DNA from: a virus
Direction: 5' to 3' (one strand)
Virus record (IMG/VR): IMGVR_UViG_3300042884_001120
Span: 1 to 64,000 of that record
Length of the DNA: 64,000 nt
Position 1 is the first letter of the stretch, and each line of letters opens with the position of its first letter. The translations under genes were made by a program, and so were the position numbers. Positions 1-64,000 of this stretch are shown in pieces. The notes below the pieces were generated by a model. The model made no database searches. It was given only the letters and a program-made list of their open reading frames with translations, and was not told where the DNA came from.

Positions 1-337
1 TCGCATGAGTATGCGTAGCATTTGCGTAGTTACCCGTAACTTGCTTCGCATCTAGCGCAGACTGTAACCCTGTAACGTCTGAAATCGCATGAGTATGCGT
101 AGCATTTGCGTAGTTACCCGTAACTTGTTTACCACTCAACGCCGATTGTAAGCCATTAATGCCTGACATTTCGTGAGTATGCGTAGCATTTGCGTAGTTA
201 CCCGTAACTTGCTTCGCATCTAGCGCAGGCTGTAACCCTGTAACGTCTGAAATCGCATGAGTATGCGTAGCATTTGCGTAGTTACCCGTAACTTGCTTCG
301 CATCTAGCGCAGGCTGTAACCCTGTAACGTCTGAAAT
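1..337. repeat. 84-bp coding tandem repeat (~4 copies)
   Basis: tcgcatgagtatgcgtagcatttgcgtagttacccgtaacttg recurs at 84-nt period; encodes HTH-x-ISDVTGLQ tail repeat. Confidence 0.95.
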
Positions 338-667
338 AACTAGTGTAACGAAACCAACCTTTCCGGCAACGCTATCTACTGCAGAAGTAGGTATTTCTAT
401 ATACATACTTCCCGACCAACGGTATGTCTTACGAGTACCTATTGCTAAATAGATTTTTCCAGTTTCACCAGTAACGGGAAAATTTTCAAAATTTGAGTAT
501 TCTAATATCTCGTCTACGTAACTAGGAAGTTGCGATGATGGAATTACACCATTTACTAAGGTTGAATAATTTCCAGTCTCTTGTTTTGAGTCTAGTGCAG
601 TTTGTAGACCCCTAATTTGGGAAATTTCGTGTCCTTCTACCTTATCTACTGATGAAATTTTAATCAT
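1..667 (-). CDS. Tail fibre-like protein with phage tail repeats (runs off window start)
   Basis: Absent from ORF track; manual translation from ATG 667: MIKISSVDKVEGHEISQIRGLQTALDSKQ...PSSQLPSYVDEILEY...FPVTGETGKIY...YRWSG, then 28-aa ISDVTGLQxALDAKQVTGNYANATHTHA repeats. Confidence 0.8.
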   Translation of the reverse strand, partial: MIKISSVDKVEGHEISQIRGLQTALDSKQETGNYSTLVNGVIPSSQLPSYVDEILEYSNFENFPVTGETGKIYLAIGTRKTYRWSGSMYIEIPTSAVDSVAGKVGFVTLVISDVTGLQPALDAKQVTGNYANATHTHAISDVTGLQPALDAKQVTGNYANATHTHEMSGINGLQSALSGKQVTGNYANATHTHAISDVTGLQSALDAKQVTGNYANATHTHA

Positions 668-823
668 AAGAGTATTTACACTAAGTGTAGCACATTATGA
701 TAGATTTAGTTTTCTATTTTTATTATGTGTATAGACGGAACATTAATTCTTTAATGTCTATATCATTAAATGGTGCCCTTATAGTTTAAAACGCATCATT
801 AATTACTAAATAGCAATTAATAA

Positions 824-1381
824 TTATAGGTCAATTTTTACAAGAGCGTAGCCTTCTGTATCTACAGCACTTAAAAACTTGCCCACTACAACAATTCCAT
901 CGGTAGCAATTTTACCGTCATCACCTGCGTAAGCGGCATCACCAACATCTGGTAATCCGCCACCAGCACCACGATCAGTTAAATCAAAATCATTTACGAA
1001 AATAATACCCTTTGTTAAAATTGGCACTGCTTGGTTTGGTAACACGGCATCCATTTCAGCAAGTTTTCTTGGGTTATAGATAAGATACTCACCATTTTCA
1101 TCCACTTCTCTTACGTCTTTTAAGATAACACCAAAAGGTGCTGGAACCGTATTGTAAGTTGGTGTAGCAGTTACCTCTGCGACAACATCAAATCTGGCTG
1201 ATACAGCATTTGCCACACTTGAAAGGTTTGTTGGCAATTGTGATACGCCACCGTCAGTATTTTTCCAAGTATATACTGGTGTAACTAAAGTGCCCTTGGT
1301 TGTTGGGGCCTGTCCGGAATAAGAATACAAGTTTATTACGTCGTGCTCGCTATAGTTACGAAATGGTTTTAAATTTGGCAT
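824..1381 (-). CDS. Putative virion structural (capsid decoration-like) protein
   Basis: 185 aa; GDAAYAGDDGKIAT...VGKFLS C-terminus resembles cement/decoration proteins; upstream GTGTAA motif. Confidence 0.45.
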   Translation of the reverse strand: MPNLKPFRNYSEHDVINLYSYSGQAPTTKGTLVTPVYTWKNTDGGVSQLPTNLSSVANAVSARFDVVAEVTATPTYNTVPAPFGVILKDVREVDENGEYLIYNPRKLAEMDAVLPNQAVPILTKGIIFVNDFDLTDRGAGGGLPDVGDAAYAGDDGKIATDGIVVVGKFLSAVDTEGYALVKIDL

Positions 1382-1462
1382 AATCTTTAATAATGATTGT
1401 TAAATACAATTACACTTATTTTTATAAATCTGTAATATTTTTAATTTAAAAAAATACAGGTA

Positions 1463-1942
1463 TTATACGCCACTAGGTAGCGGCCAAACTGACGGCCCCC
1501 AACCGCAAGATCCATCTAACAGAGTATCAAACCTACGTCCTGTACAGTCTGCATAGGTTAATGTTAATGAACTACTACCCGTAATTGCCCTATACGAATA
1601 GGTTATACCATTTGTGTCTACAGCTGCCATTTCAACACTTGAATACGATAAACCACCAGAACAAATACCTAGAACCGAATCCCCCGATCCACTAATTGTT
1701 CCAAGATATTGCCAATCACAGCCTACGCAAAAAGTCGCCTGTGTGCCCTCTGGGGGACTAGTAAAAGAAATTCCACCAACTTTATAAACCAAATAAGTAG
1801 TAACATTTCCTAATGGGGGACAGCACTCTATAGTACTGCCGTCCTGAGCAGTGGTTTGGAATCTATATTGCTCGTCGCATTCACAAGGTGATCTATATCC
1901 TTGTGCCTCGCAACATAAACATGGGGCGGCATTTGTACTCAT
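1463..1942 (-). CDS. Cys-rich hypothetical protein
   Basis: 159 aa, many Cys; follows 1948..3072 closely. Confidence 0.6.
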   Translation of the reverse strand: MSTNAAPCLCCEAQGYRSPCECDEQYRFQTTAQDGSTIECCPPLGNVTTYLVYKVGGISFTSPPEGTQATFCVGCDWQYLGTISGSGDSVLGICSGGLSYSSVEMAAVDTNGITYSYRAITGSSSLTLTYADCTGRRFDTLLDGSCGWGPSVWPLPSGV

Positions 1943-1947
1943 ATTAT

Positions 1948-3072
1948 TTATATATAATTTACTTTAACGTTGAAAATAATGACCTGATTACAGTTACTTG
2001 CATTTACACATCTAAGTCTCCAAATAACGCCCTCAATTCCAAGACTATTAAATGAGCTAACGTAAACTGGTTTAGCTATACGATATGAAGAGAATTGGCC
2101 CTGCGAGTTTAAAAGAGCAAATCTTTCAGTTTCTCCAACATTAGGGTTGTCTCTTAAATATAAATTAACCTTATAAGCGTTAGACAAACTTGTTGACCCC
2201 AAGTAAGCGGCGCTTGGATATTCAATATTAACAGTACTAGCTTGTTGTGGGGCTAATTGTATTGACGGAGTACATGTAATAAATGGTCTTCTACCAGTAC
2301 ACTTATCTACAACGTAACCTAATTTAATAAACCCAACTTGGGTTGGCTCTGGTCTAAAGTCTGTTAAATTAGCATTTCTAAATTCTGCAAATTGATTTTT
2401 AATCTGTGCGGCTAGGTCAAATGTTTTAAATGCTGTTGTTCCTCCGGTTTGGTACTGTAATGTAAAAGTTCTAGTTATTGTTGCGGGAGGTGCTATTGTG
2501 ATATTTGTAGATGTACGTGTAGGTGCTGCATGAAATTGATTATTACCACCTTGAGTATAATTAATTTTTATTGTTCCTATTTTTAGCAAACTCAATAAAC
2601 GCGTTGCAGAGTTAATAGTTGCCCGTCCAGTACCATTTGTAACAGTTATTGTAACTGGTAGACCAGAAGTTGCCGTGCCAGCCGATAATGTAGTTGTGGT
2701 GCCACAAGTGTAAGGCCCCAAGTTAAGTGTTGCTGAAATAGTCTGCTGTCTTTTGCAAACAAATTGAATAGATTTAGTTGCCGCTGTCCAAACATTACTG
2801 CCGCTATTGCTTCCTGTTAAAATAAAATCACCCGGCGTTGTAACGGTAATATCAACCAAGTTAGCACGATTACCAGTGCCTTTAGTAACTGTTGCTACCC
2901 CACCATTACTACTACTAACTGTATAATTAATAGCTATAGCCGCATTACTTGTAAATGCATTAAATGTTATTATGGTCGAAGGACTGTTATAACTATAAAG
3001 CCTTGAGCTTTGAGTATTTGTAATACTCGAAACACTAATTATTTGTGTTTTTTTTGCAGTTACGATGGACAT
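1948..3072 (-). CDS. Ig-like/adhesin-type putative virion protein
   Basis: Thr/Ser-rich beta protein with QQTIS...ATSGLPVTIT Ig-like motif; GTGTAA 10 nt upstream. Confidence 0.55.
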   Translation of the reverse strand: MSIVTAKKTQIISVSSITNTQSSRLYSYNSPSTIITFNAFTSNAAIAINYTVSSSNGGVATVTKGTGNRANLVDITVTTPGDFILTGSNSGSNVWTAATKSIQFVCKRQQTISATLNLGPYTCGTTTTLSAGTATSGLPVTITVTNGTGRATINSATRLLSLLKIGTIKINYTQGGNNQFHAAPTRTSTNITIAPPATITRTFTLQYQTGGTTAFKTFDLAAQIKNQFAEFRNANLTDFRPEPTQVGFIKLGYVVDKCTGRRPFITCTPSIQLAPQQASTVNIEYPSAAYLGSTSLSNAYKVNLYLRDNPNVGETERFALLNSQGQFSSYRIAKPVYVSSFNSLGIEGVIWRLRCVNASNCNQVIIFNVKVNYI

Positions 3073-3121
3073 ACTTAGTATATTACACGTAACTTTATTT
3101 TAATGCGTAAAAAATGATTTT

Positions 3122-3355
3122 TTACCCCATATTTAAAAGGTTTTGTATACCATTTATTTCAAAAGCAATTTCTTCACTACATGTAATGTGGTTTATTCTG
3201 AATTTATATTTATTGTTAAAATAGTTAACAGTAGATTCTAATTCTTTTTTTGCCTCTTCAAGCGTTTTGAACCTACTTCTCATTCCACAATCCTTCCAAG
3301 CGGTTGTGTCTGGTTCCAATATTTCTAATAAATAAGTATCGCCTATGGTTGTCAT
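3122..3355 (-). CDS. Hypothetical protein
   Basis: ORF track, tightly packed. Confidence 0.6.
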   Translation of the reverse strand: MTTIGDTYLLEILEPDTTAWKDCGMRSRFKTLEEAKKELESTVNYFNNKYKFRINHITCSEEIAFEINGIQNLLNMG

Positions 3356-3356
3356 A

Positions 3357-3596
3357 TTATATTTTAGTAAAACAATCGATATTCAAATAATCATGCCATT
3401 CAATATGTTCATCTATCTCACGAGAAAAAGCAGTTAGTAAAAAATTAACTACTTGTTTTCTAGTTTTGCCCTGTTGAAAACAGTTGGTAATTGCCATTTC
3501 AATCTTAGTATCATTTTCTCCAGATGGTAAATCTATCATCCAGCTGGCGGCATTTTTCCTTCTCTTTTCTAAAAAGATATTCATTGAGTCGTTCAT
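3357..3596 (-). CDS. Hypothetical protein
   Basis: ORF track; ATGTAA variant motif upstream. Confidence 0.6.
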   Translation of the reverse strand: MNDSMNIFLEKRRKNAASWMIDLPSGENDTKIEMAITNCFQQGKTRKQVVNFLLTAFSREIDEHIEWHDYLNIDCFTKI

Positions 3597-3655
3597 ATAT
3601 AATTACATTGATTAATTATGAGTTACCCTTTTTATTGTAGGGGTATTGTTAACTG

Positions 3656-3829
3656 TTAGTGATTGATAGCAAACCATGCTATTATAGTAGCAATTATTGC
3701 AAGTACAGTCAAGCAAAGAATAGCATAAATAGCTTTACAAAAAAACGTGAATATTTTATATAAACCAAATAATAATACAAACGGTATTAGTATAAATCCC
3801 CAACACGCAGATATAAAAGGATCTAGCAT
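3656..3829 (-). CDS. Small two-TM membrane protein (57 aa)
   Basis: Manual: MLDPFISACWGFILIPFVLLFGLYKIFTFFCKAIYAILCLTVLAIIATIIAWFAINH; GTGTAA 8 nt upstream. Confidence 0.6.
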   Translation of the reverse strand: MLDPFISACWGFILIPFVLLFGLYKIFTFFCKAIYAILCLTVLAIIATIIAWFAINH

Positions 3830-3850
3830 AATATTTATTACACTAAAAAA

Positions 3851-3938
3851 TGGCGGAAGCAGTAGGATTCGAACCTACGAAGGCTTTAATACCTCAGCTG
3901 TTTTCAAGACAGTGTCCTCGACCAACCGGGCTACTTCC
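3851..3938 (-). tRNA. tRNA-Ser(UGA)
   Basis: GGAAGTA...CTTGAAA loop, long variable arm, GTTCGAATC, ends GCCA. Confidence 0.9.
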
Positions 3939-4019
3939 ATTAATATATAGTCCTGAGAAAATTGCTCTAGCGGGGCTTTTGGCCCGGACGTTACGCGCGC
4001 ACACTAGATACAGTGTAAT

Positions 4020-4104
4020 TGGTGGGCAGAGAAGGACTCGAACCTTCGAACTCTAATGAGAGCGGATTTACAGTCCGCTGTAATTGCCGCTATACGACCT
4101 ACCC
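4020..4104 (-). tRNA. tRNA-Tyr(GUA)
   Basis: GGGTAGG...GCGGA-CTGTAAA-TCCGC, GTTCGAGTC, ends ACCA. Confidence 0.95.
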
Positions 4105-4113
4105 AAGAAAATG

Positions 4114-4184
4114 AGCCCAGCCAGAGAATTGAACTCTGCTTTCCGATTTACAAAAACGGTACATCGCCACAATGTTTGCCGGGC
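4114..4184 (-). tRNA. tRNA-Thr(UGU), CCA not encoded
   Basis: GCCCGGC/GCTGGGC acceptor, TTTGTAA loop, GTTCAATTC. Confidence 0.85.
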
Positions 4185-4267
4185 GTAAAAAATTATGCAG
4201 AATTTGTTTTTATCTCATTAGCCTTGATCTGCTTTTGCTCTTCAGTTGGGTGCGACCCAACATAGCC

Positions 4268-4703
4268 TGGACGCGGCGGGAGTCGAACCCGCGTGTTTAA
4301 TATTGATTACTATATATTCATTCACATGTTTTGGTAAATTCAGCATTTGATTGACTAAAGGCTGCTATGGTTTACCGACCTATCTTTTAGAGTCTGCCTG
4401 ATATAGTGAAGAGTCTACATCCACCCCCTACGCTTGTTTTACGAGTATCGTAGATACTACTCTAACCTACTATATTTTCCAAAAGCTTAGTAGGATCTGC
4501 TTTTGGCGTTTATGCGGCCAATGCGTAAGACTCTTCTTCGGAGAAGAATTCCACAACATTTGTCATCACTGACTTGACTGCATTAACTGCATTAGTAATA
4601 ACTTTTGCATTTATGTTTTCGATCAGCTTTTAAGGTAGCCAACTGATCAACTACCACATGCATATACAGTTTTCAACGATTAAGTCGAAACCAGTACGCG
4701 CCC
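4268..4703 (-). ncRNA. ssrA: tmRNA, tag AKVITNAVNAVKSVMTNVVEFFSEEESYALAA
   Basis: 5' GGGCGCGTACTGGTTTCGAC; 3' T-arm GGTTCGACTCC then CGCGTCCA with G3.U70; pk1 GGTAG/CTACC plus GATCAG/CTGATC; tag ORF 4608..4510 after ATAAAT. Confidence 0.95.
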
Positions 4704-4796
4704 GAAAATTTTTAAAAGATCATTTGCAAAGACTGGCTCTGCAACTAGAGTTTATCTAGTATAGGATAATTACACAAAGTAATTTTGCCTACACAC

Positions 4797-4827
4797 TTAT
4801 AATAAAATTATTTATGTATATTGTCAA
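4797..4827 (-). promoter_or_regulatory. Sigma70-type promoter for tmRNA/tRNA cluster
   Basis: TTGACA-17nt-TATTAT; a GTGTAA motif also lies at 4770-4775. Confidence 0.6.
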
Positions 4828-4828
4828 A

Positions 4829-5032
4829 TTATTTCTTAACTTTTTTCCAAAACCAGTATGGGCCAACTATATCGTCAAAATATAAAGACAAATGCATGAA
4901 TTTTTGGTAGTAATAAAAACAAAATTCATTATTAATCTTGCTTAAGAAATCCCCACAATAGTAGAAAAATACAACTAAAAATTTATAAAATAAAATTTTA
5001 TTATTTAATAGAAGTGCGCGCATACAGATCAA
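4829..5032 (-). CDS. Hypothetical protein
   Basis: ORF track. Confidence 0.4.
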   Translation of the reverse strand: MICMRALLLNNKILFYKFLVVFFYYCGDFLSKINNEFCFYYYQKFMHLSLYFDDIVGPYWFWKKVKK

Positions 5033-5256
5033 AAGCAGTATTGATAAATTAAACTAATAAAAAAATAAACAAGAGACGGAACGAATAAAAAGCCACCATA
5101 CCCAATTAGGATATTTATCCAAGTGTTTTTAGGGTCTTCCACGAAAGCATCTACGTCTTCCTTGTAAATGAGAAATATTGCAATAATAGAAAAAACTATT
5201 GTAATAAGGTATACAATATCAAAGGTTATAAGTATTCTATTAATCAAGTTAAACAT
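5029..5256 (-). CDS. Small membrane protein
   Basis: Start moved to MFNLINR, downstream of tRNA-Ala; two hydrophobic segments. Confidence 0.6.
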   Translation of the reverse strand: MFNLINRILITFDIVYLITIVFSIIAIFLIYKEDVDAFVEDPKNTWINILIGYGGFLFVPSLVYFFISLIYQYCF

Positions 5257-5271
5257 AATTATTAAAGGTTT

Positions 5272-5523
<252 letters not shown>

Positions 5524-5532
5524 AATTAAAAT

Positions 5533-5608
5533 TGGTACGCGATGAGGGATTTGAACCCCCGACATTTTCCGTGTAAAGGAAACGCTACTACCACTGAGCT
5601 AATCGCGC
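5533..5608 (-). tRNA. tRNA-Val(UAC)
   Basis: GCGCGATTAGCTCAGTGGT...TTTACAC...GGTTCAAATCC...ACCA. Confidence 0.95.
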
Positions 5609-5653
5609 GCTATTATAATAATACTCTATATTTACGAAATTTTCAAGTAAAAA

Positions 5654-5863
5654 TTAATCACAATTTTTAACAGATGTCACAACTGTAAATTTATATAGTA
5701 GCATTGGGTTTTTCTTTTGAACTATCAATTCCTTTTTAGCGGAAACAATTAATTTTTTTAAAGACATTATGCTAACTTGCTTTTGTAGGGACTCTTCCGC
5801 TTCCTTCTCTGTTTTATAAAAACCACTCCATTTTTCAATATTGTTATTGAAGTTAGTTTCCAT
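5654..5863 (-). CDS. Hypothetical protein
   Basis: ORF track. Confidence 0.55.
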   Translation of the reverse strand: METNFNNNIEKWSGFYKTEKEAEESLQKQVSIMSLKKLIVSAKKELIVQKKNPMLLYKFTVVTSVKNCD

Positions 5864-5930
5864 AATAATTAATACACCAAGAAGTATAATCGGTCAGTAG
5901 TTAAAAAGAAATTTTTAAACATATAATAAT

Positions 5931-6632
5931 TTATCTATTATTCTTTCTTGCTGACATAGTTGTGGCAAATAATTCTTGCAGTTTTGACTGAATATTTTGG
6001 AAGTTTTTCTTTTCCCTTTTGTTCATTTTTGCGCTATCGGTAAGTTGATGTGAATCTACGCATATATATGCATTTATTTCGTCGGTTATTACCTGCTTTG
6101 AATATCCTATATTTAATAAATGAGATCTAAACTGCGCAAAAACAGATCTATTTAATTGGGATATAATTAAATTTACTTGCTCTCGATATTGACTGTCTAA
6201 ATAATAAATGGCATGACACATTTCATGTTTAATAGTATCTTTATCTTTAGGTTCGGCACCAATTAGGTAATATGGATTAGTATCATTGTATGACTCGTAT
6301 TCATCGGTAATTTTCCAATGAATTTCATCTATTACAAAATCGTACTCGTTGCCCCAATCCTCAAAATTTGCAGACATGAACTCGTCCACAACCGCGCCCG
6401 GCACGTTAAATCCAGCCCAATCTACGGGATATGTAAATACCCCATCACCAAACTTTTTGGCGTACATTCTTTGAAATTCTGTTATAGTAAAAGTTTTACC
6501 ACGAACTTGTTTAAATGGCGATTCGTAATACTCTTGTAAACGACAGAACGTCATTGCAAGATCGTATTGATCTTTTATAGTTACTAAAAAAATTCTCTTA
6601 TAAATTTCTTTGAGTTTGTAGTTAATTTTCAT
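5931..6632 (-). CDS. Hypothetical protein with HExxH zincin-like motif
   Basis: HEMCH...EINAY. Confidence 0.55.
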   Translation of the reverse strand: MKINYKLKEIYKRIFLVTIKDQYDLAMTFCRLQEYYESPFKQVRGKTFTITEFQRMYAKKFGDGVFTYPVDWAGFNVPGAVVDEFMSANFEDWGNEYDFVIDEIHWKITDEYESYNDTNPYYLIGAEPKDKDTIKHEMCHAIYYLDSQYREQVNLIISQLNRSVFAQFRSHLLNIGYSKQVITDEINAYICVDSHQLTDSAKMNKREKKNFQNIQSKLQELFATTMSARKNNR

Positions 6633-6672
6633 TTTATATCTACTGAAAGTTAATATTGTGAATTTTAAAAAG

Positions 6673-6755
6673 CTGGGCAGGAACGACTTGAACGTTCAGC
6701 GTCTTTCGACAGAGGTTCCAAAGACCCCCGAGTTTACCAATTCCTCCACTGCCCA
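6673..6755 (-). tRNA. tRNA-Gln(UUG) with atypical long variable arm
   Basis: TGGGCAG/CTGCCCA-G acceptor, GGGGT-CTTTGGA-ACCTC, extra arm GTC-GAAA-GAC, GTTCAAGTC. Confidence 0.85.
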
Positions 6756-6770
6756 TTAAATTTTTACTAT

Positions 6771-7193
6771 CTAAGTTACAACTAGTCTTTCTTTATATAA
6801 ATCACTTGCAAATTGTTCCGGAAGTATAACGTTTAGTGGTACCGAATAGAATAGTGGCGCAATATCTTTAGGGTCATATCCTGCCAAACCACATCCAATA
6901 AGAGTAACTAGAAAAGTTTTAGCGGGATTTTGTCTGGCAAAAGTAATGAAATCCTGAACGTGTTTTTCTATATCTGAATATTCAAGCGTTTCTATCGAAA
7001 AATCTTTAGTTGGTATGGCATAGGAATTACCATACATTCCAATGCCTTTGCCCAACACTGCCCCGAATTTTTCCCTTGCTAGTTTTGCGGCACCAGTCCC
7101 ATGAATACCAGCTAGATTACTACCAAAAACAAAAACTTCATTGTTTTCAAGTGAAGTTATGTTATCTGGCGTATAGTCGTAATTTTTACCCAT
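6771..7193 (-). CDS. A1S_2505-family (macro-like) phage protein
   Basis: VFVFGSNLAGIHGTGAA...SYAIPTK...IGCGLAG. Confidence 0.8.
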   Translation of the reverse strand: MGKNYDYTPDNITSLENNEVFVFGSNLAGIHGTGAAKLAREKFGAVLGKGIGMYGNSYAIPTKDFSIETLEYSDIEKHVQDFITFARQNPAKTFLVTLIGCGLAGYDPKDIAPLFYSVPLNVILPEQFASDLYKERLVVT

Positions 7194-7208
7194 ACTAATT
7201 TAGTAATA

Positions 7209-7736
7209 TTAAGATAGGCGATAGACTTTTTTGGGCTTACCCCTGCCACCAGAAATTTCCTTCACAATGGTAACCTTACCCTGCTTAAGGGCACTTCTTA
7301 CCAAATTATGGGCTTCGTATTCCTTGATGTCATTTTTGGAAACAATATCGTTTACGGTAAACTCTCCAGAAGTTCCGCCTAGTTCGTTTAGCGGCTTGGT
7401 ATGTTTCGATGGGCGCCCCCTTCTGCGGGGCGAGACGTTTTCTGCATTTTCTGTATTCATATTTTTATTTTCTGTTTTTTGTGAAAGCTTGGGTTCGCGC
7501 GTGGATTCCTTGGAAGACTTCTCAACTATGACAACATTTACATCGTTAGAAATGGGGAACCTAAAGCTTTTCCAATCGTCTGTAACGCTGTCTCTGCGTT
7601 CTCCTTGTACAGAAGTGCTTGACTCGTTGGTAGAAATAACCCTTAGATTTCTCATTAACTCTTTTAATGAAGGTATTTCAAAGCTATCTTCTGGCTCAAG
7701 CCATCCGAGTTTCTGTGTTTTTTGTGTATTCTTCAT
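7209..7736 (-). CDS. DNA-binding protein (AT-hook plus winged helix)
   Basis: RRRGRPSK and C-terminal GGRGKPKKVY. Confidence 0.6.
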   Translation of the reverse strand: MKNTQKTQKLGWLEPEDSFEIPSLKELMRNLRVISTNESSTSVQGERRDSVTDDWKSFRFPISNDVNVVIVEKSSKESTREPKLSQKTENKNMNTENAENVSPRRRGRPSKHTKPLNELGGTSGEFTVNDIVSKNDIKEYEAHNLVRSALKQGKVTIVKEISGGRGKPKKVYRLS

Positions 7737-7877
7737 TTATACATGGTAAATCTATTTTTATAGTTTAGCAAGTATTTTTTTTTCAAAGTAATTTAAATTC
7801 TTTTTTTTATTATACCCTAGAAAATTAAAAACAACACGCATCTATAGTGGAGTGGTTATTGATTTGGTGTAAATACT

Positions 7878-9389
7878 TTGGTGATCCAGAAAATGATAAA
7901 TACCGTAGAGCAGTCAAGTGCTGCAAATGTTGATTTAACTGCCAGTGGTTTTATAACAACTGGGCAAACTGGCGCTTTCTACGCCGCAAACAACCCAAGC
8001 GGCTTTATTACTGGCGTTAACCTTTCGAGTTACATCACAACTGGACAAACTGGCGCTTTCTACGCCGCAAACAACCCAAGTGGATTTACTACAGCAAGTG
8101 AGTTAGCAACGGGATTAACGGGTGTCGTACAATTGGCAATTGGGTATTCGATGTCTAGCGCAAATGCCGCAGTTAGTGGGTTTGCAGATTCTTTATCAGG
8201 AACTTTATCAGGATACGTTAAAACCGGACAGACTGGCACTTTCTATACTAGCAATAACCCAAGTGGATTTATTACTGGTGTATCTCAATTTAACTTTAAC
8301 AATGGTGGGGATCTAAGTGGTAGTTTGCTTTCCCCAACAGTAACCAAAATCCAAGGTAATCCTATTGGTAATGAAACACCAGTTGGTGGTCAGACCCTAC
8401 AATGGAATGGTACGGCTTGGGTTCCCGGCAGTATTCCAGCGGGTGGTAATGGCGGTGGCGGTAGGGTTTATTATTTTAATTTCGCACACACAAGCGGAAT
8501 AGCTCCTACCGGCGGGTTGCCAACTACTGGCGATTTCCCACTTTCACTTTTAGGTACGACATATTACGAAGGAAGTGGACAAGCACAGAGCGTCGACTTA
8601 GATCCTCAGCAGACTTACCACTTAATATGCGGCTTTGTGAGTGCTAGTGGTGATCCTGGTATAACAGAGATTCCAGCTGGTCTTTGGGATTTTAATATTT
8701 GGGCTAGCGTAAATAGTACGAGCGCAACGCAATCATCAATTAAAACAGTTCTTAATATATATAACCCAACCAACTCAACTTATCGTCAAGTAGCTGAATC
8801 AGATGATGTGTATCTTTACGATACTGCAACCCCAGCTCAGTATATAGCAAATATAACTGTACCGCAAACTGGTATTTTGGCGACCGAGCGTTTATATGTA
8901 GAAATATATGGTAAAAAATATACCAATAATGAAAGAAGAATTACTTTGTACTTTGATAGTTATCGCCCATCTCACGTTCATACAACAATTCCTAGCGTGG
9001 CTGGTAACGGCGTAGTTAAGGTTATAAATGGCGTACTACAAACTCCTGCTACTGGTATTTTTAACGACGACATTGATGCGAATGCTCAGATTCAGCAGAG
9101 TAAGATACAAAATTTAACAACTAGTTTGGCCAATCTTTATCCAAGAAATAACCCAAGTGGTTATATTACTGGCGTTGATCTTTCTAGTTATGTAACAAAT
9201 AGTGAAACTGGAGCTTTTTATCCTAGAACCAACCCAAGTGGATTTATTCCCACGATAAGTGGAACTGGAGTTTCAAATGGTGGCAATGTAATTACTGGTA
9301 ATTATACCGTGTCATCTATTGTGTATTTAACACAATCGCAATATAATGCGATCACCCCTGATGGTAGAACTTTATATCTAGTAGTTTAA
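7878..9389 (+). CDS. Tail fibre-like virion protein with NPSGFITG repeats (likely GTG start 7881)
   Basis: 27-aa repeats TGQTGAFYAANNPSGFITG; GGDLSG...PTVTKIQG and GQTLQWNGTAWVP fibre motifs. Confidence 0.7.
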   Translation: MVIQKMINTVEQSSAANVDLTASGFITTGQTGAFYAANNPSGFITGVNLSSYITTGQTGAFYAANNPSGFTTASELATGLTGVVQLAIGYSMSSANAAVSGFADSLSGTLSGYVKTGQTGTFYTSNNPSGFITGVSQFNFNNGGDLSGSLLSPTVTKIQGNPIGNETPVGGQTLQWNGTAWVPGSIPAGGNGGGGRVYYFNFAHTSGIAPTGGLPTTGDFPLSLLGTTYYEGSGQAQSVDLDPQQTYHLICGFVSASGDPGITEIPAGLWDFNIWASVNSTSATQSSIKTVLNIYNPTNSTYRQVAESDDVYLYDTATPAQYIANITVPQTGILATERLYVEIYGKKYTNNERRITLYFDSYRPSHVHTTIPSVAGNGVVKVINGVLQTPATGIFNDDIDANAQIQQSKIQNLTTSLANLYPRNNPSGYITGVDLSSYVTNSETGAFYPRTNPSGFIPTISGTGVSNGGNVITGNYTVSSIVYLTQSQYNAITPDGRTLYLVV

Positions 9390-9390
9390 T

Positions 9391-9654
9391 ATGATTTACT
9401 ATGGCCAGAATAGTTTAACTGCGCTATACGTTGGTTCTAATGCTATTACTATTGGCTATCTAGGATCCAATATTGTTTGGTCACCCTTAACTGGAAATTT
9501 AACTGGAAATTTTTGGTATAATATTACATCTACTGGATGTGCTTCTGTAACAATAAATAGTTCCAATAATATTAATAATGGGTTATCGTGGGGTAACAAT
9601 GTTTATTCCGGTATTTTATCTGGAACAAACAAGTATACCTATTGCTATAGTTAG
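9391..9654 (+). CDS. Small fibre-associated protein
   Basis: IYYG...LYVGS...GYLGSNIVW motif; abuts fibre gene. Confidence 0.55.
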   Translation: MIYYGQNSLTALYVGSNAITIGYLGSNIVWSPLTGNLTGNFWYNITSTGCASVTINSSNNINNGLSWGNNVYSGILSGTNKYTYCYS

Positions 9655-9658
9655 TTAC

Positions 9659-10675
9659 TTAGCTTAAGGTAGAATTAATCTTATTTAAACACGCGCACTT
9701 ATCAACAAGTGCGATATCAATATTTATCCTTTGATTATTAAGTGCTTCTAGATATAGATTATTAGAATCATTTAATATTTGCATTCTTTCGTTTAATTCT
9801 TTAGCGTCTTTTACAATAAGAAAATCGCTGATTTTATAACCACGTTCCCTTGCCTTGTTTATTGTTTTAACACATTTCGCATCAAAAAACAAAATAACAT
9901 CACACATTAGGCATTCGTAAAATCTATTCGCAAGTCCGGAATACACATCATGAGTGTGAACATCTTCAAAATAGATTGAATATTTGTAATTTTTAAGTGT
10001 TTCGTTTCCAGTAGTCCAGTCTAACTTGTCTAGGTAGTTAGCCTCAATACCGGCATTTTGATATTTTAACTGATTTTTTATTGATGAAGAAATGTAGTAA
10101 TTATCAACCCCATTAAAAGCAATCATGTCTTTATACCTGTGCTTTCTAGGTGTGCCAAAATATATACAATCTTTTTTATTTTTTACTGCATCCTGATCCA
10201 GTGGTTTGGAGTAATTGAAAATTAATGAATTTAAATTTGCTACATGCCATTCATCAATCCAATCGTTTAGCTTTTTTTCTTCGAGTTTTTTACCTAAAAT
10301 CCAATGACGATATCCAGATCTTTCCGTGTTGCAAATAACATTGTACTTTTTATGGTATTTCTTTACCACGTTTCTTAATAGAACGTTATCTTCTAGGTCA
10401 TAATCATTTACTAAAAACCACAATTTCGCATTAGGGTTATTGTCGATAATATCCATATATGCCTTGTATTTCATATAGGGAGAAGCGTAGCAACAAACAA
10501 TGTGATCCCATTGCTTTTCCAAGGCCTTGGGTATTTGTGACATGTGTGTAACTAATTCATAACCAAGTTCTTTCTTTAAAATTAGTGAGTTCCTTACATG
10601 TACTATGGAAGTATTGGAAAAATTTTCTTCTATAGTCTTTTTCTCACAGCTTTCTATCAATAGAACATTACTCAT
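9659..10675 (-). CDS. GT-B glycosyltransferase, T4 DNA beta-glucosyltransferase-like
   Basis: KLWFLVNDYDL, DCIYFGTPR, NRFYECLMCDVILFFD and VKDAKELNERM parallel T4 BGT motifs recalled from memory. Confidence 0.6.
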   Translation of the reverse strand: MSNVLLIESCEKKTIEENFSNTSIVHVRNSLILKKELGYELVTHMSQIPKALEKQWDHIVCCYASPYMKYKAYMDIIDNNPNAKLWFLVNDYDLEDNVLLRNVVKKYHKKYNVICNTERSGYRHWILGKKLEEKKLNDWIDEWHVANLNSLIFNYSKPLDQDAVKNKKDCIYFGTPRKHRYKDMIAFNGVDNYYISSSIKNQLKYQNAGIEANYLDKLDWTTGNETLKNYKYSIYFEDVHTHDVYSGLANRFYECLMCDVILFFDAKCVKTINKARERGYKISDFLIVKDAKELNERMQILNDSNNLYLEALNNQRINIDIALVDKCACLNKINSTLS

Positions 10676-10679
10676 AATA

Positions 10680-11414
10680 TTAAGTCCAGAACATCTCGCG
10701 CTGTTGCATCATCCACACTAGAAGCTCGGTGTCTTTTTGTACGATCTTTGCCTCAATTGCGTTATGCTTTGCGTAACGCTGCTCATAAGTACCTTTCTTT
10801 TTATCTGTTGCAACCGTAAGCGCGGCATCGGCCTTGTTTTCTAGCGCCGGACGCTCGACTTCAATATACTTAACAGCGGCTTTAACTTTTTTAAAGAAAT
10901 CTTTATGTGCATTATTGTCATTCCAATCTACAATTCCATCAACCATTTCATCGTACCAAAAATCAAGTAGTAGTGCAAAGTTAACCTTGCGCAGTGCCTC
11001 GCTAACATCTGTATATTGATGTCTAGGCATTGACTTTCGAAAGCGCGGATAAAAAGGTTTGATAAAACGCTTTACAGCGTACTTCTTTTCCCTATAATCA
11101 AAATATAATCCTTTAAAAAACGAGTAAACTGGATTCTCCCAACTAAAGCACCATTCACGAACGAACCACTGTACAGGATAAAGGCGTTTAATCTCTTTAC
11201 GCCATGCGCTCCACCCTTTCTCCTTCGACGTGTTTCCACCGAACAACGAGGCACGGTCGATAGGTAGCGCAAAAGGCTTTCTATAAAGTCCGTAAAGTTC
11301 GCGCTCTGACTTTGGTAGCGCAAAGTACTCGTCAACCGAGGAAACTTCTATATATTTAGGGAAGGTAGGCCCAGCGAGCCTCTTTTCTAGGGTTCTGATA
11401 ATTTTCACATCCAT
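10680..11414 (-). CDS. Hypothetical protein
   Basis: 244 aa ORF with own sigma70 promoter. Confidence 0.7.
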   Translation of the reverse strand: MDVKIIRTLEKRLAGPTFPKYIEVSSVDEYFALPKSERELYGLYRKPFALPIDRASLFGGNTSKEKGWSAWRKEIKRLYPVQWFVREWCFSWENPVYSFFKGLYFDYREKKYAVKRFIKPFYPRFRKSMPRHQYTDVSEALRKVNFALLLDFWYDEMVDGIVDWNDNNAHKDFFKKVKAAVKYIEVERPALENKADAALTVATDKKKGTYEQRYAKHNAIEAKIVQKDTELLVWMMQQREMFWT

Positions 11415-11445
11415 TAATATATAATAATACTATATGCACTATATG

Positions 11446-12036
11446 TCAATTCCAATTTAAGAACATTTCCCACTCTTTTACATTATGTTTATTTTTAATA
11501 TAAAAAGTAGACGGTAGTTCTTTGGGGTCTTGTGGCTTTTTAATTAATTTTAAACCAGCCTCTTCTGGAGTTCTGTCCGCTTTTTTTGAATTAATATCTT
11601 TATGCGTAAGAACACAATTTGACCAGTTGGTTTTTCCTCCTCGTGAGCGAGGAATCACATGATCTATATTAGCGTCTATTGGAAAAAGTTTTTTCCCCGT
11701 GTACTGGCACATACCGTTGTCCCTTTCCCATATAGCTTTTGCAGAAAATTTGGGCCGCTTTCTAGGCACTAGATTATAGTGACACAAAACAATTACTTTC
11801 GGTATTTTAATTTTGCCCTTAATTGTCTGTATATAATTATCCGTTTCTTCTGAAACATTTAATTTAATCCAATCATCCCATTTTAATGGAACCATGTTAT
11901 CTTCGCCGCGAATATCAAGACCAGTGGCATTGTTAGTATACATCATAGAAATTGCTTCTATGGCATTCTTAACATGAATTGCTTGCCAGTTCCTATTTAA
12001 AACTAGAACTGTTTCGTTTCTAAGTTTATCGTTCAC
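11446..12036 (-). CDS. HNH endonuclease
   Basis: VLVLNRNW...RDNGMCQYTG...NIDHVIPRSRGGKTNWSNCV...N..K. Confidence 0.9.
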   Translation of the reverse strand: MNDKLRNETVLVLNRNWQAIHVKNAIEAISMMYTNNATGLDIRGEDNMVPLKWDDWIKLNVSEETDNYIQTIKGKIKIPKVIVLCHYNLVPRKRPKFSAKAIWERDNGMCQYTGKKLFPIDANIDHVIPRSRGGKTNWSNCVLTHKDINSKKADRTPEEAGLKLIKKPQDPKELPSTFYIKNKHNVKEWEMFLNWN

Positions 12037-12421
12037 TGGTAACGCTCGTATCGGTATTGGTAGAATCTGGATCTATGTTTGCTTTATACAAATAGTCCAT
12101 TTCCAAAACTAAATCTTTCTTAGCTTGCTCTAGATATTCATCTGTTGGATATTTGTCCAACGATTCTCTAAGAAGATTCCCAATAATATCATTAACAGAA
12201 ATATCTTGTTCACATGAATAGGTTATTAGCATTTCAAGAATTTCTCTAGGCCAATCTTCAATATCAATTTCTATTTTCTTATAAGGACGAAGCTCAATTG
12301 AGCCATTGTCGTGAAGCTTAACACTAAATTTAGTTCCTGCGCTCGCCCCAATTTCCTGAAGTTCTTCTTCGGTAAACTGGATATAGGCATCATTAGTTGG
12401 TTGTAATGCTTTCTTTATCAT
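12026..12421 (-). CDS. AbrB/SpoVT-like putative regulator
   Basis: YIQFTEEELQEIG...GTKFSV...GSIELRP. Confidence 0.5.
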   Translation of the reverse strand: MIKKALQPTNDAYIQFTEEELQEIGASAGTKFSVKLHDNGSIELRPYKKIEIDIEDWPREILEMLITYSCEQDISVNDIIGNLLRESLDKYPTDEYLEQAKKDLVLEMDYLYKANIDPDSTNTDTSVTSER

Positions 12422-12486
12422 AATTGTTAAGGAATTGTAAATGATTTCAACCGCTTTGTCAACTGTTAATTCACCATAATAAGTAC

Positions 12487-12864
12487 TTATTTTTCAAATT
12501 GTGCTTTAATTATTTTTACGCTTTCACCCCTATTATCCATAGCCTGTTGAGATATACTAACAGGATCGGTAATATACGCTCTCGTCCTGTAACTGCCTTT
12601 GGAGTCATAAGTCCAAAGCTGATTTTTTGAAGGTGGGTATAGATAAGCAACTATCGCATGACCGGAAAGTTTTTGTTTTCTATTATAGTCTATATAACTC
12701 ATAGTAATAACTTCTGACCATACATTATATTTTCTTAACCCCTCTCTAAATGAAATCGCCGTTGGAAGACAGGCGTTCTGTTCAAATTCCATCCATGCAT
12801 TAGGATTTTTAGGTGTGCTTTCACAACCCGTTAATAAAATTAAAGCAAAGATAATTTTTTTCAT
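12487..12864 (-). CDS. Lipoprotein, possible transglutaminase-like C/H/D fold
   Basis: Lipobox LLTGC; NACLP, GHA, YD. Confidence 0.5.
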   Translation of the reverse strand: MKKIIFALILLTGCESTPKNPNAWMEFEQNACLPTAISFREGLRKYNVWSEVITMSYIDYNRKQKLSGHAIVAYLYPPSKNQLWTYDSKGSYRTRAYITDPVSISQQAMDNRGESVKIIKAQFEK

Positions 12865-12870
12865 ATTCTA

Positions 12871-15044
12871 TTATCCCCCTACTCTATTATCAAAGTCATT
12901 CTGTCGACCAACCTCCCAAACTGTCTCCCAAAGAGAATCAATAGTGTGACAGATTTCTACCTTCTTCTTACCAACTGTCTTATAAGCTTTGTTAGGCTTT
13001 CCATTCTTTAATAGAGATGGTCTTTCATAAAGATACCAATCAATCCATCCAATTTGTTCATCATTGAAATGAGACTTCAAAAGGACATCAATAACCCTTT
13101 CATATGGTTCAGTATAATTCATTAGATCAATACCAAGATCATAAGTCTTTCGACCCTTTTCATGCATTAACTGAAGCTTTAAGATAATTTCTTCAAAGAG
13201 TTCTTTTGTCATAATCTTATTCTATATTCTTTAGGAGGATGTGTCAATCCTCTTTATATGCTACACAATTAATTCTTTTATTAAAATCAGAGATGAGATT
13301 GGCTGTAATCCTAGAACCATCCTGAAGAGTTACACCAAGCCACCAATGACCATTATCCATTCTTTCTAAATGAAATAACTGAACATCTTCGGCAACAATC
13401 TCATCAAGATTGCCTTCACTATTATATCGAAATTCCCATTCAGGATTCATAATATTACCAGTTATCGAAGTCTAGGCCTCTTTGTGTCATAATCTCCCAA
13501 AACTCTTTTCTAGCTTCTTCGAGTGCTTCGTAATACTCATCAGGCTTTCCTTTATTGTCTCCAGTGTCTTCTGGATACTTGATCTTGTCTCTTAGGTATT
13601 GATCTATGTCCCAAGCAACCAAATACCAGCTAGTGGCATTGGATGCAAGTTTAAAGTCTGATTGCTCTTCTGGCAAATTAAAAGTTAATGTTCCTGTTGG
13701 CATATTATGTATAATATTAATTTTTTGGAAGACGTGTCAAGTCTTGTATTTTCTTTTCTAGCTTTACTAATTTTAAAGCTAAATCGCTTGCCGCCTCTTC
13801 CCACGTTGGCTCTTGAAATTCATTAGAAAATGTCTTCGGCAAATCTTGTATATTTAAATATTTATCACACTTGCATTGTTCTTTTATATGTTGACATTTA
13901 TAACACCATGTGCACACACGCTCGCCTTCTACGGGGTCTCCGTTATTCAATTCGGACTCGACAAGATCAATAATGTTTTTGTCATATCCACCCCAATGAA
14001 GTGGATACATAGGATGCTTTTGAGATTCATTGTCTTCTTTAAGACTTGTGATCTGACATTGTAAACTCTTATTATATGTTTTTAATTTCTTTTCTCTTTC
14101 CCCATACATTAATTTTAATGCTTCAATCTCCTTATTAGCAGCATTGAGTTGATGCTTATATTCCTCCCTCTCTTCGGCACATTTCTTGTAGTCATTCTGA
14201 ATAATCTGAGTTTTAGCCTCATTAAAGGTTATGCCATAACTACTCCCCTCCTTCTGAAGCAGTCTTTCAATTAGCTCAACGTTCTCAGTCTTTAGATGTC
14301 TGAGATCTCTGACTTCCTTGGTAAGCTGTACGTTTTCATTATAAAACTTCTCTGCCTCTTCTCTTAAATGTGCTACTGACTGTCTAAGATTTATTGCATT
14401 ATTGTGTTCTGTAGTTCCATCTTCTTGGATGGCCTTGAGAATATCTTCAAGGGTCTTATTTTCTCCCTTTAGCCTTGCGTTTTCCTCTAATTGGTTCTCA
14501 AGTTGCCTCTTAATCCGTGAGTAGTTAAACCAGTTGTACATATAAATATGTTACTGATATATGATAGCTATGTCAATATTAAAATGCAAACATTAGTGCA
14601 GTTTGGGCAACAATGGGTTGATTACCCCCATGAAACTTAAAATCCCTACTGATAATACCACCTAATTGGCAGTCTTTTTTCTTTGATACTTTAAGATGGT
14701 ACTTGGATTGTAACCTATTAATATCCTCTATAACGTCTCTACTATCATGGTAAGCGCCAATATAGTCAATTAATTTAAATTCTGGCTTTTCGTATGCATA
14801 CGTGTTTGTCGCCAGTAATATACATAATATAATTATATTTTTATATCTCATAGTGCCAACTCCTCTTGAACTCTTCAAATTTCTTTAGCCAAAGATTAAA
14901 CTTTCTAAGTCTTTTGGTTCCTTTTTCGCCTTTCTTCTTTACCTTCTTAACTCCTTTTGATATCATCCAAAAGAACATCAGCATTCCAAATGCTAATAGA
15001 CCCACTGTTACATGACCAATAACATGAATATCATTATGTTGCAT
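12871..15044 (-). other. Run of small hypothetical CDS (12871..13212, 13244..13450, 13455..13703, 13717..14541 coiled coil, 14579..14851, 14841..15044)
   Basis: Co-oriented, tightly packed ORFs, several with own promoters. Confidence 0.7.
13213..13247 (-). promoter_or_regulatory. Type-A repeated sigma70 promoter
   Basis: TTGACA-CATCCTCCTAAAGAATA-TAGAAT-AAGATT-ATG. Confidence 0.8.
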
Positions 15045-15866
15045 TTAATGCTGTCCACCCTCCCATGTACTACCACAGGGCCCACCACTCTCATTAACAT
15101 CGATCACAATATCTTCTCCTTCAGGTGTTATCAAGGGTATATAATGTCTGCTGATGCGCTGAGTGGATTTTGGAACATAATGGCAGATAAAGGATCTACG
15201 AAATCTGTCTTTGGATCTATTTGGCCCTGAGCCATGAATTGAACTACCATTAAAGAATAATGTATCACCTGATTTCATAATACAAGGAACAGCCTTTTTT
15301 CCTTTTGGAGTTGGTACAAAATGGTTTGTGAATGACTCTGCTGCATTGGCTTCTTTTGGACATATAATTTCCTCTTCTGCTGTATCTGCTACAAGATACA
15401 TTCCACCATTCTCTGGATCTGCATCATCGATAGCAGTCCATGCTGCAACACATGTTTGTGGTTCAACTAAAAGATAGAAATTATCTTGATGCATTGCCTG
15501 TCCTCTAGAGCCTGGTGGTTTATAGTAAAACATGCTTTGAGCAGCAAGTACATCTTCTTGCATAAGCTCTTTCAAGCAAAAAAGAACAGCTGGATGGACA
15601 AGATTTTTGCGTGATACAGAGTCATAACGATGTGGTTGCAGCACTCTCGGAAATTCTTTTAAAGGGTCTCCATTTGATTCATCTTTAGAGACAGGGTAAA
15701 AATAATCTTCAATAGTACCACTCTTTGCAATTCGATCAAAGGTATTTTTAATTTCTTCTACTTCAGCTTCAGAAAAGAGGCCTCTTGCTACAGCATAACC
15801 ATGTTGCTTGAAAGAGGCCTTCATCTCTTCAAGGTTAACAGATTCGGGCAGTGTATATTTATTCAT
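15045..15866 (-). CDS. PhyH-family 2OG/Fe(II) dioxygenase
   Basis: KPPGSRGQAMHQDNFY, GDTLFFNGSSIHGSGPN, RRS (HxD...H...R). Confidence 0.9.
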   Translation of the reverse strand: MNKYTLPESVNLEEMKASFKQHGYAVARGLFSEAEVEEIKNTFDRIAKSGTIEDYFYPVSKDESNGDPLKEFPRVLQPHRYDSVSRKNLVHPAVLFCLKELMQEDVLAAQSMFYYKPPGSRGQAMHQDNFYLLVEPQTCVAAWTAIDDADPENGGMYLVADTAEEEIICPKEANAAESFTNHFVPTPKGKKAVPCIMKSGDTLFFNGSSIHGSGPNRSKDRFRRSFICHYVPKSTQRISRHYIPLITPEGEDIVIDVNESGGPCGSTWEGGQH

Positions 15867-15874
15867 ATTATTAT

Positions 15875-16042
15875 TTACACCTCTTTATACTCTACATAAC
15901 TCTCAAGTATTTTATCTTCGTGCTTAAACTGGATGCAGTTTTTGCCTTCATGGGTATATCTTTGTATAACGGTAATCTGCGACAAGGGAATCCATTGCTG
16001 AATATCTTCTACCCAAACTGATGCTATCTTTACACTATTCAT
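15875..16042 (-). CDS. Small hypothetical protein (55 aa)
   Basis: Manual: MNSVKIASVWVEDIQQWIPLSQITVIQRYTHEGKNCIQFKHEDKILESYVEYKEV. Confidence 0.55.
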   Translation of the reverse strand: MNSVKIASVWVEDIQQWIPLSQITVIQRYTHEGKNCIQFKHEDKILESYVEYKEV

Positions 16043-16398
16043 TTACTTGTTATAAGCATTACCCTAGTTATAATCTCTTCCAAGTCATCCTTGTCATATC
16101 TTGGATGCTGATCCCAATCTGGATCTCCATAATGTTCCAAATACCAATCAATTTCATTGATGATAGATTTAGATATAACTTTAATAAGTTCTACTTCAGC
16201 TTCTTCTGTAGTCTCCCAATCTGTATCTTCATAATCATGGTTGATATAACCAGCATGTTGGACTGTATAAACAACTTTTTCACCATACTGATAATCTGTA
16301 ATAATATAAAAATGACAATCACGATCCTTGTGGTAATCGCCACAAATAGTGTTATACCAAATCTTATTTAATTCAATAATTTTATTATGATTGTTCAT
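16039..16398 (-). CDS. Hypothetical protein
   Basis: ORF track. Confidence 0.65.
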   Translation of the reverse strand: MNNHNKIIELNKIWYNTICGDYHKDRDCHFYIITDYQYGEKVVYTVQHAGYINHDYEDTDWETTEEAEVELIKVISKSIINEIDWYLEHYGDPDWDQHPRYDKDDLEEIITRVMLITSK

Positions 16399-16400
16399 TA

Positions 16401-17030
16401 TTAATATCCCATATTAAGCTCTTGGGCTTGTGCCGCAAGTTCATCCAAAGCTTTTGCACGAGAATCAAATCCAAAAACTTCTATCTCAATAGCACCAAGC
16501 TCCATTGGGGTATAGTTTATATGTTCACAAGAAACACAGAAGTATCTTGGATCTGGTTTAATATTATATGTAACAGATCTGTCTAAAATTACATCAGGTT
16601 CATTTATCTTTACAACTTTATCATGGATGTGACCATGCACATTCACTTTATGAGCCTTGCCAAAGGAACTAGGATGAATTGGGATATGACTCATGAGAAT
16701 ACCGTTTTCTAAACGATGAGTACCACGAATGTCTTTGAAATATTTTAGATAAGATGATGATGGGTATATATCATGGTTGCCAGCAATTAGAATTTTACGA
16801 GAACCATTTAATCTTCCAATCTTTTCAATATCGCTTTTCTTTTGAGCAACATCGCCAAGAACGTAGACACGAGCATCTTTTGGAACCACTTTATTCCAGT
16901 TTGCTATAATAGTCTCATCATGCTCTTCAATAGAAGAAAATGGACGCAAAGGGTGTCCATTTTCTTTCTTCAAACTACACATATCAAAATCCCCGATGTG
17001 CAAATCTGCAATTACGAAAGTTGGTCTCAT
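16401..17030 (-). CDS. Calcineurin-like metallophosphoesterase
   Basis: ADLHIG, LGDV, GNHD, SHIP, HGHIH. Confidence 0.9.
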   Translation of the reverse strand: MRPTFVIADLHIGDFDMCSLKKENGHPLRPFSSIEEHDETIIANWNKVVPKDARVYVLGDVAQKKSDIEKIGRLNGSRKILIAGNHDIYPSSSYLKYFKDIRGTHRLENGILMSHIPIHPSSFGKAHKVNVHGHIHDKVVKINEPDVILDRSVTYNIKPDPRYFCVSCEHINYTPMELGAIEIEVFGFDSRAKALDELAAQAQELNMGY

Positions 17031-17131
17031 ATTTAAATATGCTACATGTTTATGATTTATTTGTCAATCTTTTCCTTTTACCCACACAATTCCTACCTCT
17101 ACTAGTATAGGTTTTAGGTGGACACTTCAAG

Positions 17132-17530
17132 CTACTTCTTAATCTTCAGACTCTTTACATCAACTCCAAATTTCTCAGCAATGTCCTTCAAAGTAACTTC
17201 TGTTACTAGGTTTGGATTAGAGATTCTATTTCCTTTTGAATCAAACCAAGCTTCAGATCCAAAAGAGTCCTTGCGATGAATCAAATTATTATTCTCATCA
17301 TATTCTTTCCAAAATTCAAATCCATCTGAGTTCTTGTAATGAATCAGATTATTATTCTCATCATATTCATACCAAGATTCAGATCCATCTGAGTCCTTGT
17401 AATGAATCCGATTACTATTCTCATCATATTCATTCCAATATTCATATCCATCTGAGTCCTTGATATGAATTTCATTTCCTTTTGAATCTTTGGTTACGAG
17501 TGGATAATTGATTACAGGTTTGTTTTTCAT
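17132..17530 (-). CDS. Repeat protein (20-aa YKDSDG-E-W-EYDENNNLIH units)
   Basis: Visible 60-nt tandem repeats. Confidence 0.75.
   Translation of the reverse strand: MKNKPVINYPLVTKDSKGNEIHIKDSDGYEYWNEYDENSNRIHYKDSDGSESWYEYDENNNLIHYKNSDGFEFWKEYDENNNLIHRKDSFGSEAWFDSKGNRISNPNLVTEVTLKDIAEKFGVDVKSLKIKK
17236..17470. repeat. 60-bp coding tandem repeat (~4 copies)
   Basis: attattctcatcatattc...tccatctgagtccttgtaatgaatc at 60-nt period. Confidence 0.9.
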
Positions 17531-17567
17531 GTTTTTATATTCTATATGCTTTAGGAGGAGGTGTCAA
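17531..17567 (-). promoter_or_regulatory. Type-A repeated sigma70 promoter
   Basis: TTGACA-CCTCCTCCTAAAGCATA-TAGAAT-8nt-ATG. Confidence 0.8.
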
Positions 17568-17575
17568 GATAATAA

Positions 17576-18232
17576 TCAGATCTTCTTATTCCAAACAATC
17601 TCAAAGAGATAACACTCCCAAGCAATTCCTATCTTTGTATATGAAGAGCAATTAAAGAAAGTTGGACATACCTTCTTCTTATTAAGAACAGGAAACTCCC
17701 AAAGACCCACGCTAAGCTTATTCCAGAGATAATTATTACAAAAATACATCTTAGCAGGTTTTGCGTTCTTTAGAATCTTCTTTGTTTTTTTTGTCAAAGG
17801 TTTGGAAACATTTACATATGTTTGATGATTTACTCTAATTTTATTCATAATTTACTTCAGCAGCTTGTTTTAACCAGTCTGAAAAAGCTTCGTCATATGA
17901 TCTAATTTCAAAACCACCATGGAAATCTTCATGGGTAAGTGATAAATTGTATTTTTTAGAAAGTTGTATAACTTCACTAAGAAAATTAATTGCATTCTCT
18001 GATCTATCTTTATTATAGAGGTATTTTTTAGTTGTCATATTTCTAAACCATCTAAATATAAAATTTCTTTATTAAATTCAATCGTTATTTCGTCCCCGCC
18101 ATTTCTTGGAATTATATTTATGCTATTACCATTTATATAGGCCCTTTGTGCATTCAATATATCAACATTATCAAATAGCAGGTTACAGTCTTCATCAATA
18201 CCGTCACTAATAGTAGCCCGAATTCTTTTCAT
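17576..18232 (-). other. Small hypothetical CDS (17576..17848, 17841..18038, 18035..18232)
   Basis: Overlapping stop/start junctions. Confidence 0.6.
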
Positions 18233-18236
18233 TTTA

Positions 18237-18845
18237 TTATTGAGTAAGCGCAGTGTCCTGTGCGTTGCGTCCAATTTCGGAATGCCAAGTGACGGGCGGC
18301 ATAACCTTATACTTGGGAATTGATCCATCTTTCACAAAAGAGTCGTCGTGCCAGACGATTCGGTTGTTAGGCTGTGCGGCTATCTGGCCTGACCCATCTG
18401 CCAGTAGCAGGAGATGATAGCATTTATGCTCTGATGGATACTGGCTGAATCCATTGTCGGTGTGATCCAAGGTGAACCAATAGCTGGCCGGAACCCTGTT
18501 GCCATCTCGGTCAAGGTAATGGCATGACATCTCGCGCAAATACTCGTATCTGCACACTGCGAAATCCCAGCCATGGCAATCCCACATTTGCAGGTGTGTG
18601 ATTGGGTGAGGTTCTACGCCGTTCTCTGGCTCTTCGTGGTATAACTTGTGCAATGGTATCCTCGCCCATTGTGCGCCTGATTCGCATAGGATGGAGAAGT
18701 GCAATGCTCTAGATGGAATGCTAGTGACCCCGATTATCACGCATGGCTCTAGGCCTTTGCGTCCATCCAGCCCATGCAGTATGTCTGCGGCGACATATCC
18801 GTACAGGTGTTGAGGAGTAGAAGCGTTTAGGCAATAGTGTGACAT
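18237..18845 (-). CDS. Hypothetical phage protein, GC-rich insert
   Basis: 202 aa; LQMWDC, EHK, GQIAAQPNNRI; visibly higher GC than neighbours. Confidence 0.7.
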   Translation of the reverse strand: MSHYCLNASTPQHLYGYVAADILHGLDGRKGLEPCVIIGVTSIPSRALHFSILCESGAQWARIPLHKLYHEEPENGVEPHPITHLQMWDCHGWDFAVCRYEYLREMSCHYLDRDGNRVPASYWFTLDHTDNGFSQYPSEHKCYHLLLLADGSGQIAAQPNNRIVWHDDSFVKDGSIPKYKVMPPVTWHSEIGRNAQDTALTQ

Positions 18846-18952
18846 TTTAAAAAAAGAAGTACTTTATTAAGGTAAAAAGTCCGTACCAAATAATTAACCC
18901 AAATACAGCGCTAATTAAATAGGGCCAAAATGGGTTGTTATTTTTATTCATA

Positions 18953-19585
18953 TTATGCAATATTTCTAATAACCCAAATTTGAAGCTTTTGAATTTTTTG
19001 TGCAATCCAGTAGAGACCTTTTGAAACAACTCTACTCCAGAAAATTGTCCAATAACCAAAAGTAATTTTATTTAGAGCTCTTTTAGTCCGCGTCCAAGGA
19101 TGCGCCTCATGTGCGGCGAGTTGGTCTTTCCAATGCTTTTCTCTTGCGGCATTCTCTTCTGCCGTACTTGAGATTTCTCCTTTTGCTAGTTTAATATTGG
19201 TAAGTTTCCCAGTATTAAAAACGGCATCAAATTCGATATCCCAAGTATTACCATCTGCATCATCTTTATAATGATAAAAATTAATAGTGCCATGATATGG
19301 TACTTTTACGGTCTCTCGGCCAGACTCAACAAATTCATAGGGCCATACCCACCTCTTGCTCTTTCGGGCCTTCTTTTCGTCTTCCTCTGTCATGGTTCTA
19401 ACCATCTCTCCATCAACTTTATCAAAGTAAAGTCCAGTACCCTTAATGGTGTAAGTGGTCATGGTGTTTTCTATATCCTTTGTTTGAAAGCCCTCTTTAG
19501 ACCAATCGGTATCAGGAAAAGCCTTTTTGAGTTCTTTGTTTAGTGGAAGCTTGCGCTTAATAAGAATTGTGTCGAACATGCCCAT
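18953..19585 (-). CDS. Phage hypothetical protein (MGMFD...QTKD type)
   Basis: Start moved to MGMFDT behind a TTGACA promoter. Confidence 0.7.
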   Translation of the reverse strand: MGMFDTILIKRKLPLNKELKKAFPDTDWSKEGFQTKDIENTMTTYTIKGTGLYFDKVDGEMVRTMTEEDEKKARKSKRWVWPYEFVESGRETVKVPYHGTINFYHYKDDADGNTWDIEFDAVFNTGKLTNIKLAKGEISSTAEENAAREKHWKDQLAAHEAHPWTRTKRALNKITFGYWTIFWSRVVSKGLYWIAQKIQKLQIWVIRNIA

Positions 19586-19616
19586 ATTTTTATTATTGTT
19601 TATTTTTGTTTTTATG

Positions 19617-20171
19617 TCAATTAATTTTTTTAAATTCTTTTTCAAGATATAAAGACATGCTTTCGTTATCAAAAAGCGCGCTTTGTAATTTAATAGCAAC
19701 GCCACCGGCCTCTGTCCAGCTATCTATATATGGTTGAAAGTCATCTATTAAAACATTTTTAGAGCCGTCGTTATTTAAGGCGTATTTTGATTTTTTATCT
19801 GGAAAAACTGCGCCCTTGAAGTATTTGGAATATTTTGGAACAATGTGTTTATCTATCCATTCTAATTTGCCTTCTATACATTGGTCTACTGACATTTTAG
19901 ATGGGTGGGAGCAAATGTAAAAACCCCCAAATTTTTCAATTACTTTATTTATTAAAGTGTCGTTAGTACTATATGGTTCAAGATTGGCAAATAAACTTTT
20001 TGGCGTACCTAGTTTTTGATAAAACAAATCCTTATCAACCCAAACGCTTTTAATTTTCAGTTTTTCTGAATCTGTTGCGTCAATATAATTTTTATTAATA
20101 ATTTTATTAGAAATAAAATCAAATAGATTAGCAAGCAAACCATCCATATCAAGATAACATTTGGTCTGCAT
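19617..20171 (-). CDS. 5'(3')-deoxyribonucleotidase (NT5C, HAD)
   Basis: YLDMDGLL, GKLEWI, VLIDD, W..AGG. Confidence 0.85.
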   Translation of the reverse strand: MQTKCYLDMDGLLANLFDFISNKIINKNYIDATDSEKLKIKSVWVDKDLFYQKLGTPKSLFANLEPYSTNDTLINKVIEKFGGFYICSHPSKMSVDQCIEGKLEWIDKHIVPKYSKYFKGAVFPDKKSKYALNNDGSKNVLIDDFQPYIDSWTEAGGVAIKLQSALFDNESMSLYLEKEFKKIN

Positions 20172-20202
20172 TTTATGATAATAATATATTTAGGAAAATA
20201 TG

Positions 20203-20880
20203 TCAAGCATTATTGTGATGATCTGGACAACTTTGTGTTCTCTTTCTCATCTCGGCCCTCAGTTCACCAAATGTAATAGGACTAGGGCAATTCTCAACAG
20301 AAACTTCATAGTTCAATCCTGTCTTTAGATACATCCTTCCAAGTTCTGATCTATTGAGATTACCGTGAACGTGCGCGAAAAGATGGTATGCCCCCTTGCC
20401 TGCTCCATTCCAAGACAGTATAGGAAAATGACTTAGAACAATAGGCTGACCATTCACAAACGTCTCTAGATAGTTAGGGACAAATATAATTTCCCTTTTA
20501 TCATTATGATCCCAAATATTGCTCATGTAGAAAGTATTGTTCTCGCACCTGTCTAAAATCTGCTTGTAGCCAGCCTGATGATTGCCGGGCAGTACATACA
20601 GGGTCTTATACTCTAGCCTCTGAAAAAGTTCTAGTAGTCTCTCATCGGCATTATGCCCAAAAATCGTATCACCGAGAAGAAACCCTATAGTGTTTTTATT
20701 TGCCTTTTTATTCCAATTCTCTATTAGTCCCTCGTCATGCTCTCTGGAACTATTATAACCCCTTGTCTTCCAGATAGGGACATCCCACTTGGGATCATGT
20801 CCATAGTGCATACAGCCCCAAAACAGAACGTCATGGTCTGTACTTGAAATTTTAACAGGCTTGTAAAATAAATCTTTCAT
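20203..20880 (-). CDS. Metallophosphoesterase (variant first motif GCMH)
   Basis: LLGD, PGNH, SHFP, AHVH. Confidence 0.8.
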   Translation of the reverse strand: MKDLFYKPVKISSTDHDVLFWGCMHYGHDPKWDVPIWKTRGYNSSREHDEGLIENWNKKANKNTIGFLLGDTIFGHNADERLLELFQRLEYKTLYVLPGNHQAGYKQILDRCENNTFYMSNIWDHNDKREIIFVPNYLETFVNGQPIVLSHFPILSWNGAGKGAYHLFAHVHGNLNRSELGRMYLKTGLNYEVSVENCPSPITFGELRAEMRKRTQSCPDHHNNA

Positions 20881-20923
20881 AATCTCTAAAGTATATAGAG
20901 ATTTTTATAGCTGGGCAAGAAAA

Positions 20924-23402
20924 TTACCTAGGAATTATAACAGCTTCACAATCTGCTTTCTCTGTGTCAGTTACATGATGAACTTCATGCTTTCCATAAT
21001 ACCAATGTTCATGGACATTTAGTCTAATAGGAGTCTGATAAGGCTTTTCTGGAGCATCAATTCCCCCTTCATAGCCTTGTACCATAACAAGCATCTCGGG
21101 ATCAAACTGCTGTAGCATTTCAATTAGTTGTTTTACTTTCATATTTTAATATTACATGAGAAGAGTAACACTTGTCAAGATATTTAAACTCGTATACATC
21201 TTGACCAAATAAATCTTCAGAGATGCCAATGAATTCTGTTTTAGATACAGGAACCCATTCGCCTTCTACTAATACATGGGGCGTTTGTTCGTCGTTCATA
21301 TATTCCAAGTTGTTGTTCCTCCATGATGACCGCAAGTCTCACAGTAGCCTTTATCTGATTCATAATCATCATACTGAAAACATTCCACTAAACTTTTAAA
21401 ATCACAAGTACCTCTTTTAATTTCTTTTTTAAGTTTTAATAAAAGATAATCAAGAAGTTCGTCATCTTCTTCGGGTTGCTTAACGCCCTCATCTACCTCC
21501 CCACTTCTCCATACACCATTGATACTAAACCCCCAATTATAACAGGACATCTCATCATAGACTATTTTATATTTTGGCCTATCATCTTCTAAATCTTCTT
21601 TAAAATCACTCATATTTTTCTCCAGTATAGTATTTGTAGATTCTCTTCAATGCTTTAAGATCCTTTGTATTCTCTTTAATGTCTTCAATGATATAAGGTC
21701 TTGGATTCTTTATCTTTTTGAGATCTTTAGTGTTATTTGAAAGTATCTCAATAGTCTCAGCCAATGACTTGGCAAATGCCAAGTCTAAATGCTCATCATT
21801 AATTTCTATTTGCATAGTCTTATTCTAAATGAATTAGTACGATTTGTCAACTGGATACCATAGAACTTTACCCCATTGGTCAACCTTGAAGGTATTGCCG
21901 AGTTTGTCCCGCAAAACGGTTGTATCTTCGGTTGTTTCGATGATAATACAACCTAGTTCTAAAAGGAATTTGACTTTCTTTTCTTTCATGATTTTATTCC
22001 ACATGCTCTAAGAGGAGATGTCAAGAAAATCTTACCAGCCATAAGCTGTTCCTTGCTGGCCCCACCAGCTACCACCATTCACTATACCACGTTGATGAAC
22101 ATAACGAGGCCCATTGTAGATATGTCTATCTGGATCAATCTTAGCCTCTTTAACAATCTTTCCATCTGGTGCCCTACAAATGCCTTTGCTATCAACCTTA
22201 TAAACAGTTGCACAACCCGTGAGAGCTAAGACGAACAATAATGCAATTTTCATAATCTTATTCTATATGCTTTAGGAGGATGTGTCAATCTTATTTTCTT
22301 TCATTTCATTCCAAAAGAACTCATCTAAAGACTCTGCTTCATCAGCTGTCATTGGTCTTATTCCTTCAACAAAGTCATTATAGGTTTTATTAGATAACCA
22401 CTTCTCTGGCTTCTCTGTATACTGTGCTTCTTCTCCTAATAGAGAATAGTAAGCCAATTCCAATCCAATAAGCATACCATACATATACTCATCATAGTTA
22501 TAGTTACCATTCTGCTTTTGGATGTCAATGAGACCTTTGATTTTGTCTGCTGCTTCTTTCATATTAGTCTCTATTAAAGTCATTGAAGATAGCTTTCCAT
22601 TCATTAAGAAGATACTCTCTAATTGGATTATCTTGGTACATTACATCAATATCTTTTACAATTCTATCAAAATTCTTTACCATTTGCTCACCTTTCCTCT
22701 TATACAGATTTGCTACATCTTCCCAATCAACATATTCGTTTGGTACTGGAATTACCATATCCTTATCACAATGAACACAAGTACAATGTACTCTCTGACC
22801 TATAACAGGTGCAAACTCTAAAGTTTCTTCATCCAAAAATGGATTAGCAAATATTGTTTTGTGTTGCATATTATTAGACAGGGTAACCTAAATCATCATA
22901 TCTAGGTGGTAGTATATTCTCTTTTGGTATATATGACGAATAACTCACAGATACATGTTTATGTACATTAAATTGTTTTCCACACTCATTACACTGAAGC
23001 CCTCTAAAGAAATCATCATCTGGATTGTAAAAGATTTCATATGACATTTGAAACTCATAACCACAATGAGGACAAACTATTTCATCTGTATAAGAGCAAT
23101 CAATTTCTTTTTTCATATTAATTAAAAATTACTTCTCCCTCATATACTACTTTCCAAGGTTCTAATTCAAAATCTCTTTCTACTTGAATTACACATCCAG
23201 CAATTTCTAGAAATGTTTCACCCATAGTTCTCATATGCTCTGGCATAACAAGAATTTGATCCAAAGCTCTGAGTCCACATTTAATAGTAATCTCTGCTTT
23301 CTTCTCTTGAATTAAAAGTTCTAAAAGAGCTTCTCTAATTGCTAATCTCTTTGATGCAGCAACATCTTCTGGTGATGGTTTGGGTATATAAACAGACATC
23401 AT
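20924..23402 (-). other. Run of small hypothetical CDS incl. lipoprotein 22032..22253 and Zn-ribbon protein 22874..23116
   Basis: Co-oriented ORFs; LALTGC lipobox; CPHCG...CNECG. Confidence 0.7.
22254..22288 (-). promoter_or_regulatory. Type-A repeated sigma70 promoter
   Basis: TTGACA-CATCCTCCTAAAGCATA-TAGAAT-AAGATT-ATG. Confidence 0.8.
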
Positions 23403-23403
23403 A

Positions 23404-23814
23404 TTATTTTAAAAGTTCTGGATTCTCAAAGATGTTACCAATTACTACTATTGCAGGTTTGTTGTTTAATTTTTCAATTATATTACTTTTTGCAGTAATA
23501 TCAATAAAACACTCATATGTTAGACCACCCCAATTAACAATAAAACTACCATTCAAAAATTCTACAACCCCATTACAGTCTTCCATATTACCATCATTTG
23601 ATATATAACGAACAATATCCCCCTCATAGATCTCAACACCATTTTTATCTTTAACACCAGTGTATTGTTGCATTACATAGTTATCATCAAGTGCATTTCC
23701 TCCATGAATATACCACTTACAATCAACATAAATGATATCATTGTCTATATCAATTTTATGCAAAAATCCTTTTCTTTCTGTATCCCAAACTCTGAATTTA
23801 AATTCTCTGTTCAT
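23404..23814 (-). CDS. YopX family protein
   Basis: REFKFRVWD, QYTGVKDKNGVEIYEGDI, VIGNIFENPELL. Confidence 0.9.
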   Translation of the reverse strand: MNREFKFRVWDTERKGFLHKIDIDNDIIYVDCKWYIHGGNALDDNYVMQQYTGVKDKNGVEIYEGDIVRYISNDGNMEDCNGVVEFLNGSFIVNWGGLTYECFIDITAKSNIIEKLNNKPAIVVIGNIFENPELLK

Positions 23815-23815
23815 A

Positions 23816-24178
23816 TTATTTTAAAAGTTCTCTGTGCTCAAAGATGTTGCCAATGACTTCAAAATCAGGACAGACTTCATCTAATAAGTCATCAGTTTGA
23901 TTTCTCCAATCAATAATAAAGCTACTGGCAAAATAATCTACAATCCCAACCCTATTTTTAATACCATAGTGTATTTCACAGAAAATAATATCTCCCTCAT
24001 AAATCTCAACACCATTCTTATCTTCAAGACCAGTGTATTGCTGCCAAACCATATCATCATACAGTCCTTTATACTCTGGCATTTTACTTAGCTTCAAACA
24101 GCCATAAACATTTTCAGGATCATACCAATACCTATTAACATCCTTCGACCACATTCTGAATTTAATTTCTCTTTGCAT
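23816..24178 (-). CDS. YopX family protein (tandem paralog)
   Basis: MQREIKFR, QYTGLEDKNGVEIYEGDI, VIGNIFE. Confidence 0.9.
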   Translation of the reverse strand: MQREIKFRMWSKDVNRYWYDPENVYGCLKLSKMPEYKGLYDDMVWQQYTGLEDKNGVEIYEGDIIFCEIHYGIKNRVGIVDYFASSFIIDWRNQTDDLLDEVCPDFEVIGNIFEHRELLK

Positions 24179-24267
24179 ATTATTTAAAAGTAAAGTTTGC
24201 AACCATAGCACCAATTATAACAATTGCTAAAATAGCTATCAACCTAATTGTATTAGAATCATCCATG

Positions 24268-27080
24268 TTAATCTTCTCTTGGATCAAATTGTTCTTTGTA
24301 CTCTTTAATTGCTTCACTCTTAATCTCTTCAATCCTCTGATTAAAAACATTCAAGAGGTAATTCATAAAGATTTTTGCTGAATCTTCCATATCACCTTCA
24401 AACTTCAGCTTATCTTCATTAAAATCTAAACAACCACTTACTTTAGTTCCATTGTCGAAGATAAACTTAATAGTATAATCTGGTTTAAAAAAAGATACAT
24501 CATCACCACAAGTAATTTTACTCCAATCTATTGTATCAATTTTTAGTTCTTCGTTCATATTATTCAACAGTTATAGTTTCATTAAGTTTACTTTTTAACT
24601 ATTTTTACAACCAGAAAAGCTAATCCTAATATACCAAAGAATGTACAGTTGTTAATTATTACCTTAATTAATAGTAAAGCATCTTCGTGTGTCATATTAT
24701 CCCACTTTAAAGAAGTGTAATCCAAGATTACCAATGTTGCATTGTCTGGCAACAAATCTTGTAATCTTTTTAAGATCAGAATCATATGAGTTATTGAACT
24801 CATAGTTATGTGTACCAAAGAATCTAATAAAAGGTCTCCATGAGACTCTAAATGTATACTTGGTATTGAATATAACTGTGCTATAATCTATTAAGAATGT
24901 TTCTTCCATATTATTTCCTAATATAACACCAAATTGTAGCCAAGTCAATAACAAAAAGCAGAATGACCATAAAGAACATAATCATAGATTCTCTTGTTAA
25001 TTTCTTAATATGATTAAAGTGTCTCTCATTGATCATATTTTGAGCAGATTTGAATACATCTAGGTTGAGCTTATTATTATCAATTCTCTTATTATGACTA
25101 TAGAGCTTGTCTTCTACTACATCTTTATTCTGTTCAATATTATGTTCAAGATCCTTAATTTCAGCAAATCTATTTACATTTTGTTTATTAAGCTCATCAA
25201 TTTTCTGTCCATGTTCAAAGGTGAGATTAATAGTACTATGCAAAGCCTTTTCTGTCTTTTCAAACCTCTCTTCAAGTCCTTCTACATTCTCTTTTGGTAC
25301 TTTAGCTGATCCAATTACATTAGAAATAGTAGAAGTTGGTTCATTAAAGGAACTCAGAGTAACACCATTTCCTTTTTCATAATTGTATTTCACAGCAGGG
25401 TTGTTGAATATGCTCATATTATTTGTTTCTCATTTTATGAAGCTTTTCTTGAAGCTCAAGTCTCTTCTCATAGCTTCCATTATAAAACATTTCTTCAATA
25501 CACAAATCAGTAAAATTATAAGCTTCCTCTAAATCTTCTTGTAGTTTTTCAATCTTCTTAACTCCAATATTAAGCCACTGTTCTAGTTCTTCCTTTAGCC
25601 TTTGATTCTCTTTTAAGATCTTTTCAGATGGTAAAGCATCAGAAGCAAAAGCTAACTCAATAGCCTTTTTGTACCTGTTCTCCAAATCTCTAAAATCCTT
25701 TAAAGACACAACAAAAGCTGATTTCTCAAAATCATTTGCTTCTTTATATTCAATATCACTTTCCATATTTCTCCAATGCTCTGTTATAAGCTCTGTCATA
25801 AGCATCCCCAATAGGATCAATTACAACATCACCAGTTTCATCCCTACCTACTCCATTACTCTTCAATAGTTTAAGAAGCTCATCAATAATCATTTCATTA
25901 TAATAAACTTCTTTTGCATAATACTCACCATATTTGCAACCATGATTAAGAAGACACTGTTCAATAGGACAACATCCTTCCTCACCACAGCTTTTACATT
26001 TCTTACAATAAGGACTATCAAAATAATCTCTTTTCCAATCTATAAATTGTTGCCAAAGATTTATCATATTAGTCTTTATTTGGAATGTATGGACCTGTAG
26101 GAACTTTCTTAAATGATTTGATCTCTACATTATAGTCAATATCATAGTCCTTATAGGTCTCTGGATCTTTGATATAATAAGCTCCACCAGAGGTTTGTGC
26201 AAGGAATAAGAACTTCCAATACACCTGAGTCTTTAGAGCATAGACAATAGATTCATTACCAGACCAACCACCTGTAGCAATCTTCAGCCATCCATTCTTT
26301 CTATTCCAGACTCCATATCCTCTTTGATATGCCTTCTCAGCAAACTTCAAGCAATTTACAAAATCATTCACAGGCCATTTCTCAATAGCCTCAATAGTAT
26401 CATCAGATGGATAACCATCAATATCAAAGGTTGGTTCTTTCATATTACCAGCCCTCCTCTTTCTTTCTTGGTGCTGTTACCCATACACCAAGATATGAGT
26501 TTTCTTCGTTTATCGCAAGTTCATATTTGTCACCTTTAGGTAGAGTCTTCCACTTTTTATCAATCAGATCATAACACTCTTGATATTTCTTGTCACAAAA
26601 GAGATCATACATTTTTGTTCTGATATTGTTTGGTACTCTAAAGAACTTCCTAGTACTAAATCCCTCTACAACTGGATTAGGAACATCTGAATAACTTCCC
26701 CAAGTTGTATCAAAATCTCTTCCAGAACCAGAATAACCATCATTTCTCTCATAAGCCATATATTGTCTAAGAGTCTTTGAGATCATATAGGCTTCTTCAC
26801 CACCATGTCCATACTGACCAATACCCCAAGCTGCATTAGGACTATTAAGGTCTTTGAAGTATACAGATCTAATAAGCTTCTCAATATCCTTATTGTCATC
26901 ATAGTGATGATAGTTTTCATCCTTTAACATCTTAGACTGCTTATCAGAATAGACTTCATCCATAGCCATATCAATCTGACCACTACGAAGTCTCATGTAA
27001 CATTCCAATGCTCTATTGATCACTGGTAAATGTCTTTCATCAAAGGTTATAGTTACCTTCTTAAATTTTTTATTCTTCAT
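24268..27080 (-). other. Run of small hypothetical CDS (incl. 24911..25417, 25756..26067, 26069..26443, 26445..27080)
   Basis: Co-oriented ORFs; 26069..26443 has ATGGWSGNE motif. Confidence 0.7.
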
Positions 27081-27115
27081 ACTCTTAGTATATAGGAATT
27101 TTTAGGACACTTCAA
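27081..27115 (-). promoter_or_regulatory. Type-B repeated sigma70 promoter
   Basis: TTGAAG-TGTCCTAAAAATTCCTA-TATACT-AAGAGT-ATG; copies at ~27850-27879 and 29053-29081. Confidence 0.75.
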
Positions 27116-27121
27116 GCCTTA

Positions 27122-27460
27122 TTAGCTTTCACCTAAAGTATTCTTCAATCTAAGAACAAAATCCTTTATGTTTAACATCTGATAATCATCATAAGTCATA
27201 TAGCTGTCTCCAAATTCATCAACGCTAATATCAGCTAAAATATGCTTTTTACCATTTGTTGTTACAAATTCTTCAATTACAAATTCCTCATCATTAATCT
27301 CGAAAGAATATTCTATAGAGTGTTTAATAGCTCCTTTTGTATAATTTTTATCATTCTTCTCATACTTTACCCCATTCCTATCAAGTAAAGATAATACCAT
27401 CTGTACAATATTGCCTTCAACATTCTCCATAATATTTTCAACCAGTTTATCGAATTTCAT
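27122..27460 (-). CDS. Putative internal head protein (MKFDKLVENIME leader)
   Basis: N-terminal motif; TTAAATA upstream. Confidence 0.4.
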   Translation of the reverse strand: MKFDKLVENIMENVEGNIVQMVLSLLDRNGVKYEKNDKNYTKGAIKHSIEYSFEINDEEFVIEEFVTTNGKKHILADISVDEFGDSYMTYDDYQMLNIKDFVLRLKNTLGES

Positions 27461-27485
27461 ATTATTATTTAATATATATTAACTC

Positions 27486-28639
27486 TTAAATTGAATTCAA
27501 AATCTCATCAAGTTCAGCTTCCATATCCTCCTCATACCCTTCATACTTTATACTGTTGATTGTGATAGGTGCATCATAAACACAATCCTTAACAGCCTCT
27601 CTACAAGCCCTAAAGATATGCTTATTAAGTGCTGAACCCTTCAGATCATCTTCGACATTAATAATTGTATCGAAGTCAATAATCATCCTCCCCCTTACTT
27701 CAATATCTTTCATATAAGAGATCGAAACAAGACAGACATATGCTCTTCCTGAAGCTCAACAGTAACAGGCTGACGAACTTTCTTCTTATAATTCTTTACA
27801 GCCTTCTTAGGGTTCTTTTTAGCTTGTGCTTTTGTAGTCATTATGTTTTTATAATATATGAATTTTTAGGACACTTCAAGCTTTTTCAAAACAAGATCTG
27901 GAATGCTCTTACCAATGTCCTCTACAGAACCATTCTTCATAATGTATTCTGAGACCTTACCCCACTGATTCAGAACTACTAGAGCTTCTTCCTTCCATTG
28001 TCTTAACTGCTTATTAATATCCCTTAGGTCATTAATCTCCCTCTCATCCTCTTGAGTTTTGACCCACAGAGCATCTCTCTCCAGCTTTACTTGTTCTAGC
28101 TCTTCAGCAGTATCCCTTAATTGATAGATCTCCCTAAATATATCAAACTCGAATTCCTTCTCATCAATATCATCATCCATATTCTTTATAGTCTCTGCTC
28201 CTCTAAGGATTTGATTTATTTTATCTTGGTATCCAATCATATTAAAGATGCTTAAAACAAATTACTTCACCAGAGATCAGATAATAGACATAGAGTGCTG
28301 CAATAGTTGTAATGACTGTATAAAAAAGGTACTTAAGTTGTTTCATAATCTTATTCTATATGCTTTAGGAGGAGGTGTCAATTAAAAAGGTGGTTGGTTG
28401 TTTTTGTACTTCATTCTCCAGTACCAATAAGGAAATGGTGTACTGTACCAAAGACTAATCCACATCCTCCTAAAGCTCTTATGCCATCTCTCTTCTTTAG
28501 CAAAATGCATTCCACACTCAGTATACCAACAGGCAAGATGGTGTAAAGCCTTCTTGGGATCTTTTGCCCACTCTTCTGTATAGATACCAGTGGTCATCAG
28601 CTCTTCAATGATTGCTTCTTTCCAGATATTCTTAGCCAT
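27486..28639 (-). other. Small hypothetical CDS (27486..27713, 27710..27841, 27866..28240, ~28242..28346, 28382..28639)
   Basis: ORF track plus manual short ORFs behind promoter repeats. Confidence 0.6.
28347..28381 (-). promoter_or_regulatory. Type-A repeated sigma70 promoter
   Basis: TTGACA-CCTCCTCCTAAAGCATA-TAGAAT-AAGATT-ATG. Confidence 0.8.
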
Positions 28640-28651
28640 ATATAAAGGAGT

Positions 28652-29044
28652 TTACTTCTTCCTATTAGCTTCTAGGATAGGAAGGTTAGCTTCTGTAGGA
28701 ATATAGATTACCTGATTCTTTGTGTTCTCAAGATTATTAACAAAAAGGTAGCGAAGATATTCCTCATTGTTTTTCAGAGACTCACCAATGATCTTGTTAG
28801 CCTCTGCAACCCCCCTCGCCCTTTCAATCTCTGCCTTTGCTAGCAAAGATGCACTCTCCATCTTAGCCTTTGCCTCAGCAACAGCTACCTCTCGGGAGGA
28901 TTGAGCATGGGCAAGGATTGCCTCACCTTCCATCTTCTTTGAATAGACATCATACTTTGGGCATCCCCACATTCCAAGGGTAATAACTCCAATGAAGAGA
29001 ATTGCTACAAGTGTTGTTAATGATACTGCTGTTGTTGTTTTCAT
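28652..29044 (-). CDS. SPFH/band-7 C-terminal-like membrane protein
   Basis: TM then AEIERARGVAEANKIIGESL...YLRY...IYIPTEANLPILEA. Confidence 0.75.
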   Translation of the reverse strand: MKTTTAVSLTTLVAILFIGVITLGMWGCPKYDVYSKKMEGEAILAHAQSSREVAVAEAKAKMESASLLAKAEIERARGVAEANKIIGESLKNNEEYLRYLFVNNLENTKNQVIYIPTEANLPILEANRKK

Positions 29045-29083
29045 ATTTTTATATATTAAAGGAATTTTTAGGACACTTCAAGC

Positions 29084-29506
29084 CTAAACTTTGATTTTAT
29101 CCATTCTATCTGCGACAACATTATTTGTTCCAGAGAATCCATGATCAACAAGTAAACAGGGAATATCATTCATTATACAAGCTGTACAGACTTCTACCTG
29201 ATCATCAATCATCAAAGTACAATTGAGCTTCTTTAGAACAGGAATTTTTGATCTTCCTGATGTACTATGAATAGCCTTAATAGGTAGATTGTGCTTTTTT
29301 ACAAAATCTTCTACTTCTGGAATATCTTCTTCTTTTCTATACGTAACCACATGTATATCAAACCCCTCTCTATCCTTCTCTAGGACCATATCAACAATCT
29401 TTTGAATAGGCTTTAGAACACCTGTACCTACAGCAATCCATCCTCCTGACACTTCTTCAATGGCTAAAGTGTAGTCAAAATCGAATGCTATAACTGGCCT
29501 GTTCAT
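29084..29506 (-). CDS. HAD-family hydrolase
   Basis: AFDFDYTL, VVTYR, MIDD. Confidence 0.75.
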   Translation of the reverse strand: MNRPVIAFDFDYTLAIEEVSGGWIAVGTGVLKPIQKIVDMVLEKDREGFDIHVVTYRKEEDIPEVEDFVKKHNLPIKAIHSTSGRSKIPVLKKLNCTLMIDDQVEVCTACIMNDIPCLLVDHGFSGTNNVVADRMDKIKV

Positions 29507-29543
29507 CTGTCTATAATAGAGACTCTTAAGGGATTAGTCAAGC

Positions 29544-29903
29544 TTATTCACTATTACCTAAAAGCTTTTTAAAGAGATTATAGCATGAGATATAATAATC
29601 ACACATTATTGGGTCTTTTGAATCCACGGCGTTATCAAATTCTAGAGTATTTTCTGTAATATCTTGTTGCAAACTCTTCTTGAAATCTGGATTTAGCTTA
29701 GATTGAATAAGATCTAAAATAGGCTCCATATCCTTATCAGACAAATGCAAATTAATTTCAGAACCATCATATTTTGATCCATAGTTGAAATTGATTTTAA
29801 CCTCTACAGGAGGATGCCTAAAATTGGTATCAAAAGGCTCACCTGAAAAATCAGAGAAGTAAATTGCTTCTTCGTTCTGTTTTGGCTTTAGTATCTTCTT
29901 CAT
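29544..29903 (-). CDS. Hypothetical protein
   Basis: ORF track. Confidence 0.6.
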   Translation of the reverse strand: MKKILKPKQNEEAIYFSDFSGEPFDTNFRHPPVEVKINFNYGSKYDGSEINLHLSDKDMEPILDLIQSKLNPDFKKSLQQDITENTLEFDNAVDSKDPIMCDYYISCYNLFKKLLGNSE

Positions 29904-30796
29904 GATTTGTTTAACTTGTTATAGATGTCATCATATGCTCCAAGGTTATAGAGATATTTCTTCTTTTGTTCTTCCTTATTCTTCTTTTCTTGTTCTACGA
30001 ACTTTCTTTCTGAAGCTCTGTAAAAACTCTCAAGTCCAGTGTCAATGATATTATATGTACCATCTTCTAAGATTTCAAGCACCTGAGACAAACCACAATC
30101 AATATCAATACAGAGACCTTTGTTTGAAGTCTCTTCGACATCGATACCATTTCGCATAGGGGTATGTCCACTTACTTGCTTAATACCAGACTCATCATTC
30201 CAGTAAGAACCAGTATAGGATTCCCTTATAGCATCTCGCCAGATCAATCCTCCCACACGATGAATACCACCTCTACACCTTCCAGCAGCACCAAGCTCGT
30301 TGCTGAACTCTCTATCCTCAATAGCTTTTTGAATCTTCTTAAGCTTTATCTCAATAATCTCATCATCCATTCCATAAGGAGGACTTGAGAACCAAAAAGG
30401 ATGGAATCCAGCATGAGAGAACCAAAAGCCATTTTCTTTGTGGGCAAGCTTTATCTTGTCCCAATCATCATTAGTCATAATGCGATTGATAGCATCGTCC
30501 TTGGCTGGGGTGTATCCTGAGCAATTATAGATCTGATCTCCAAGACTGGAACCGGGCCTTAGGTTAAAATGGGCATAATTTATGTCATGATTGCCCATCA
30601 AGTGAACTCGATTAGGCTTGGATAATGACTCTTTAAGCCAGCTAGCTGTTTGACCAGCCTCTACAGCAGAGTCGCCAAAGTCGTCAAAGTAATCGCCTAC
30701 AAATACAATAGTATGTGTTGCATCATACTTTGATGCAATAGCCTCTGCCTCAACCCAGTGATTGTGCAAGTCTCCTATGGCAATAATTTTACTCAT
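29900..30796 (-). CDS. Metallophosphoesterase
   Basis: IGDLH, GDYFD, GNHD, SHAG, GHTP. Confidence 0.9.
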   Translation of the reverse strand: MSKIIAIGDLHNHWVEAEAIASKYDATHTIVFVGDYFDDFGDSAVEAGQTASWLKESLSKPNRVHLMGNHDINYAHFNLRPGSSLGDQIYNCSGYTPAKDDAINRIMTNDDWDKIKLAHKENGFWFSHAGFHPFWFSSPPYGMDDEIIEIKLKKIQKAIEDREFSNELGAAGRCRGGIHRVGGLIWRDAIRESYTGSYWNDESGIKQVSGHTPMRNGIDVEETSNKGLCIDIDCGLSQVLEILEDGTYNIIDTGLESFYRASERKFVEQEKKNKEEQKKKYLYNLGAYDDIYNKLNKS

Positions 30797-30841
30797 TATT
30801 CTAGTAATATAGAATATGTTTTAACAAAAGTCAATATAATT

Positions 30842-31261
30842 TTAACTATAATGCTTTTTTATCCATTCTAGTATTTCTCTCTCTCTAGATTTAGAATAAG
30901 AAAAGCTATAATGTCCAAATATTTTTCTCATTTTTCTTGCGTCCCATTCTTTTTTTGCCCACCATTCTATCCAGTTTTCTACTTTAAATGCTATTTGTGG
31001 CGACACTACTTGTTCATGAAATTTTTTCCAAATGCCATGATCCATACAGTATATATGTCCAAGTTCATGAAACATGGCGGAAGCCATTCTATTATTTGAG
31101 AAACTTTTATTAATATAAATAACTCGTTTTTGGGGGCATGGCGAACATAGCCCATCAACAATGGATCCGGTATCGTTTTTTAATTTTTGTTGAAAACGTA
31201 TTTTTACTGAATAGTCTGCACATATATTTCTAAGTATTTTTTGTGCAGTTATCTTTTTCAT
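30842..31261 (-). CDS. ImmA/IrrE-like HExxH metallopeptidase
   Basis: IYIN...FHELGH...E. Confidence 0.55.
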   Translation of the reverse strand: MKKITAQKILRNICADYSVKIRFQQKLKNDTGSIVDGLCSPCPQKRVIYINKSFSNNRMASAMFHELGHIYCMDHGIWKKFHEQVVSPQIAFKVENWIEWWAKKEWDARKMRKIFGHYSFSYSKSREREILEWIKKHYS

Positions 31262-31281
31262 TACTATTTATTCAAAATGTT

Positions 31282-32490
31282 TTATATTAAAATATCTTTT
31301 CTATTGTACCAATTATTGTCTTTGTCAACTGGCCAGTATACATATTTATGTGGATTAGCGTGGGATTTAAATTGCGCATTTAATAATGGTTTGTATTCAT
31401 ATAGGTCTTGCCTGTAGAGGAGGTTGCCATTAATGTCCTCGACACCTACGTAAATAAATTTAAAGTTATCTGTTTCTGGTATATAAAGATTAAGATTATA
31501 AGTTTTCTCTTCTAATTTAAACCAGTCAGAAGTGTCGTTAATAGGAGGGTTGATTCCTTTTATAGTATTCGGATGCAATTTTCTATTTTTAAAGCTTATA
31601 CCCGCATAAAGTTCATAATCGGCGTGACTTCTTGTGGTTCCTAAATCATATTCACCTAAGTCTACTTGGTTATCTTCTTCTCTTAGCATGTGTCGGAGTC
31701 TTTTTTTACTTTCCAGATCCATCTCCCACCACTGTTTTTCTACTTTGCCTGTTTTTTTATTTTCTTCGTTAAAGTCTGTCCAGTGTTTCGTTCTTCCCTC
31801 TCTTGTGTATTCGTGCCAAACAATAGTTTTATGTGGGTGAAATAAATCATAACCCAACGTAAAGGAACGTATACTAAGACTAATCTCATCTCCAGCAAAA
31901 TATAAATTGGGGTCATATTTGTATTCCTTGCAGTGAATACCAAGGGTAAAGTAAAAGTGCCCACTAACAAATCGTGCCGGAATAGGAGACTTAAGCTGAT
32001 TCCAATCTGAAATTATTTGAGGAAAAAATAAAATAGTGCCAGAATCTGTAAATTTGTTGGCAACCATTTTATATGGTTCAATATTTAATAACTCATTTGT
32101 GCTTGGTTTGTACATTCCAGCATAAGAAGTAATAATCGGCTTGGTAGATTTGGTAGACTTCATCATGCCTACTAACTCTTCGTCCCAATTTTGTGCAAAT
32201 CTGTGATGACTATCTAGTTGCATTGTATATTTTTCGCCATTCCATAGTTTTTGGATAAGGCTTCTTGCCCAACATAATCCCTTACTTTCATACCAAGGCA
32301 CATCTATAATTTGAAATCTATCATCATCTTTAAATTCATCCAAAGATTCATGCTCATCCCTCTGCCAACAAATACCAAAAGTAAGATTTTCTGGATATTT
32401 TGCCTTGTCGAGACAGTCTTTTATGGTTGGTAGTAGCTCCGGATCTCTATATGAAGCTATCTGCACAAAAATTTTGTTAATTTCGTCCAT
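31282..32490 (-). CDS. GlcNAc-transferase (Skp1-Hyp GlcNAc-T/GT60-like)
   Basis: IFVQIASYRDPEL, SKGLCWAR, QLDSHHRF, YDPNLYFAGDEI. Confidence 0.85.
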   Translation of the reverse strand: MDEINKIFVQIASYRDPELLPTIKDCLDKAKYPENLTFGICWQRDEHESLDEFKDDDRFQIIDVPWYESKGLCWARSLIQKLWNGEKYTMQLDSHHRFAQNWDEELVGMMKSTKSTKPIITSYAGMYKPSTNELLNIEPYKMVANKFTDSGTILFFPQIISDWNQLKSPIPARFVSGHFYFTLGIHCKEYKYDPNLYFAGDEISLSIRSFTLGYDLFHPHKTIVWHEYTREGRTKHWTDFNEENKKTGKVEKQWWEMDLESKKRLRHMLREEDNQVDLGEYDLGTTRSHADYELYAGISFKNRKLHPNTIKGINPPINDTSDWFKLEEKTYNLNLYIPETDNFKFIYVGVEDINGNLLYRQDLYEYKPLLNAQFKSHANPHKYVYWPVDKDNNWYNRKDILI

Positions 32491-32543
32491 ATTAATTATA
32501 GATAAACTGCTGTCAAATTCCAAAATAGCGTGTAATATTGTTT

Positions 32544-32888
32544 ATGTCAGCATATTCATTCATTGGAACAGCGAGTTTAGCTACAGGACAGGCCACTCCC
32601 TTTACTGGGGAATGGGCAAACGTTGCGGTGGCTAGAAATATCATGCTTGCAGTTTACGGCAATAAATCCGGTACTGTAAAAGTTGGGGTACAGTGTAAAA
32701 CAGCATTATCTGGATCAGCTGTTTTTCAGACTGGCGGCATCTATGAGGGCATTGACATATATGAATTTAGTCAGGTTGGGTCGGGCTATGCATCGCCTGC
32801 TTTTATGGATTCGCCTGTTAGTCATATTAGATTATACTGTAATGAAACAGGTAATAATATTTGGGGTTACGCAAGTCTACAGAATTAA
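32544..32888 (+). CDS. Putative virion protein ([ST]G-rich)
   Basis: GTGTAA 8 nt before ATG 32544. Confidence 0.55.
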   Translation: MSAYSFIGTASLATGQATPFTGEWANVAVARNIMLAVYGNKSGTVKVGVQCKTALSGSAVFQTGGIYEGIDIYEFSQVGSGYASPAFMDSPVSHIRLYCNETGNNIWGYASLQN

Positions 32889-32889
32889 A

Positions 32890-33339
32890 CTACTTATTTT
32901 TTAAGTGTTTTGAATTAAAGTGGTCTGTTATAATTTTTTGCCACTCATTCATTATAAATACCGCTTTAGTACCAGATAAATCGTTACTATTATTTATAAT
33001 TTCTTCGTTTAAGAATCTTTGATGTTCTTTAGTGTCTAGCATAAAATTTGTTAAATATGCGAAAACTTCTTCTTTTGTGTTAAAGATATAAGTATCATTA
33101 TATTTCATGCTTATATATTGATTATTGGTATACTTTTTCTTTGAAATGTCAAATATTTTAAGAAAAACCGCGTATTGATTTGTATTTTTTATATATAAAC
33201 CAAATATATTATAAAATGCATTTTTTATAATCTTCTTATTTCTGGTGAGAACTAGGGTTGATTTTGGCGCAGCACAAAATAAAATATTAACAACTAAGTT
33301 GTCTAATAGTTCTAGCTGTTCATTGTATTCGCTGCTCAT
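32890..33339 (-). CDS. Hypothetical protein
   Basis: ORF track. Confidence 0.55.
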   Translation of the reverse strand: MSSEYNEQLELLDNLVVNILFCAAPKSTLVLTRNKKIIKNAFYNIFGLYIKNTNQYAVFLKIFDISKKKYTNNQYISMKYNDTYIFNTKEEVFAYLTNFMLDTKEHQRFLNEEIINNSNDLSGTKAVFIMNEWQKIITDHFNSKHLKNK

Positions 33340-33401
33340 GTCGCTATTAAATCATAGCTAATAAGTGATACGATTTATAAAAATAGTGTAAATAATCTGT
33401 A

Positions 33402-34028
33402 ATGAATGTTGTTGAAAATAAAAAGTTGGGACAAGCTCAGGTTTCTAGCTCTTTAAAAAATTTATCTAATATTTCCCCGATTTCCTACTCGGGAAGTAGT
33501 GATTATTCGCTTGGTGGAACACTTTCGATTTCTCGTTCTGACGACTTAACGCGCCCACCTCAAGTGGCAGTTACATATAAATCATTTAATGATATTTTTA
33601 ATACTTCAAAGGTAGCGTTATATGACAGCGTAAGTACCTATAGTGGTACATTACCAAGTGGTAATATAATTGCTGTTAGTGGGAATAATATTTATAAAGA
33701 TTTAATTTTTTCTAAACAAGATTTAAAGAAGCTTGGGAGTAATTACTTACCCTATTCTATTGAATTTAATGGTTCTCCTTATACTGGGGCTAAATCAAGT
33801 GATACTCCATCTGGCTATTTTTCTGAGTTCGTTACTATTAGTGGCGCTGGCCTAAATAGTTTAATAGGGGTAATTGATTGCTCCGGAAATAATATTAACT
33901 TATATACATATGCATCTAGTTTAAAAACTGTAAATATACCCGTAACTCCAGCAAGTGGGCATAGAATTTGTGTTTATGGTAACTGTTTTAGTTTAAATAC
34001 TGGCAATAAAACACTAACACTAATATAA
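33402..34028 (+). CDS. Putative virion protein ([ST]G-rich)
   Basis: GTGTAAATA upstream. Confidence 0.6.
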   Translation: MNVVENKKLGQAQVSSSLKNLSNISPISYSGSSDYSLGGTLSISRSDDLTRPPQVAVTYKSFNDIFNTSKVALYDSVSTYSGTLPSGNIIAVSGNNIYKDLIFSKQDLKKLGSNYLPYSIEFNGSPYTGAKSSDTPSGYFSEFVTISGAGLNSLIGVIDCSGNNINLYTYASSLKTVNIPVTPASGHRICVYGNCFSLNTGNKTLTLI

Positions 34029-34030
34029 TT

Positions 34031-35161
34031 ATGTCGCTAAATACAGAAGAAATTTACAAAAAATTAGGAAATTCATTAGAAATTTCGGTACTGAAAGGCA
34101 CTAACTTATTCGCAACTGGCGCTAATAAAGCTAGTGTTTCTAAAACCTCAGTTAGACCAATTATATCTGATGATTCGTCTGTATTTACGGCGGGTATTCT
34201 AGTAGAAAAGGGTACAAATAAATTCGATTGTACTGTTTTATCTCAAGATTCTAATATATTTTATACATCAGAAATTAGTATTGAAGATACTCAATATGGA
34301 GAATATCAGAAATTTTTGATCCCATTGGGTTTAAAATTGGGAGATACGGATAATGAAAATCTTACTTTTAACCCAGTGAGACTAGTGACTGGGCATTCTA
34401 TAGAATATGGCGCATTAGATTTTAGCGCACGTATTTATCCTAATAATTATTATGGTAAATGTGATAGTGTAATTGATGGTTTATTGTGTGTTTCAACTGG
34501 TAGTGAGGCAGATAAAAAAATAGTATTCGTATCTGACCATGATTTGATTACTGGCAGGGCTTTTAGTGGTTTATATACTACTGGTTCATATGCTACTGGT
34601 AGTTTTTATTCTGGCGTAACTAGCGTAAATAAAACCGGATGTATAGCAAGTGGTTTGGTTGCCAACCCGTATTTATCGGGAGGATTTTTAAGTGGTTTTA
34701 ATGATTATTTAAAACAGTCTGGAAATTTGACAGGAACTAACTTTTTTAATCTTTACGGCAATACTCTTGGAAATGTAAATTCCGGAGTTACTTGGGATGG
34801 CACAATACCATCGGGAGTTCCTTACTCTATTTTTATATTAAGTACTGGGGGTTTTTCCAGTAAAATGCTAGATCTTTCTATATATAATACTGGTATTCAA
34901 AATTTATTTTCTAGCGGAAGTTCTTTTGAGGGGCTGTCCGTATCTTTAAGTGGGGAACTTGATTTAGTATTAAATAATTTATTTTTAAATTCTTATAGTG
35001 GCATTGGCAATGGTATTGCTAGAACCGATAGATTTGCACAGTCTACTGCCTATTTGAATGCTATTAAAGATATAGAGGAACAGAAATATTCTGTACAAAA
35101 TACTTACAGGCAGCTAATTAATACCACCCCATCATCATTAACTACTGGTGAGGATAGCTAG
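34031..35161 (+). CDS. Putative virion protein ([ST]G-rich)
   Basis: Operonic with 33402; ~22 SG/TG dipeptides. Confidence 0.6.
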   Translation: MSLNTEEIYKKLGNSLEISVLKGTNLFATGANKASVSKTSVRPIISDDSSVFTAGILVEKGTNKFDCTVLSQDSNIFYTSEISIEDTQYGEYQKFLIPLGLKLGDTDNENLTFNPVRLVTGHSIEYGALDFSARIYPNNYYGKCDSVIDGLLCVSTGSEADKKIVFVSDHDLITGRAFSGLYTTGSYATGSFYSGVTSVNKTGCIASGLVANPYLSGGFLSGFNDYLKQSGNLTGTNFFNLYGNTLGNVNSGVTWDGTIPSGVPYSIFILSTGGFSSKMLDLSIYNTGIQNLFSSGSSFEGLSVSLSGELDLVLNNLFLNSYSGIGNGIARTDRFAQSTAYLNAIKDIEEQKYSVQNTYRQLINTTPSSLTTGEDS

Positions 35162-35172
35162 GCAAATTTGTT

Positions 35173-35661
35173 ATGCCACAAGCCGCTGTTAACATAAGGG
35201 CAAGAAGAAATTTTTACGCAGAATTTATTGGAGCGCGTAATCTTGCGTCTAATGCTCAATCAGTATTCTCATTAAGGACAGAAAATTTTACTGGTGGGGC
35301 AGACTATACCAACCCTTTGGCTGTCAGATTCGGACAATATTCTATAACACCATCATCAATAGAAAGAGGGGCCGTTGATTATTATAATAGTTTATTAACA
35401 ATGACTTCGCCAACAGAGGAGCAAATGTCAATTATTGGTGGTTTATATGAATTTTATAAAAACAATACCGAAATAGTGGTTAAAGCTTTTTATCGGAGAT
35501 ACCCTGAGAGAGTGCCATCAATTAATACTGAGGGGCAAGCAAGAGTATTTGCACTTAATTTACCTATAGTTCTTCAGATTCCTGTCGAATATACAACCTG
35601 CCCTAGTTTGCGTATATTAAAAGTTGCCCCACCCATTACTGTTTCAATTGAGCAATTTTAA
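35173..35661 (+). CDS. Hypothetical protein
   Basis: Operonic ORF. Confidence 0.6.
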   Translation: MPQAAVNIRARRNFYAEFIGARNLASNAQSVFSLRTENFTGGADYTNPLAVRFGQYSITPSSIERGAVDYYNSLLTMTSPTEEQMSIIGGLYEFYKNNTEIVVKAFYRRYPERVPSINTEGQARVFALNLPIVLQIPVEYTTCPSLRILKVAPPITVSIEQF

Positions 35662-35699
35662 AATTGCAAACCTATATTAGTTAATTTAAAAAAACTATT

Positions 35700-36320
35700 T
35701 TATAAAGAGAAAGCTTCTAGCGTATATTTGAAAGGATTGCCTTCGATATTTTTAACTGCCACTAGCATTTTCGAGGCGATGTCTCGTATTTCTACTTGAG
35801 CATGTTCGGAATTTCTTAGTCTTTGAAAATTAACAAAACTACGAAAATTAAACATTACGTCTGCCTGTATTTGTGAATTGTATGTCTTAAAAAAGCGCGC
35901 CGACTCCTTTGCTCTTTTTCTATCTAGCCCAGCTGCTTCTAATCCAGCCAAGCATTCGTGGTACAGGTCATTGCCAGCTTCTGTATAGGCCTGTAGCTTG
36001 CTTTTCCATTCATCTGGCCAGTCATTGGGTATGTAGAATTTATCCTCTTTTAATTCTTTATATCTTGCGCTCTCGGCATTGAGAGAACTAATCCTATGTT
36101 TTAATAGGTGAATGTGGCTGGCTATTTCAGTATTAACTAAGAAATGCAAGTTAGACTTCTCAAATGGCGTTTCGTGTCCATTTTCTGCAAGCATCTTTAA
36201 AAGATTAGGAATTCTATTCTTTTTCTCTTCTGTTAGTTCTCTACTGGTAGAAGTCCATGCACTACAGGCATTTACTGTATCACCTCCATACCAGCCTATT
36301 AGTTCTACGGTATTATTCAT
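35700..36320 (-). CDS. thyX: Flavin-dependent thymidylate synthase
   Basis: GHETPFE, KHRISSLNAESARY, LRNSEHAQVEIR; start MNNTVEL. Confidence 0.95.
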   Translation of the reverse strand: MNNTVELIGWYGGDTVNACSAWTSTSRELTEEKKNRIPNLLKMLAENGHETPFEKSNLHFLVNTEIASHIHLLKHRISSLNAESARYKELKEDKFYIPNDWPDEWKSKLQAYTEAGNDLYHECLAGLEAAGLDRKRAKESARFFKTYNSQIQADVMFNFRSFVNFQRLRNSEHAQVEIRDIASKMLVAVKNIEGNPFKYTLEAFSL

Positions 36321-36855
36321 TAATTGCAAGCTGTTGATCAATATATTTACCAACGTTTGCTGGTGTATAGGATGGGCTTTTTTGAACTTTCCCATCCTTT
36401 GCTTTAACAAGAAATGACCTTCCCGAAAACTCAACGGGCTTTACTGTATAAAGATCTGGATTTAATTGCATTACCTCTTCTTCCGTAAACAGTTTTGTCA
36501 TGTTTGAATTATGAACCTCTTCCTCAACTGGCGCAATATCTATTCCATAGGCATTCGCCACGCCGTAATTAACGTAGGAAATATCTGCAACCGCATCCGC
36601 TATCCCAACTAGGGATACTGGCGTGTTTTGAATTTCTTTGAATTTAATTTTATTTGTCTTAATTGAGCTGGTATCTAGGGGGGTATTAAATGTATCGAGT
36701 ATTCGAATACTACTTGCTTCGGCAAGTTCCAAAACCTCCTCTAAAAGTAACTTTATTCTTAAAATTCTAATATCTGTAGAAGGTATTGTTGGTATGCTGG
36801 GGCATTCTTGACCAAATACGTTCATGAACTCTTTTACTTTTTCTTGGTAATGCAT
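36313..36855 (-). CDS. MazG-like/PRA-PH nucleotide pyrophosphohydrolase
   Basis: RIKLLLEEVLEL, DAVADISYV, EVHNSNMTK, DGKVQKS. Confidence 0.85.
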   Translation of the reverse strand: MHYQEKVKEFMNVFGQECPSIPTIPSTDIRILRIKLLLEEVLELAEASSIRILDTFNTPLDTSSIKTNKIKFKEIQNTPVSLVGIADAVADISYVNYGVANAYGIDIAPVEEEVHNSNMTKLFTEEEVMQLNPDLYTVKPVEFSGRSFLVKAKDGKVQKSPSYTPANVGKYIDQQLAINE

Positions 36856-36919
36856 ATCTATATATAAATAAATTTTAATAAATAATCAATATAATTTTTA
36901 TTAATTGTGTAATATATAT

Positions 36920-37714
36920 ATGAACTGGATACCATCCCCACCTCCTAATCAAGGGCAAATCCTTCCAGATGGAACTTTTGACCCTATAGAGAATGGCGGA
37001 TATAGTAGATCTAATAGTTTTCAAGAACGTAAATTGAATTTACAAATCCCATTAAGATGGGATTTTGATATTACGTTAGCTCCTGATGTTGTGGGGGTTG
37101 CAGTTACTCAAGCGCCGTTGGTTATTCAACGACAGCAGAGATCAGGTCCTAGTATATCCATAACTGCAGAAGAAAAATTTAAGGTAGTATTAACTCCGGC
37201 CACACAAGTTATTGCGGGGTGGCCACCGGACTCACCCCCATTTAATTCTTTTGCTAGTCTTGGTCCCGTAGCTTCGAGTGATAAATGTCCTTGGGCGAAT
37301 GAAAATGAATTATTAATAAATAATTTTGATTGGGTTAAAAATGTTCGTGATTTTGGGCAGTACTGGCATTCTTTTGAGGCGAAACGTCGTGTACAAAAAT
37401 GGTTAGACGATTGGTTTATAGTAAAATGGGTTAGATTTGCGCGCGATAGTACAGAACTTGTATTATATGGTGATCTTATAGCTTTGGACAAGTATGGTAA
37501 TGTGCTTGGTAGTTGGAGTAATTATGCTAACCAAGAGGCAGCTGTTGCAGCTACTTTGTCTGTTAATTTTAAATTAATTTTATTGTGCCATGAATTATGT
37601 AACTACACATACCTTCAAGAAGGTTCTATAGGTTATTTTTATCGCCAAAGACCAGATAGTGAGGAGGCAATAAATTGGAGCATAGATGAAAACGGGTACT
37701 GGGAAGAACAGTAA
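36920..37714 (+). CDS. Hypothetical late-type protein
   Basis: GTGTAA 7 nt before ATG 36920. Confidence 0.55.
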   Translation: MNWIPSPPPNQGQILPDGTFDPIENGGYSRSNSFQERKLNLQIPLRWDFDITLAPDVVGVAVTQAPLVIQRQQRSGPSISITAEEKFKVVLTPATQVIAGWPPDSPPFNSFASLGPVASSDKCPWANENELLINNFDWVKNVRDFGQYWHSFEAKRRVQKWLDDWFIVKWVRFARDSTELVLYGDLIALDKYGNVLGSWSNYANQEAAVAATLSVNFKLILLCHELCNYTYLQEGSIGYFYRQRPDSEEAINWSIDENGYWEEQ

Positions 37715-37811
37715 TACGGTTATATATACAATATATAAGATATATTCAATAATTTTTACATGAAATATACAATTTAATGTAAAATAAATTTATTTGAATG
37801 TAAATAAGTAT

Positions 37812-38138
37812 ATGTCAATTAGCAAAGAGCAAGTTAACGATTTTATAAAAAAACCAAAGTTAGATAACATCTTATCTGTAGATAATATCTGGAAAGTTTC
37901 CGTTCTTGCTTTTATGGCGGCAAATTTGTATTTACAGCAAAATTATACAAGTAGAATACAGTTTGAGCGCATGGATGATAGGGTTAAAAAAATTGAGTTA
38001 ATTTTGGCACAATTAGAAATTAAAAATCAAATAGATGCCACTCAAACATCTCAGTTACAATCAATTGATTCTAGAATCAGAGATCTTGAAAAAACATCTG
38101 CAGTTTTATTGAGATTAATAGAACAGTCAAAAAATTAA
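37812..38138 (+). CDS. TM plus coiled-coil protein (holin/XhlA-like)
   Basis: One hydrophobic segment followed by heptads. Confidence 0.4.
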   Translation: MSISKEQVNDFIKKPKLDNILSVDNIWKVSVLAFMAANLYLQQNYTSRIQFERMDDRVKKIELILAQLEIKNQIDATQTSQLQSIDSRIRDLEKTSAVLLRLIEQSKN

Positions 38139-38145
38139 AAACAAA

Positions 38146-38358
38146 ATGAAACAAAGGAGCACGGCAGTTAATAAAAGAAGGAAGTTAAGGGCAATTTGTA
38201 CAGTTTTTGACTTACTGCTCATTCTAAGTATAATTGCCCTATTGCTCACTGTTTTATGTATGATGTTTGGGGCCACAATAGGTGCCGCTATGATAGGCTC
38301 ATATGGCTTGGCTGGGTTAGCCGCATGGTCATTTCTTAGGAGTATGCTTAATTTTTAA
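38146..38358 (+). CDS. Small two-TM membrane protein
   Basis: Basic N-terminus plus two hydrophobic helices. Confidence 0.5.
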   Translation: MKQRSTAVNKRRKLRAICTVFDLLLILSIIALLLTVLCMMFGATIGAAMIGSYGLAGLAAWSFLRSMLNF

Positions 38359-39392
38359 AAGTATACAACATTACCAATTTTTTTTAACGACTGATTGATT
38401 TTTGATAGTATCATTGGATCAATTGCTTTTAGTTTAGATATTTCTTCTAGCGCATCTTTGAACATTTGTGAGTTTTCTAGAATATATTTCTGAGATTTTT
38501 CGTCAGAGAAAAATACTGCTGTAAGTCGTTCGTTATTAATTAGCGGCAAAAAGAATTTTAAATATTCTTTGTTTCTTTTAATTATTGGCAGAGATCCTTG
38601 GAAATTGTTTTCATTTGTAAAAAACTCCCGTGTTTCTTTGCCATTTTTTTCTTCAAACAGTTGTTTAATCTTGCTCTCCAAACTGCCAACTTGCAATGTA
38701 ACTAATAGTTTTGTGGGATTAGTTTTTTCATCTAAAACGTCGTATATATCGCCCCCTTCATTAAAAACTTCAAGCGCATAATCTAAACGCCTTGGTGACA
38801 CTAGTTTTTGAGCGTCTTTGGGTAATCCATCCCACCACTCAATTGCTCCATGGGCAATTTTAGTTCCGAATTTATTATTAAAATAATCGAAATCAGGAAC
38901 ATAGGGAACTTTGATTTTAATTTGAAAGCGGTCAATTTGTGCCGAATCTAGATTTTCCACATCGTATGTTTCATCCTCGTCATCCGAGGGATTAATTGCC
39001 GCCCATACTACTTTTAGATTAGGAAATTTTCTGCCATTAATGCTTTTAAACTGTATTAATTCCATGGTAGCATTTCTGACTTTCTTGTGGCTTCTGTTAT
39101 ACTCATCGAAGAACATTGCTTTTAAATTAGTATTGATCATTTGTTTCGGCAATATAAAATCCAAACAAGGTTCATTATTTATTTTCGATTCTTTGGGTAC
39201 ACCAATTAAATCTGTCCATGGGTCTAGGGTACTAGAAGAGAAATATATCCAGTTATTCTCGCCAAATTCTTCATTAAAGATTTTTTGAATCAATGCTGTT
39301 TTACCAACTCCGTGCTTGCCCTCTAGCATTACATTTTTATTTAATTTTAAATAAATTCGAAGTTTGTTTTCTAATTCTTGCGAGTTTAGCAT
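38355..39392 (-). CDS. MoxR-like AAA+ ATPase
   Basis: GKHGVGKT, FFDEYNR, WAAIN, LDSAQIDRF. Confidence 0.9.
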   Translation of the reverse strand: MLNSQELENKLRIYLKLNKNVMLEGKHGVGKTALIQKIFNEEFGENNWIYFSSSTLDPWTDLIGVPKESKINNEPCLDFILPKQMINTNLKAMFFDEYNRSHKKVRNATMELIQFKSINGRKFPNLKVVWAAINPSDDEDETYDVENLDSAQIDRFQIKIKVPYVPDFDYFNNKFGTKIAHGAIEWWDGLPKDAQKLVSPRRLDYALEVFNEGGDIYDVLDEKTNPTKLLVTLQVGSLESKIKQLFEEKNGKETREFFTNENNFQGSLPIIKRNKEYLKFFLPLINNERLTAVFFSDEKSQKYILENSQMFKDALEEISKLKAIDPMILSKINQSLKKIGNVVYF

Positions 39393-39424
39393 AAAGGTAT
39401 ATTATTTCATTTTTGTATAAATGT

Positions 39425-40681
39425 CTACTCAAAATTTTCTAAAAGGTATGTTTTGCACCCTCTCGGAATGTATCTTTGGCAATTATCCTTGGTTAAAAAC
39501 CAGCTCCATTTTTCTTGTTCTTTATCAGGTATAGGAGGATAGTCTCCATAACCATCAGTCAAAACCCAAACATAAGGATTTGCGTTCTTTTGCTTATATA
39601 CAAAATCACTAATACACCTAAAGCTCGTGCCACCAAAGCCAAATAATTTTTTATCTTTCATGTTGACTTTGTATACTTGCGTATCAAAACAATAATACTC
39701 AACATCGAATTTATCTTTATTAATACTGTTAGCTGCATCAAAGAAGCGTTGTGCTAGTCCTTGACATGAGCCACTTGTGTCCATAAAAAAATAAGTCTTG
39801 ATTTTGTCTTTATTTGTTTTTCTTATACTAAACTCAATTTCAGATGGCAGGCAAATATCAGATATGATATTGTACATCCTTCTATCTCTTAACGCCCAAT
39901 AAGAGTCGGTTGTTTCTTCTTTTCCAAAACTTTTTTCAAACCGTTTAATAATTGTTTCCCATTTGGATTTTTGTTTTATTGGTTTCTTTTCTAGTTTTTT
40001 TATTAAATTGCCACTTTGCGATCCAGCTATCTTATCGCTATTATTTTCGTTTTTGCTATTCTGTTCACTTCTTTGTGCAATATTTTTTAAAATATCTGCT
40101 TCCTCGTCAGAAAGTGAGTTTATTATTTTTTGTGCGAAATCTTCTGGAATATCTAGTCCCGAGTGATTGTTCACGTAAGATTGTGAGTTTTGTGGAACCT
40201 CTATGTTTTCTTCTATAATTTTATTTAAATAGTATTCAAAACTATTTTCCCTTAAAATTTCTGGTTTATTTTTAAATATAGAATTAAACCAAACATATTC
40301 ATTTTTCGGATCTATTTCTATTTTATTAAAGCCAAAATACTTTACAAGTGACTCGTTTACTACTATATCCATCGCGCAATTAGCTTGTTCAATATTTTGC
40401 GCTAGTTTTTTCTTCCCGCGTTTGCCGTGAGAGTTAATTACATGCATACACTCATGACAAATAACAAATTGCTTTTTTCTTTCTGAAATGGATTTCCAGA
40501 AATCTTCGTTAATTAAAAATTCCACACATTTGCCATCGTTATTAAAGCTAACACACGCTGTGTCGATTTCTTCTGAAAAACATGGCTTTATTAATCTCCA
40601 GAATTGGTAAAATATCGCATGATAATTTACCAAAGAATTTAAAATTTTTTGATATTCTTGGAAATCTAATGCTTTTGACAT
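39425..40681 (-). CDS. DUF2201-type metallopeptidase-vWA protein
   Basis: HECMH...ANCAMD..VN; DTSGS, GGTSF, LTDG. Confidence 0.85.
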   Translation of the reverse strand: MSKALDFQEYQKILNSLVNYHAIFYQFWRLIKPCFSEEIDTACVSFNNDGKCVEFLINEDFWKSISERKKQFVICHECMHVINSHGKRGKKKLAQNIEQANCAMDIVVNESLVKYFGFNKIEIDPKNEYVWFNSIFKNKPEILRENSFEYYLNKIIEENIEVPQNSQSYVNNHSGLDIPEDFAQKIINSLSDEEADILKNIAQRSEQNSKNENNSDKIAGSQSGNLIKKLEKKPIKQKSKWETIIKRFEKSFGKEETTDSYWALRDRRMYNIISDICLPSEIEFSIRKTNKDKIKTYFFMDTSGSCQGLAQRFFDAANSINKDKFDVEYYCFDTQVYKVNMKDKKLFGFGGTSFRCISDFVYKQKNANPYVWVLTDGYGDYPPIPDKEQEKWSWFLTKDNCQRYIPRGCKTYLLENFE

Positions 40682-40682
40682 T

Positions 40683-41246
40683 TTAATGTATGATTTTTTC
40701 AGTTCTGGTTATTATAGAAATATATCCACCATTAGGTAATGGTCTTAGGTCCACCCTGCACTGATCTGTAAATCTTTTTTTACTATTGTACATTCTAGTA
40801 TTGGCATCATTACATGCATTAAATGATGTTGAACCAAGTCCAATTATTGTTACTTGCCTATACTCTGGAGGTTTGATATCAGAACAAAAAGCTGAACTCG
40901 TTCCTAATAGGATTGCTAATAATATTGTCTTCATGTAATGAAGATAGTATCATTTTAACATTCCGTCAATCTTTTTTTGTAGATTGTCTGCTTCGGTATA
41001 ATAACCAGCATTTGCCAAAACTGATGGGGTATAGCAAACATATGTCTCGTCTACAGAGGACATTTTGTCATTTGAAACCATAATTACCATGCCCAAATTA
41101 GGTGGCGACGGAATGTCTAGGGCGCTATTGCTTTTTTTTATTAAAGTTTCTATAACTAGCGTGGCTAATTCCATAGGGTTAGAATCCTTAGGTGCCGTTA
41201 ACTGTTCTTGCCAGTCACAACCTTCAATTGTCCATAATGCGTTCAT
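40683..41246 (-). other. Two small hypothetical CDS (40683..40934 with signal peptide; 40950..41246)
   Basis: Each has TTGACN-17-TA..T 6 nt before ATG. Confidence 0.6.
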
Positions 41247-41286
41247 TATTGCATTATAAGTTAATATTTATTTAATGTCAATTAAA

Positions 41287-42579
41287 TTAAGCGCCAACCT
41301 TCTTACTGGGCGACCAAGACCACTGGCATGACCAGTATCTTGCTTTCCATTTTGGACCCGGATTGTCACAATTATGTCTTGATCTAAAGTTTTCTCTGCG
41401 CTGTGGTATGTCGCGCTTAATTTCCATATTTGGGTCGCCGAACCTTACAATAACAACATTACCACTTTCATTTTTAGTATACACCGCAAATTTTTTGGGG
41501 CCATTTGGAGTTCTGAATGGCCTATTTAATGTAACTTTACTGCCTTGGTATTCAGCGCCTTGAGCTTTTTCCCAAGCATCTGGTGAGGGACGATCTTTAT
41601 CTCCAACCTTGGCTGGTTTATAATTTTTCCCCTCTCTTTTTTTCTTGCGTCTTATATTCTCCCAAAGACCGGGCCTTTCTTTTGCAATGTCGTATTGAAA
41701 CGTATCCGCCTCATTAAGGGCAATTTCTTCATTACTTACATATTCGCTCTCTTCTGGAATATAAAGATTATCAACCGTAAGATCTTCTGCGGTCATATAT
41801 TCTTCAGTTTCATTCTCGGTTTCTTCGCCGGATTCATTTTCTGTTTCCTCTGTATCTTCTGTCTCCATGGTGTCCATGGTGTCCTCGTTTTCTGTTTCGG
41901 ATTCAGTTTCATCCTCGTCGGACTCGTCTGTAAATAGTATGTAATCAGCAACATCCTTAAGATTATCATCAATAATGGCTATTTTCCCCTGTAGCCAAGG
42001 CTCTGTTAAGTTGTATTTGGCGTTCTCGTCGGCTTCCAATGCCATGAAAATAGAGTCAATCCTAGCTTTAATTGATTTCAATGAAGATAGCGACATACCG
42101 AGAAATTCAGCTTGATAGTCTTCAATGGTATCTTCAGAGGCTTTGATTTTATACTCATCCTTAATTGACTGGGGAAGTGCTTTTACAAAGTCAGCACCTC
42201 TTGATCTTACCTTTTTTACTAGTCTACGCTTAAAATCATTGTAATCCTTCCCCTTGCTACGTCCAAAGCTATTAACGGCATCTTTAACGTCAGCTGGCGT
42301 TACGATGGGGAAACTTCTTTCGTTTGGGTATAGGAAATCACTATTTTTTAATTCGCTACGCTTTTTGCCCCCATAAGTTTTTTGGGCAGAAAATAAAACT
42401 TCATTATCACCACTTCCCACTACTGCGGTTGCTTCTTTTTTTGCACTGTCCCACTGTGTATAGCAGATAGCAATTCTTTGCTTTTGATCTGGAAAGTCTT
42501 TAGCTGTTTGGTTGTCGCCAATACAACGTGATACGAACTCAGAACGCTTTTCTTGTTTTTTGGGACTAGGAAGTGGCAT
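41287..42579 (-). CDS. Multi-module putative head-associated protein (DUF6582-like, acidic linker, DUF6321-like)
   Basis: PLPSP..EFVSRC; KRSELKNSDF..RSFPI; LNRPFRTPNGPKKFAVY..RFGDPNM..FRSRHNC. Confidence 0.6.
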   Translation of the reverse strand: MPLPSPKKQEKRSEFVSRCIGDNQTAKDFPDQKQRIAICYTQWDSAKKEATAVVGSGDNEVLFSAQKTYGGKKRSELKNSDFLYPNERSFPIVTPADVKDAVNSFGRSKGKDYNDFKRRLVKKVRSRGADFVKALPQSIKDEYKIKASEDTIEDYQAEFLGMSLSSLKSIKARIDSIFMALEADENAKYNLTEPWLQGKIAIIDDNLKDVADYILFTDESDEDETESETENEDTMDTMETEDTEETENESGEETENETEEYMTAEDLTVDNLYIPEESEYVSNEEIALNEADTFQYDIAKERPGLWENIRRKKKREGKNYKPAKVGDKDRPSPDAWEKAQGAEYQGSKVTLNRPFRTPNGPKKFAVYTKNESGNVVIVRFGDPNMEIKRDIPQRRENFRSRHNCDNPGPKWKARYWSCQWSWSPSKKVGA

Positions 42580-42625
42580 AGAGTTATAGTATATAATTAC
42601 ACTTTTAATTAATAAAAATCAATAT

Positions 42626-45163
42626 TTATTTTAAATCACGCATATTCTTGTATATCTTACAGTCTTGCTTGATGATCTTGTCGGCAAAAATTGCATCACT
42701 GCCCTTTAATCTGCCCTTAATAGCTACTATATCGCCTTCCTCTGGAAAACTACCTCCATTATCATACTTGCATTCATCTAATAACCCCTGCTTTCCATCA
42801 AATAGTAAACAAGTAATTGTTCCCGTGTCATCTGCGACTACCGCTTTATAGAATTTATTACCATTCTTAGATTTGGACTGTTTGCACTCAAGCACTTGTC
42901 CAACGGCTAAAACCTTGTCATTTTCCTTTCTATTTTGTTTAATATACTCTATGGTATTGAATTCATTATTTTTCTTTTTAAATAGTCTTGTTAGGTTTTG
43001 GCTATAGCTAAAACCAAGGCAATTTCTTTCGTAGAAATAATTTGTTACGTCTTCGTTTCTACTATTTAGCATATAGATATCCTTATAGGTATTATATTTA
43101 CTTTTTATAGTTTCAAAACGACTATCCTTAATCTGAGCTTTGTCATTCAATAGCTTAATAATTAGCAAGATATCCTTGTTATCAGTGTCATCATGTACAT
43201 CTTTAACTAAACGCTTCTCTCTATCAGTTAGTAAATTATAGGTTTGTGCCTCAAGAACTAACCTAGTTCTTTTCGTTTCTAAATCATCTAAAGAACCAGC
43301 CTGTATCAAAGAGGAAAGCACTCCAATATTTAAACCTGCCTGTTTTGCGGCAACAAAACAGTCGATCTTGCTATCATATTCGCCACGGAATTTGATTAAT
43401 TTTTCCATCGCGCTATCTGAAACCCCCTTAATTGCGCTTAGTCCATAACGAATATTATTTCCATCTATTTTAAATTTCATGTCAGACTTTAATAAGTGTG
43501 GGGGTAGCAACTTAATTCCAAAATGGGGAAGTTCTTGCTGCATTTTTCTAATTTCCTCCATTGGGTCTGGAAGACGCTGGCTAGCATTTAGACATGCTGT
43601 AAAGAATTGTAATGGATATTTATACTTAAGATAGACGGTAAGCGCGCCAAGGTAAGCCGTTGCCATTGAATGTGACTTATTGAATGAATAGTCCGCCGAA
43701 TCGCTACAAACCTTCCAAATAGCCTCTGCTACTTGCTCACCGAATCCATTCTTTTCACAAGTTTCAAATACTCTATCCTTCCATTTGGGCATCTCATCAC
43801 GCTTCTTTTTGCCAATAACTCGTCTAATGATTTCCCCCTCATCTGCCGAAAACCCAACGGCTACCAGACTTTGAATAAGTTGTTCTTGATAAAGTGGAAG
43901 ATTTCTACTTTCCGCAAAAACCTCCCTCAATTTCTCGTGTGGCGGCTCACCTGACATGCAAACATATTTATCTTCATATGCTAGCGCGCCAGGTCGAGCT
44001 ATAGCGTTTACATCGCTAAGTTCCTGAATATTTGCTGGTTTGATTTTTTGACATACTCTATACGCGCAATCAGCACTGATTTGATAAAGGCCGTAGGGTT
44101 TTAAATTATCGCTTTGTAAATGTTTATAAACATCAATATTTGTATCAAGCTCGATATCTTCAATTGATTCTGGAATATTTTCGAAAATATCTTTAATAAT
44201 TTCATTGCTTGTTAGACCAAGAAGATCAAGTTTAATGCCAAATTTTGCGGCAGTGTTCATTTCGTAAGAAATACTTATCTCACCTTCTTTATTTAATTCT
44301 ACTGGAATAAATTCGTTTAATGAAGAATAAGATATGAAATATCCACTAGCATGTGTTGATTTACCACGAATCAGGTCTCTTAACTTAAGGGCTACTCTAT
44401 AAGACTCGGGGTACGAGTCCGCCCATTCTTTAAACTTTTCGCTATTCTTGTAAGAGTCCTCAATATCCTCAACTACTCCAAAGGTTTTGCCAATGGTGTC
44501 GGATAGGTCAGAAGCCATTTCTTCTGTAGCTTCATTTATTATTTTAAAAACATCTTTTACTAGAATTTTACCAGAAAAAGTTGAAAGTGCTGCAATTTTA
44601 GCAACCTTGTTCGGATAGCAAGATTTTAGCCATTCAATTATCTCTTCCCTAACGCCACCCAAGTTAATATCAACGTCTGGAGCAAGATCTCCCTGTATAT
44701 ATGTCACACCATCAATAATTTCCTTCTTTGCTCTTACTCTCGAAATAAATCGTGTAAAAAATAGTTTTTTATCTATTGGGTCAACCCCTGTTACCCCAAT
44801 CAAAAAGAATATTAAACTACCAGCCGCACTACCACGACCCCAATCAATGAATGCGCCCATTTGTCGTGCTTTGTTAATTACTCTCCAAACCAACAGGAAA
44901 TAATCCACAAATCCTAGATCCTGAACAATTACGAATTCTTCTTGAAGTCTCTCGATATATTTAGGCCATAAATCTTTATTTACCTTATCTCTAAAAGAAA
45001 TCCAACCTTGGTTAATTAATTGTTGTAAAAACTCATCATTATTATTTACAGGCTTCGCAATAATATTTTTCTCGCTATCCGTAAGATCAATGCTTGGTAA
45101 GCGAACCAAGTTGATGTTATCTATTTTTATTTGACCGAATTCTTTAAGAAATTTATTGTTCAT
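42626..45163 (-). CDS. dnaE: DNA polymerase III alpha catalytic core (no PHP domain)
   Basis: DYFLLV, GRGSAAGS, PDVD, KLDLLGL, YQEQ, YSFNKSH, C-terminal OB fold; start MNNKF. Confidence 0.95.
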   Translation of the reverse strand: MNNKFLKEFGQIKIDNINLVRLPSIDLTDSEKNIIAKPVNNNDEFLQQLINQGWISFRDKVNKDLWPKYIERLQEEFVIVQDLGFVDYFLLVWRVINKARQMGAFIDWGRGSAAGSLIFFLIGVTGVDPIDKKLFFTRFISRVRAKKEIIDGVTYIQGDLAPDVDINLGGVREEIIEWLKSCYPNKVAKIAALSTFSGKILVKDVFKIINEATEEMASDLSDTIGKTFGVVEDIEDSYKNSEKFKEWADSYPESYRVALKLRDLIRGKSTHASGYFISYSSLNEFIPVELNKEGEISISYEMNTAAKFGIKLDLLGLTSNEIIKDIFENIPESIEDIELDTNIDVYKHLQSDNLKPYGLYQISADCAYRVCQKIKPANIQELSDVNAIARPGALAYEDKYVCMSGEPPHEKLREVFAESRNLPLYQEQLIQSLVAVGFSADEGEIIRRVIGKKKRDEMPKWKDRVFETCEKNGFGEQVAEAIWKVCSDSADYSFNKSHSMATAYLGALTVYLKYKYPLQFFTACLNASQRLPDPMEEIRKMQQELPHFGIKLLPPHLLKSDMKFKIDGNNIRYGLSAIKGVSDSAMEKLIKFRGEYDSKIDCFVAAKQAGLNIGVLSSLIQAGSLDDLETKRTRLVLEAQTYNLLTDREKRLVKDVHDDTDNKDILLIIKLLNDKAQIKDSRFETIKSKYNTYKDIYMLNSRNEDVTNYFYERNCLGFSYSQNLTRLFKKKNNEFNTIEYIKQNRKENDKVLAVGQVLECKQSKSKNGNKFYKAVVADDTGTITCLLFDGKQGLLDECKYDNGGSFPEEGDIVAIKGRLKGSDAIFADKIIKQDCKIYKNMRDLK

Positions 45164-45195
45164 ACTTCGATTGAAGATAATGGTAGCATATTTTT

Positions 45196-45975
45196 TTAAT
45201 AATCGCAAGATTTTATAAAAAGAGATTTATATGTATCAAATTTTCTATGCAATTTAAAGGATAATTTTTTTTTATAAATATAGTCTAAAAATATTTTTTG
45301 ATTTTTTTTGTGTAAAATCTCAAACCTAGAAAAACTAGTAGTAGATGTTTTGTATCTATAAATGTTATATTTAATATTTAAATTAGTACTTAATGTAATT
45401 AAAGCGTCCCATTTTTGATGATAAGATCCACATATTGTTAGTGTCTTTGAAATATGCCCATCGGCATCAAACCATCCTCTAAAAAAATGGTTATGTAGTT
45501 TATGCGGAATCAAAGAAAGTATTTTTACTGGGCTTTCTAGGGATTTATTGCAAAAATCGCTATTTTGCAAAAATATTGCTAATTTTTTATGGTTAAAATA
45601 AAACATGGTCTGGGGTTTCCAATTAGATTTTTGTGGTTTTTTTTGATGTATTTTCCACCTATTATCAAATAGGTTTTTAATATCTATAGCGTCCTCGCGC
45701 TTTATCGTAAGAGAAACGTGCCCCCCTCTTGAGGTGCTTTTTACTGTGCCATCTCCCCAAATAAAACCCAATAAATAAGAAATATTTTCTGTATTTATAT
45801 GAATAAAATCATTAATATTTGAATTATTTTCTCTGCAATTGGTTTTTATTTTAAGCTCACTAGCTACTCTCCTGATGGAGTCGGAACTTCTATTTATATA
45901 TTCTTTAACTTTTTTACAGCCGCCGTTTGGGTAATGTATCCTAATAATTTGTTTTTCGTAATCAGAATACTTCAT
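45196..45975 (-). mobile_element. Free-standing LAGLIDADG homing endonuclease
   Basis: SYLLGFIWGDG and HFFRGWFDADG. Confidence 0.9.
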
Positions 45976-46005
45976 GTAGTTATATTACACTACATTGTGT
46001 GCCAA

Positions 46006-46638
46006 CTACACCTCGATGGCATATATCTGTTTCATAAATATTTTAAATACTAACGAGTTATCGTACAGTGAGTCATGCGCTTTATTTTCATCGTAGTCAA
46101 TATCATACACAGAACAAAGATGTTTAACAGATGTTTTTAATCCTCTTTGTCTAAAGTTTTGCATTTGAAAATTCCAACCACTACGATCTTCGGGTATTGA
46201 TTTAAGCCCTAAGTATATACCCTTTTGCATTGATTGTACATCAAGAATTCTATCTACATAAGAATAATCAGTCTCTAATCCCGCCGCCTTTCTTAAGTTA
46301 TTGTGTTGATAAACATCGAAACCAAGTAGGTTTGCACCAATAATTATATAGTCTTTATTGTAAAGATATTTATCAAAATCAGTAACAACCTTTTTAGGAT
46401 CTTCTGACTTTTTTGCCCAAGCCGCCCTATCAAAGCGTGTTATTTTGGCGGCACCATCAGACATCTTTAAATCATCCCAATAAATAAATCTATCTTCATT
46501 TTTTATAATTTTATTACCTTCTGCAATTGACCAGCTTAATTGCCAAGGCCTTGAATTTGCCAAGTTTAAACTTTCGGTTTCAGTGTCGAAAATTAAATAT
46601 TTCTGTTTTTTCTGAAAGCGTAAAAGATTATCTTGCAT
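46006..46638 (-). CDS. DEDDh 3'-5' exonuclease (epsilon-like)
   Basis: IFDTET, GANLLGFD, AHDSLYD. Confidence 0.9.
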   Translation of the reverse strand: MQDNLLRFQKKQKYLIFDTETESLNLANSRPWQLSWSIAEGNKIIKNEDRFIYWDDLKMSDGAAKITRFDRAAWAKKSEDPKKVVTDFDKYLYNKDYIIIGANLLGFDVYQHNNLRKAAGLETDYSYVDRILDVQSMQKGIYLGLKSIPEDRSGWNFQMQNFRQRGLKTSVKHLCSVYDIDYDENKAHDSLYDNSLVFKIFMKQIYAIEV

Positions 46639-47374
46639 TGTTCATTGCCTCCATACAGAATTCATTGCTTCCAAAGTGGGATAGTTCCGGCTTCTGAAAG
46701 TTTGATCTATTTAAAATACATCTATAAGTCATATAAGCATTAAAATCTGATTTATTATTATAATAGATAGTCTTACTTTCTATCTGGTCATACTTTATAC
46801 TTGATTGTATCTGTTTTTTTACAATACTGTCAAATGGTAAATTGTTATTTTCTATTGAAATATATGGGCTTGTAAAATCTATGTCCGGAATACAATAGTG
46901 ACCATGTAATAAATTATTGAATATAAATGAATCGTAAAATGGAATTAGCATTAATAAATTTTTAGTCCAATTCTTTTTTAAGATATTATAATCTAACCGT
47001 GGCTTACCATTAAAATTACCAATAGTAGTTGAGATATTATGAAGTTTAACTAGATCGGTAAAGCTATTGCTTTTAGCGAAAATAATCAACTTGCCTTCAG
47101 TTTGAGTAGAGGCATCTGTTTTATCTTCTATATTATTACATACGCTTACTCTAAAACCATAACGTAAATTTAGCCCGGCATTAGACGCGTTTTCATATGC
47201 TTCAACCATACCGCTTAAATTATTATCTGCAATAAAAACATCTTTAATATCGTTATCTTTACAGATATCAAATACTGAATCTGCTCGATTCAATTTCCTA
47301 TCGCTAATATCCGTACCCTTATCAAGGGTTAGTATGGACGTTAGAGAATAATTTGATCTAAATATTGGTATCAT
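46628..47374 (-). CDS. Stand-alone PHP domain of Pol III alpha (degenerate metal ligands)
   Basis: FRSNYSL, IADNNLSG, LIIFAKS...LVKL, GKPRLD. Confidence 0.8.
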   Translation of the reverse strand: MIPIFRSNYSLTSILTLDKGTDISDRKLNRADSVFDICKDNDIKDVFIADNNLSGMVEAYENASNAGLNLRYGFRVSVCNNIEDKTDASTQTEGKLIIFAKSNSFTDLVKLHNISTTIGNFNGKPRLDYNILKKNWTKNLLMLIPFYDSFIFNNLLHGHYCIPDIDFTSPYISIENNNLPFDSIVKKQIQSSIKYDQIESKTIYYNNKSDFNAYMTYRCILNRSNFQKPELSHFGSNEFCMEAMNNAR

Positions 47375-47937
47375 TAACCTTGATTAATTAGTGTAGATAT
47401 GGAGTATTCTCTAGAAATATTTAATCTAGGACTATCAATATGATCAACGATACCATACTTTTTAGCCTGTTTCGCGTTTAGATATAAATTACTATTTTTA
47501 TTACTTTCTACGGCCTTGTAGAAGAAGCCACTAGCCTTTCCGCAATTTTTATCTAGAATGGAAAATAACTGTTTATTAAGTGCGAGAGCATGGTTTGTAT
47601 CAATATTCACATCACTAACCTTTGTTTGGCCAGTGCCAGTGAGAACTTCGTGAACCATGATGTGCGCATATTCGCTTGCGAATCTAAGCCCCTTTGTTCC
47701 ACAGCTTAGTAGGATTGCGGCGGCGCTCATTGCTTTTGAGTCTACTATTGTGCATACTTGCTTTTCAGTGCTCTTTATGATACTAACCATTCCAAGAACA
47801 GAATAAACTTCGCCACCATAACAATCAATAACTATTGGTATTATAGGTTGATCGGTATTCCTGTCTAGGTTCCAGAACTCTTGACGAAACTTTCTAAGGC
47901 CGTGCTCGTTAATTTGGTTTACGCAGATATATTCCAT
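47374..47937 (-). CDS. clpP: ClpP-like protease subunit
   Basis: IDCYGGEV, AMSAA (Ser), IMVHE (His), YLNAKQAKKYGIVD. Confidence 0.85.
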   Translation of the reverse strand: MEYICVNQINEHGLRKFRQEFWNLDRNTDQPIIPIVIDCYGGEVYSVLGMVSIIKSTEKQVCTIVDSKAMSAAAILLSCGTKGLRFASEYAHIMVHEVLTGTGQTKVSDVNIDTNHALALNKQLFSILDKNCGKASGFFYKAVESNKNSNLYLNAKQAKKYGIVDHIDSPRLNISREYSISTLINQG

Positions 47938-47961
47938 ATTTCTATATTATCAATATTTTTA

Positions 47962-48963
47962 TTAGAAGTCAAATGCATCTTTTTGTTTTTTAACTTCCCA
48001 AGCCGGACACCCTTCGTATCTCCTTTCCTCGACAGTAAAACCTTCCTTAATATCTTCTGCGTTAATATCTTCCGAGGCAAATACTGATTTAATTATTTTT
48101 TTATCTTTATCAAGTAAAACTTTATAATTCATTGCTTCAAGATATGGGCACTTCCATCCAGATTTTGTTTTACACATCCACTTTTTACTGAACTCGTTTT
48201 TTGCAAAATTGGATTTTGCAGACTGTTCGTTAAATGATTGTAATAAATTAGAAGTATATTCTAGATAATGCTCAAACCCATCAAGTTCGTTATCTGAAAA
48301 AGCTGGAGAAGATTTTTCTGGATCATTTGGGTATCTCAAGAAAAGAAATTTTGCAATAATTTCCTTATATTGATTTGGATATTTTTTCTTAAGGGCTAGG
48401 GAATACATCATTGATTGCAGATTACTTTCAAGTTCTGCGGTATCAAATGTTTTTTTACTGCTTTTATAATCTCTTACTATTAATTTTCCATCCTTGTCTT
48501 TTACAAGTCTATCAACAAATCCTACAATTCTATATTTTGGACTTTCGTTTGTAATATCAAAAGCCCACTCACTACCTATAAATCCATCTATATTGATAAA
48601 ATCAAACTTTAAACCAACTAAAATCATTTGATCTATACATTTTAGATTAGTAACTTCTGGCTCCTTCTTAAGGGGCTTTACCATTTCATCTAAATCTAGT
48701 CCAATTTTTCTTGCGGTCTTGAATATAAGATTCCAAACAGAGGGAACGGCCTTGCATGTTTCTTTTTTTATTATTTTTTTTACATACTTGTGATGCCTTG
48801 GGTTTGAGAGGATTTCAAATATTAAGTGGGCAATAGTGCCCCTCATTGCACCAGAGTTATTTGTTTGCGGCAATTTTAATACATAATTCGAATAATAACT
48901 CCAAGTACATGACTGAAGGGTTTTAATTCTACTTGCAGAAAGCCTAACTAGTTCTTCGCTCAT
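47962..48963 (-). CDS. PD-(D/E)XK (RecB/Cas4-like) nuclease
   Basis: LSASRI..C, RGTIAH, GFVDRL, DYKS, Q..MY, terminal Cys residues. Confidence 0.85.
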   Translation of the reverse strand: MSEELVRLSASRIKTLQSCTWSYYSNYVLKLPQTNNSGAMRGTIAHLIFEILSNPRHHKYVKKIIKKETCKAVPSVWNLIFKTARKIGLDLDEMVKPLKKEPEVTNLKCIDQMILVGLKFDFINIDGFIGSEWAFDITNESPKYRIVGFVDRLVKDKDGKLIVRDYKSSKKTFDTAELESNLQSMMYSLALKKKYPNQYKEIIAKFLFLRYPNDPEKSSPAFSDNELDGFEHYLEYTSNLLQSFNEQSAKSNFAKNEFSKKWMCKTKSGWKCPYLEAMNYKVLLDKDKKIIKSVFASEDINAEDIKEGFTVEERRYEGCPAWEVKKQKDAFDF

Positions 48964-49445
48964 ACGGCAACTTCTTCTCCGTTGATTAGGCACTTAATTC
49001 CTAGTTCTTTATTTAACAATAATATTGTAACTCCCGCCTCGGCAAACATTTCTTCGGCTTTTGATACTGATTTTGACCACTTTCCATGTGACAGTGTTGG
49101 GTATTGCTCGTGCAGTACCACAGTGTTTATTCCGGCCTGAATGATTGCTTTGGCACATTCATTACATGGCATTCCAGAAGTATAAAGCGCAGAACCCTTG
49201 GTGGCAATTCCATTTCTAGCCGCCGAAAGAATAGAGTTATGTTCTGCGTGGGTAATATAAAAATATTTATCTTCTCTGTTATTTAGTCTCTCCTCGGTAT
49301 CTTTTACTCCTCTTGGGAAGCCGTTATATCCAATTGATATGATATTATTATCACGAACCAGTACGGCACCAATTTTAGTGCTAGGGTCTTTGCTTTTCTG
49401 AGATGCCAAATATTGATGGCGTATGTAGTATTCTGTCCAGTTCAT
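48960..49445 (-). CDS. dCMP deaminase
   Basis: SKDPSTKIGA, GYNG, HAE, PCNEC. Confidence 0.95.
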   Translation of the reverse strand: MNWTEYYIRHQYLASQKSKDPSTKIGAVLVRDNNIISIGYNGFPRGVKDTEERLNNREDKYFYITHAEHNSILSAARNGIATKGSALYTSGMPCNECAKAIIQAGINTVVLHEQYPTLSHGKWSKSVSKAEEMFAEAGVTILLLNKELGIKCLINGEEVAV

Positions 49446-49446
49446 A

Positions 49447-50349
49447 TTATTTTAAATTGTTGTACCAGCTAATGTTTTCCTGATCATTCTGTTCACCGAA
49501 ATCATTCTTGATAGGGTGCGCGATTTTGATTTGATTTTCGTCAAAAAATTCAGTAAGTTTTTCCTTGATTCCTTTCGCTGCTTTCTGTCCGGCTTGGTTT
49601 GCATCATTATTAGTTGCAATAATAATACTTTTTGGATCTAAGCGCAATATTGCTTTTATTAAACCATTGCCTATATCAGTTCCAAATGTTATCCCTATAT
49701 TTTTGATTCCAGATTGCCACAATGACAACATGTCTCCTATGCTTTCAACTAATATAATTTCATTTTTATCGTTTATATATTTATAACTAAAAACTAATGG
49801 ATATGCCCAGTCATTCTTTTTGCCAATATGTTTCCACTTGATTTTTGAACTTCCAGATACATCTCTTCCCGAGAATCCTTCTATTTTTTTTCTAGAATTA
49901 AAAATTGGAAAAACATACCTATTTTGCATTTTACCACTCCCACATATTCCACTCTGGAATACTTTTAAGGTATCATTTTTTATTCCTCTACCATTCCAAT
50001 AAGAATGATCATCCTTCAGGGATAAAATATCATCGCTAGAATAGTATTTTACCGTTTTATTGAATGGGTCTTGATCGTCTATTGATGCGAAACAGGATGA
50101 ATAATACTCTTTTGTTCCATTTATTATTTTTTCTACTTGTTCGTAAGATTTTAAATTTAATGTCTTTTTCAAAAAATCCTCAAGTGACATTGTTTTGCTA
50201 GTAACGAAATCATGAACAGTATTTGTTTGTAAATAAACAGCAACAGAAGTTGGGTCATCGCCACCACGATATTTCGCAGTACATGTTAAATATGTACCAT
50301 GGTTTCTAGGCTGGCAACCAGCACTGCGCAATATGTCTATTAGGTTCAT
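49447..50349 (-). CDS. dnaG: DNA primase (TOPRIM)
   Basis: NRYVFPI, GFSGR, KW, LVESIGD, NNDAN.AG. Confidence 0.85.
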   Translation of the reverse strand: MNLIDILRSAGCQPRNHGTYLTCTAKYRGGDDPTSVAVYLQTNTVHDFVTSKTMSLEDFLKKTLNLKSYEQVEKIINGTKEYYSSCFASIDDQDPFNKTVKYYSSDDILSLKDDHSYWNGRGIKNDTLKVFQSGICGSGKMQNRYVFPIFNSRKKIEGFSGRDVSGSSKIKWKHIGKKNDWAYPLVFSYKYINDKNEIILVESIGDMLSLWQSGIKNIGITFGTDIGNGLIKAILRLDPKSIIIATNNDANQAGQKAAKGIKEKLTEFFDENQIKIAHPIKNDFGEQNDQENISWYNNLK

Positions 50350-51833
50350 AGCAATTCTTCGCCATCTTGTTCTTCCTTGTAATCTCTATCAAATATATCA
50401 ACCTTTACGCCAGATTTTGAGTCAACAATATCCTGCAACGTTCCCTTTTCCTGAACATCGAAATTATTTACATTAAACGAAATAAAGTTCTTTTTATATT
50501 TGAATTGATTGCCATCTTTAACTTTGATTAGATCATTATGCCCATGAGCATTTTTACCTTGATATCTGGCCGCAAGTTCGATCATCTTATGTGTTCCATA
50601 TTGAATTCCATCTTCAGCCTGTTCCTCTAGAGTCTTTCTTCTAAAGATACCAACGTATGCGGCAAACCACTGTAGACGATCACTCTGCGAGATTGCCGAA
50701 CTATCATCAGCGCCATTTTCCGCACTTCTATTTAGCTGACATGCTGTTAATAGTGGTATATTCAATCTAACAGAAAGATTCTTCAGCGAGTCAACCTTGT
50801 CGCCAATTAACTGATATTCCTGTTTGTTTTTATCGCCAGTTTCGCCAGTAAGCTTGATGTAATCGTAAACAACCATAGCTGGATTACCACGACCAACTTC
50901 ACTTAAATACCATCTCTGAATAATAGATTCAATTTCTTGAACTGGTTTTCCAGCCACCTGCATATGATTAACCCTGCCTTGAATTAGTGAGAGTTCTGTT
51001 TTCTTGCTATTCCATCTGGCCAATAATTCTTTATTATTTTTAAAGTTACCAGTTTCCAAATACCACATCGGAATACCTGTTATGCTACTAGCGATACGAA
51101 ATTTCATTACGTTAGTTTGCATTTCCGTATCAAGGATAAGTGCTCGCATATTAGGATTGATAATAGTAGATTTAGTTGCTATATCATTAAGAATAGTACT
51201 TTTACCATGCTTTGGCCTAGATACCCAAGCATATAATTCACCGGGCCTCAGTCCACCATACATTTGATTAAAATGTTTATATGGTGTCATATAACCAAGT
51301 TCCGCAACTGGCGCGTTGGCCCTCTCTTCAATTAATTGTTCTATATTGGCAAACAAATCCTCTGGTTTTACATCTAAATCATAGGCGCTAATCTTGTCAT
51401 TATACATCTTATCGGCAAGACTGATAATTTGATCTGGATTTTGATCTCCAGAGTTCAACATTGAGTCCTGAATTTGGGAACAGGTGTCAAATAGTTCCCT
51501 GCGAATGGTAACTGTTTTCAGTTCTTTACAGGCCTCAAGAAGAGATTTTTCACTTATTTTGATGAAAGTTAAGCCCTCGATGTAATCGAAAACATTAAAA
51601 TCCTGTTTATTAAATGTAATCCCTAAATTCTTTATCTTCTCCGAAAGAATAACTGCATCCAGAGGATGGTTATGCATTATTTGGTTTTTTATTACATTAA
51701 AAATAGTCTTGTGCCCATTCGTAAAGTCTTGCTCATTGATAAAATGAGAAACGTCATGATATACTTTTGGATGTTTTATGAATCCCGCAAGTACATGTTT
51801 TTCTACGTTAACGCTACGAATTTTTTGCTGCAT
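50346..51833 (-). CDS. dnaB: Replicative DNA helicase
   Basis: GGLRPGEL..RPKHGKS, DTEM, VYDY, CQLNR. Confidence 0.95.
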   Translation of the reverse strand: MQQKIRSVNVEKHVLAGFIKHPKVYHDVSHFINEQDFTNGHKTIFNVIKNQIMHNHPLDAVILSEKIKNLGITFNKQDFNVFDYIEGLTFIKISEKSLLEACKELKTVTIRRELFDTCSQIQDSMLNSGDQNPDQIISLADKMYNDKISAYDLDVKPEDLFANIEQLIEERANAPVAELGYMTPYKHFNQMYGGLRPGELYAWVSRPKHGKSTILNDIATKSTIINPNMRALILDTEMQTNVMKFRIASSITGIPMWYLETGNFKNNKELLARWNSKKTELSLIQGRVNHMQVAGKPVQEIESIIQRWYLSEVGRGNPAMVVYDYIKLTGETGDKNKQEYQLIGDKVDSLKNLSVRLNIPLLTACQLNRSAENGADDSSAISQSDRLQWFAAYVGIFRRKTLEEQAEDGIQYGTHKMIELAARYQGKNAHGHNDLIKVKDGNQFKYKKNFISFNVNNFDVQEKGTLQDIVDSKSGVKVDIFDRDYKEEQDGEELL

Positions 51834-52422
51834 ATATTTTTTGTTCTATAAATTCATGGTAAACCTTTTTTACATCATTTGCAAGATCAGAAAGGTCTTC
51901 CGGAGCATATGTTGGCCAAATTACAGAGTAATCTGCGCTATCTTTAATTAATTTATCATTAATTGATTCGTCCATATTTGCTGGTGGAACAATATCGCCA
52001 TTAATGTCCTTTCTTTCTATATGGATTAGAATACCTTTCATTTTTTCTTTAAGCCAAAAAACTTCGTCTTCTGGATATTGCAGATATCTAACATCTGGAA
52101 CTATGCAAATTTCTGGAGACTCTATTTCTACCTTTTTAGTGAGAAGGTTAGTCCAATACTTTCCTTCTGATTGCTGTCTTTTTACTTTACCATACCAAAC
52201 TAGCATTTCTCTAAAAATAGCCTTTTCTTCTGTCTTGTCAGTCCAAACGTCAAGATTAAGCTTTGATGATATAAACTCCTTACAGTCATGCTTTAGTGGT
52301 TCCGCTAAAGAGCTTTTAATTGCTTTAAAATTATTTTGTTTTAAAATTTCTAAAAGATTATTGGCGAAACTGTCTTTTCCAGATCTGGCGACCCCTCCTA
52401 TGCCTATATAAAAAATACTCAT
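51814..52422 (-). CDS. dNMP kinase-like P-loop kinase
   Basis: GIGGVARSGKD, LAEPLK, IVPDVR..E. Confidence 0.8.
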   Translation of the reverse strand: MSIFYIGIGGVARSGKDSFANNLLEILKQNNFKAIKSSLAEPLKHDCKEFISSKLNLDVWTDKTEEKAIFREMLVWYGKVKRQQSEGKYWTNLLTKKVEIESPEICIVPDVRYLQYPEDEVFWLKEKMKGILIHIERKDINGDIVPPANMDESINDKLIKDSADYSVIWPTYAPEDLSDLANDVKKVYHEFIEQKIYAAKNS

Positions 52423-52456
52423 ATCTAAAGATATGATATCTTTGTCGAGAAGTAAA

Positions 52457-52873
52457 TTAAATTATTTCTATGTCGAATTTTTCTTTAAACCACTCTATTG
52501 TCAGGTCTTTAATTTCGTGATCAAAGATCTCTATAATCTTAAAGCCATTTTGTTCAAGCCAGTTATATTTTTGTAAATCTCTTTTAAATGATTTTTTAAA
52601 TGCAGTTCTATTCTTGTGAAAGAAGGGTACAAATTTATCGTGCTGTTGTCCATGTGTTTCTACGGCAATTTTCTTGGTTAGATTCAGTAGGTCGCACCTC
52701 ATTCTGCTACCCAAAACTGGAAATTCTTCACAAACTATGTTGCTACCCCAGTATGGCTCAAAAAACTTTTTAACATTTGTTTGCGCCTTGCTCCTGCACG
52801 GCTTGTCCCATTCGGCTAAATATGGGGTTATATTCTTGTTTACATATCTGCCGTATAAGTTTTTAAACTTCAT
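52457..52873 (-). CDS. Vsr/DUF559-like endonuclease
   Basis: EEFP..RCD..IAVETHGQQH..RD..K. Confidence 0.75.
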   Translation of the reverse strand: MKFKNLYGRYVNKNITPYLAEWDKPCRSKAQTNVKKFFEPYWGSNIVCEEFPVLGSRMRCDLLNLTKKIAVETHGQQHDKFVPFFHKNRTAFKKSFKRDLQKYNWLEQNGFKIIEIFDHEIKDLTIEWFKEKFDIEII

Positions 52874-52875
52874 AT

Positions 52876-53226
52876 TTAATAACCTATTTTAACTTCGGCG
52901 TATGAACTATCAAACCATTTTTCTTGTAAGGCTTTCTTGGCTAGAAATCTTTTGTAATTTGCAGCATCAACTTCTTTTCCTAGGCAGGGGTCTAGTTTAA
53001 CTGCATCTACCAGCTCGAATGTTTCAAGATTTGCAACGCATAGGTCATTGTATTCTTTACTCTCAATTATATCTGCGGTTTTTTCTTTTCCAATTTGATT
53101 TGAAATTTCATTCAATAAAGCGCTAAAACTATTTAAATGAATGGAGTTTTCTGTGGATTTGATCATCTTGACTTGATAAACAGATAGAATATCAAAGATG
53201 TACCCTTCTGGCAGTGTTACTTTCAT
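52876..53226 (-). CDS. Hypothetical protein in glycan cluster
   Basis: Operonic ORF. Confidence 0.6.
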   Translation of the reverse strand: MKVTLPEGYIFDILSVYQVKMIKSTENSIHLNSFSALLNEISNQIGKEKTADIIESKEYNDLCVANLETFELVDAVKLDPCLGKEVDAANYKRFLAKKALQEKWFDSSYAEVKIGY

Positions 53227-53825
53227 TTTTTTAAATTTATTATTAGTTGCTGTATTTCTTGATGGTGTTTTCCTTCACAAATAATTGGCGAATAAACTGA
53301 TTCATCTACCATGGTTGGATCTATGTACCAGTCTTCAAATTCTTTATTGTCCAGAACTTTAACATCTTTACATATTAACTTTAGCCCATTATGTTTAAAA
53401 ATCTCTCTAGATTTTGTTCGCATATGTTCGTCGCCGGTATAGGCATCATGTTCGAATGTAATGCATCTTACTTTATAAGATTTGAAGTTAAAGCTTTCTA
53501 GGCATGTTAGTGATGCCCCATGATCCAAGTCTAGTGATATATAATCAATTATATTTGGGGCGTTATTTTGATTTAAAATATCACAGATATTTTCTTTTGT
53601 CAAGTCTGCACAAATTGCTGGACTTGCTCTTTTTTGTGAGCAAAGGTTAACAAGATTCGGATCATAATCTACTAATATGCCACTCCATCCCATTTGCTCT
53701 AAAAGGGCAGTGTTATTGTATTTTACTGGTTCATTGCACCCTAAATCTAAAAAGTATCCATTTGTGGAATACTGATTTATATGAGCGGCAAAAACATCTT
53801 GACTCGCCTGAGAATTGGAGTTCAT
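53223..53825 (-). CDS. FkbM-family methyltransferase
   Basis: SQASQD, FLDLG, NNTALLE..GWSG, IDYISLD, ITFEH. Confidence 0.85.
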   Translation of the reverse strand: MNSNSQASQDVFAAHINQYSTNGYFLDLGCNEPVKYNNTALLEQMGWSGILVDYDPNLVNLCSQKRASPAICADLTKENICDILNQNNAPNIIDYISLDLDHGASLTCLESFNFKSYKVRCITFEHDAYTGDEHMRTKSREIFKHNGLKLICKDVKVLDNKEFEDWYIDPTMVDESVYSPIICEGKHHQEIQQLIINLKK

Positions 53826-54634
53826 AGCAAATTATGAATAGAATTTATAATATTGTCAAAATTAATATTACTTGCACTGTCTGCTTCTAGAAAAATAGCA
53901 TTTGGATTAATGGGAGTTCTATTTTGGAGCGGCGCACAATGGGGATACGAGTTGGTGGAGTATAGGCCTAATGTTTTATGTTTATAGCCAGACATTATCC
54001 AGTTCATACCTGTATCTGCGGTAACTAAAAATCTACAGGATCTTGCTACTCTAACGTCTTCAAAAATACTTCCACCCACTGCGGGTAAAGTTGTATTGAG
54101 TTTTTCATGTGATGTCAACCCTAATTGAACTGTCCTTAATCCTAAGGAGTGTATATATTCAATAATTTTATTACTCAAATCTTTTGGTACATCCCTTATC
54201 GCACCGGCGCTTGAAAAGGTTGTGAATGCTACATAGTCATCATATTTTTCAATTTTATCTGGCAAATCAGTTAAATCTATCTGCAGGTTACTTGGGGGTG
54301 TTAGATCATGCATTTTGCACACCGCACTTGTATGGTGCTCATATAGATACCATAAATTATTTTTATGTTGGGGCATTGGATTGAAAACTATGTCAAAATT
54401 ATTATTTTTAATATACTCTAGATCAGCATTCGACGGCCAATTGTCGTAATTCTCCCAAATTTTAATTTCATCTATAAGGGAATTGTTTTCAAAAATTGGC
54501 GCACATGATTGATACTTTTTATTTATCCCAAAAACTAAATGCGATCTAGGATATTTTTCTTTAAATGCTCTACATGCGATTAAATTCATGGCTAAATCGC
54601 CAATTTGTCCTTGATTAAATCCTATTGCTTTCAT
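53822..54634 (-). CDS. GT9-like glycosyltransferase
   Basis: GQIGD...AFKEKYP; VTADTG. Confidence 0.8.
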   Translation of the reverse strand: MKAIGFNQGQIGDLAMNLIACRAFKEKYPRSHLVFGINKKYQSCAPIFENNSLIDEIKIWENYDNWPSNADLEYIKNNNFDIVFNPMPQHKNNLWYLYEHHTSAVCKMHDLTPPSNLQIDLTDLPDKIEKYDDYVAFTTFSSAGAIRDVPKDLSNKIIEYIHSLGLRTVQLGLTSHEKLNTTLPAVGGSIFEDVRVARSCRFLVTADTGMNWIMSGYKHKTLGLYSTNSYPHCAPLQNRTPINPNAIFLEADSASNINFDNIINSIHNLL

Positions 54635-55302
54635 GATATTTTCTCTACAGTGCCAGCTATTAAATCGCGTCTCTCTATATTACCATTCTCGTCTTCCCTG
54701 ACGCTGTATCTTCCGTTATTACAGAATAACATTTCCCAGTTATGGTGAACTTTATAGTTATTTTTTTTAAAATGATTTTGTGTTGATTCCTCGCTCCAGA
54801 ATATTTTGTGCTCAAATGGTCCCGGTCCGCCATAGGCTAAAGTGGGATTTTCTAGTATAGTATTTTTATTAATAAAATGAGCGCGTTCTGAGTATCTATC
54901 ATTATGCCCCGCACCACCAGAAAGGTCAATTGATGCATATTCGCTCTCGCAGGTTTTTATCATTTCGTGTAATTCTTTTTCTTCAAAATCTCTGCACATA
55001 TATTGATCATTTTGTACGTACATACAATAATCTGTATCACAAAAATTAAATAATGTGTTCGTGCCATGACCGCATCCGTAATTTTTCTTGCTGAGTATAA
55101 GCCTATCTATAAGATTAAGATTGTAAAATTCTCCTAAATAATCTTGTGTTCCGCCATTGCTAAGAAGCACGACTTCATAATCATTAAAACGAGTAAACTG
55201 TTTAATAGAAGACAAGCAAGCAGCTGTTTCAGACGGCTTGTTAAAATCCATGACAAGAAATGTCAACTTATGGTTAAAAAGATTTCTATTTCCGTAGTCC
55301 AT
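54631..55302 (-). CDS. GT2-like glycosyltransferase
   Basis: CLSSI, KNYGCGHG.N, YVQND. Confidence 0.75.
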   Translation of the reverse strand: MDYGNRNLFNHKLTFLVMDFNKPSETAACLSSIKQFTRFNDYEVVLLSNGGTQDYLGEFYNLNLIDRLILSKKNYGCGHGTNTLFNFCDTDYCMYVQNDQYMCRDFEEKELHEMIKTCESEYASIDLSGGAGHNDRYSERAHFINKNTILENPTLAYGGPGPFEHKIFWSEESTQNHFKKNNYKVHHNWEMLFCNNGRYSVREDENGNIERRDLIAGTVEKIS

Positions 55303-55304
55303 AA

Positions 55305-56132
55305 TTATATTATATGATCAGAGTAATGATTTAGGTTATTCAAAATAACTTCGGGAAAATATTTATCAATATTAACGCGAGAGAATGGTGTCTCTTTCTT
55401 ATCAAGTTGCTCAAGATGAATAAAAAACCTATCACCCGATTGTTTAAACTTTTCAAAGTGTTCTTTGAATTGCTCCAGTGATGGGAGTTTTGTTTTGTCA
55501 AATGGCTCTATACATGAAAGACTTTTCTGGTAAATTTTTTCATATCCACCTAGCCAGCTAAAGTGCCATCCCGCATTTACTATTAATGGGTAATAATCTT
55601 TACTGTTCCTAATTGATTGGCAGCTATGCTGTTTGAATGTACTGAAATTACATGCCGTGGTTCCCACCCAAGATCTGTTTGAGGCTTTTAAATTTAAAAA
55701 GTATGCAAAAAAATCAAGCTCTAAAGAATAAATTAGGTCATGATTTTTCGGGTCTGAAAAAACTGTTTTTAAAGCCTGTATTGATTGCTGTCTGGGTATT
55801 TCATCAAGATCAGAAATCATTATTATATCTCTGGCATCTGGGTGTAGATCTATTACCGCTTTTTGAATGTAGTTTCTTTGGAAGTTCTCCATATTCCATA
55901 AATTATCATCATTATTAACGCATTCATTTTTTGGTATTTTGATATGCACTATTTTATCTTGGAATTTAGAAAGTTTATGTTTATTGTCTTCAAAGTAAAA
56001 TGGTTTATCCAGAAGACTCTGTGTTACGGCCGCCTCTACTAGTACAAATTTATCTACATGGCTATAAAGTTCTTCTAGCCTTACCTGCAGAAGATCTAGT
56101 TCGTTAAAAAATGTGAAACAATCAATTATCAT
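55305..56132 (-). CDS. GT17-family glycosyltransferase
   Basis: IIDCFTFFNELDLL..R, ENFQRN, ISDLDEIP, GWHFSW. Confidence 0.9.
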   Translation of the reverse strand: MIIDCFTFFNELDLLQVRLEELYSHVDKFVLVEAAVTQSLLDKPFYFEDNKHKLSKFQDKIVHIKIPKNECVNNDDNLWNMENFQRNYIQKAVIDLHPDARDIIMISDLDEIPRQQSIQALKTVFSDPKNHDLIYSLELDFFAYFLNLKASNRSWVGTTACNFSTFKQHSCQSIRNSKDYYPLIVNAGWHFSWLGGYEKIYQKSLSCIEPFDKTKLPSLEQFKEHFEKFKQSGDRFFIHLEQLDKKETPFSRVNIDKYFPEVILNNLNHYSDHII

Positions 56133-56797
56133 AATTTAGGCAGTCTTTCATTGGGTATCAATACTAAATGTTTATGTGTATTCGGGATGGGATTCCAGTC
56201 TGCATCTTGCAATATATTACCATGCGGATTATCAATAATTGAGTATTGGTAGTCTTTTAAGTTATTAAAGTTAAAACCGCCATCCTCAGGCCACTTCCAG
56301 TGAGGATTATTTTGATAGTCATCTTTATTATTTTTTGAAGATGCGTGTATTTCTACATGAATCGTCGGGCGCTTATTCTCGAAAAGGAAATCAAAAGTAT
56401 TTAATACGATGCTTTCCATGCCTTCAATATCCATTTTAATAAAATCTGGTAAATCTATATTATGTATTTTTATAAAATCGTTTAGTCGTGAATATTTAAT
56501 TGGCTGCTCTCTATTTCTTTCTCCGTGAATTCTAAATTCTGAACAGTCTTTAAAGCGAGTGTTACAGTCATAATTTTTATCGTTAAGCGCTATGTTGTAG
56601 CAATGAATATTGTTGTGTCCTGAAGTATTATTCAATAAATCAGAAAAATTTAATGTAGAGGGTTCAAATGTAAATACTTTTCTTGCGCCAAGATTTACAA
56701 ATTTAATACTCATTTCACCAATATATCCGCCAATATCATAAACTATACTATTGGGTTCTAAGTATGTTTGATATAAAATGTCTTCGATGTTATTCAT
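56129..56797 (-). CDS. FkbM-family methyltransferase
   Basis: YDIGGYIG, FEP, FIKMDIEGME, VEIH. Confidence 0.9.
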   Translation of the reverse strand: MNNIEDILYQTYLEPNSIVYDIGGYIGEMSIKFVNLGARKVFTFEPSTLNFSDLLNNTSGHNNIHCYNIALNDKNYDCNTRFKDCSEFRIHGERNREQPIKYSRLNDFIKIHNIDLPDFIKMDIEGMESIVLNTFDFLFENKRPTIHVEIHASSKNNKDDYQNNPHWKWPEDGGFNFNNLKDYQYSIIDNPHGNILQDADWNPIPNTHKHLVLIPNERLPKL

Positions 56798-56799
56798 GG

Positions 56800-57755
56800 T
56801 TATATATATTTTCTTTGTATTATTGTATTTTCTATTGTATTTCCGTATTCGGGAAACATGCTTGATGCTGGATGTAGGGTTGAATTAATTACTAATTGAG
56901 ATATCGCATTTATATCGTAATGCATTGGTAGTACATATTTCTCAAATACTAGCCACCTTAATAGGTGCGAAGGCGCGGGATTAAATGGTTGTTTACAGTA
57001 CTTAGAAAAAACATAGGTAGGTTTTCCGTAGTGTAGTGGGAAATATCTCAATCCAGAGTCTACGCCAATAAAGGCGGAACATGCCTCGCTTAATGCAAAA
57101 AAATCTTCTAGTGAGCAATCTGTCAAAGTAAAGTTTGGATATTGAAGATCTGAGATTTCTTTATAAAAATCCATATATTCGGTTTGACACACCGAAACAA
57201 CCTGCTTACCAGACGCTAATAGCTTTTTAAGCAATGCTATAACATACCACTGTTCAACATTATGATCAGAGTTGGGTCTTGGGTAAAGATGTGTAAGAAT
57301 ATAACTATCTTTAATATCAGACAACTGATTATTTATCTCTGGTCTTGGAAAGAAATAAAAATATCGTTTCCAATCAAAACTATAATTTAGCCAGTCAAGG
57401 TTGTCTATGCACAGGTTATAGAAGTAATCTGAGTCGTTAAGTAGTTTAATATATTGATCTGGTAGATTATCTAGATGGCAGTTATAAACCTCTTCTCCAA
57501 ACTGGCTTTTTACTTTAAAATCTTTACTTTTTCTACTTTCAATTACTTTGCAATTATTATTTGTATAAATACTTGGCCAAGCATACTTAAGCAAATTTAT
57601 CTGTTTGTGGTTATTTTCAGTATCTGAATAGAAATTTAATTGAGCATTAGGGTGCTTTTCCCTGATGGCCGCGACAAATCTATTAGATAGAAGATGATCT
57701 CCGATACCTAACCGCCCTCAAGACGAATAGAAACAGTGTGCTTACTTGGGGGCAA
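56800..57755 (-). CDS. GT9-like glycosyltransferase, interrupted by 5 nt after codon 15
   Basis: TTG-start MPPSKHTVSIRLEGG* (57755-57708), then out-of-frame IGDHLLSNRFVAAIREKHP (from 57705) continuous with track ORF 56800..57594; FIGVDSG. Confidence 0.7.
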
Positions 57756-58584
57756 TTAAACCACCCCCTTGTACTTGTGAAAAAAAATCTTCCATTTTAA
57801 GTTTTTTTCTGTTTAAAAAAATGTTTGCATCTTTATATAGAAAGTTATATATAGATAGTATATCTTCTTGCGAATAAATGCAAGTATTATATAAATTAAA
57901 ATTTGTATATTTAGAGATAGAAACCCTTGGTCTTACTCCTGTAAGCTTTTGTATATGAAACTTAGCTTTTTCGTGCCATTCTTTTGTACTAATGATAGAA
58001 AATTCCCCGTTAATATAATTTCTTTGGTTTTTTTTAATTTTAAAACAGCCATCCCCATCAAACATTCCTCTTATATAGTGCCTAATTAATTCTTTTTGTA
58101 GATTTGGGAATTTTAAATTTACGGTCTTGTCTTGAATGCATCCAAAAGACAATAAGTCTTCACTGATTTTTCTTATGGGAACATAAAGTTTGTGCATGTT
58201 TTTTTTGCCCTTCTTTCCGGGTGGACGGTTTTGTAACGGCCTATCCCCAAAAAATAGAGAACTTATATTTTTTAGTATATAACCATCTTCTTCTTGTAGA
58301 GATATTTCGATCTTTCCTCTTTTTACATCGTTATAACCATCTGCATGAAAGAGCCCTAAAAAATAAGCTTTTTCTTGGGTATCGATGCTTGTAAAAATAT
58401 TTTTATTAGTTGGATATAATATATTTCTTTTTTGTATTGCTCCGTTCTTTTTAAGAACGTAATAAATTTGGTCCTTTGTCAGTCCTAATTCTGAAGAAAT
58501 TTCGTTGTATGGCTTTCCATCTAAATATAAGGATTTCATAGTGCATAACTGCTTTTCGGTGGGATAAAACGGTTCTTGTCTCAT
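57742..58584 (-). mobile_element. Free-standing LAGLIDADG homing endonuclease with N-terminal HTH
   Basis: AYFLGLFHADG and HYIRGMFDGDG. Confidence 0.9.
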
Positions 58585-58622
58585 TAAATGATATTACACT
58601 CCTTCCGATCGTACAGTCGTTA

Positions 58623-59723
58623 TTATTTTGCTAGTGCGCCCTTGAACTTATTGAATAAGTAAAGACAAATTTCTTTATTTTCTTCCAAGAAAGTTCTTAA
58701 CTTTTCCATTCCTTGGATCGTGCTTGGTACTGCTTGCCCAGTTTCTTTTGCTACTTCGTCTATTAATTTAGAATCAAGATTAATCCATGCTCCAGCCTTT
58801 TTTGCAAAACCCCATTGAATTAGCATGTCAGATACTTCGTATTCAATCCAAATGCTATTTCCACCAGTTCTACCATGGCGAATTGGGTACAATATTTCAG
58901 TTCCTTCCTTCTCGTTCGTGGTCTTTCGGAGAAGAATTTTTGCCCAATGACCAATAATTTTTCCATCTTCAACTATCTGGTCTGCTTTATACCTAGGTTG
59001 GAACTCGAAAATCCAATCAGCATAATGCTGTAGAGCATTGCCACCAGAACTATTTGTAAGTTTTGGATCTGTTTTGGCGTACGGATTAATTTGAACATTA
59101 GAACGCACCTGTGAGATTAGCGCGCAAACGTGTCCAAAAGTTGATAGTGGCAACATGATCATTTTTAGAAAATGCGAACTAATAACTGCTCCAGCGGCGA
59201 CTTTTTGACTATCTTCAAAGCCCTTGGCGGCATCGTTTTTAGCGATAAGCGCATCCATGCTATCAATTAAAAAATAATATCTAGATTCGTCTGGATTATT
59301 CTTAATTAATTCCAAGATAATACTTGCAACATTTTCATAAATATTAGTACGCAATACGAAGCAAGTTCCATCAACCCAATCTTCGGCCTTGTCTACAAAC
59401 TTAACTCCAGATACGTTTTTTACATTAGAGTTAAGCCTTCCTTCTGCTTTAACTAGAAAACCCTTACCCTTTGGTACCGTATCTAGGAAATTCTTCATAA
59501 TAAGAAGAGCGGAACTGGTTTTTCCACCACCACTTACTCCAGTAAAACGTAAAATTGCTGGAACTTCTAACGATCCCCCCATCTCTGAATCCAAGAGGAG
59601 TGAGCCCGTAGATACGTTAAAAATTTTTTCGTCTTCAAAGTTATAGTGTTCACCTTTCGTGCTCTTTAGAAAGGATGCTAATACGGATTGACTTGAGTTT
59701 GATTTTACTTCTTCTTTTGCCAT
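58623..59723 (-). CDS. recA: RecA/UvsX-like recombinase
   Basis: VSTGSLLLD, GVSGGGKT, LIDS, ISQVR, SGGNALQHY. Confidence 0.9.
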   Translation of the reverse strand: MAKEEVKSNSSQSVLASFLKSTKGEHYNFEDEKIFNVSTGSLLLDSEMGGSLEVPAILRFTGVSGGGKTSSALLIMKNFLDTVPKGKGFLVKAEGRLNSNVKNVSGVKFVDKAEDWVDGTCFVLRTNIYENVASIILELIKNNPDESRYYFLIDSMDALIAKNDAAKGFEDSQKVAAGAVISSHFLKMIMLPLSTFGHVCALISQVRSNVQINPYAKTDPKLTNSSGGNALQHYADWIFEFQPRYKADQIVEDGKIIGHWAKILLRKTTNEKEGTEILYPIRHGRTGGNSIWIEYEVSDMLIQWGFAKKAGAWINLDSKLIDEVAKETGQAVPSTIQGMEKLRTFLEENKEICLYLFNKFKGALAK

Positions 59724-60223
59724 AAATTTAAAAATTCTCGCACTGTCATAGGTGCTTGTACAGTTTCACCTATTTTTCCCTGAAACTCAATATTATTATT
59801 TTCCAGAACAAAATTCTGTGGTTTTTCAGGTTCAAAAATGAATTTTTTGTATTCAGTATTTAACATTTTCCTTCCTTCGTCGGAAAGGAACCAGCAAAGA
59901 CTATTTAACTGAAATCTTAATGTTAAAGAATTCCAGAATAAATCATTTGGAAAAATTTTTAGGAGAGAATTTACTATCTTCATCTCTCTTGGCCAGACTA
60001 TACTCGCGTCTGGTTTAGTAAACTTTAAAACAAAATCTCTTTTATTTAGACTCGTATTCCGAACAGCCTTCGCAGGTTTCTTTTTGGATTTTGAAAATTT
60101 CCCTCTTTTCGCAGAAGAATCCTTTGTCTGTATAGTTTCCCCCTCTACAGGCACATCTAGTAATAAGTCTTTCCTGCTCATCTTGTGAGCGGAATTTACA
60201 AGTGCTAAGTTTTTCTTCTCCAT
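59705..60223 (-). CDS. Hypothetical basic protein
   Basis: ORF track. Confidence 0.6.
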   Translation of the reverse strand: MEKKNLALVNSAHKMSRKDLLLDVPVEGETIQTKDSSAKRGKFSKSKKKPAKAVRNTSLNKRDFVLKFTKPDASIVWPREMKIVNSLLKIFPNDLFWNSLTLRFQLNSLCWFLSDEGRKMLNTEYKKFIFEPEKPQNFVLENNNIEFQGKIGETVQAPMTVREFLNLWQKKK

Positions 60224-60237
60224 TCATAAGGATTATG

Positions 60238-61281
60238 TTACATATTTACACTATTTTCAATAACTAAATCCCTTTCAACCATTCTTTTTATAAGTTCTTT
60301 GAAGGAAATTTTTGGAACCCATGCTAGTTCAATTCTTGCCGTTGATGAATCGCCCCAAAGTAAATCAACTTCCGCTGGACGATAAAACTCTGAATTAATT
60401 TTAATTAAAATAGACCCATCCTTATCAATAAATTGTTCATCTATGCCATCACCTTTCCAGTTTCCTTGGATTTTAGCGTTTTCAAAAGCTAATTCAATAA
60501 ACTCTCTTACTGTATGTGTTTCTCCAGAAGAAAGTAGATGTTCCTTGGGCTGTTCTTGGTTTAACATTTTCCAAATACCATCTACAAAATCAAGCGCATG
60601 ACTCCAGTCACGCTTTGCGTCAATATTGCCTAGTTCTAACGGAGCAAATGGAATATTGTTATTAATAGCATTTTTAATTCTGGCGACTCCCTTTGTGATT
60701 TTTCTGGTAACAAATTCTACACCACGACGTTCTGATTCGTGATTATATAATAACCCCTGAATTGCATATAAATTATAACTCTCACGATATACTTTTACAA
60801 TATGCCTAGCGGCAGCTTTAGCTGCGCCATATGGACTTCTAGGTTTTAACGGATGGTTTTCATCTTGTGGCGAGTAATCAACATTACCAAGTTCTTCGCT
60901 AGAGCCTGCATTATAAAACCTGCAATTTGGTGCGTGTTTGCGAATTGCCTCTAAACACCTAATAATCCCGACAGCGCCAACATCGAATGTTTGTTCTGGA
61001 ATTTGCCAACTGCTACCAACAAAGCTTTGTGCTGCTAGATTAATAAAATAATCTGGATTAATTTCTTTAACAATGGAATCTATTGATTGACTGTCAGATA
61101 AATCTCCCGTAATAATAGTTAATCTTGGGTTATTAAGTAAGTGTGATATGTTAACAGTATTTAAATTGCTACTTCTTCTAACCATTCCAAAAATATGGTG
61201 ATCAGTATTTTCAAGTAGATAATCAACCATATAACTACCATCTTGACCAGTTATTCCTGTTACTATAATTTTTTTAACCAT
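60238..61281 (-). CDS. gmd: GDP-mannose 4,6-dehydratase
   Basis: TGITGQDGSY, LAAQSFV, SPYGAAK, NHESERRG..FVTRKIT, RPAEVDLL. Confidence 0.97.
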   Translation of the reverse strand: MVKKIIVTGITGQDGSYMVDYLLENTDHHIFGMVRRSSNLNTVNISHLLNNPRLTIITGDLSDSQSIDSIVKEINPDYFINLAAQSFVGSSWQIPEQTFDVGAVGIIRCLEAIRKHAPNCRFYNAGSSEELGNVDYSPQDENHPLKPRSPYGAAKAAARHIVKVYRESYNLYAIQGLLYNHESERRGVEFVTRKITKGVARIKNAINNNIPFAPLELGNIDAKRDWSHALDFVDGIWKMLNQEQPKEHLLSSGETHTVREFIELAFENAKIQGNWKGDGIDEQFIDKDGSILIKINSEFYRPAEVDLLWGDSSTARIELAWVPKISFKELIKRMVERDLVIENSVNM

Positions 61282-61320
61282 ATTTATTATAGATTATTAC
61301 CTATTGTAATTCAAATAAAT

Positions 61321-61695
61321 TTATTTATCAATATTTTCGTTAAAATGCTTTTCAATTTTTTTTATAATATTGTTATATATTTCTTGGTAATCTTCTGTTG
61401 TTGATGCTTCTTCTCCCTTATTCTGTAAAATGGAATAAAATATATTAACTGGAGAATTTAGTACGTTATTAATTACGTTTAAATCTTGTTTAATTATATT
61501 TTCTATAGCAAACTTCTTCCATTCTTTAAAGAAAATACTCTGTATTTTTACCTTGCTATCAAAGTCGTTTTGGCTATTAATTTGTTCACAAATTTGTTTA
61601 AAAACAAACAATAACATCGACCATTGCAGGTTATCTAGAAGTTTTTTTTCTATTAATTCGGAAATATCCTCAATTTCACTATTGTTTTCTTCCAT
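61321..61695 (-). CDS. Hypothetical protein
   Basis: ORF track. Confidence 0.55.
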   Translation of the reverse strand: MEENNSEIEDISELIEKKLLDNLQWSMLLFVFKQICEQINSQNDFDSKVKIQSIFFKEWKKFAIENIIKQDLNVINNVLNSPVNIFYSILQNKGEEASTTEDYQEIYNNIIKKIEKHFNENIDK

Positions 61696-61702
61696 TGTAC
61701 TG

Positions 61703-63364
61703 TTATGCTTCGCAAGATTTGCACGTCATTATAGAGCGAGCTAATTCTTTTGCGGGATTGCTAGAGCGCTGATAATAAAGGCTTTTAATTCCGTTTTCCC
61801 ATGCAAAGATAATAAGCTCATTAACTGCTTTTGGTGGAGTTCCGGCAGGAATCATTAAATTTAAACTCTGCCCTTGGTCGATGAACTTCTGGCGAGAAGA
61901 GGCCTGAATGACAATCTCTCTTTGAGATGTTTCGGCAAATGTTTTGAATACATCCTTTTCTTCTTGAGTAAGGAAATCGAGATGCTGAACAGATCCTCCA
62001 TGAATTAGGATGGACTTCCAAGTTTCCTCATCATTCTTATCCTTGGACTTGAGAAGATTCTTAAGATAAGGATTCTTGTAGGTGAATTTGCCTTTTGCCA
62101 GATCCTTAACAAAGTAGTTAGATTCAAGAGGCTCAATACTTGGAGATACTTGACCAAGAATAAAGGAGCTTGAAGTAGTTGGGGCAACCGCAAGAGTTGT
62201 TGTGTTTCTACGACCGTATCCCTTGAGAAGTTCTGGTTCACCAAATATTCCAGCAAGCTCGGAACTGGCTTTGTCCGCTCTCTCGCGAATTGTTTTCCAG
62301 ATAGTTGAATTAAGAAGCTTTGCTTCCATTGATTCAAATCCGACCATCTTAGATTGAAGGAGGGAATGCCAACCAAGAACGCCAAGACCTAGTGCGCGAT
62401 GATTAATTGCAAAGTTACGAGGTGCATCCATGAACTTGATTCCTTCTGTTTTATTGATGAATTCTGACATAACAGCATCCAAGAAATAGATCATGGTTTC
62501 AATTGCATCAGTATCCTTCCACTCTTCCCAACGCTCAAGATTCATTGAGGAAAGGTCACAAACAAACGACTCTTCTTCGGAATCTGGTAACATAATTTCA
62601 CTACAAAGATTTGAGTGACTAATATTTAGTTTTTTATCCTTGTAAACTTGTGGTGCCTGATTATTTACATTGTCAGTAAAAAAGATATAAGGATATCCAG
62701 ATTCAAAACGTTTTTTTAGAACTAATCCCCAAATTCTACGCTTTTCCTTGTCTCCATCTACCATAGACTTCATCCATTCGTCAGAAACCGTTACACCAAT
62801 AGAAAGATCTTGAATACTATTTCCTTCAGAACGAATCTTTAGAAATTCTTCAATATCAATATGGTCAACTGGAAGATAGGCCGCAAAGGATCCACGACGG
62901 ACATTGCCCTGAGAAACTACATTCATCAGTTTGTCAAACATTTCCATAAAATGAACAGAACCAGTAGATTCTCCGCCAGATGAAATTGGTAGGCCTCTTC
63001 CACGAAGAGCGCCAAAATAAGCGGAAGTTCCGCCACCATTTTTTGTCATCATTCCTACTTCGGCAATCTTTTCTAAAATACCCTCCATTGTATCAGGAAC
63101 GTAAGAACCAAAACACGATATAGGGAGTCCGCGCTTGCGACCAAAGTTTGACCAAATAGGTGACGCAAGTGAATAAAATCCACGGTGCATGTAATTTTCA
63201 AATTTTTTAGCAAATCCTTTTTGACCGAGAATTTTTTCTGCTGATTTGGAAATATCAGAGATTCTCTGCTCTGGAGTCTCGCCTTCTAAAAGGTATCCTC
63301 TTTGTAGGAATTTTCTAGAATCTTTATTTAGCCAGTAAATATCGCCGTTAATTTCAATGCTCAT
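61703..63364 (-). CDS. nrdA: Class I ribonucleotide reductase alpha (short, no ATP cone)
   Basis: PISCF, SNLCSEI, APTTSSS, KSLYY, C-terminal CKSC. Confidence 0.97.
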   Translation of the reverse strand: MSIEINGDIYWLNKDSRKFLQRGYLLEGETPEQRISDISKSAEKILGQKGFAKKFENYMHRGFYSLASPIWSNFGRKRGLPISCFGSYVPDTMEGILEKIAEVGMMTKNGGGTSAYFGALRGRGLPISSGGESTGSVHFMEMFDKLMNVVSQGNVRRGSFAAYLPVDHIDIEEFLKIRSEGNSIQDLSIGVTVSDEWMKSMVDGDKEKRRIWGLVLKKRFESGYPYIFFTDNVNNQAPQVYKDKKLNISHSNLCSEIMLPDSEEESFVCDLSSMNLERWEEWKDTDAIETMIYFLDAVMSEFINKTEGIKFMDAPRNFAINHRALGLGVLGWHSLLQSKMVGFESMEAKLLNSTIWKTIRERADKASSELAGIFGEPELLKGYGRRNTTTLAVAPTTSSSFILGQVSPSIEPLESNYFVKDLAKGKFTYKNPYLKNLLKSKDKNDEETWKSILIHGGSVQHLDFLTQEEKDVFKTFAETSQREIVIQASSRQKFIDQGQSLNLMIPAGTPPKAVNELIIFAWENGIKSLYYQRSSNPAKELARSIMTCKSCEA

Positions 63365-63390
63365 TTGTATATGATATACTTTTTTATCAA

Positions 63391-64000
63391 TTAAAACAAG
63401 TCATCTTCGTCAAAAGATTGATTTTTCTTTGAATACTCTACTGGTCTACTGTGAAAAAAATCAGTCATATTATTCCCCAAAAGCTCCTCTTCAAACCATT
63501 TGGTTTTTTTTATCAATTCCATGTCAACATCAAAGGCTTTTTTAAAACCAATTTGTAACAGAGATTCATTAATTCTATTTTTAATAAATTCCTTTAAAAT
63601 ATCTGCATTAAGCCCCTCTTCTTTAATTCCGTTTACCATCCAGTCCACAATTTTAGACTCTGACTCAAACGCCTGTAATGCTTCCTTGTTAATTTTTTCC
63701 TCTAATTCAGAGTCGAATAACTCTGGATATTCCTGACGAATAGTATTAATTAATTTAATACCAACTAGTGCATGAATATTTTCTTCATTGCGAGTATACT
63801 TTACTTGCTGATCGGTATCTTTTAGCACATTTTTGAAGCGCGCAAACCAGTTAATTACGTAAAACTGGGAAAATAGGGAGACATTTTCCACAAAAAGAGT
63901 AAAAAGAATTAAAGCATATAAATACTGTTTCTTACTATCCTTATAGAATCTATGGGTATATTTTCTTAGGTATTTTACACGGCCTTGTATCCACTCTAAT
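63391..64000 (-). CDS. nrdB: Class I ribonucleotide reductase beta (5' end outside window)
   Basis: Frame open to window end; LFVENVSLFSQF, EENIH, DFF..RPVEY. Confidence 0.95.
   Translation of the reverse strand, partial: LEWIQGRVKYLRKYTHRFYKDSKKQYLYALILFTLFVENVSLFSQFYVINWFARFKNVLKDTDQQVKYTRNEENIHALVGIKLINTIRQEYPELFDSELEEKINKEALQAFESESKIVDWMVNGIKEEGLNADILKEFIKNRINESLLQIGFKKAFDVDMELIKKTKWFEEELLGNNMTDFFHSRPVEYSKKNQSFDEDDLF

Follow-up and report, generated by a model that had tools for sequence, protein, structure and literature searches.

Efficient natural bypassing has so far rested almost entirely on gene 60 of phage T4 and its homologs. In the account of Manning and Atkins, who cite Bonocora et al. 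2011, the T4 MobA element is a single mobile unit made up of an endonuclease, a recoded homologous region ('homR') and the bypass insert: the 50-nt gene 60 insert shields T4 from nicking by MobA, whereas the recoded region alone did not (bioRxiv 10.1101/2022.08.31.505936). Engineered E. coli constructs support stop-hopping from one codon to a matching one (Weiss et al. 1987, reviewed by Atkins et al. 2016; PMC5009743), and short natural counterparts of such hops have long been presumed and are barely documented (PMC5009743). The nearest short natural case with protein evidence is the terminase of the Streptomyces phage Hau3, for which a junction peptide made in E. coli confirms bypassing (PMC10732093). 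Bacterial 70S ribosomes are also known to slide and re-initiate spontaneously (PMC11194080).

Here we describe a phage locus at which a homing endonuclease cassette places a five-base, stop-containing insert into an invariant motif of a glycosyltransferase (GT) gene. From the arrangement and conservation of its parts we think it somewhat probable that this is a mobile cassette analogous to T4 mobA/gene 60, the 5-nt insert of which is hopped over by ribosomes. The window, i.e. the whole stretch of DNA analysed, comprises 64,000 nt of the virus record IMGVR_UViG_3300042884_001120; the full record has 154,360 bp, with direct terminal repeats.

The interrupted glycosyltransferase gene

On the minus strand of the window a TTG codon (57755-57753) opens a 15-codon frame that ends in TVSIRLEGG with a GGT codon (57713-57711) and then runs into a TAG (57710-57708). 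An identical second GGT (57708-57706) lies five bases 3' of the first, and the codon that follows it, ATC (57705-57703), leads into a frame that stays open for ~301-302 codons, up to a stop at 56800-56802. Reading of the sequence confirms the minus-strand order and the coordinates of TTG, GGT, TAG and GGT given in the original prediction, and the otherwise intact frame of about 300 codons that it had announced is found, with 302 codons. The features of the site are as follows:

57708..57755, minus strand: GT ORF1; TTG start overlapping the last endonuclease codons; 15 codons, then TAG
57711..57713, minus strand: candidate take-off codon GGT (GT Gly13); identical in both cassette lineages
57706..57710, minus strand: 5-nt insert TAGGT, defined by alignment against endonuclease-free alleles; holds the TAG and the candidate landing GGT
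56800..57705, minus strand: GT ORF2, from ATC (Ile14) to the stop; 301 codons; no usable start before 57594
57682..57712, minus strand: candidate take-off hairpin, with the stop and the landing codon inside it; -8.6 kcal/mol, z -1.76

Upstream in the ORF2 frame the first stop met is a TGA, four codons ahead of the landing GGT, and no ATG, GTG or TTG occurs until 57594, ~37 codons in; the gap region is without a start codon from the upstream stop to about codon 50. The first available ORF2 start varies among backgrounds, and hence there is no conserved internal start: gene-caller products differ by background, with 264, 223-224 and 124 aa as against the ~316 expected. ORF1 has an in-frame TAA directly 5' of its TTG, and in all endonuclease-bearing loci fetched it is open and the TTG is retained. 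Simple readthrough of the UAG fails to restore the frame, as had been anticipated. As a matter of arithmetic, TAGGT is the sole 5-mer out of 1024 that puts a stop right after the take-off codon together with an identical landing codon right before the resume codon.

The hairpin proposed around the stop does fold, as a stem of 13 bp (3 of them G-U) with a bulge of 2 nt and a loop of 3 nt, at -8.6 kcal/mol. As a hallmark of bypassing it is weak: its z-score relative to shuffled sequences is -1.76, with 9 of 200 shuffles folding equally well, and it is lost from the minimum-energy fold of its 111-nt context. The 31 nucleotides of the hairpin are the same in both cassette lineages described below, and hence carry no covariation signal; the folding model is weak evidence for a stimulatory structure. 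Of the likenesses to T4 gene 60 that the site had been credited with, the matched glycine codons and the adjacent UAG stand, while the hairpin is weak. A nascent-peptide signal of the T4 type is impossible, because only 15 codons precede the gap. Arguments from Shine-Dalgarno motifs, whether ahead of the TTG or as the GAGG that precedes the take-off GGT, were considered and dropped: in this genome such motifs occur upstream of 8% of ORFs versus a background of 5.6%, and the E-G-G codons produce GAGG-like motifs in uninterrupted alleles too.

A search of the 154,360-bp record for like breaks, i.e. a codon, a stop and the same codon again (4-11 bases) ahead of a long start-less frame, returned this site and no second one. 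The phage has 18 tRNA genes, with neither a glycine tRNA nor a suppressor among them.

The gap lies in an invariant glycine loop of a GT-B enzyme

The long frame of ORF2 has no Pfam family at E 0.01, and in NCBIfam there is only a sub-threshold match to TIGR04372 (0.0087). Uninterrupted homologs are many: they are 314-316 aa long, 66-91% identical to ORF2 over its full length, and named ADP-heptose:LPS heptosyltransferase in some JGI records. Their N-termini read M-x-x-x-TVSIRLEGG-IGDHLL..., which corresponds to ORF1 joined to ORF2 with the five bases taken out. R9, E11, G12, G13, G15 and D16 are invariant in the family, and the first four of these are all encoded upstream of the gap. The loop EGG-x-GD is of constant length in 26 homologs and in 77 motifs from 80 viral loci.

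An AlphaFold model of the closest uninterrupted ortholog (P0001), built on a 26-sequence alignment, has a pLDDT of 92. In it, residues 5-11 constitute the first beta strand and a helix begins at residue 14. The top PDB matches of the model are E. coli WaaC and WaaF and a Veillonella GT9, with E-values of 1e-8 to 5e-6 and a TM of ~0.5; those to WaaC and WaaF are at 1e-8 to 7e-7. The GT is thus, on the model, a GT-B enzyme with two Rossmann domains, GT9-like and nearest to the heptosyltransferases WaaC/WaaF. The gap accordingly falls, on the model, into the glycine loop that connects the first strand of the N-terminal Rossmann domain to its first helix. Among the alleles, one (L005/P0012) lacks the first ~40 GT codons entirely.

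Other glycosyltransferase genes occur in the phage genome. A neighbouring gene (53822-54634), previously taken for a GT9 with the same motif, does start with GQIGD; its assignment to GT9 is weakly supported, with no Pfam match at E 0.01 and a BLASTP E-value of 0.12 against this GT.

The insert is carried by a homing endonuclease cassette

Upstream of the GT the minus strand carries the following elements:

58623..59723, minus strand: recA/uvsX-like recombinase gene; Pfam RecA 9e-8, PHROG 97 UvsX-like 8e-23
57661..58622, minus strand: mobile cassette of ~960 bp; 38-nt spacer, endonuclease gene and recoded GT codons 1 to ~28 with the insert
57742..58584, minus strand: LAGLIDADG homing endonuclease, 280 aa; Pfam PF14528 3.4e-8 and PF00961 5.8e-4, PHROG 4645 4.5e-44

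The translated endonuclease has an N-terminal helix-turn-helix and two LAGLIDADG-type motifs; its sole HNH-named match is a weak one in PHROG (2.4e-6) over the region of the LAGLIDADG motif. Having a start and a stop of its own, the ORF is no intein, and it is out of frame with the neighbouring genes. Rfam models give no group I intron around the gene at E up to 1, the only hit being a sub-threshold Ocean-VII (E 0.37). By these features the protein is a LAGLIDADG homing endonuclease of the free-standing kind, encoded in neither an intron nor an intein.

Every endonuclease-bearing locus fetched has the same order: recA-like stop, 38-nt spacer, endonuclease, TTG-ORF1, GGT-TAG-GT and ORF2. These are 15 loci (the window, L002, L042-L047 and L128-L134) drawn from ENA, NCBI, JGI and Logan assemblies, and for the most frequent endonuclease variant alone the index returns 53 sample blocks. 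The ortholog alignment called for in the original prediction finds GGT-TAG-GT kept in 15 of 15 of them. The cassette is missing from the endonuclease-free alleles L003, L136, L137-139 and L140. In these four backgrounds GGN GGN ATH GGN GAY is unbroken, and the GT start follows the recA-like stop directly or shares bases with it (TAATG in L003).

The left border of the cassette is sharp and coincides with the recA-like stop codon (58625-58623). The right border falls between 57655 and 57668 depending on the background, i.e. 37-51 nt past the insert, clustered within ~15 nt. Among the window, L128, L131 and L133 the cassette is 96-100% identical, as against 65-88% for the flanking recA-like gene and GT body. 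Conversely, the flanks of the window and of L042, in which the endonuclease is present, are 96-100% identical to those of L003, in which it is absent, and between the GT body of L042 and that of P0001, an allele free of the endonuclease, identity reaches 99.2%. GT bodies from the five backgrounds that have the endonuclease share 79-91% identity with each other, as wide a spread as the endonuclease-free orthologs show, and every one keeps its frame open over 301-302 codons. The cassette-borne GT codons differ from those of native alleles at most synonymous positions and specify the same amino acids; they correspond to the 'homR' of the T4 MobA element. Taken together, these comparisons indicate that the cassette has homed recently into several diverged phages, swapping GT codons 1 to ~28 each time. 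It is carried by uncultured freshwater phages, with the insert travelling as a part of it; the insert is thus present in the GT because it belongs to the mobile endonuclease cassette.

Age of the insert and selection on the codons beside it

Two lineages of the cassette can be distinguished: the type seen in the window and that of L042-L044, the endonucleases of which share 88% amino acid identity. Between them the endonuclease genes have a dS of 0.58 and a dN of 0.06 (dN/dS 0.10); hence, the endonuclease is under purifying selection and the lineages are far older than the invasions. The phages with L042-L044 closely resemble that of the window, their flanks being 96-100% identical to its own. 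GGT-TAG-GT is the same in both, with candidate take-off, stop and landing codons all identical.

For the GT portion we compared, between the two lineages, the 22 cassette-borne codons beside the gap (9 before it and 13 after). They differ at five sites, all five being synonymous third positions, each in its own frame: CGT/CGC and GGC/GGA before the gap; TTT/TTC, GTC/GTT and GCG/GCC after it. With 27-31% of random substitutions being synonymous, the chance of five out of five under neutrality is 0.0015-0.003. At ~49 nonsynonymous GT sites there is no change, as against ~40% of synonymous sites changed in the linked endonuclease gene. This pattern, from a small sample of five substitutions, suggests that both GT frames beside the gap are under purifying selection. 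Recombination with functional alleles could account for part of it, on the downstream side. The two upstream changes most likely arose in place, because the 27 nt from the endonuclease to the insert could hardly be refreshed from native alleles with both of these neighbours surviving. A derivation of the upstream synonymous changes of lineage B from an L137-like allele was considered and rejected, the matches being discontinuous and a conversion patch unlikely. The first six codons of ORF1 are variable, like the N-termini of native alleles.

The 31 nt that begin in the take-off codon and reach to the end of the hairpin have no changes, versus roughly three synonymous ones expected (P ~0.03), a weak hint of extra constraint there. 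Singleton changes on the endonuclease-bearing GT branches comprise six synonymous versus three nonsynonymous ones, some of which may predate the invasion; this ratio leans towards selection on the GT and is suggestive only.

A candidate +5 stop-hop and its alternatives

We propose the following course of events. The cassette would replace the first ~28 GT codons directly after the recA-like gene and supply a recoded copy of them, with the five extra bases TAGGT placed between Gly13 and Ile14 in the invariant EGG-x-GD loop. By analogy with T4 MobA/gene 60, insert and recoding would destroy the target of the endonuclease in its own genome, so that the cassette, immune itself, could invade uninterrupted alleles during co-infection. 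GT translation would begin at the TTG that lies within the last endonuclease codons. Once the A site holds UAG, the peptidyl-tRNA-Gly would let go of its GGU, the mRNA would slip by five bases, and the tRNA would re-pair with the identical GGU, decoding being resumed at AUC. The GGU five bases on is the only downstream triplet for re-pairing of the peptidyl-tRNA-Gly that reaches the right frame. As had been predicted, re-pairing from GGU to GGU restores the motif: the product of the hop would have the exact wild-type junction LEGG-IGDH, identical to the ortholog sequence, with LEGGIGDHLLSNR as its tryptic junction peptide. An insert skipped in this manner, its length not being a multiple of three, would break the DNA target inside an invariant motif and leave the protein unaltered. 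The efficiency of the hop may be low. The synthetic stop-hops of Weiss and colleagues from 1987 were reportedly inefficient, at about 1%. The fuller claim, that this is a natural and selected +5 stop-hop, the shortest programmed bypass known, by which a LAGLIDADG cassette breaks its own target in an invariant motif with the protein unchanged, we hold to be evenly poised.

The original prediction of a minimal bypass element is partly supported: the +5 hop would be the only re-pairing to restore the frame, the interruption is real and old, and change beside it is synonymous only. It had missed the endonuclease cassette, and this overlooked context raises a rival in which the GT is collateral damage. 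The cassette might simply inactivate the GT, with the insert being an immunity mutation or a hitch-hiking lesion and the matched GGT and TAG being coincidental; homing would then spread the selfish element faster than selection removes it, and no full-length GT would be made. We regard this as possible, though unlikely. The open GT bodies do little to decide the matter: the cassette is 96-100% identical across diverged backgrounds and each invasion looks recent, so that intact bodies are expected anyway and say little on post-invasion selection. Indeed, of 285 GT codons, just 7 distinguish L042 from L003, which has no endonuclease. Loss of the enzyme is perhaps tolerated given the several glycosyltransferase genes in the genome, and the allele L005/P0012 is without its first ~40 codons. 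It is within the cassette that inactivation fits less well: the GT codons borne by it are intact at all nonsynonymous sites in both frames despite an endonuclease dS of 0.58, the TTG start and the open 15-codon ORF1 are retained in both lineages, and no other of the 1024 5-mers combines the two stop-hop features that the insert has. Moreover, endonuclease-bearing alleles are at least as frequent in assemblies as endonuclease-free ones.

Decoding routes other than a hop, taken together, seem improbable to us. ORF2 might be translated alone, by re-initiation at a non-canonical codon (AUC) or at the internal TTG at 57594, yielding a truncated or two-piece enzyme. Ribosomes terminating at the UAG would sit 2 nt from the AUC codon, and the spontaneous sliding and re-initiation of bacterial 70S ribosomes, cited above, would provide a precedent; nevertheless, we judge this route very improbable, as the vicinity of the gap has no ATG, GTG or TTG, the internal TTG is not shared by all backgrounds, the truncated protein would be devoid of beta-strand 1 and of the invariant R9, E11, G12 and G13, and purifying selection on the ORF1 codons would be left unexplained. 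Less probable still is a -1 ribosomal frameshift at GGT-T, giving EGG-L-GIGD instead of the hop product: it would reach the downstream frame, and P-site slippage can be stimulated by a UAG in the A site, but the glycine tRNA would face CGG, with anticodon pairing at the middle base only, and two residues would be added to a loop that is of invariant length in 26 homologs and 77 viral loci. The chance that the five bases are an assembly or sequencing artefact of the window, which is a metagenome-assembled contig, we consider negligible, because several projects with several assemblers independently recovered the same insert (in ENA, NCBI, JGI and Logan assemblies), and it recurs across five GT backgrounds and both of the diverged lineages.

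Searches for further cases

The segment 56000-59800 of the window has no match in an annotated phage collection (blastn in distant mode), and neither the exact junction nor a degenerate junction pattern has matches in IMG/VR as searched, from which close relatives of the window may have been left out. In GTDB genomes the degenerate pattern gave two GC-rich chance matches with no GT behind them, which were discarded. Among IMG/VR and JGI metagenomes, distant relatives of the endonuclease reach no more than 42% identity to it and reside in other locations. A scan of the loci of these distant relatives and of 80 GT loci for the signature gave four matches, one each in L020 and L090 and two in L095, and two of them were followed up. 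The signature match in L020 was rejected, as it lies 1.8 kb away from the endonuclease gene of that locus. One match in L095 is a break in the same GT loop but was likewise set aside, the break being a 1-nt shift in a G4 run; a search for relatives of L095 returned L095 alone.

Implications

If the stop-hop reading is true, the locus would be a miniature natural counterpart of T4 gene 60 bypassing and yet independent of it, since endonuclease family and target gene are different and the gap is 5 nt. Hopping over a stop would then require very little signal, and selfish endonucleases would repeatedly use hopping for immunising their own genomes. Gene callers would systematically mis-annotate such genes as truncated, as with the products of 264, 223-224 and 124 aa in place of ~316 aa here. 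A compact cassette of ~50 nt from the locus would also serve mechanistic studies of how ribosomes take off and land.

Comparison with known systems

With intronless homing as described for the T4 Seg/Mob endonucleases (PMC2988022), the locus shares an endonuclease gene located between genes, its presence or absence among near-identical genomes, the co-conversion of flanking markers, and self-immunity via differences in the target. Immunity in that case usually comes from point polymorphisms that keep the frame, whereas the insert here breaks it. The Hau3 terminase and the mitochondrial 'byp' elements of Magnusiomyces are alike in that a short coding gap is skipped and the insert is harmless (PMC10732093; PMC5009743). 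They differ in having a rare or unused sense codon (UUA) or a stop in the A site, in their hosts, and in having no tie to a homing endonuclease, with the mitochondrial cases relying on relaxed decoding (PMC10732093; PMC5009743). The synthetic stop-hops and +5/+6 hops of E. coli share the putative mechanism, namely a tRNA that unpairs beside a stop and re-pairs a few bases downstream with no elaborate signals; those are engineered and of low efficiency, whereas the candidate here is natural, conserved and located on a mobile element.

The T4 MobA/gene 60 system resembles the locus in several ways: within one mobile unit, a free-standing endonuclease comes with recoded target codons and a non-coding insert in a highly conserved motif; take-off and landing codons are matched glycine codons with a UAG directly 3' of the take-off codon, possibly within a stem-loop that includes the stop; and an older element has made recent independent invasions of diverged phages. 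The endonuclease is, however, of the LAGLIDADG family here and HNH in T4; the target is a glycosyltransferase beside a recA-like gene rather than the large subunit of topoisomerase II; and the gap is 5 nt instead of 50 nt, lies 15 codons from the start with no long nascent-peptide signal, and leaves the host gene unsplit, unlike the two proteins in T4. Bypass and protection from cleavage are established there, and are inferred here from sequence and analogy. Because endonuclease family, target and gap length all differ, the cassette is not a member of the MobA/gene 60 family; it appears, by analogy, to work like that family, from unrelated parts.

Further breaks and variants in the glycosyltransferase alleles

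The EGG-x-GD loop that is broken in the window's glycosyltransferase (GT) is also frameshifted in the second member of a tandem pair of GT paralogs on the IMG/VR contig L095 (L095:2448-2573 and L095:2492-3418). Here the break amounts to a shift of one base within a run of four Gs, with neither a stop nor matched codons, and no endonuclease is found in its vicinity. It is not a hop site; the shift probably stems from a mutation or from a homopolymer error, with a -1 slip on the GGGG run being a possible alternative. A different kind of alteration is seen in P0012, the 275-residue GT of locus L005 (L005:1-120), which lacks the first ~40 codons and begins with ATG GAT ACC, preceded at the contig end by 45 nt of unrelated sequence: this allele may have lost the codons by deletion, or may carry another insertion at this end of the gene. 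Separately, the GT of L002 (L002:2761-3672) shows an in-frame deletion of one Gln codon relative to the near-identical GT of L128.

Coding context in the complete genome

The complete genome of the window's virus (G000) has a GC content of 36% and codes for 18 tRNAs, among which there is neither a glycine tRNA nor a suppressor tRNA. Of 140 long ORFs, 12 end in TAG, the least frequent stop codon, and Shine-Dalgarno-like motifs are hardly more common ahead of start codons than in the background (8% versus 5.6%).

The site of cassette insertion and probable recombination around the glycosyltransferase gene

In the endonuclease-free allele L003, a strong RNA hairpin spans GT codons 13-27 (L003:852-893; -25.7 kcal/mol for an 86-nt fold, z -3.3, with 0 of 200 shuffles equally good). 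It lies in the region replaced by the cassette, and might have to do with the control of translation or with the target of the endonuclease. In its final ~14 residues the endonuclease is similar to the recA-like protein's C-terminal tail (window 57742-57800 and 58623-58660), and the DNA of both ends shares AAGTNCAAGGG. A copy of the original recA-GT junction may survive as a remnant at the 3' end of the endonuclease gene.

Over codons 30-240 the window GT is ~99% identical to those of L003 and the endonuclease-containing L042, while over the last ~70 codons (~245-314; window 56800-57000) identity falls to 65-70%, which points to a recombination breakpoint within the gene. Downstream of it, the FkbM-type methyltransferase and GT17 genes differ in order between the window (55305-56797) and L042 (L042:4798-6395), despite the two phages being otherwise near-identical, and different genes occupy this position in other phage backgrounds. 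The glycosylation locus appears to undergo modular shuffling.
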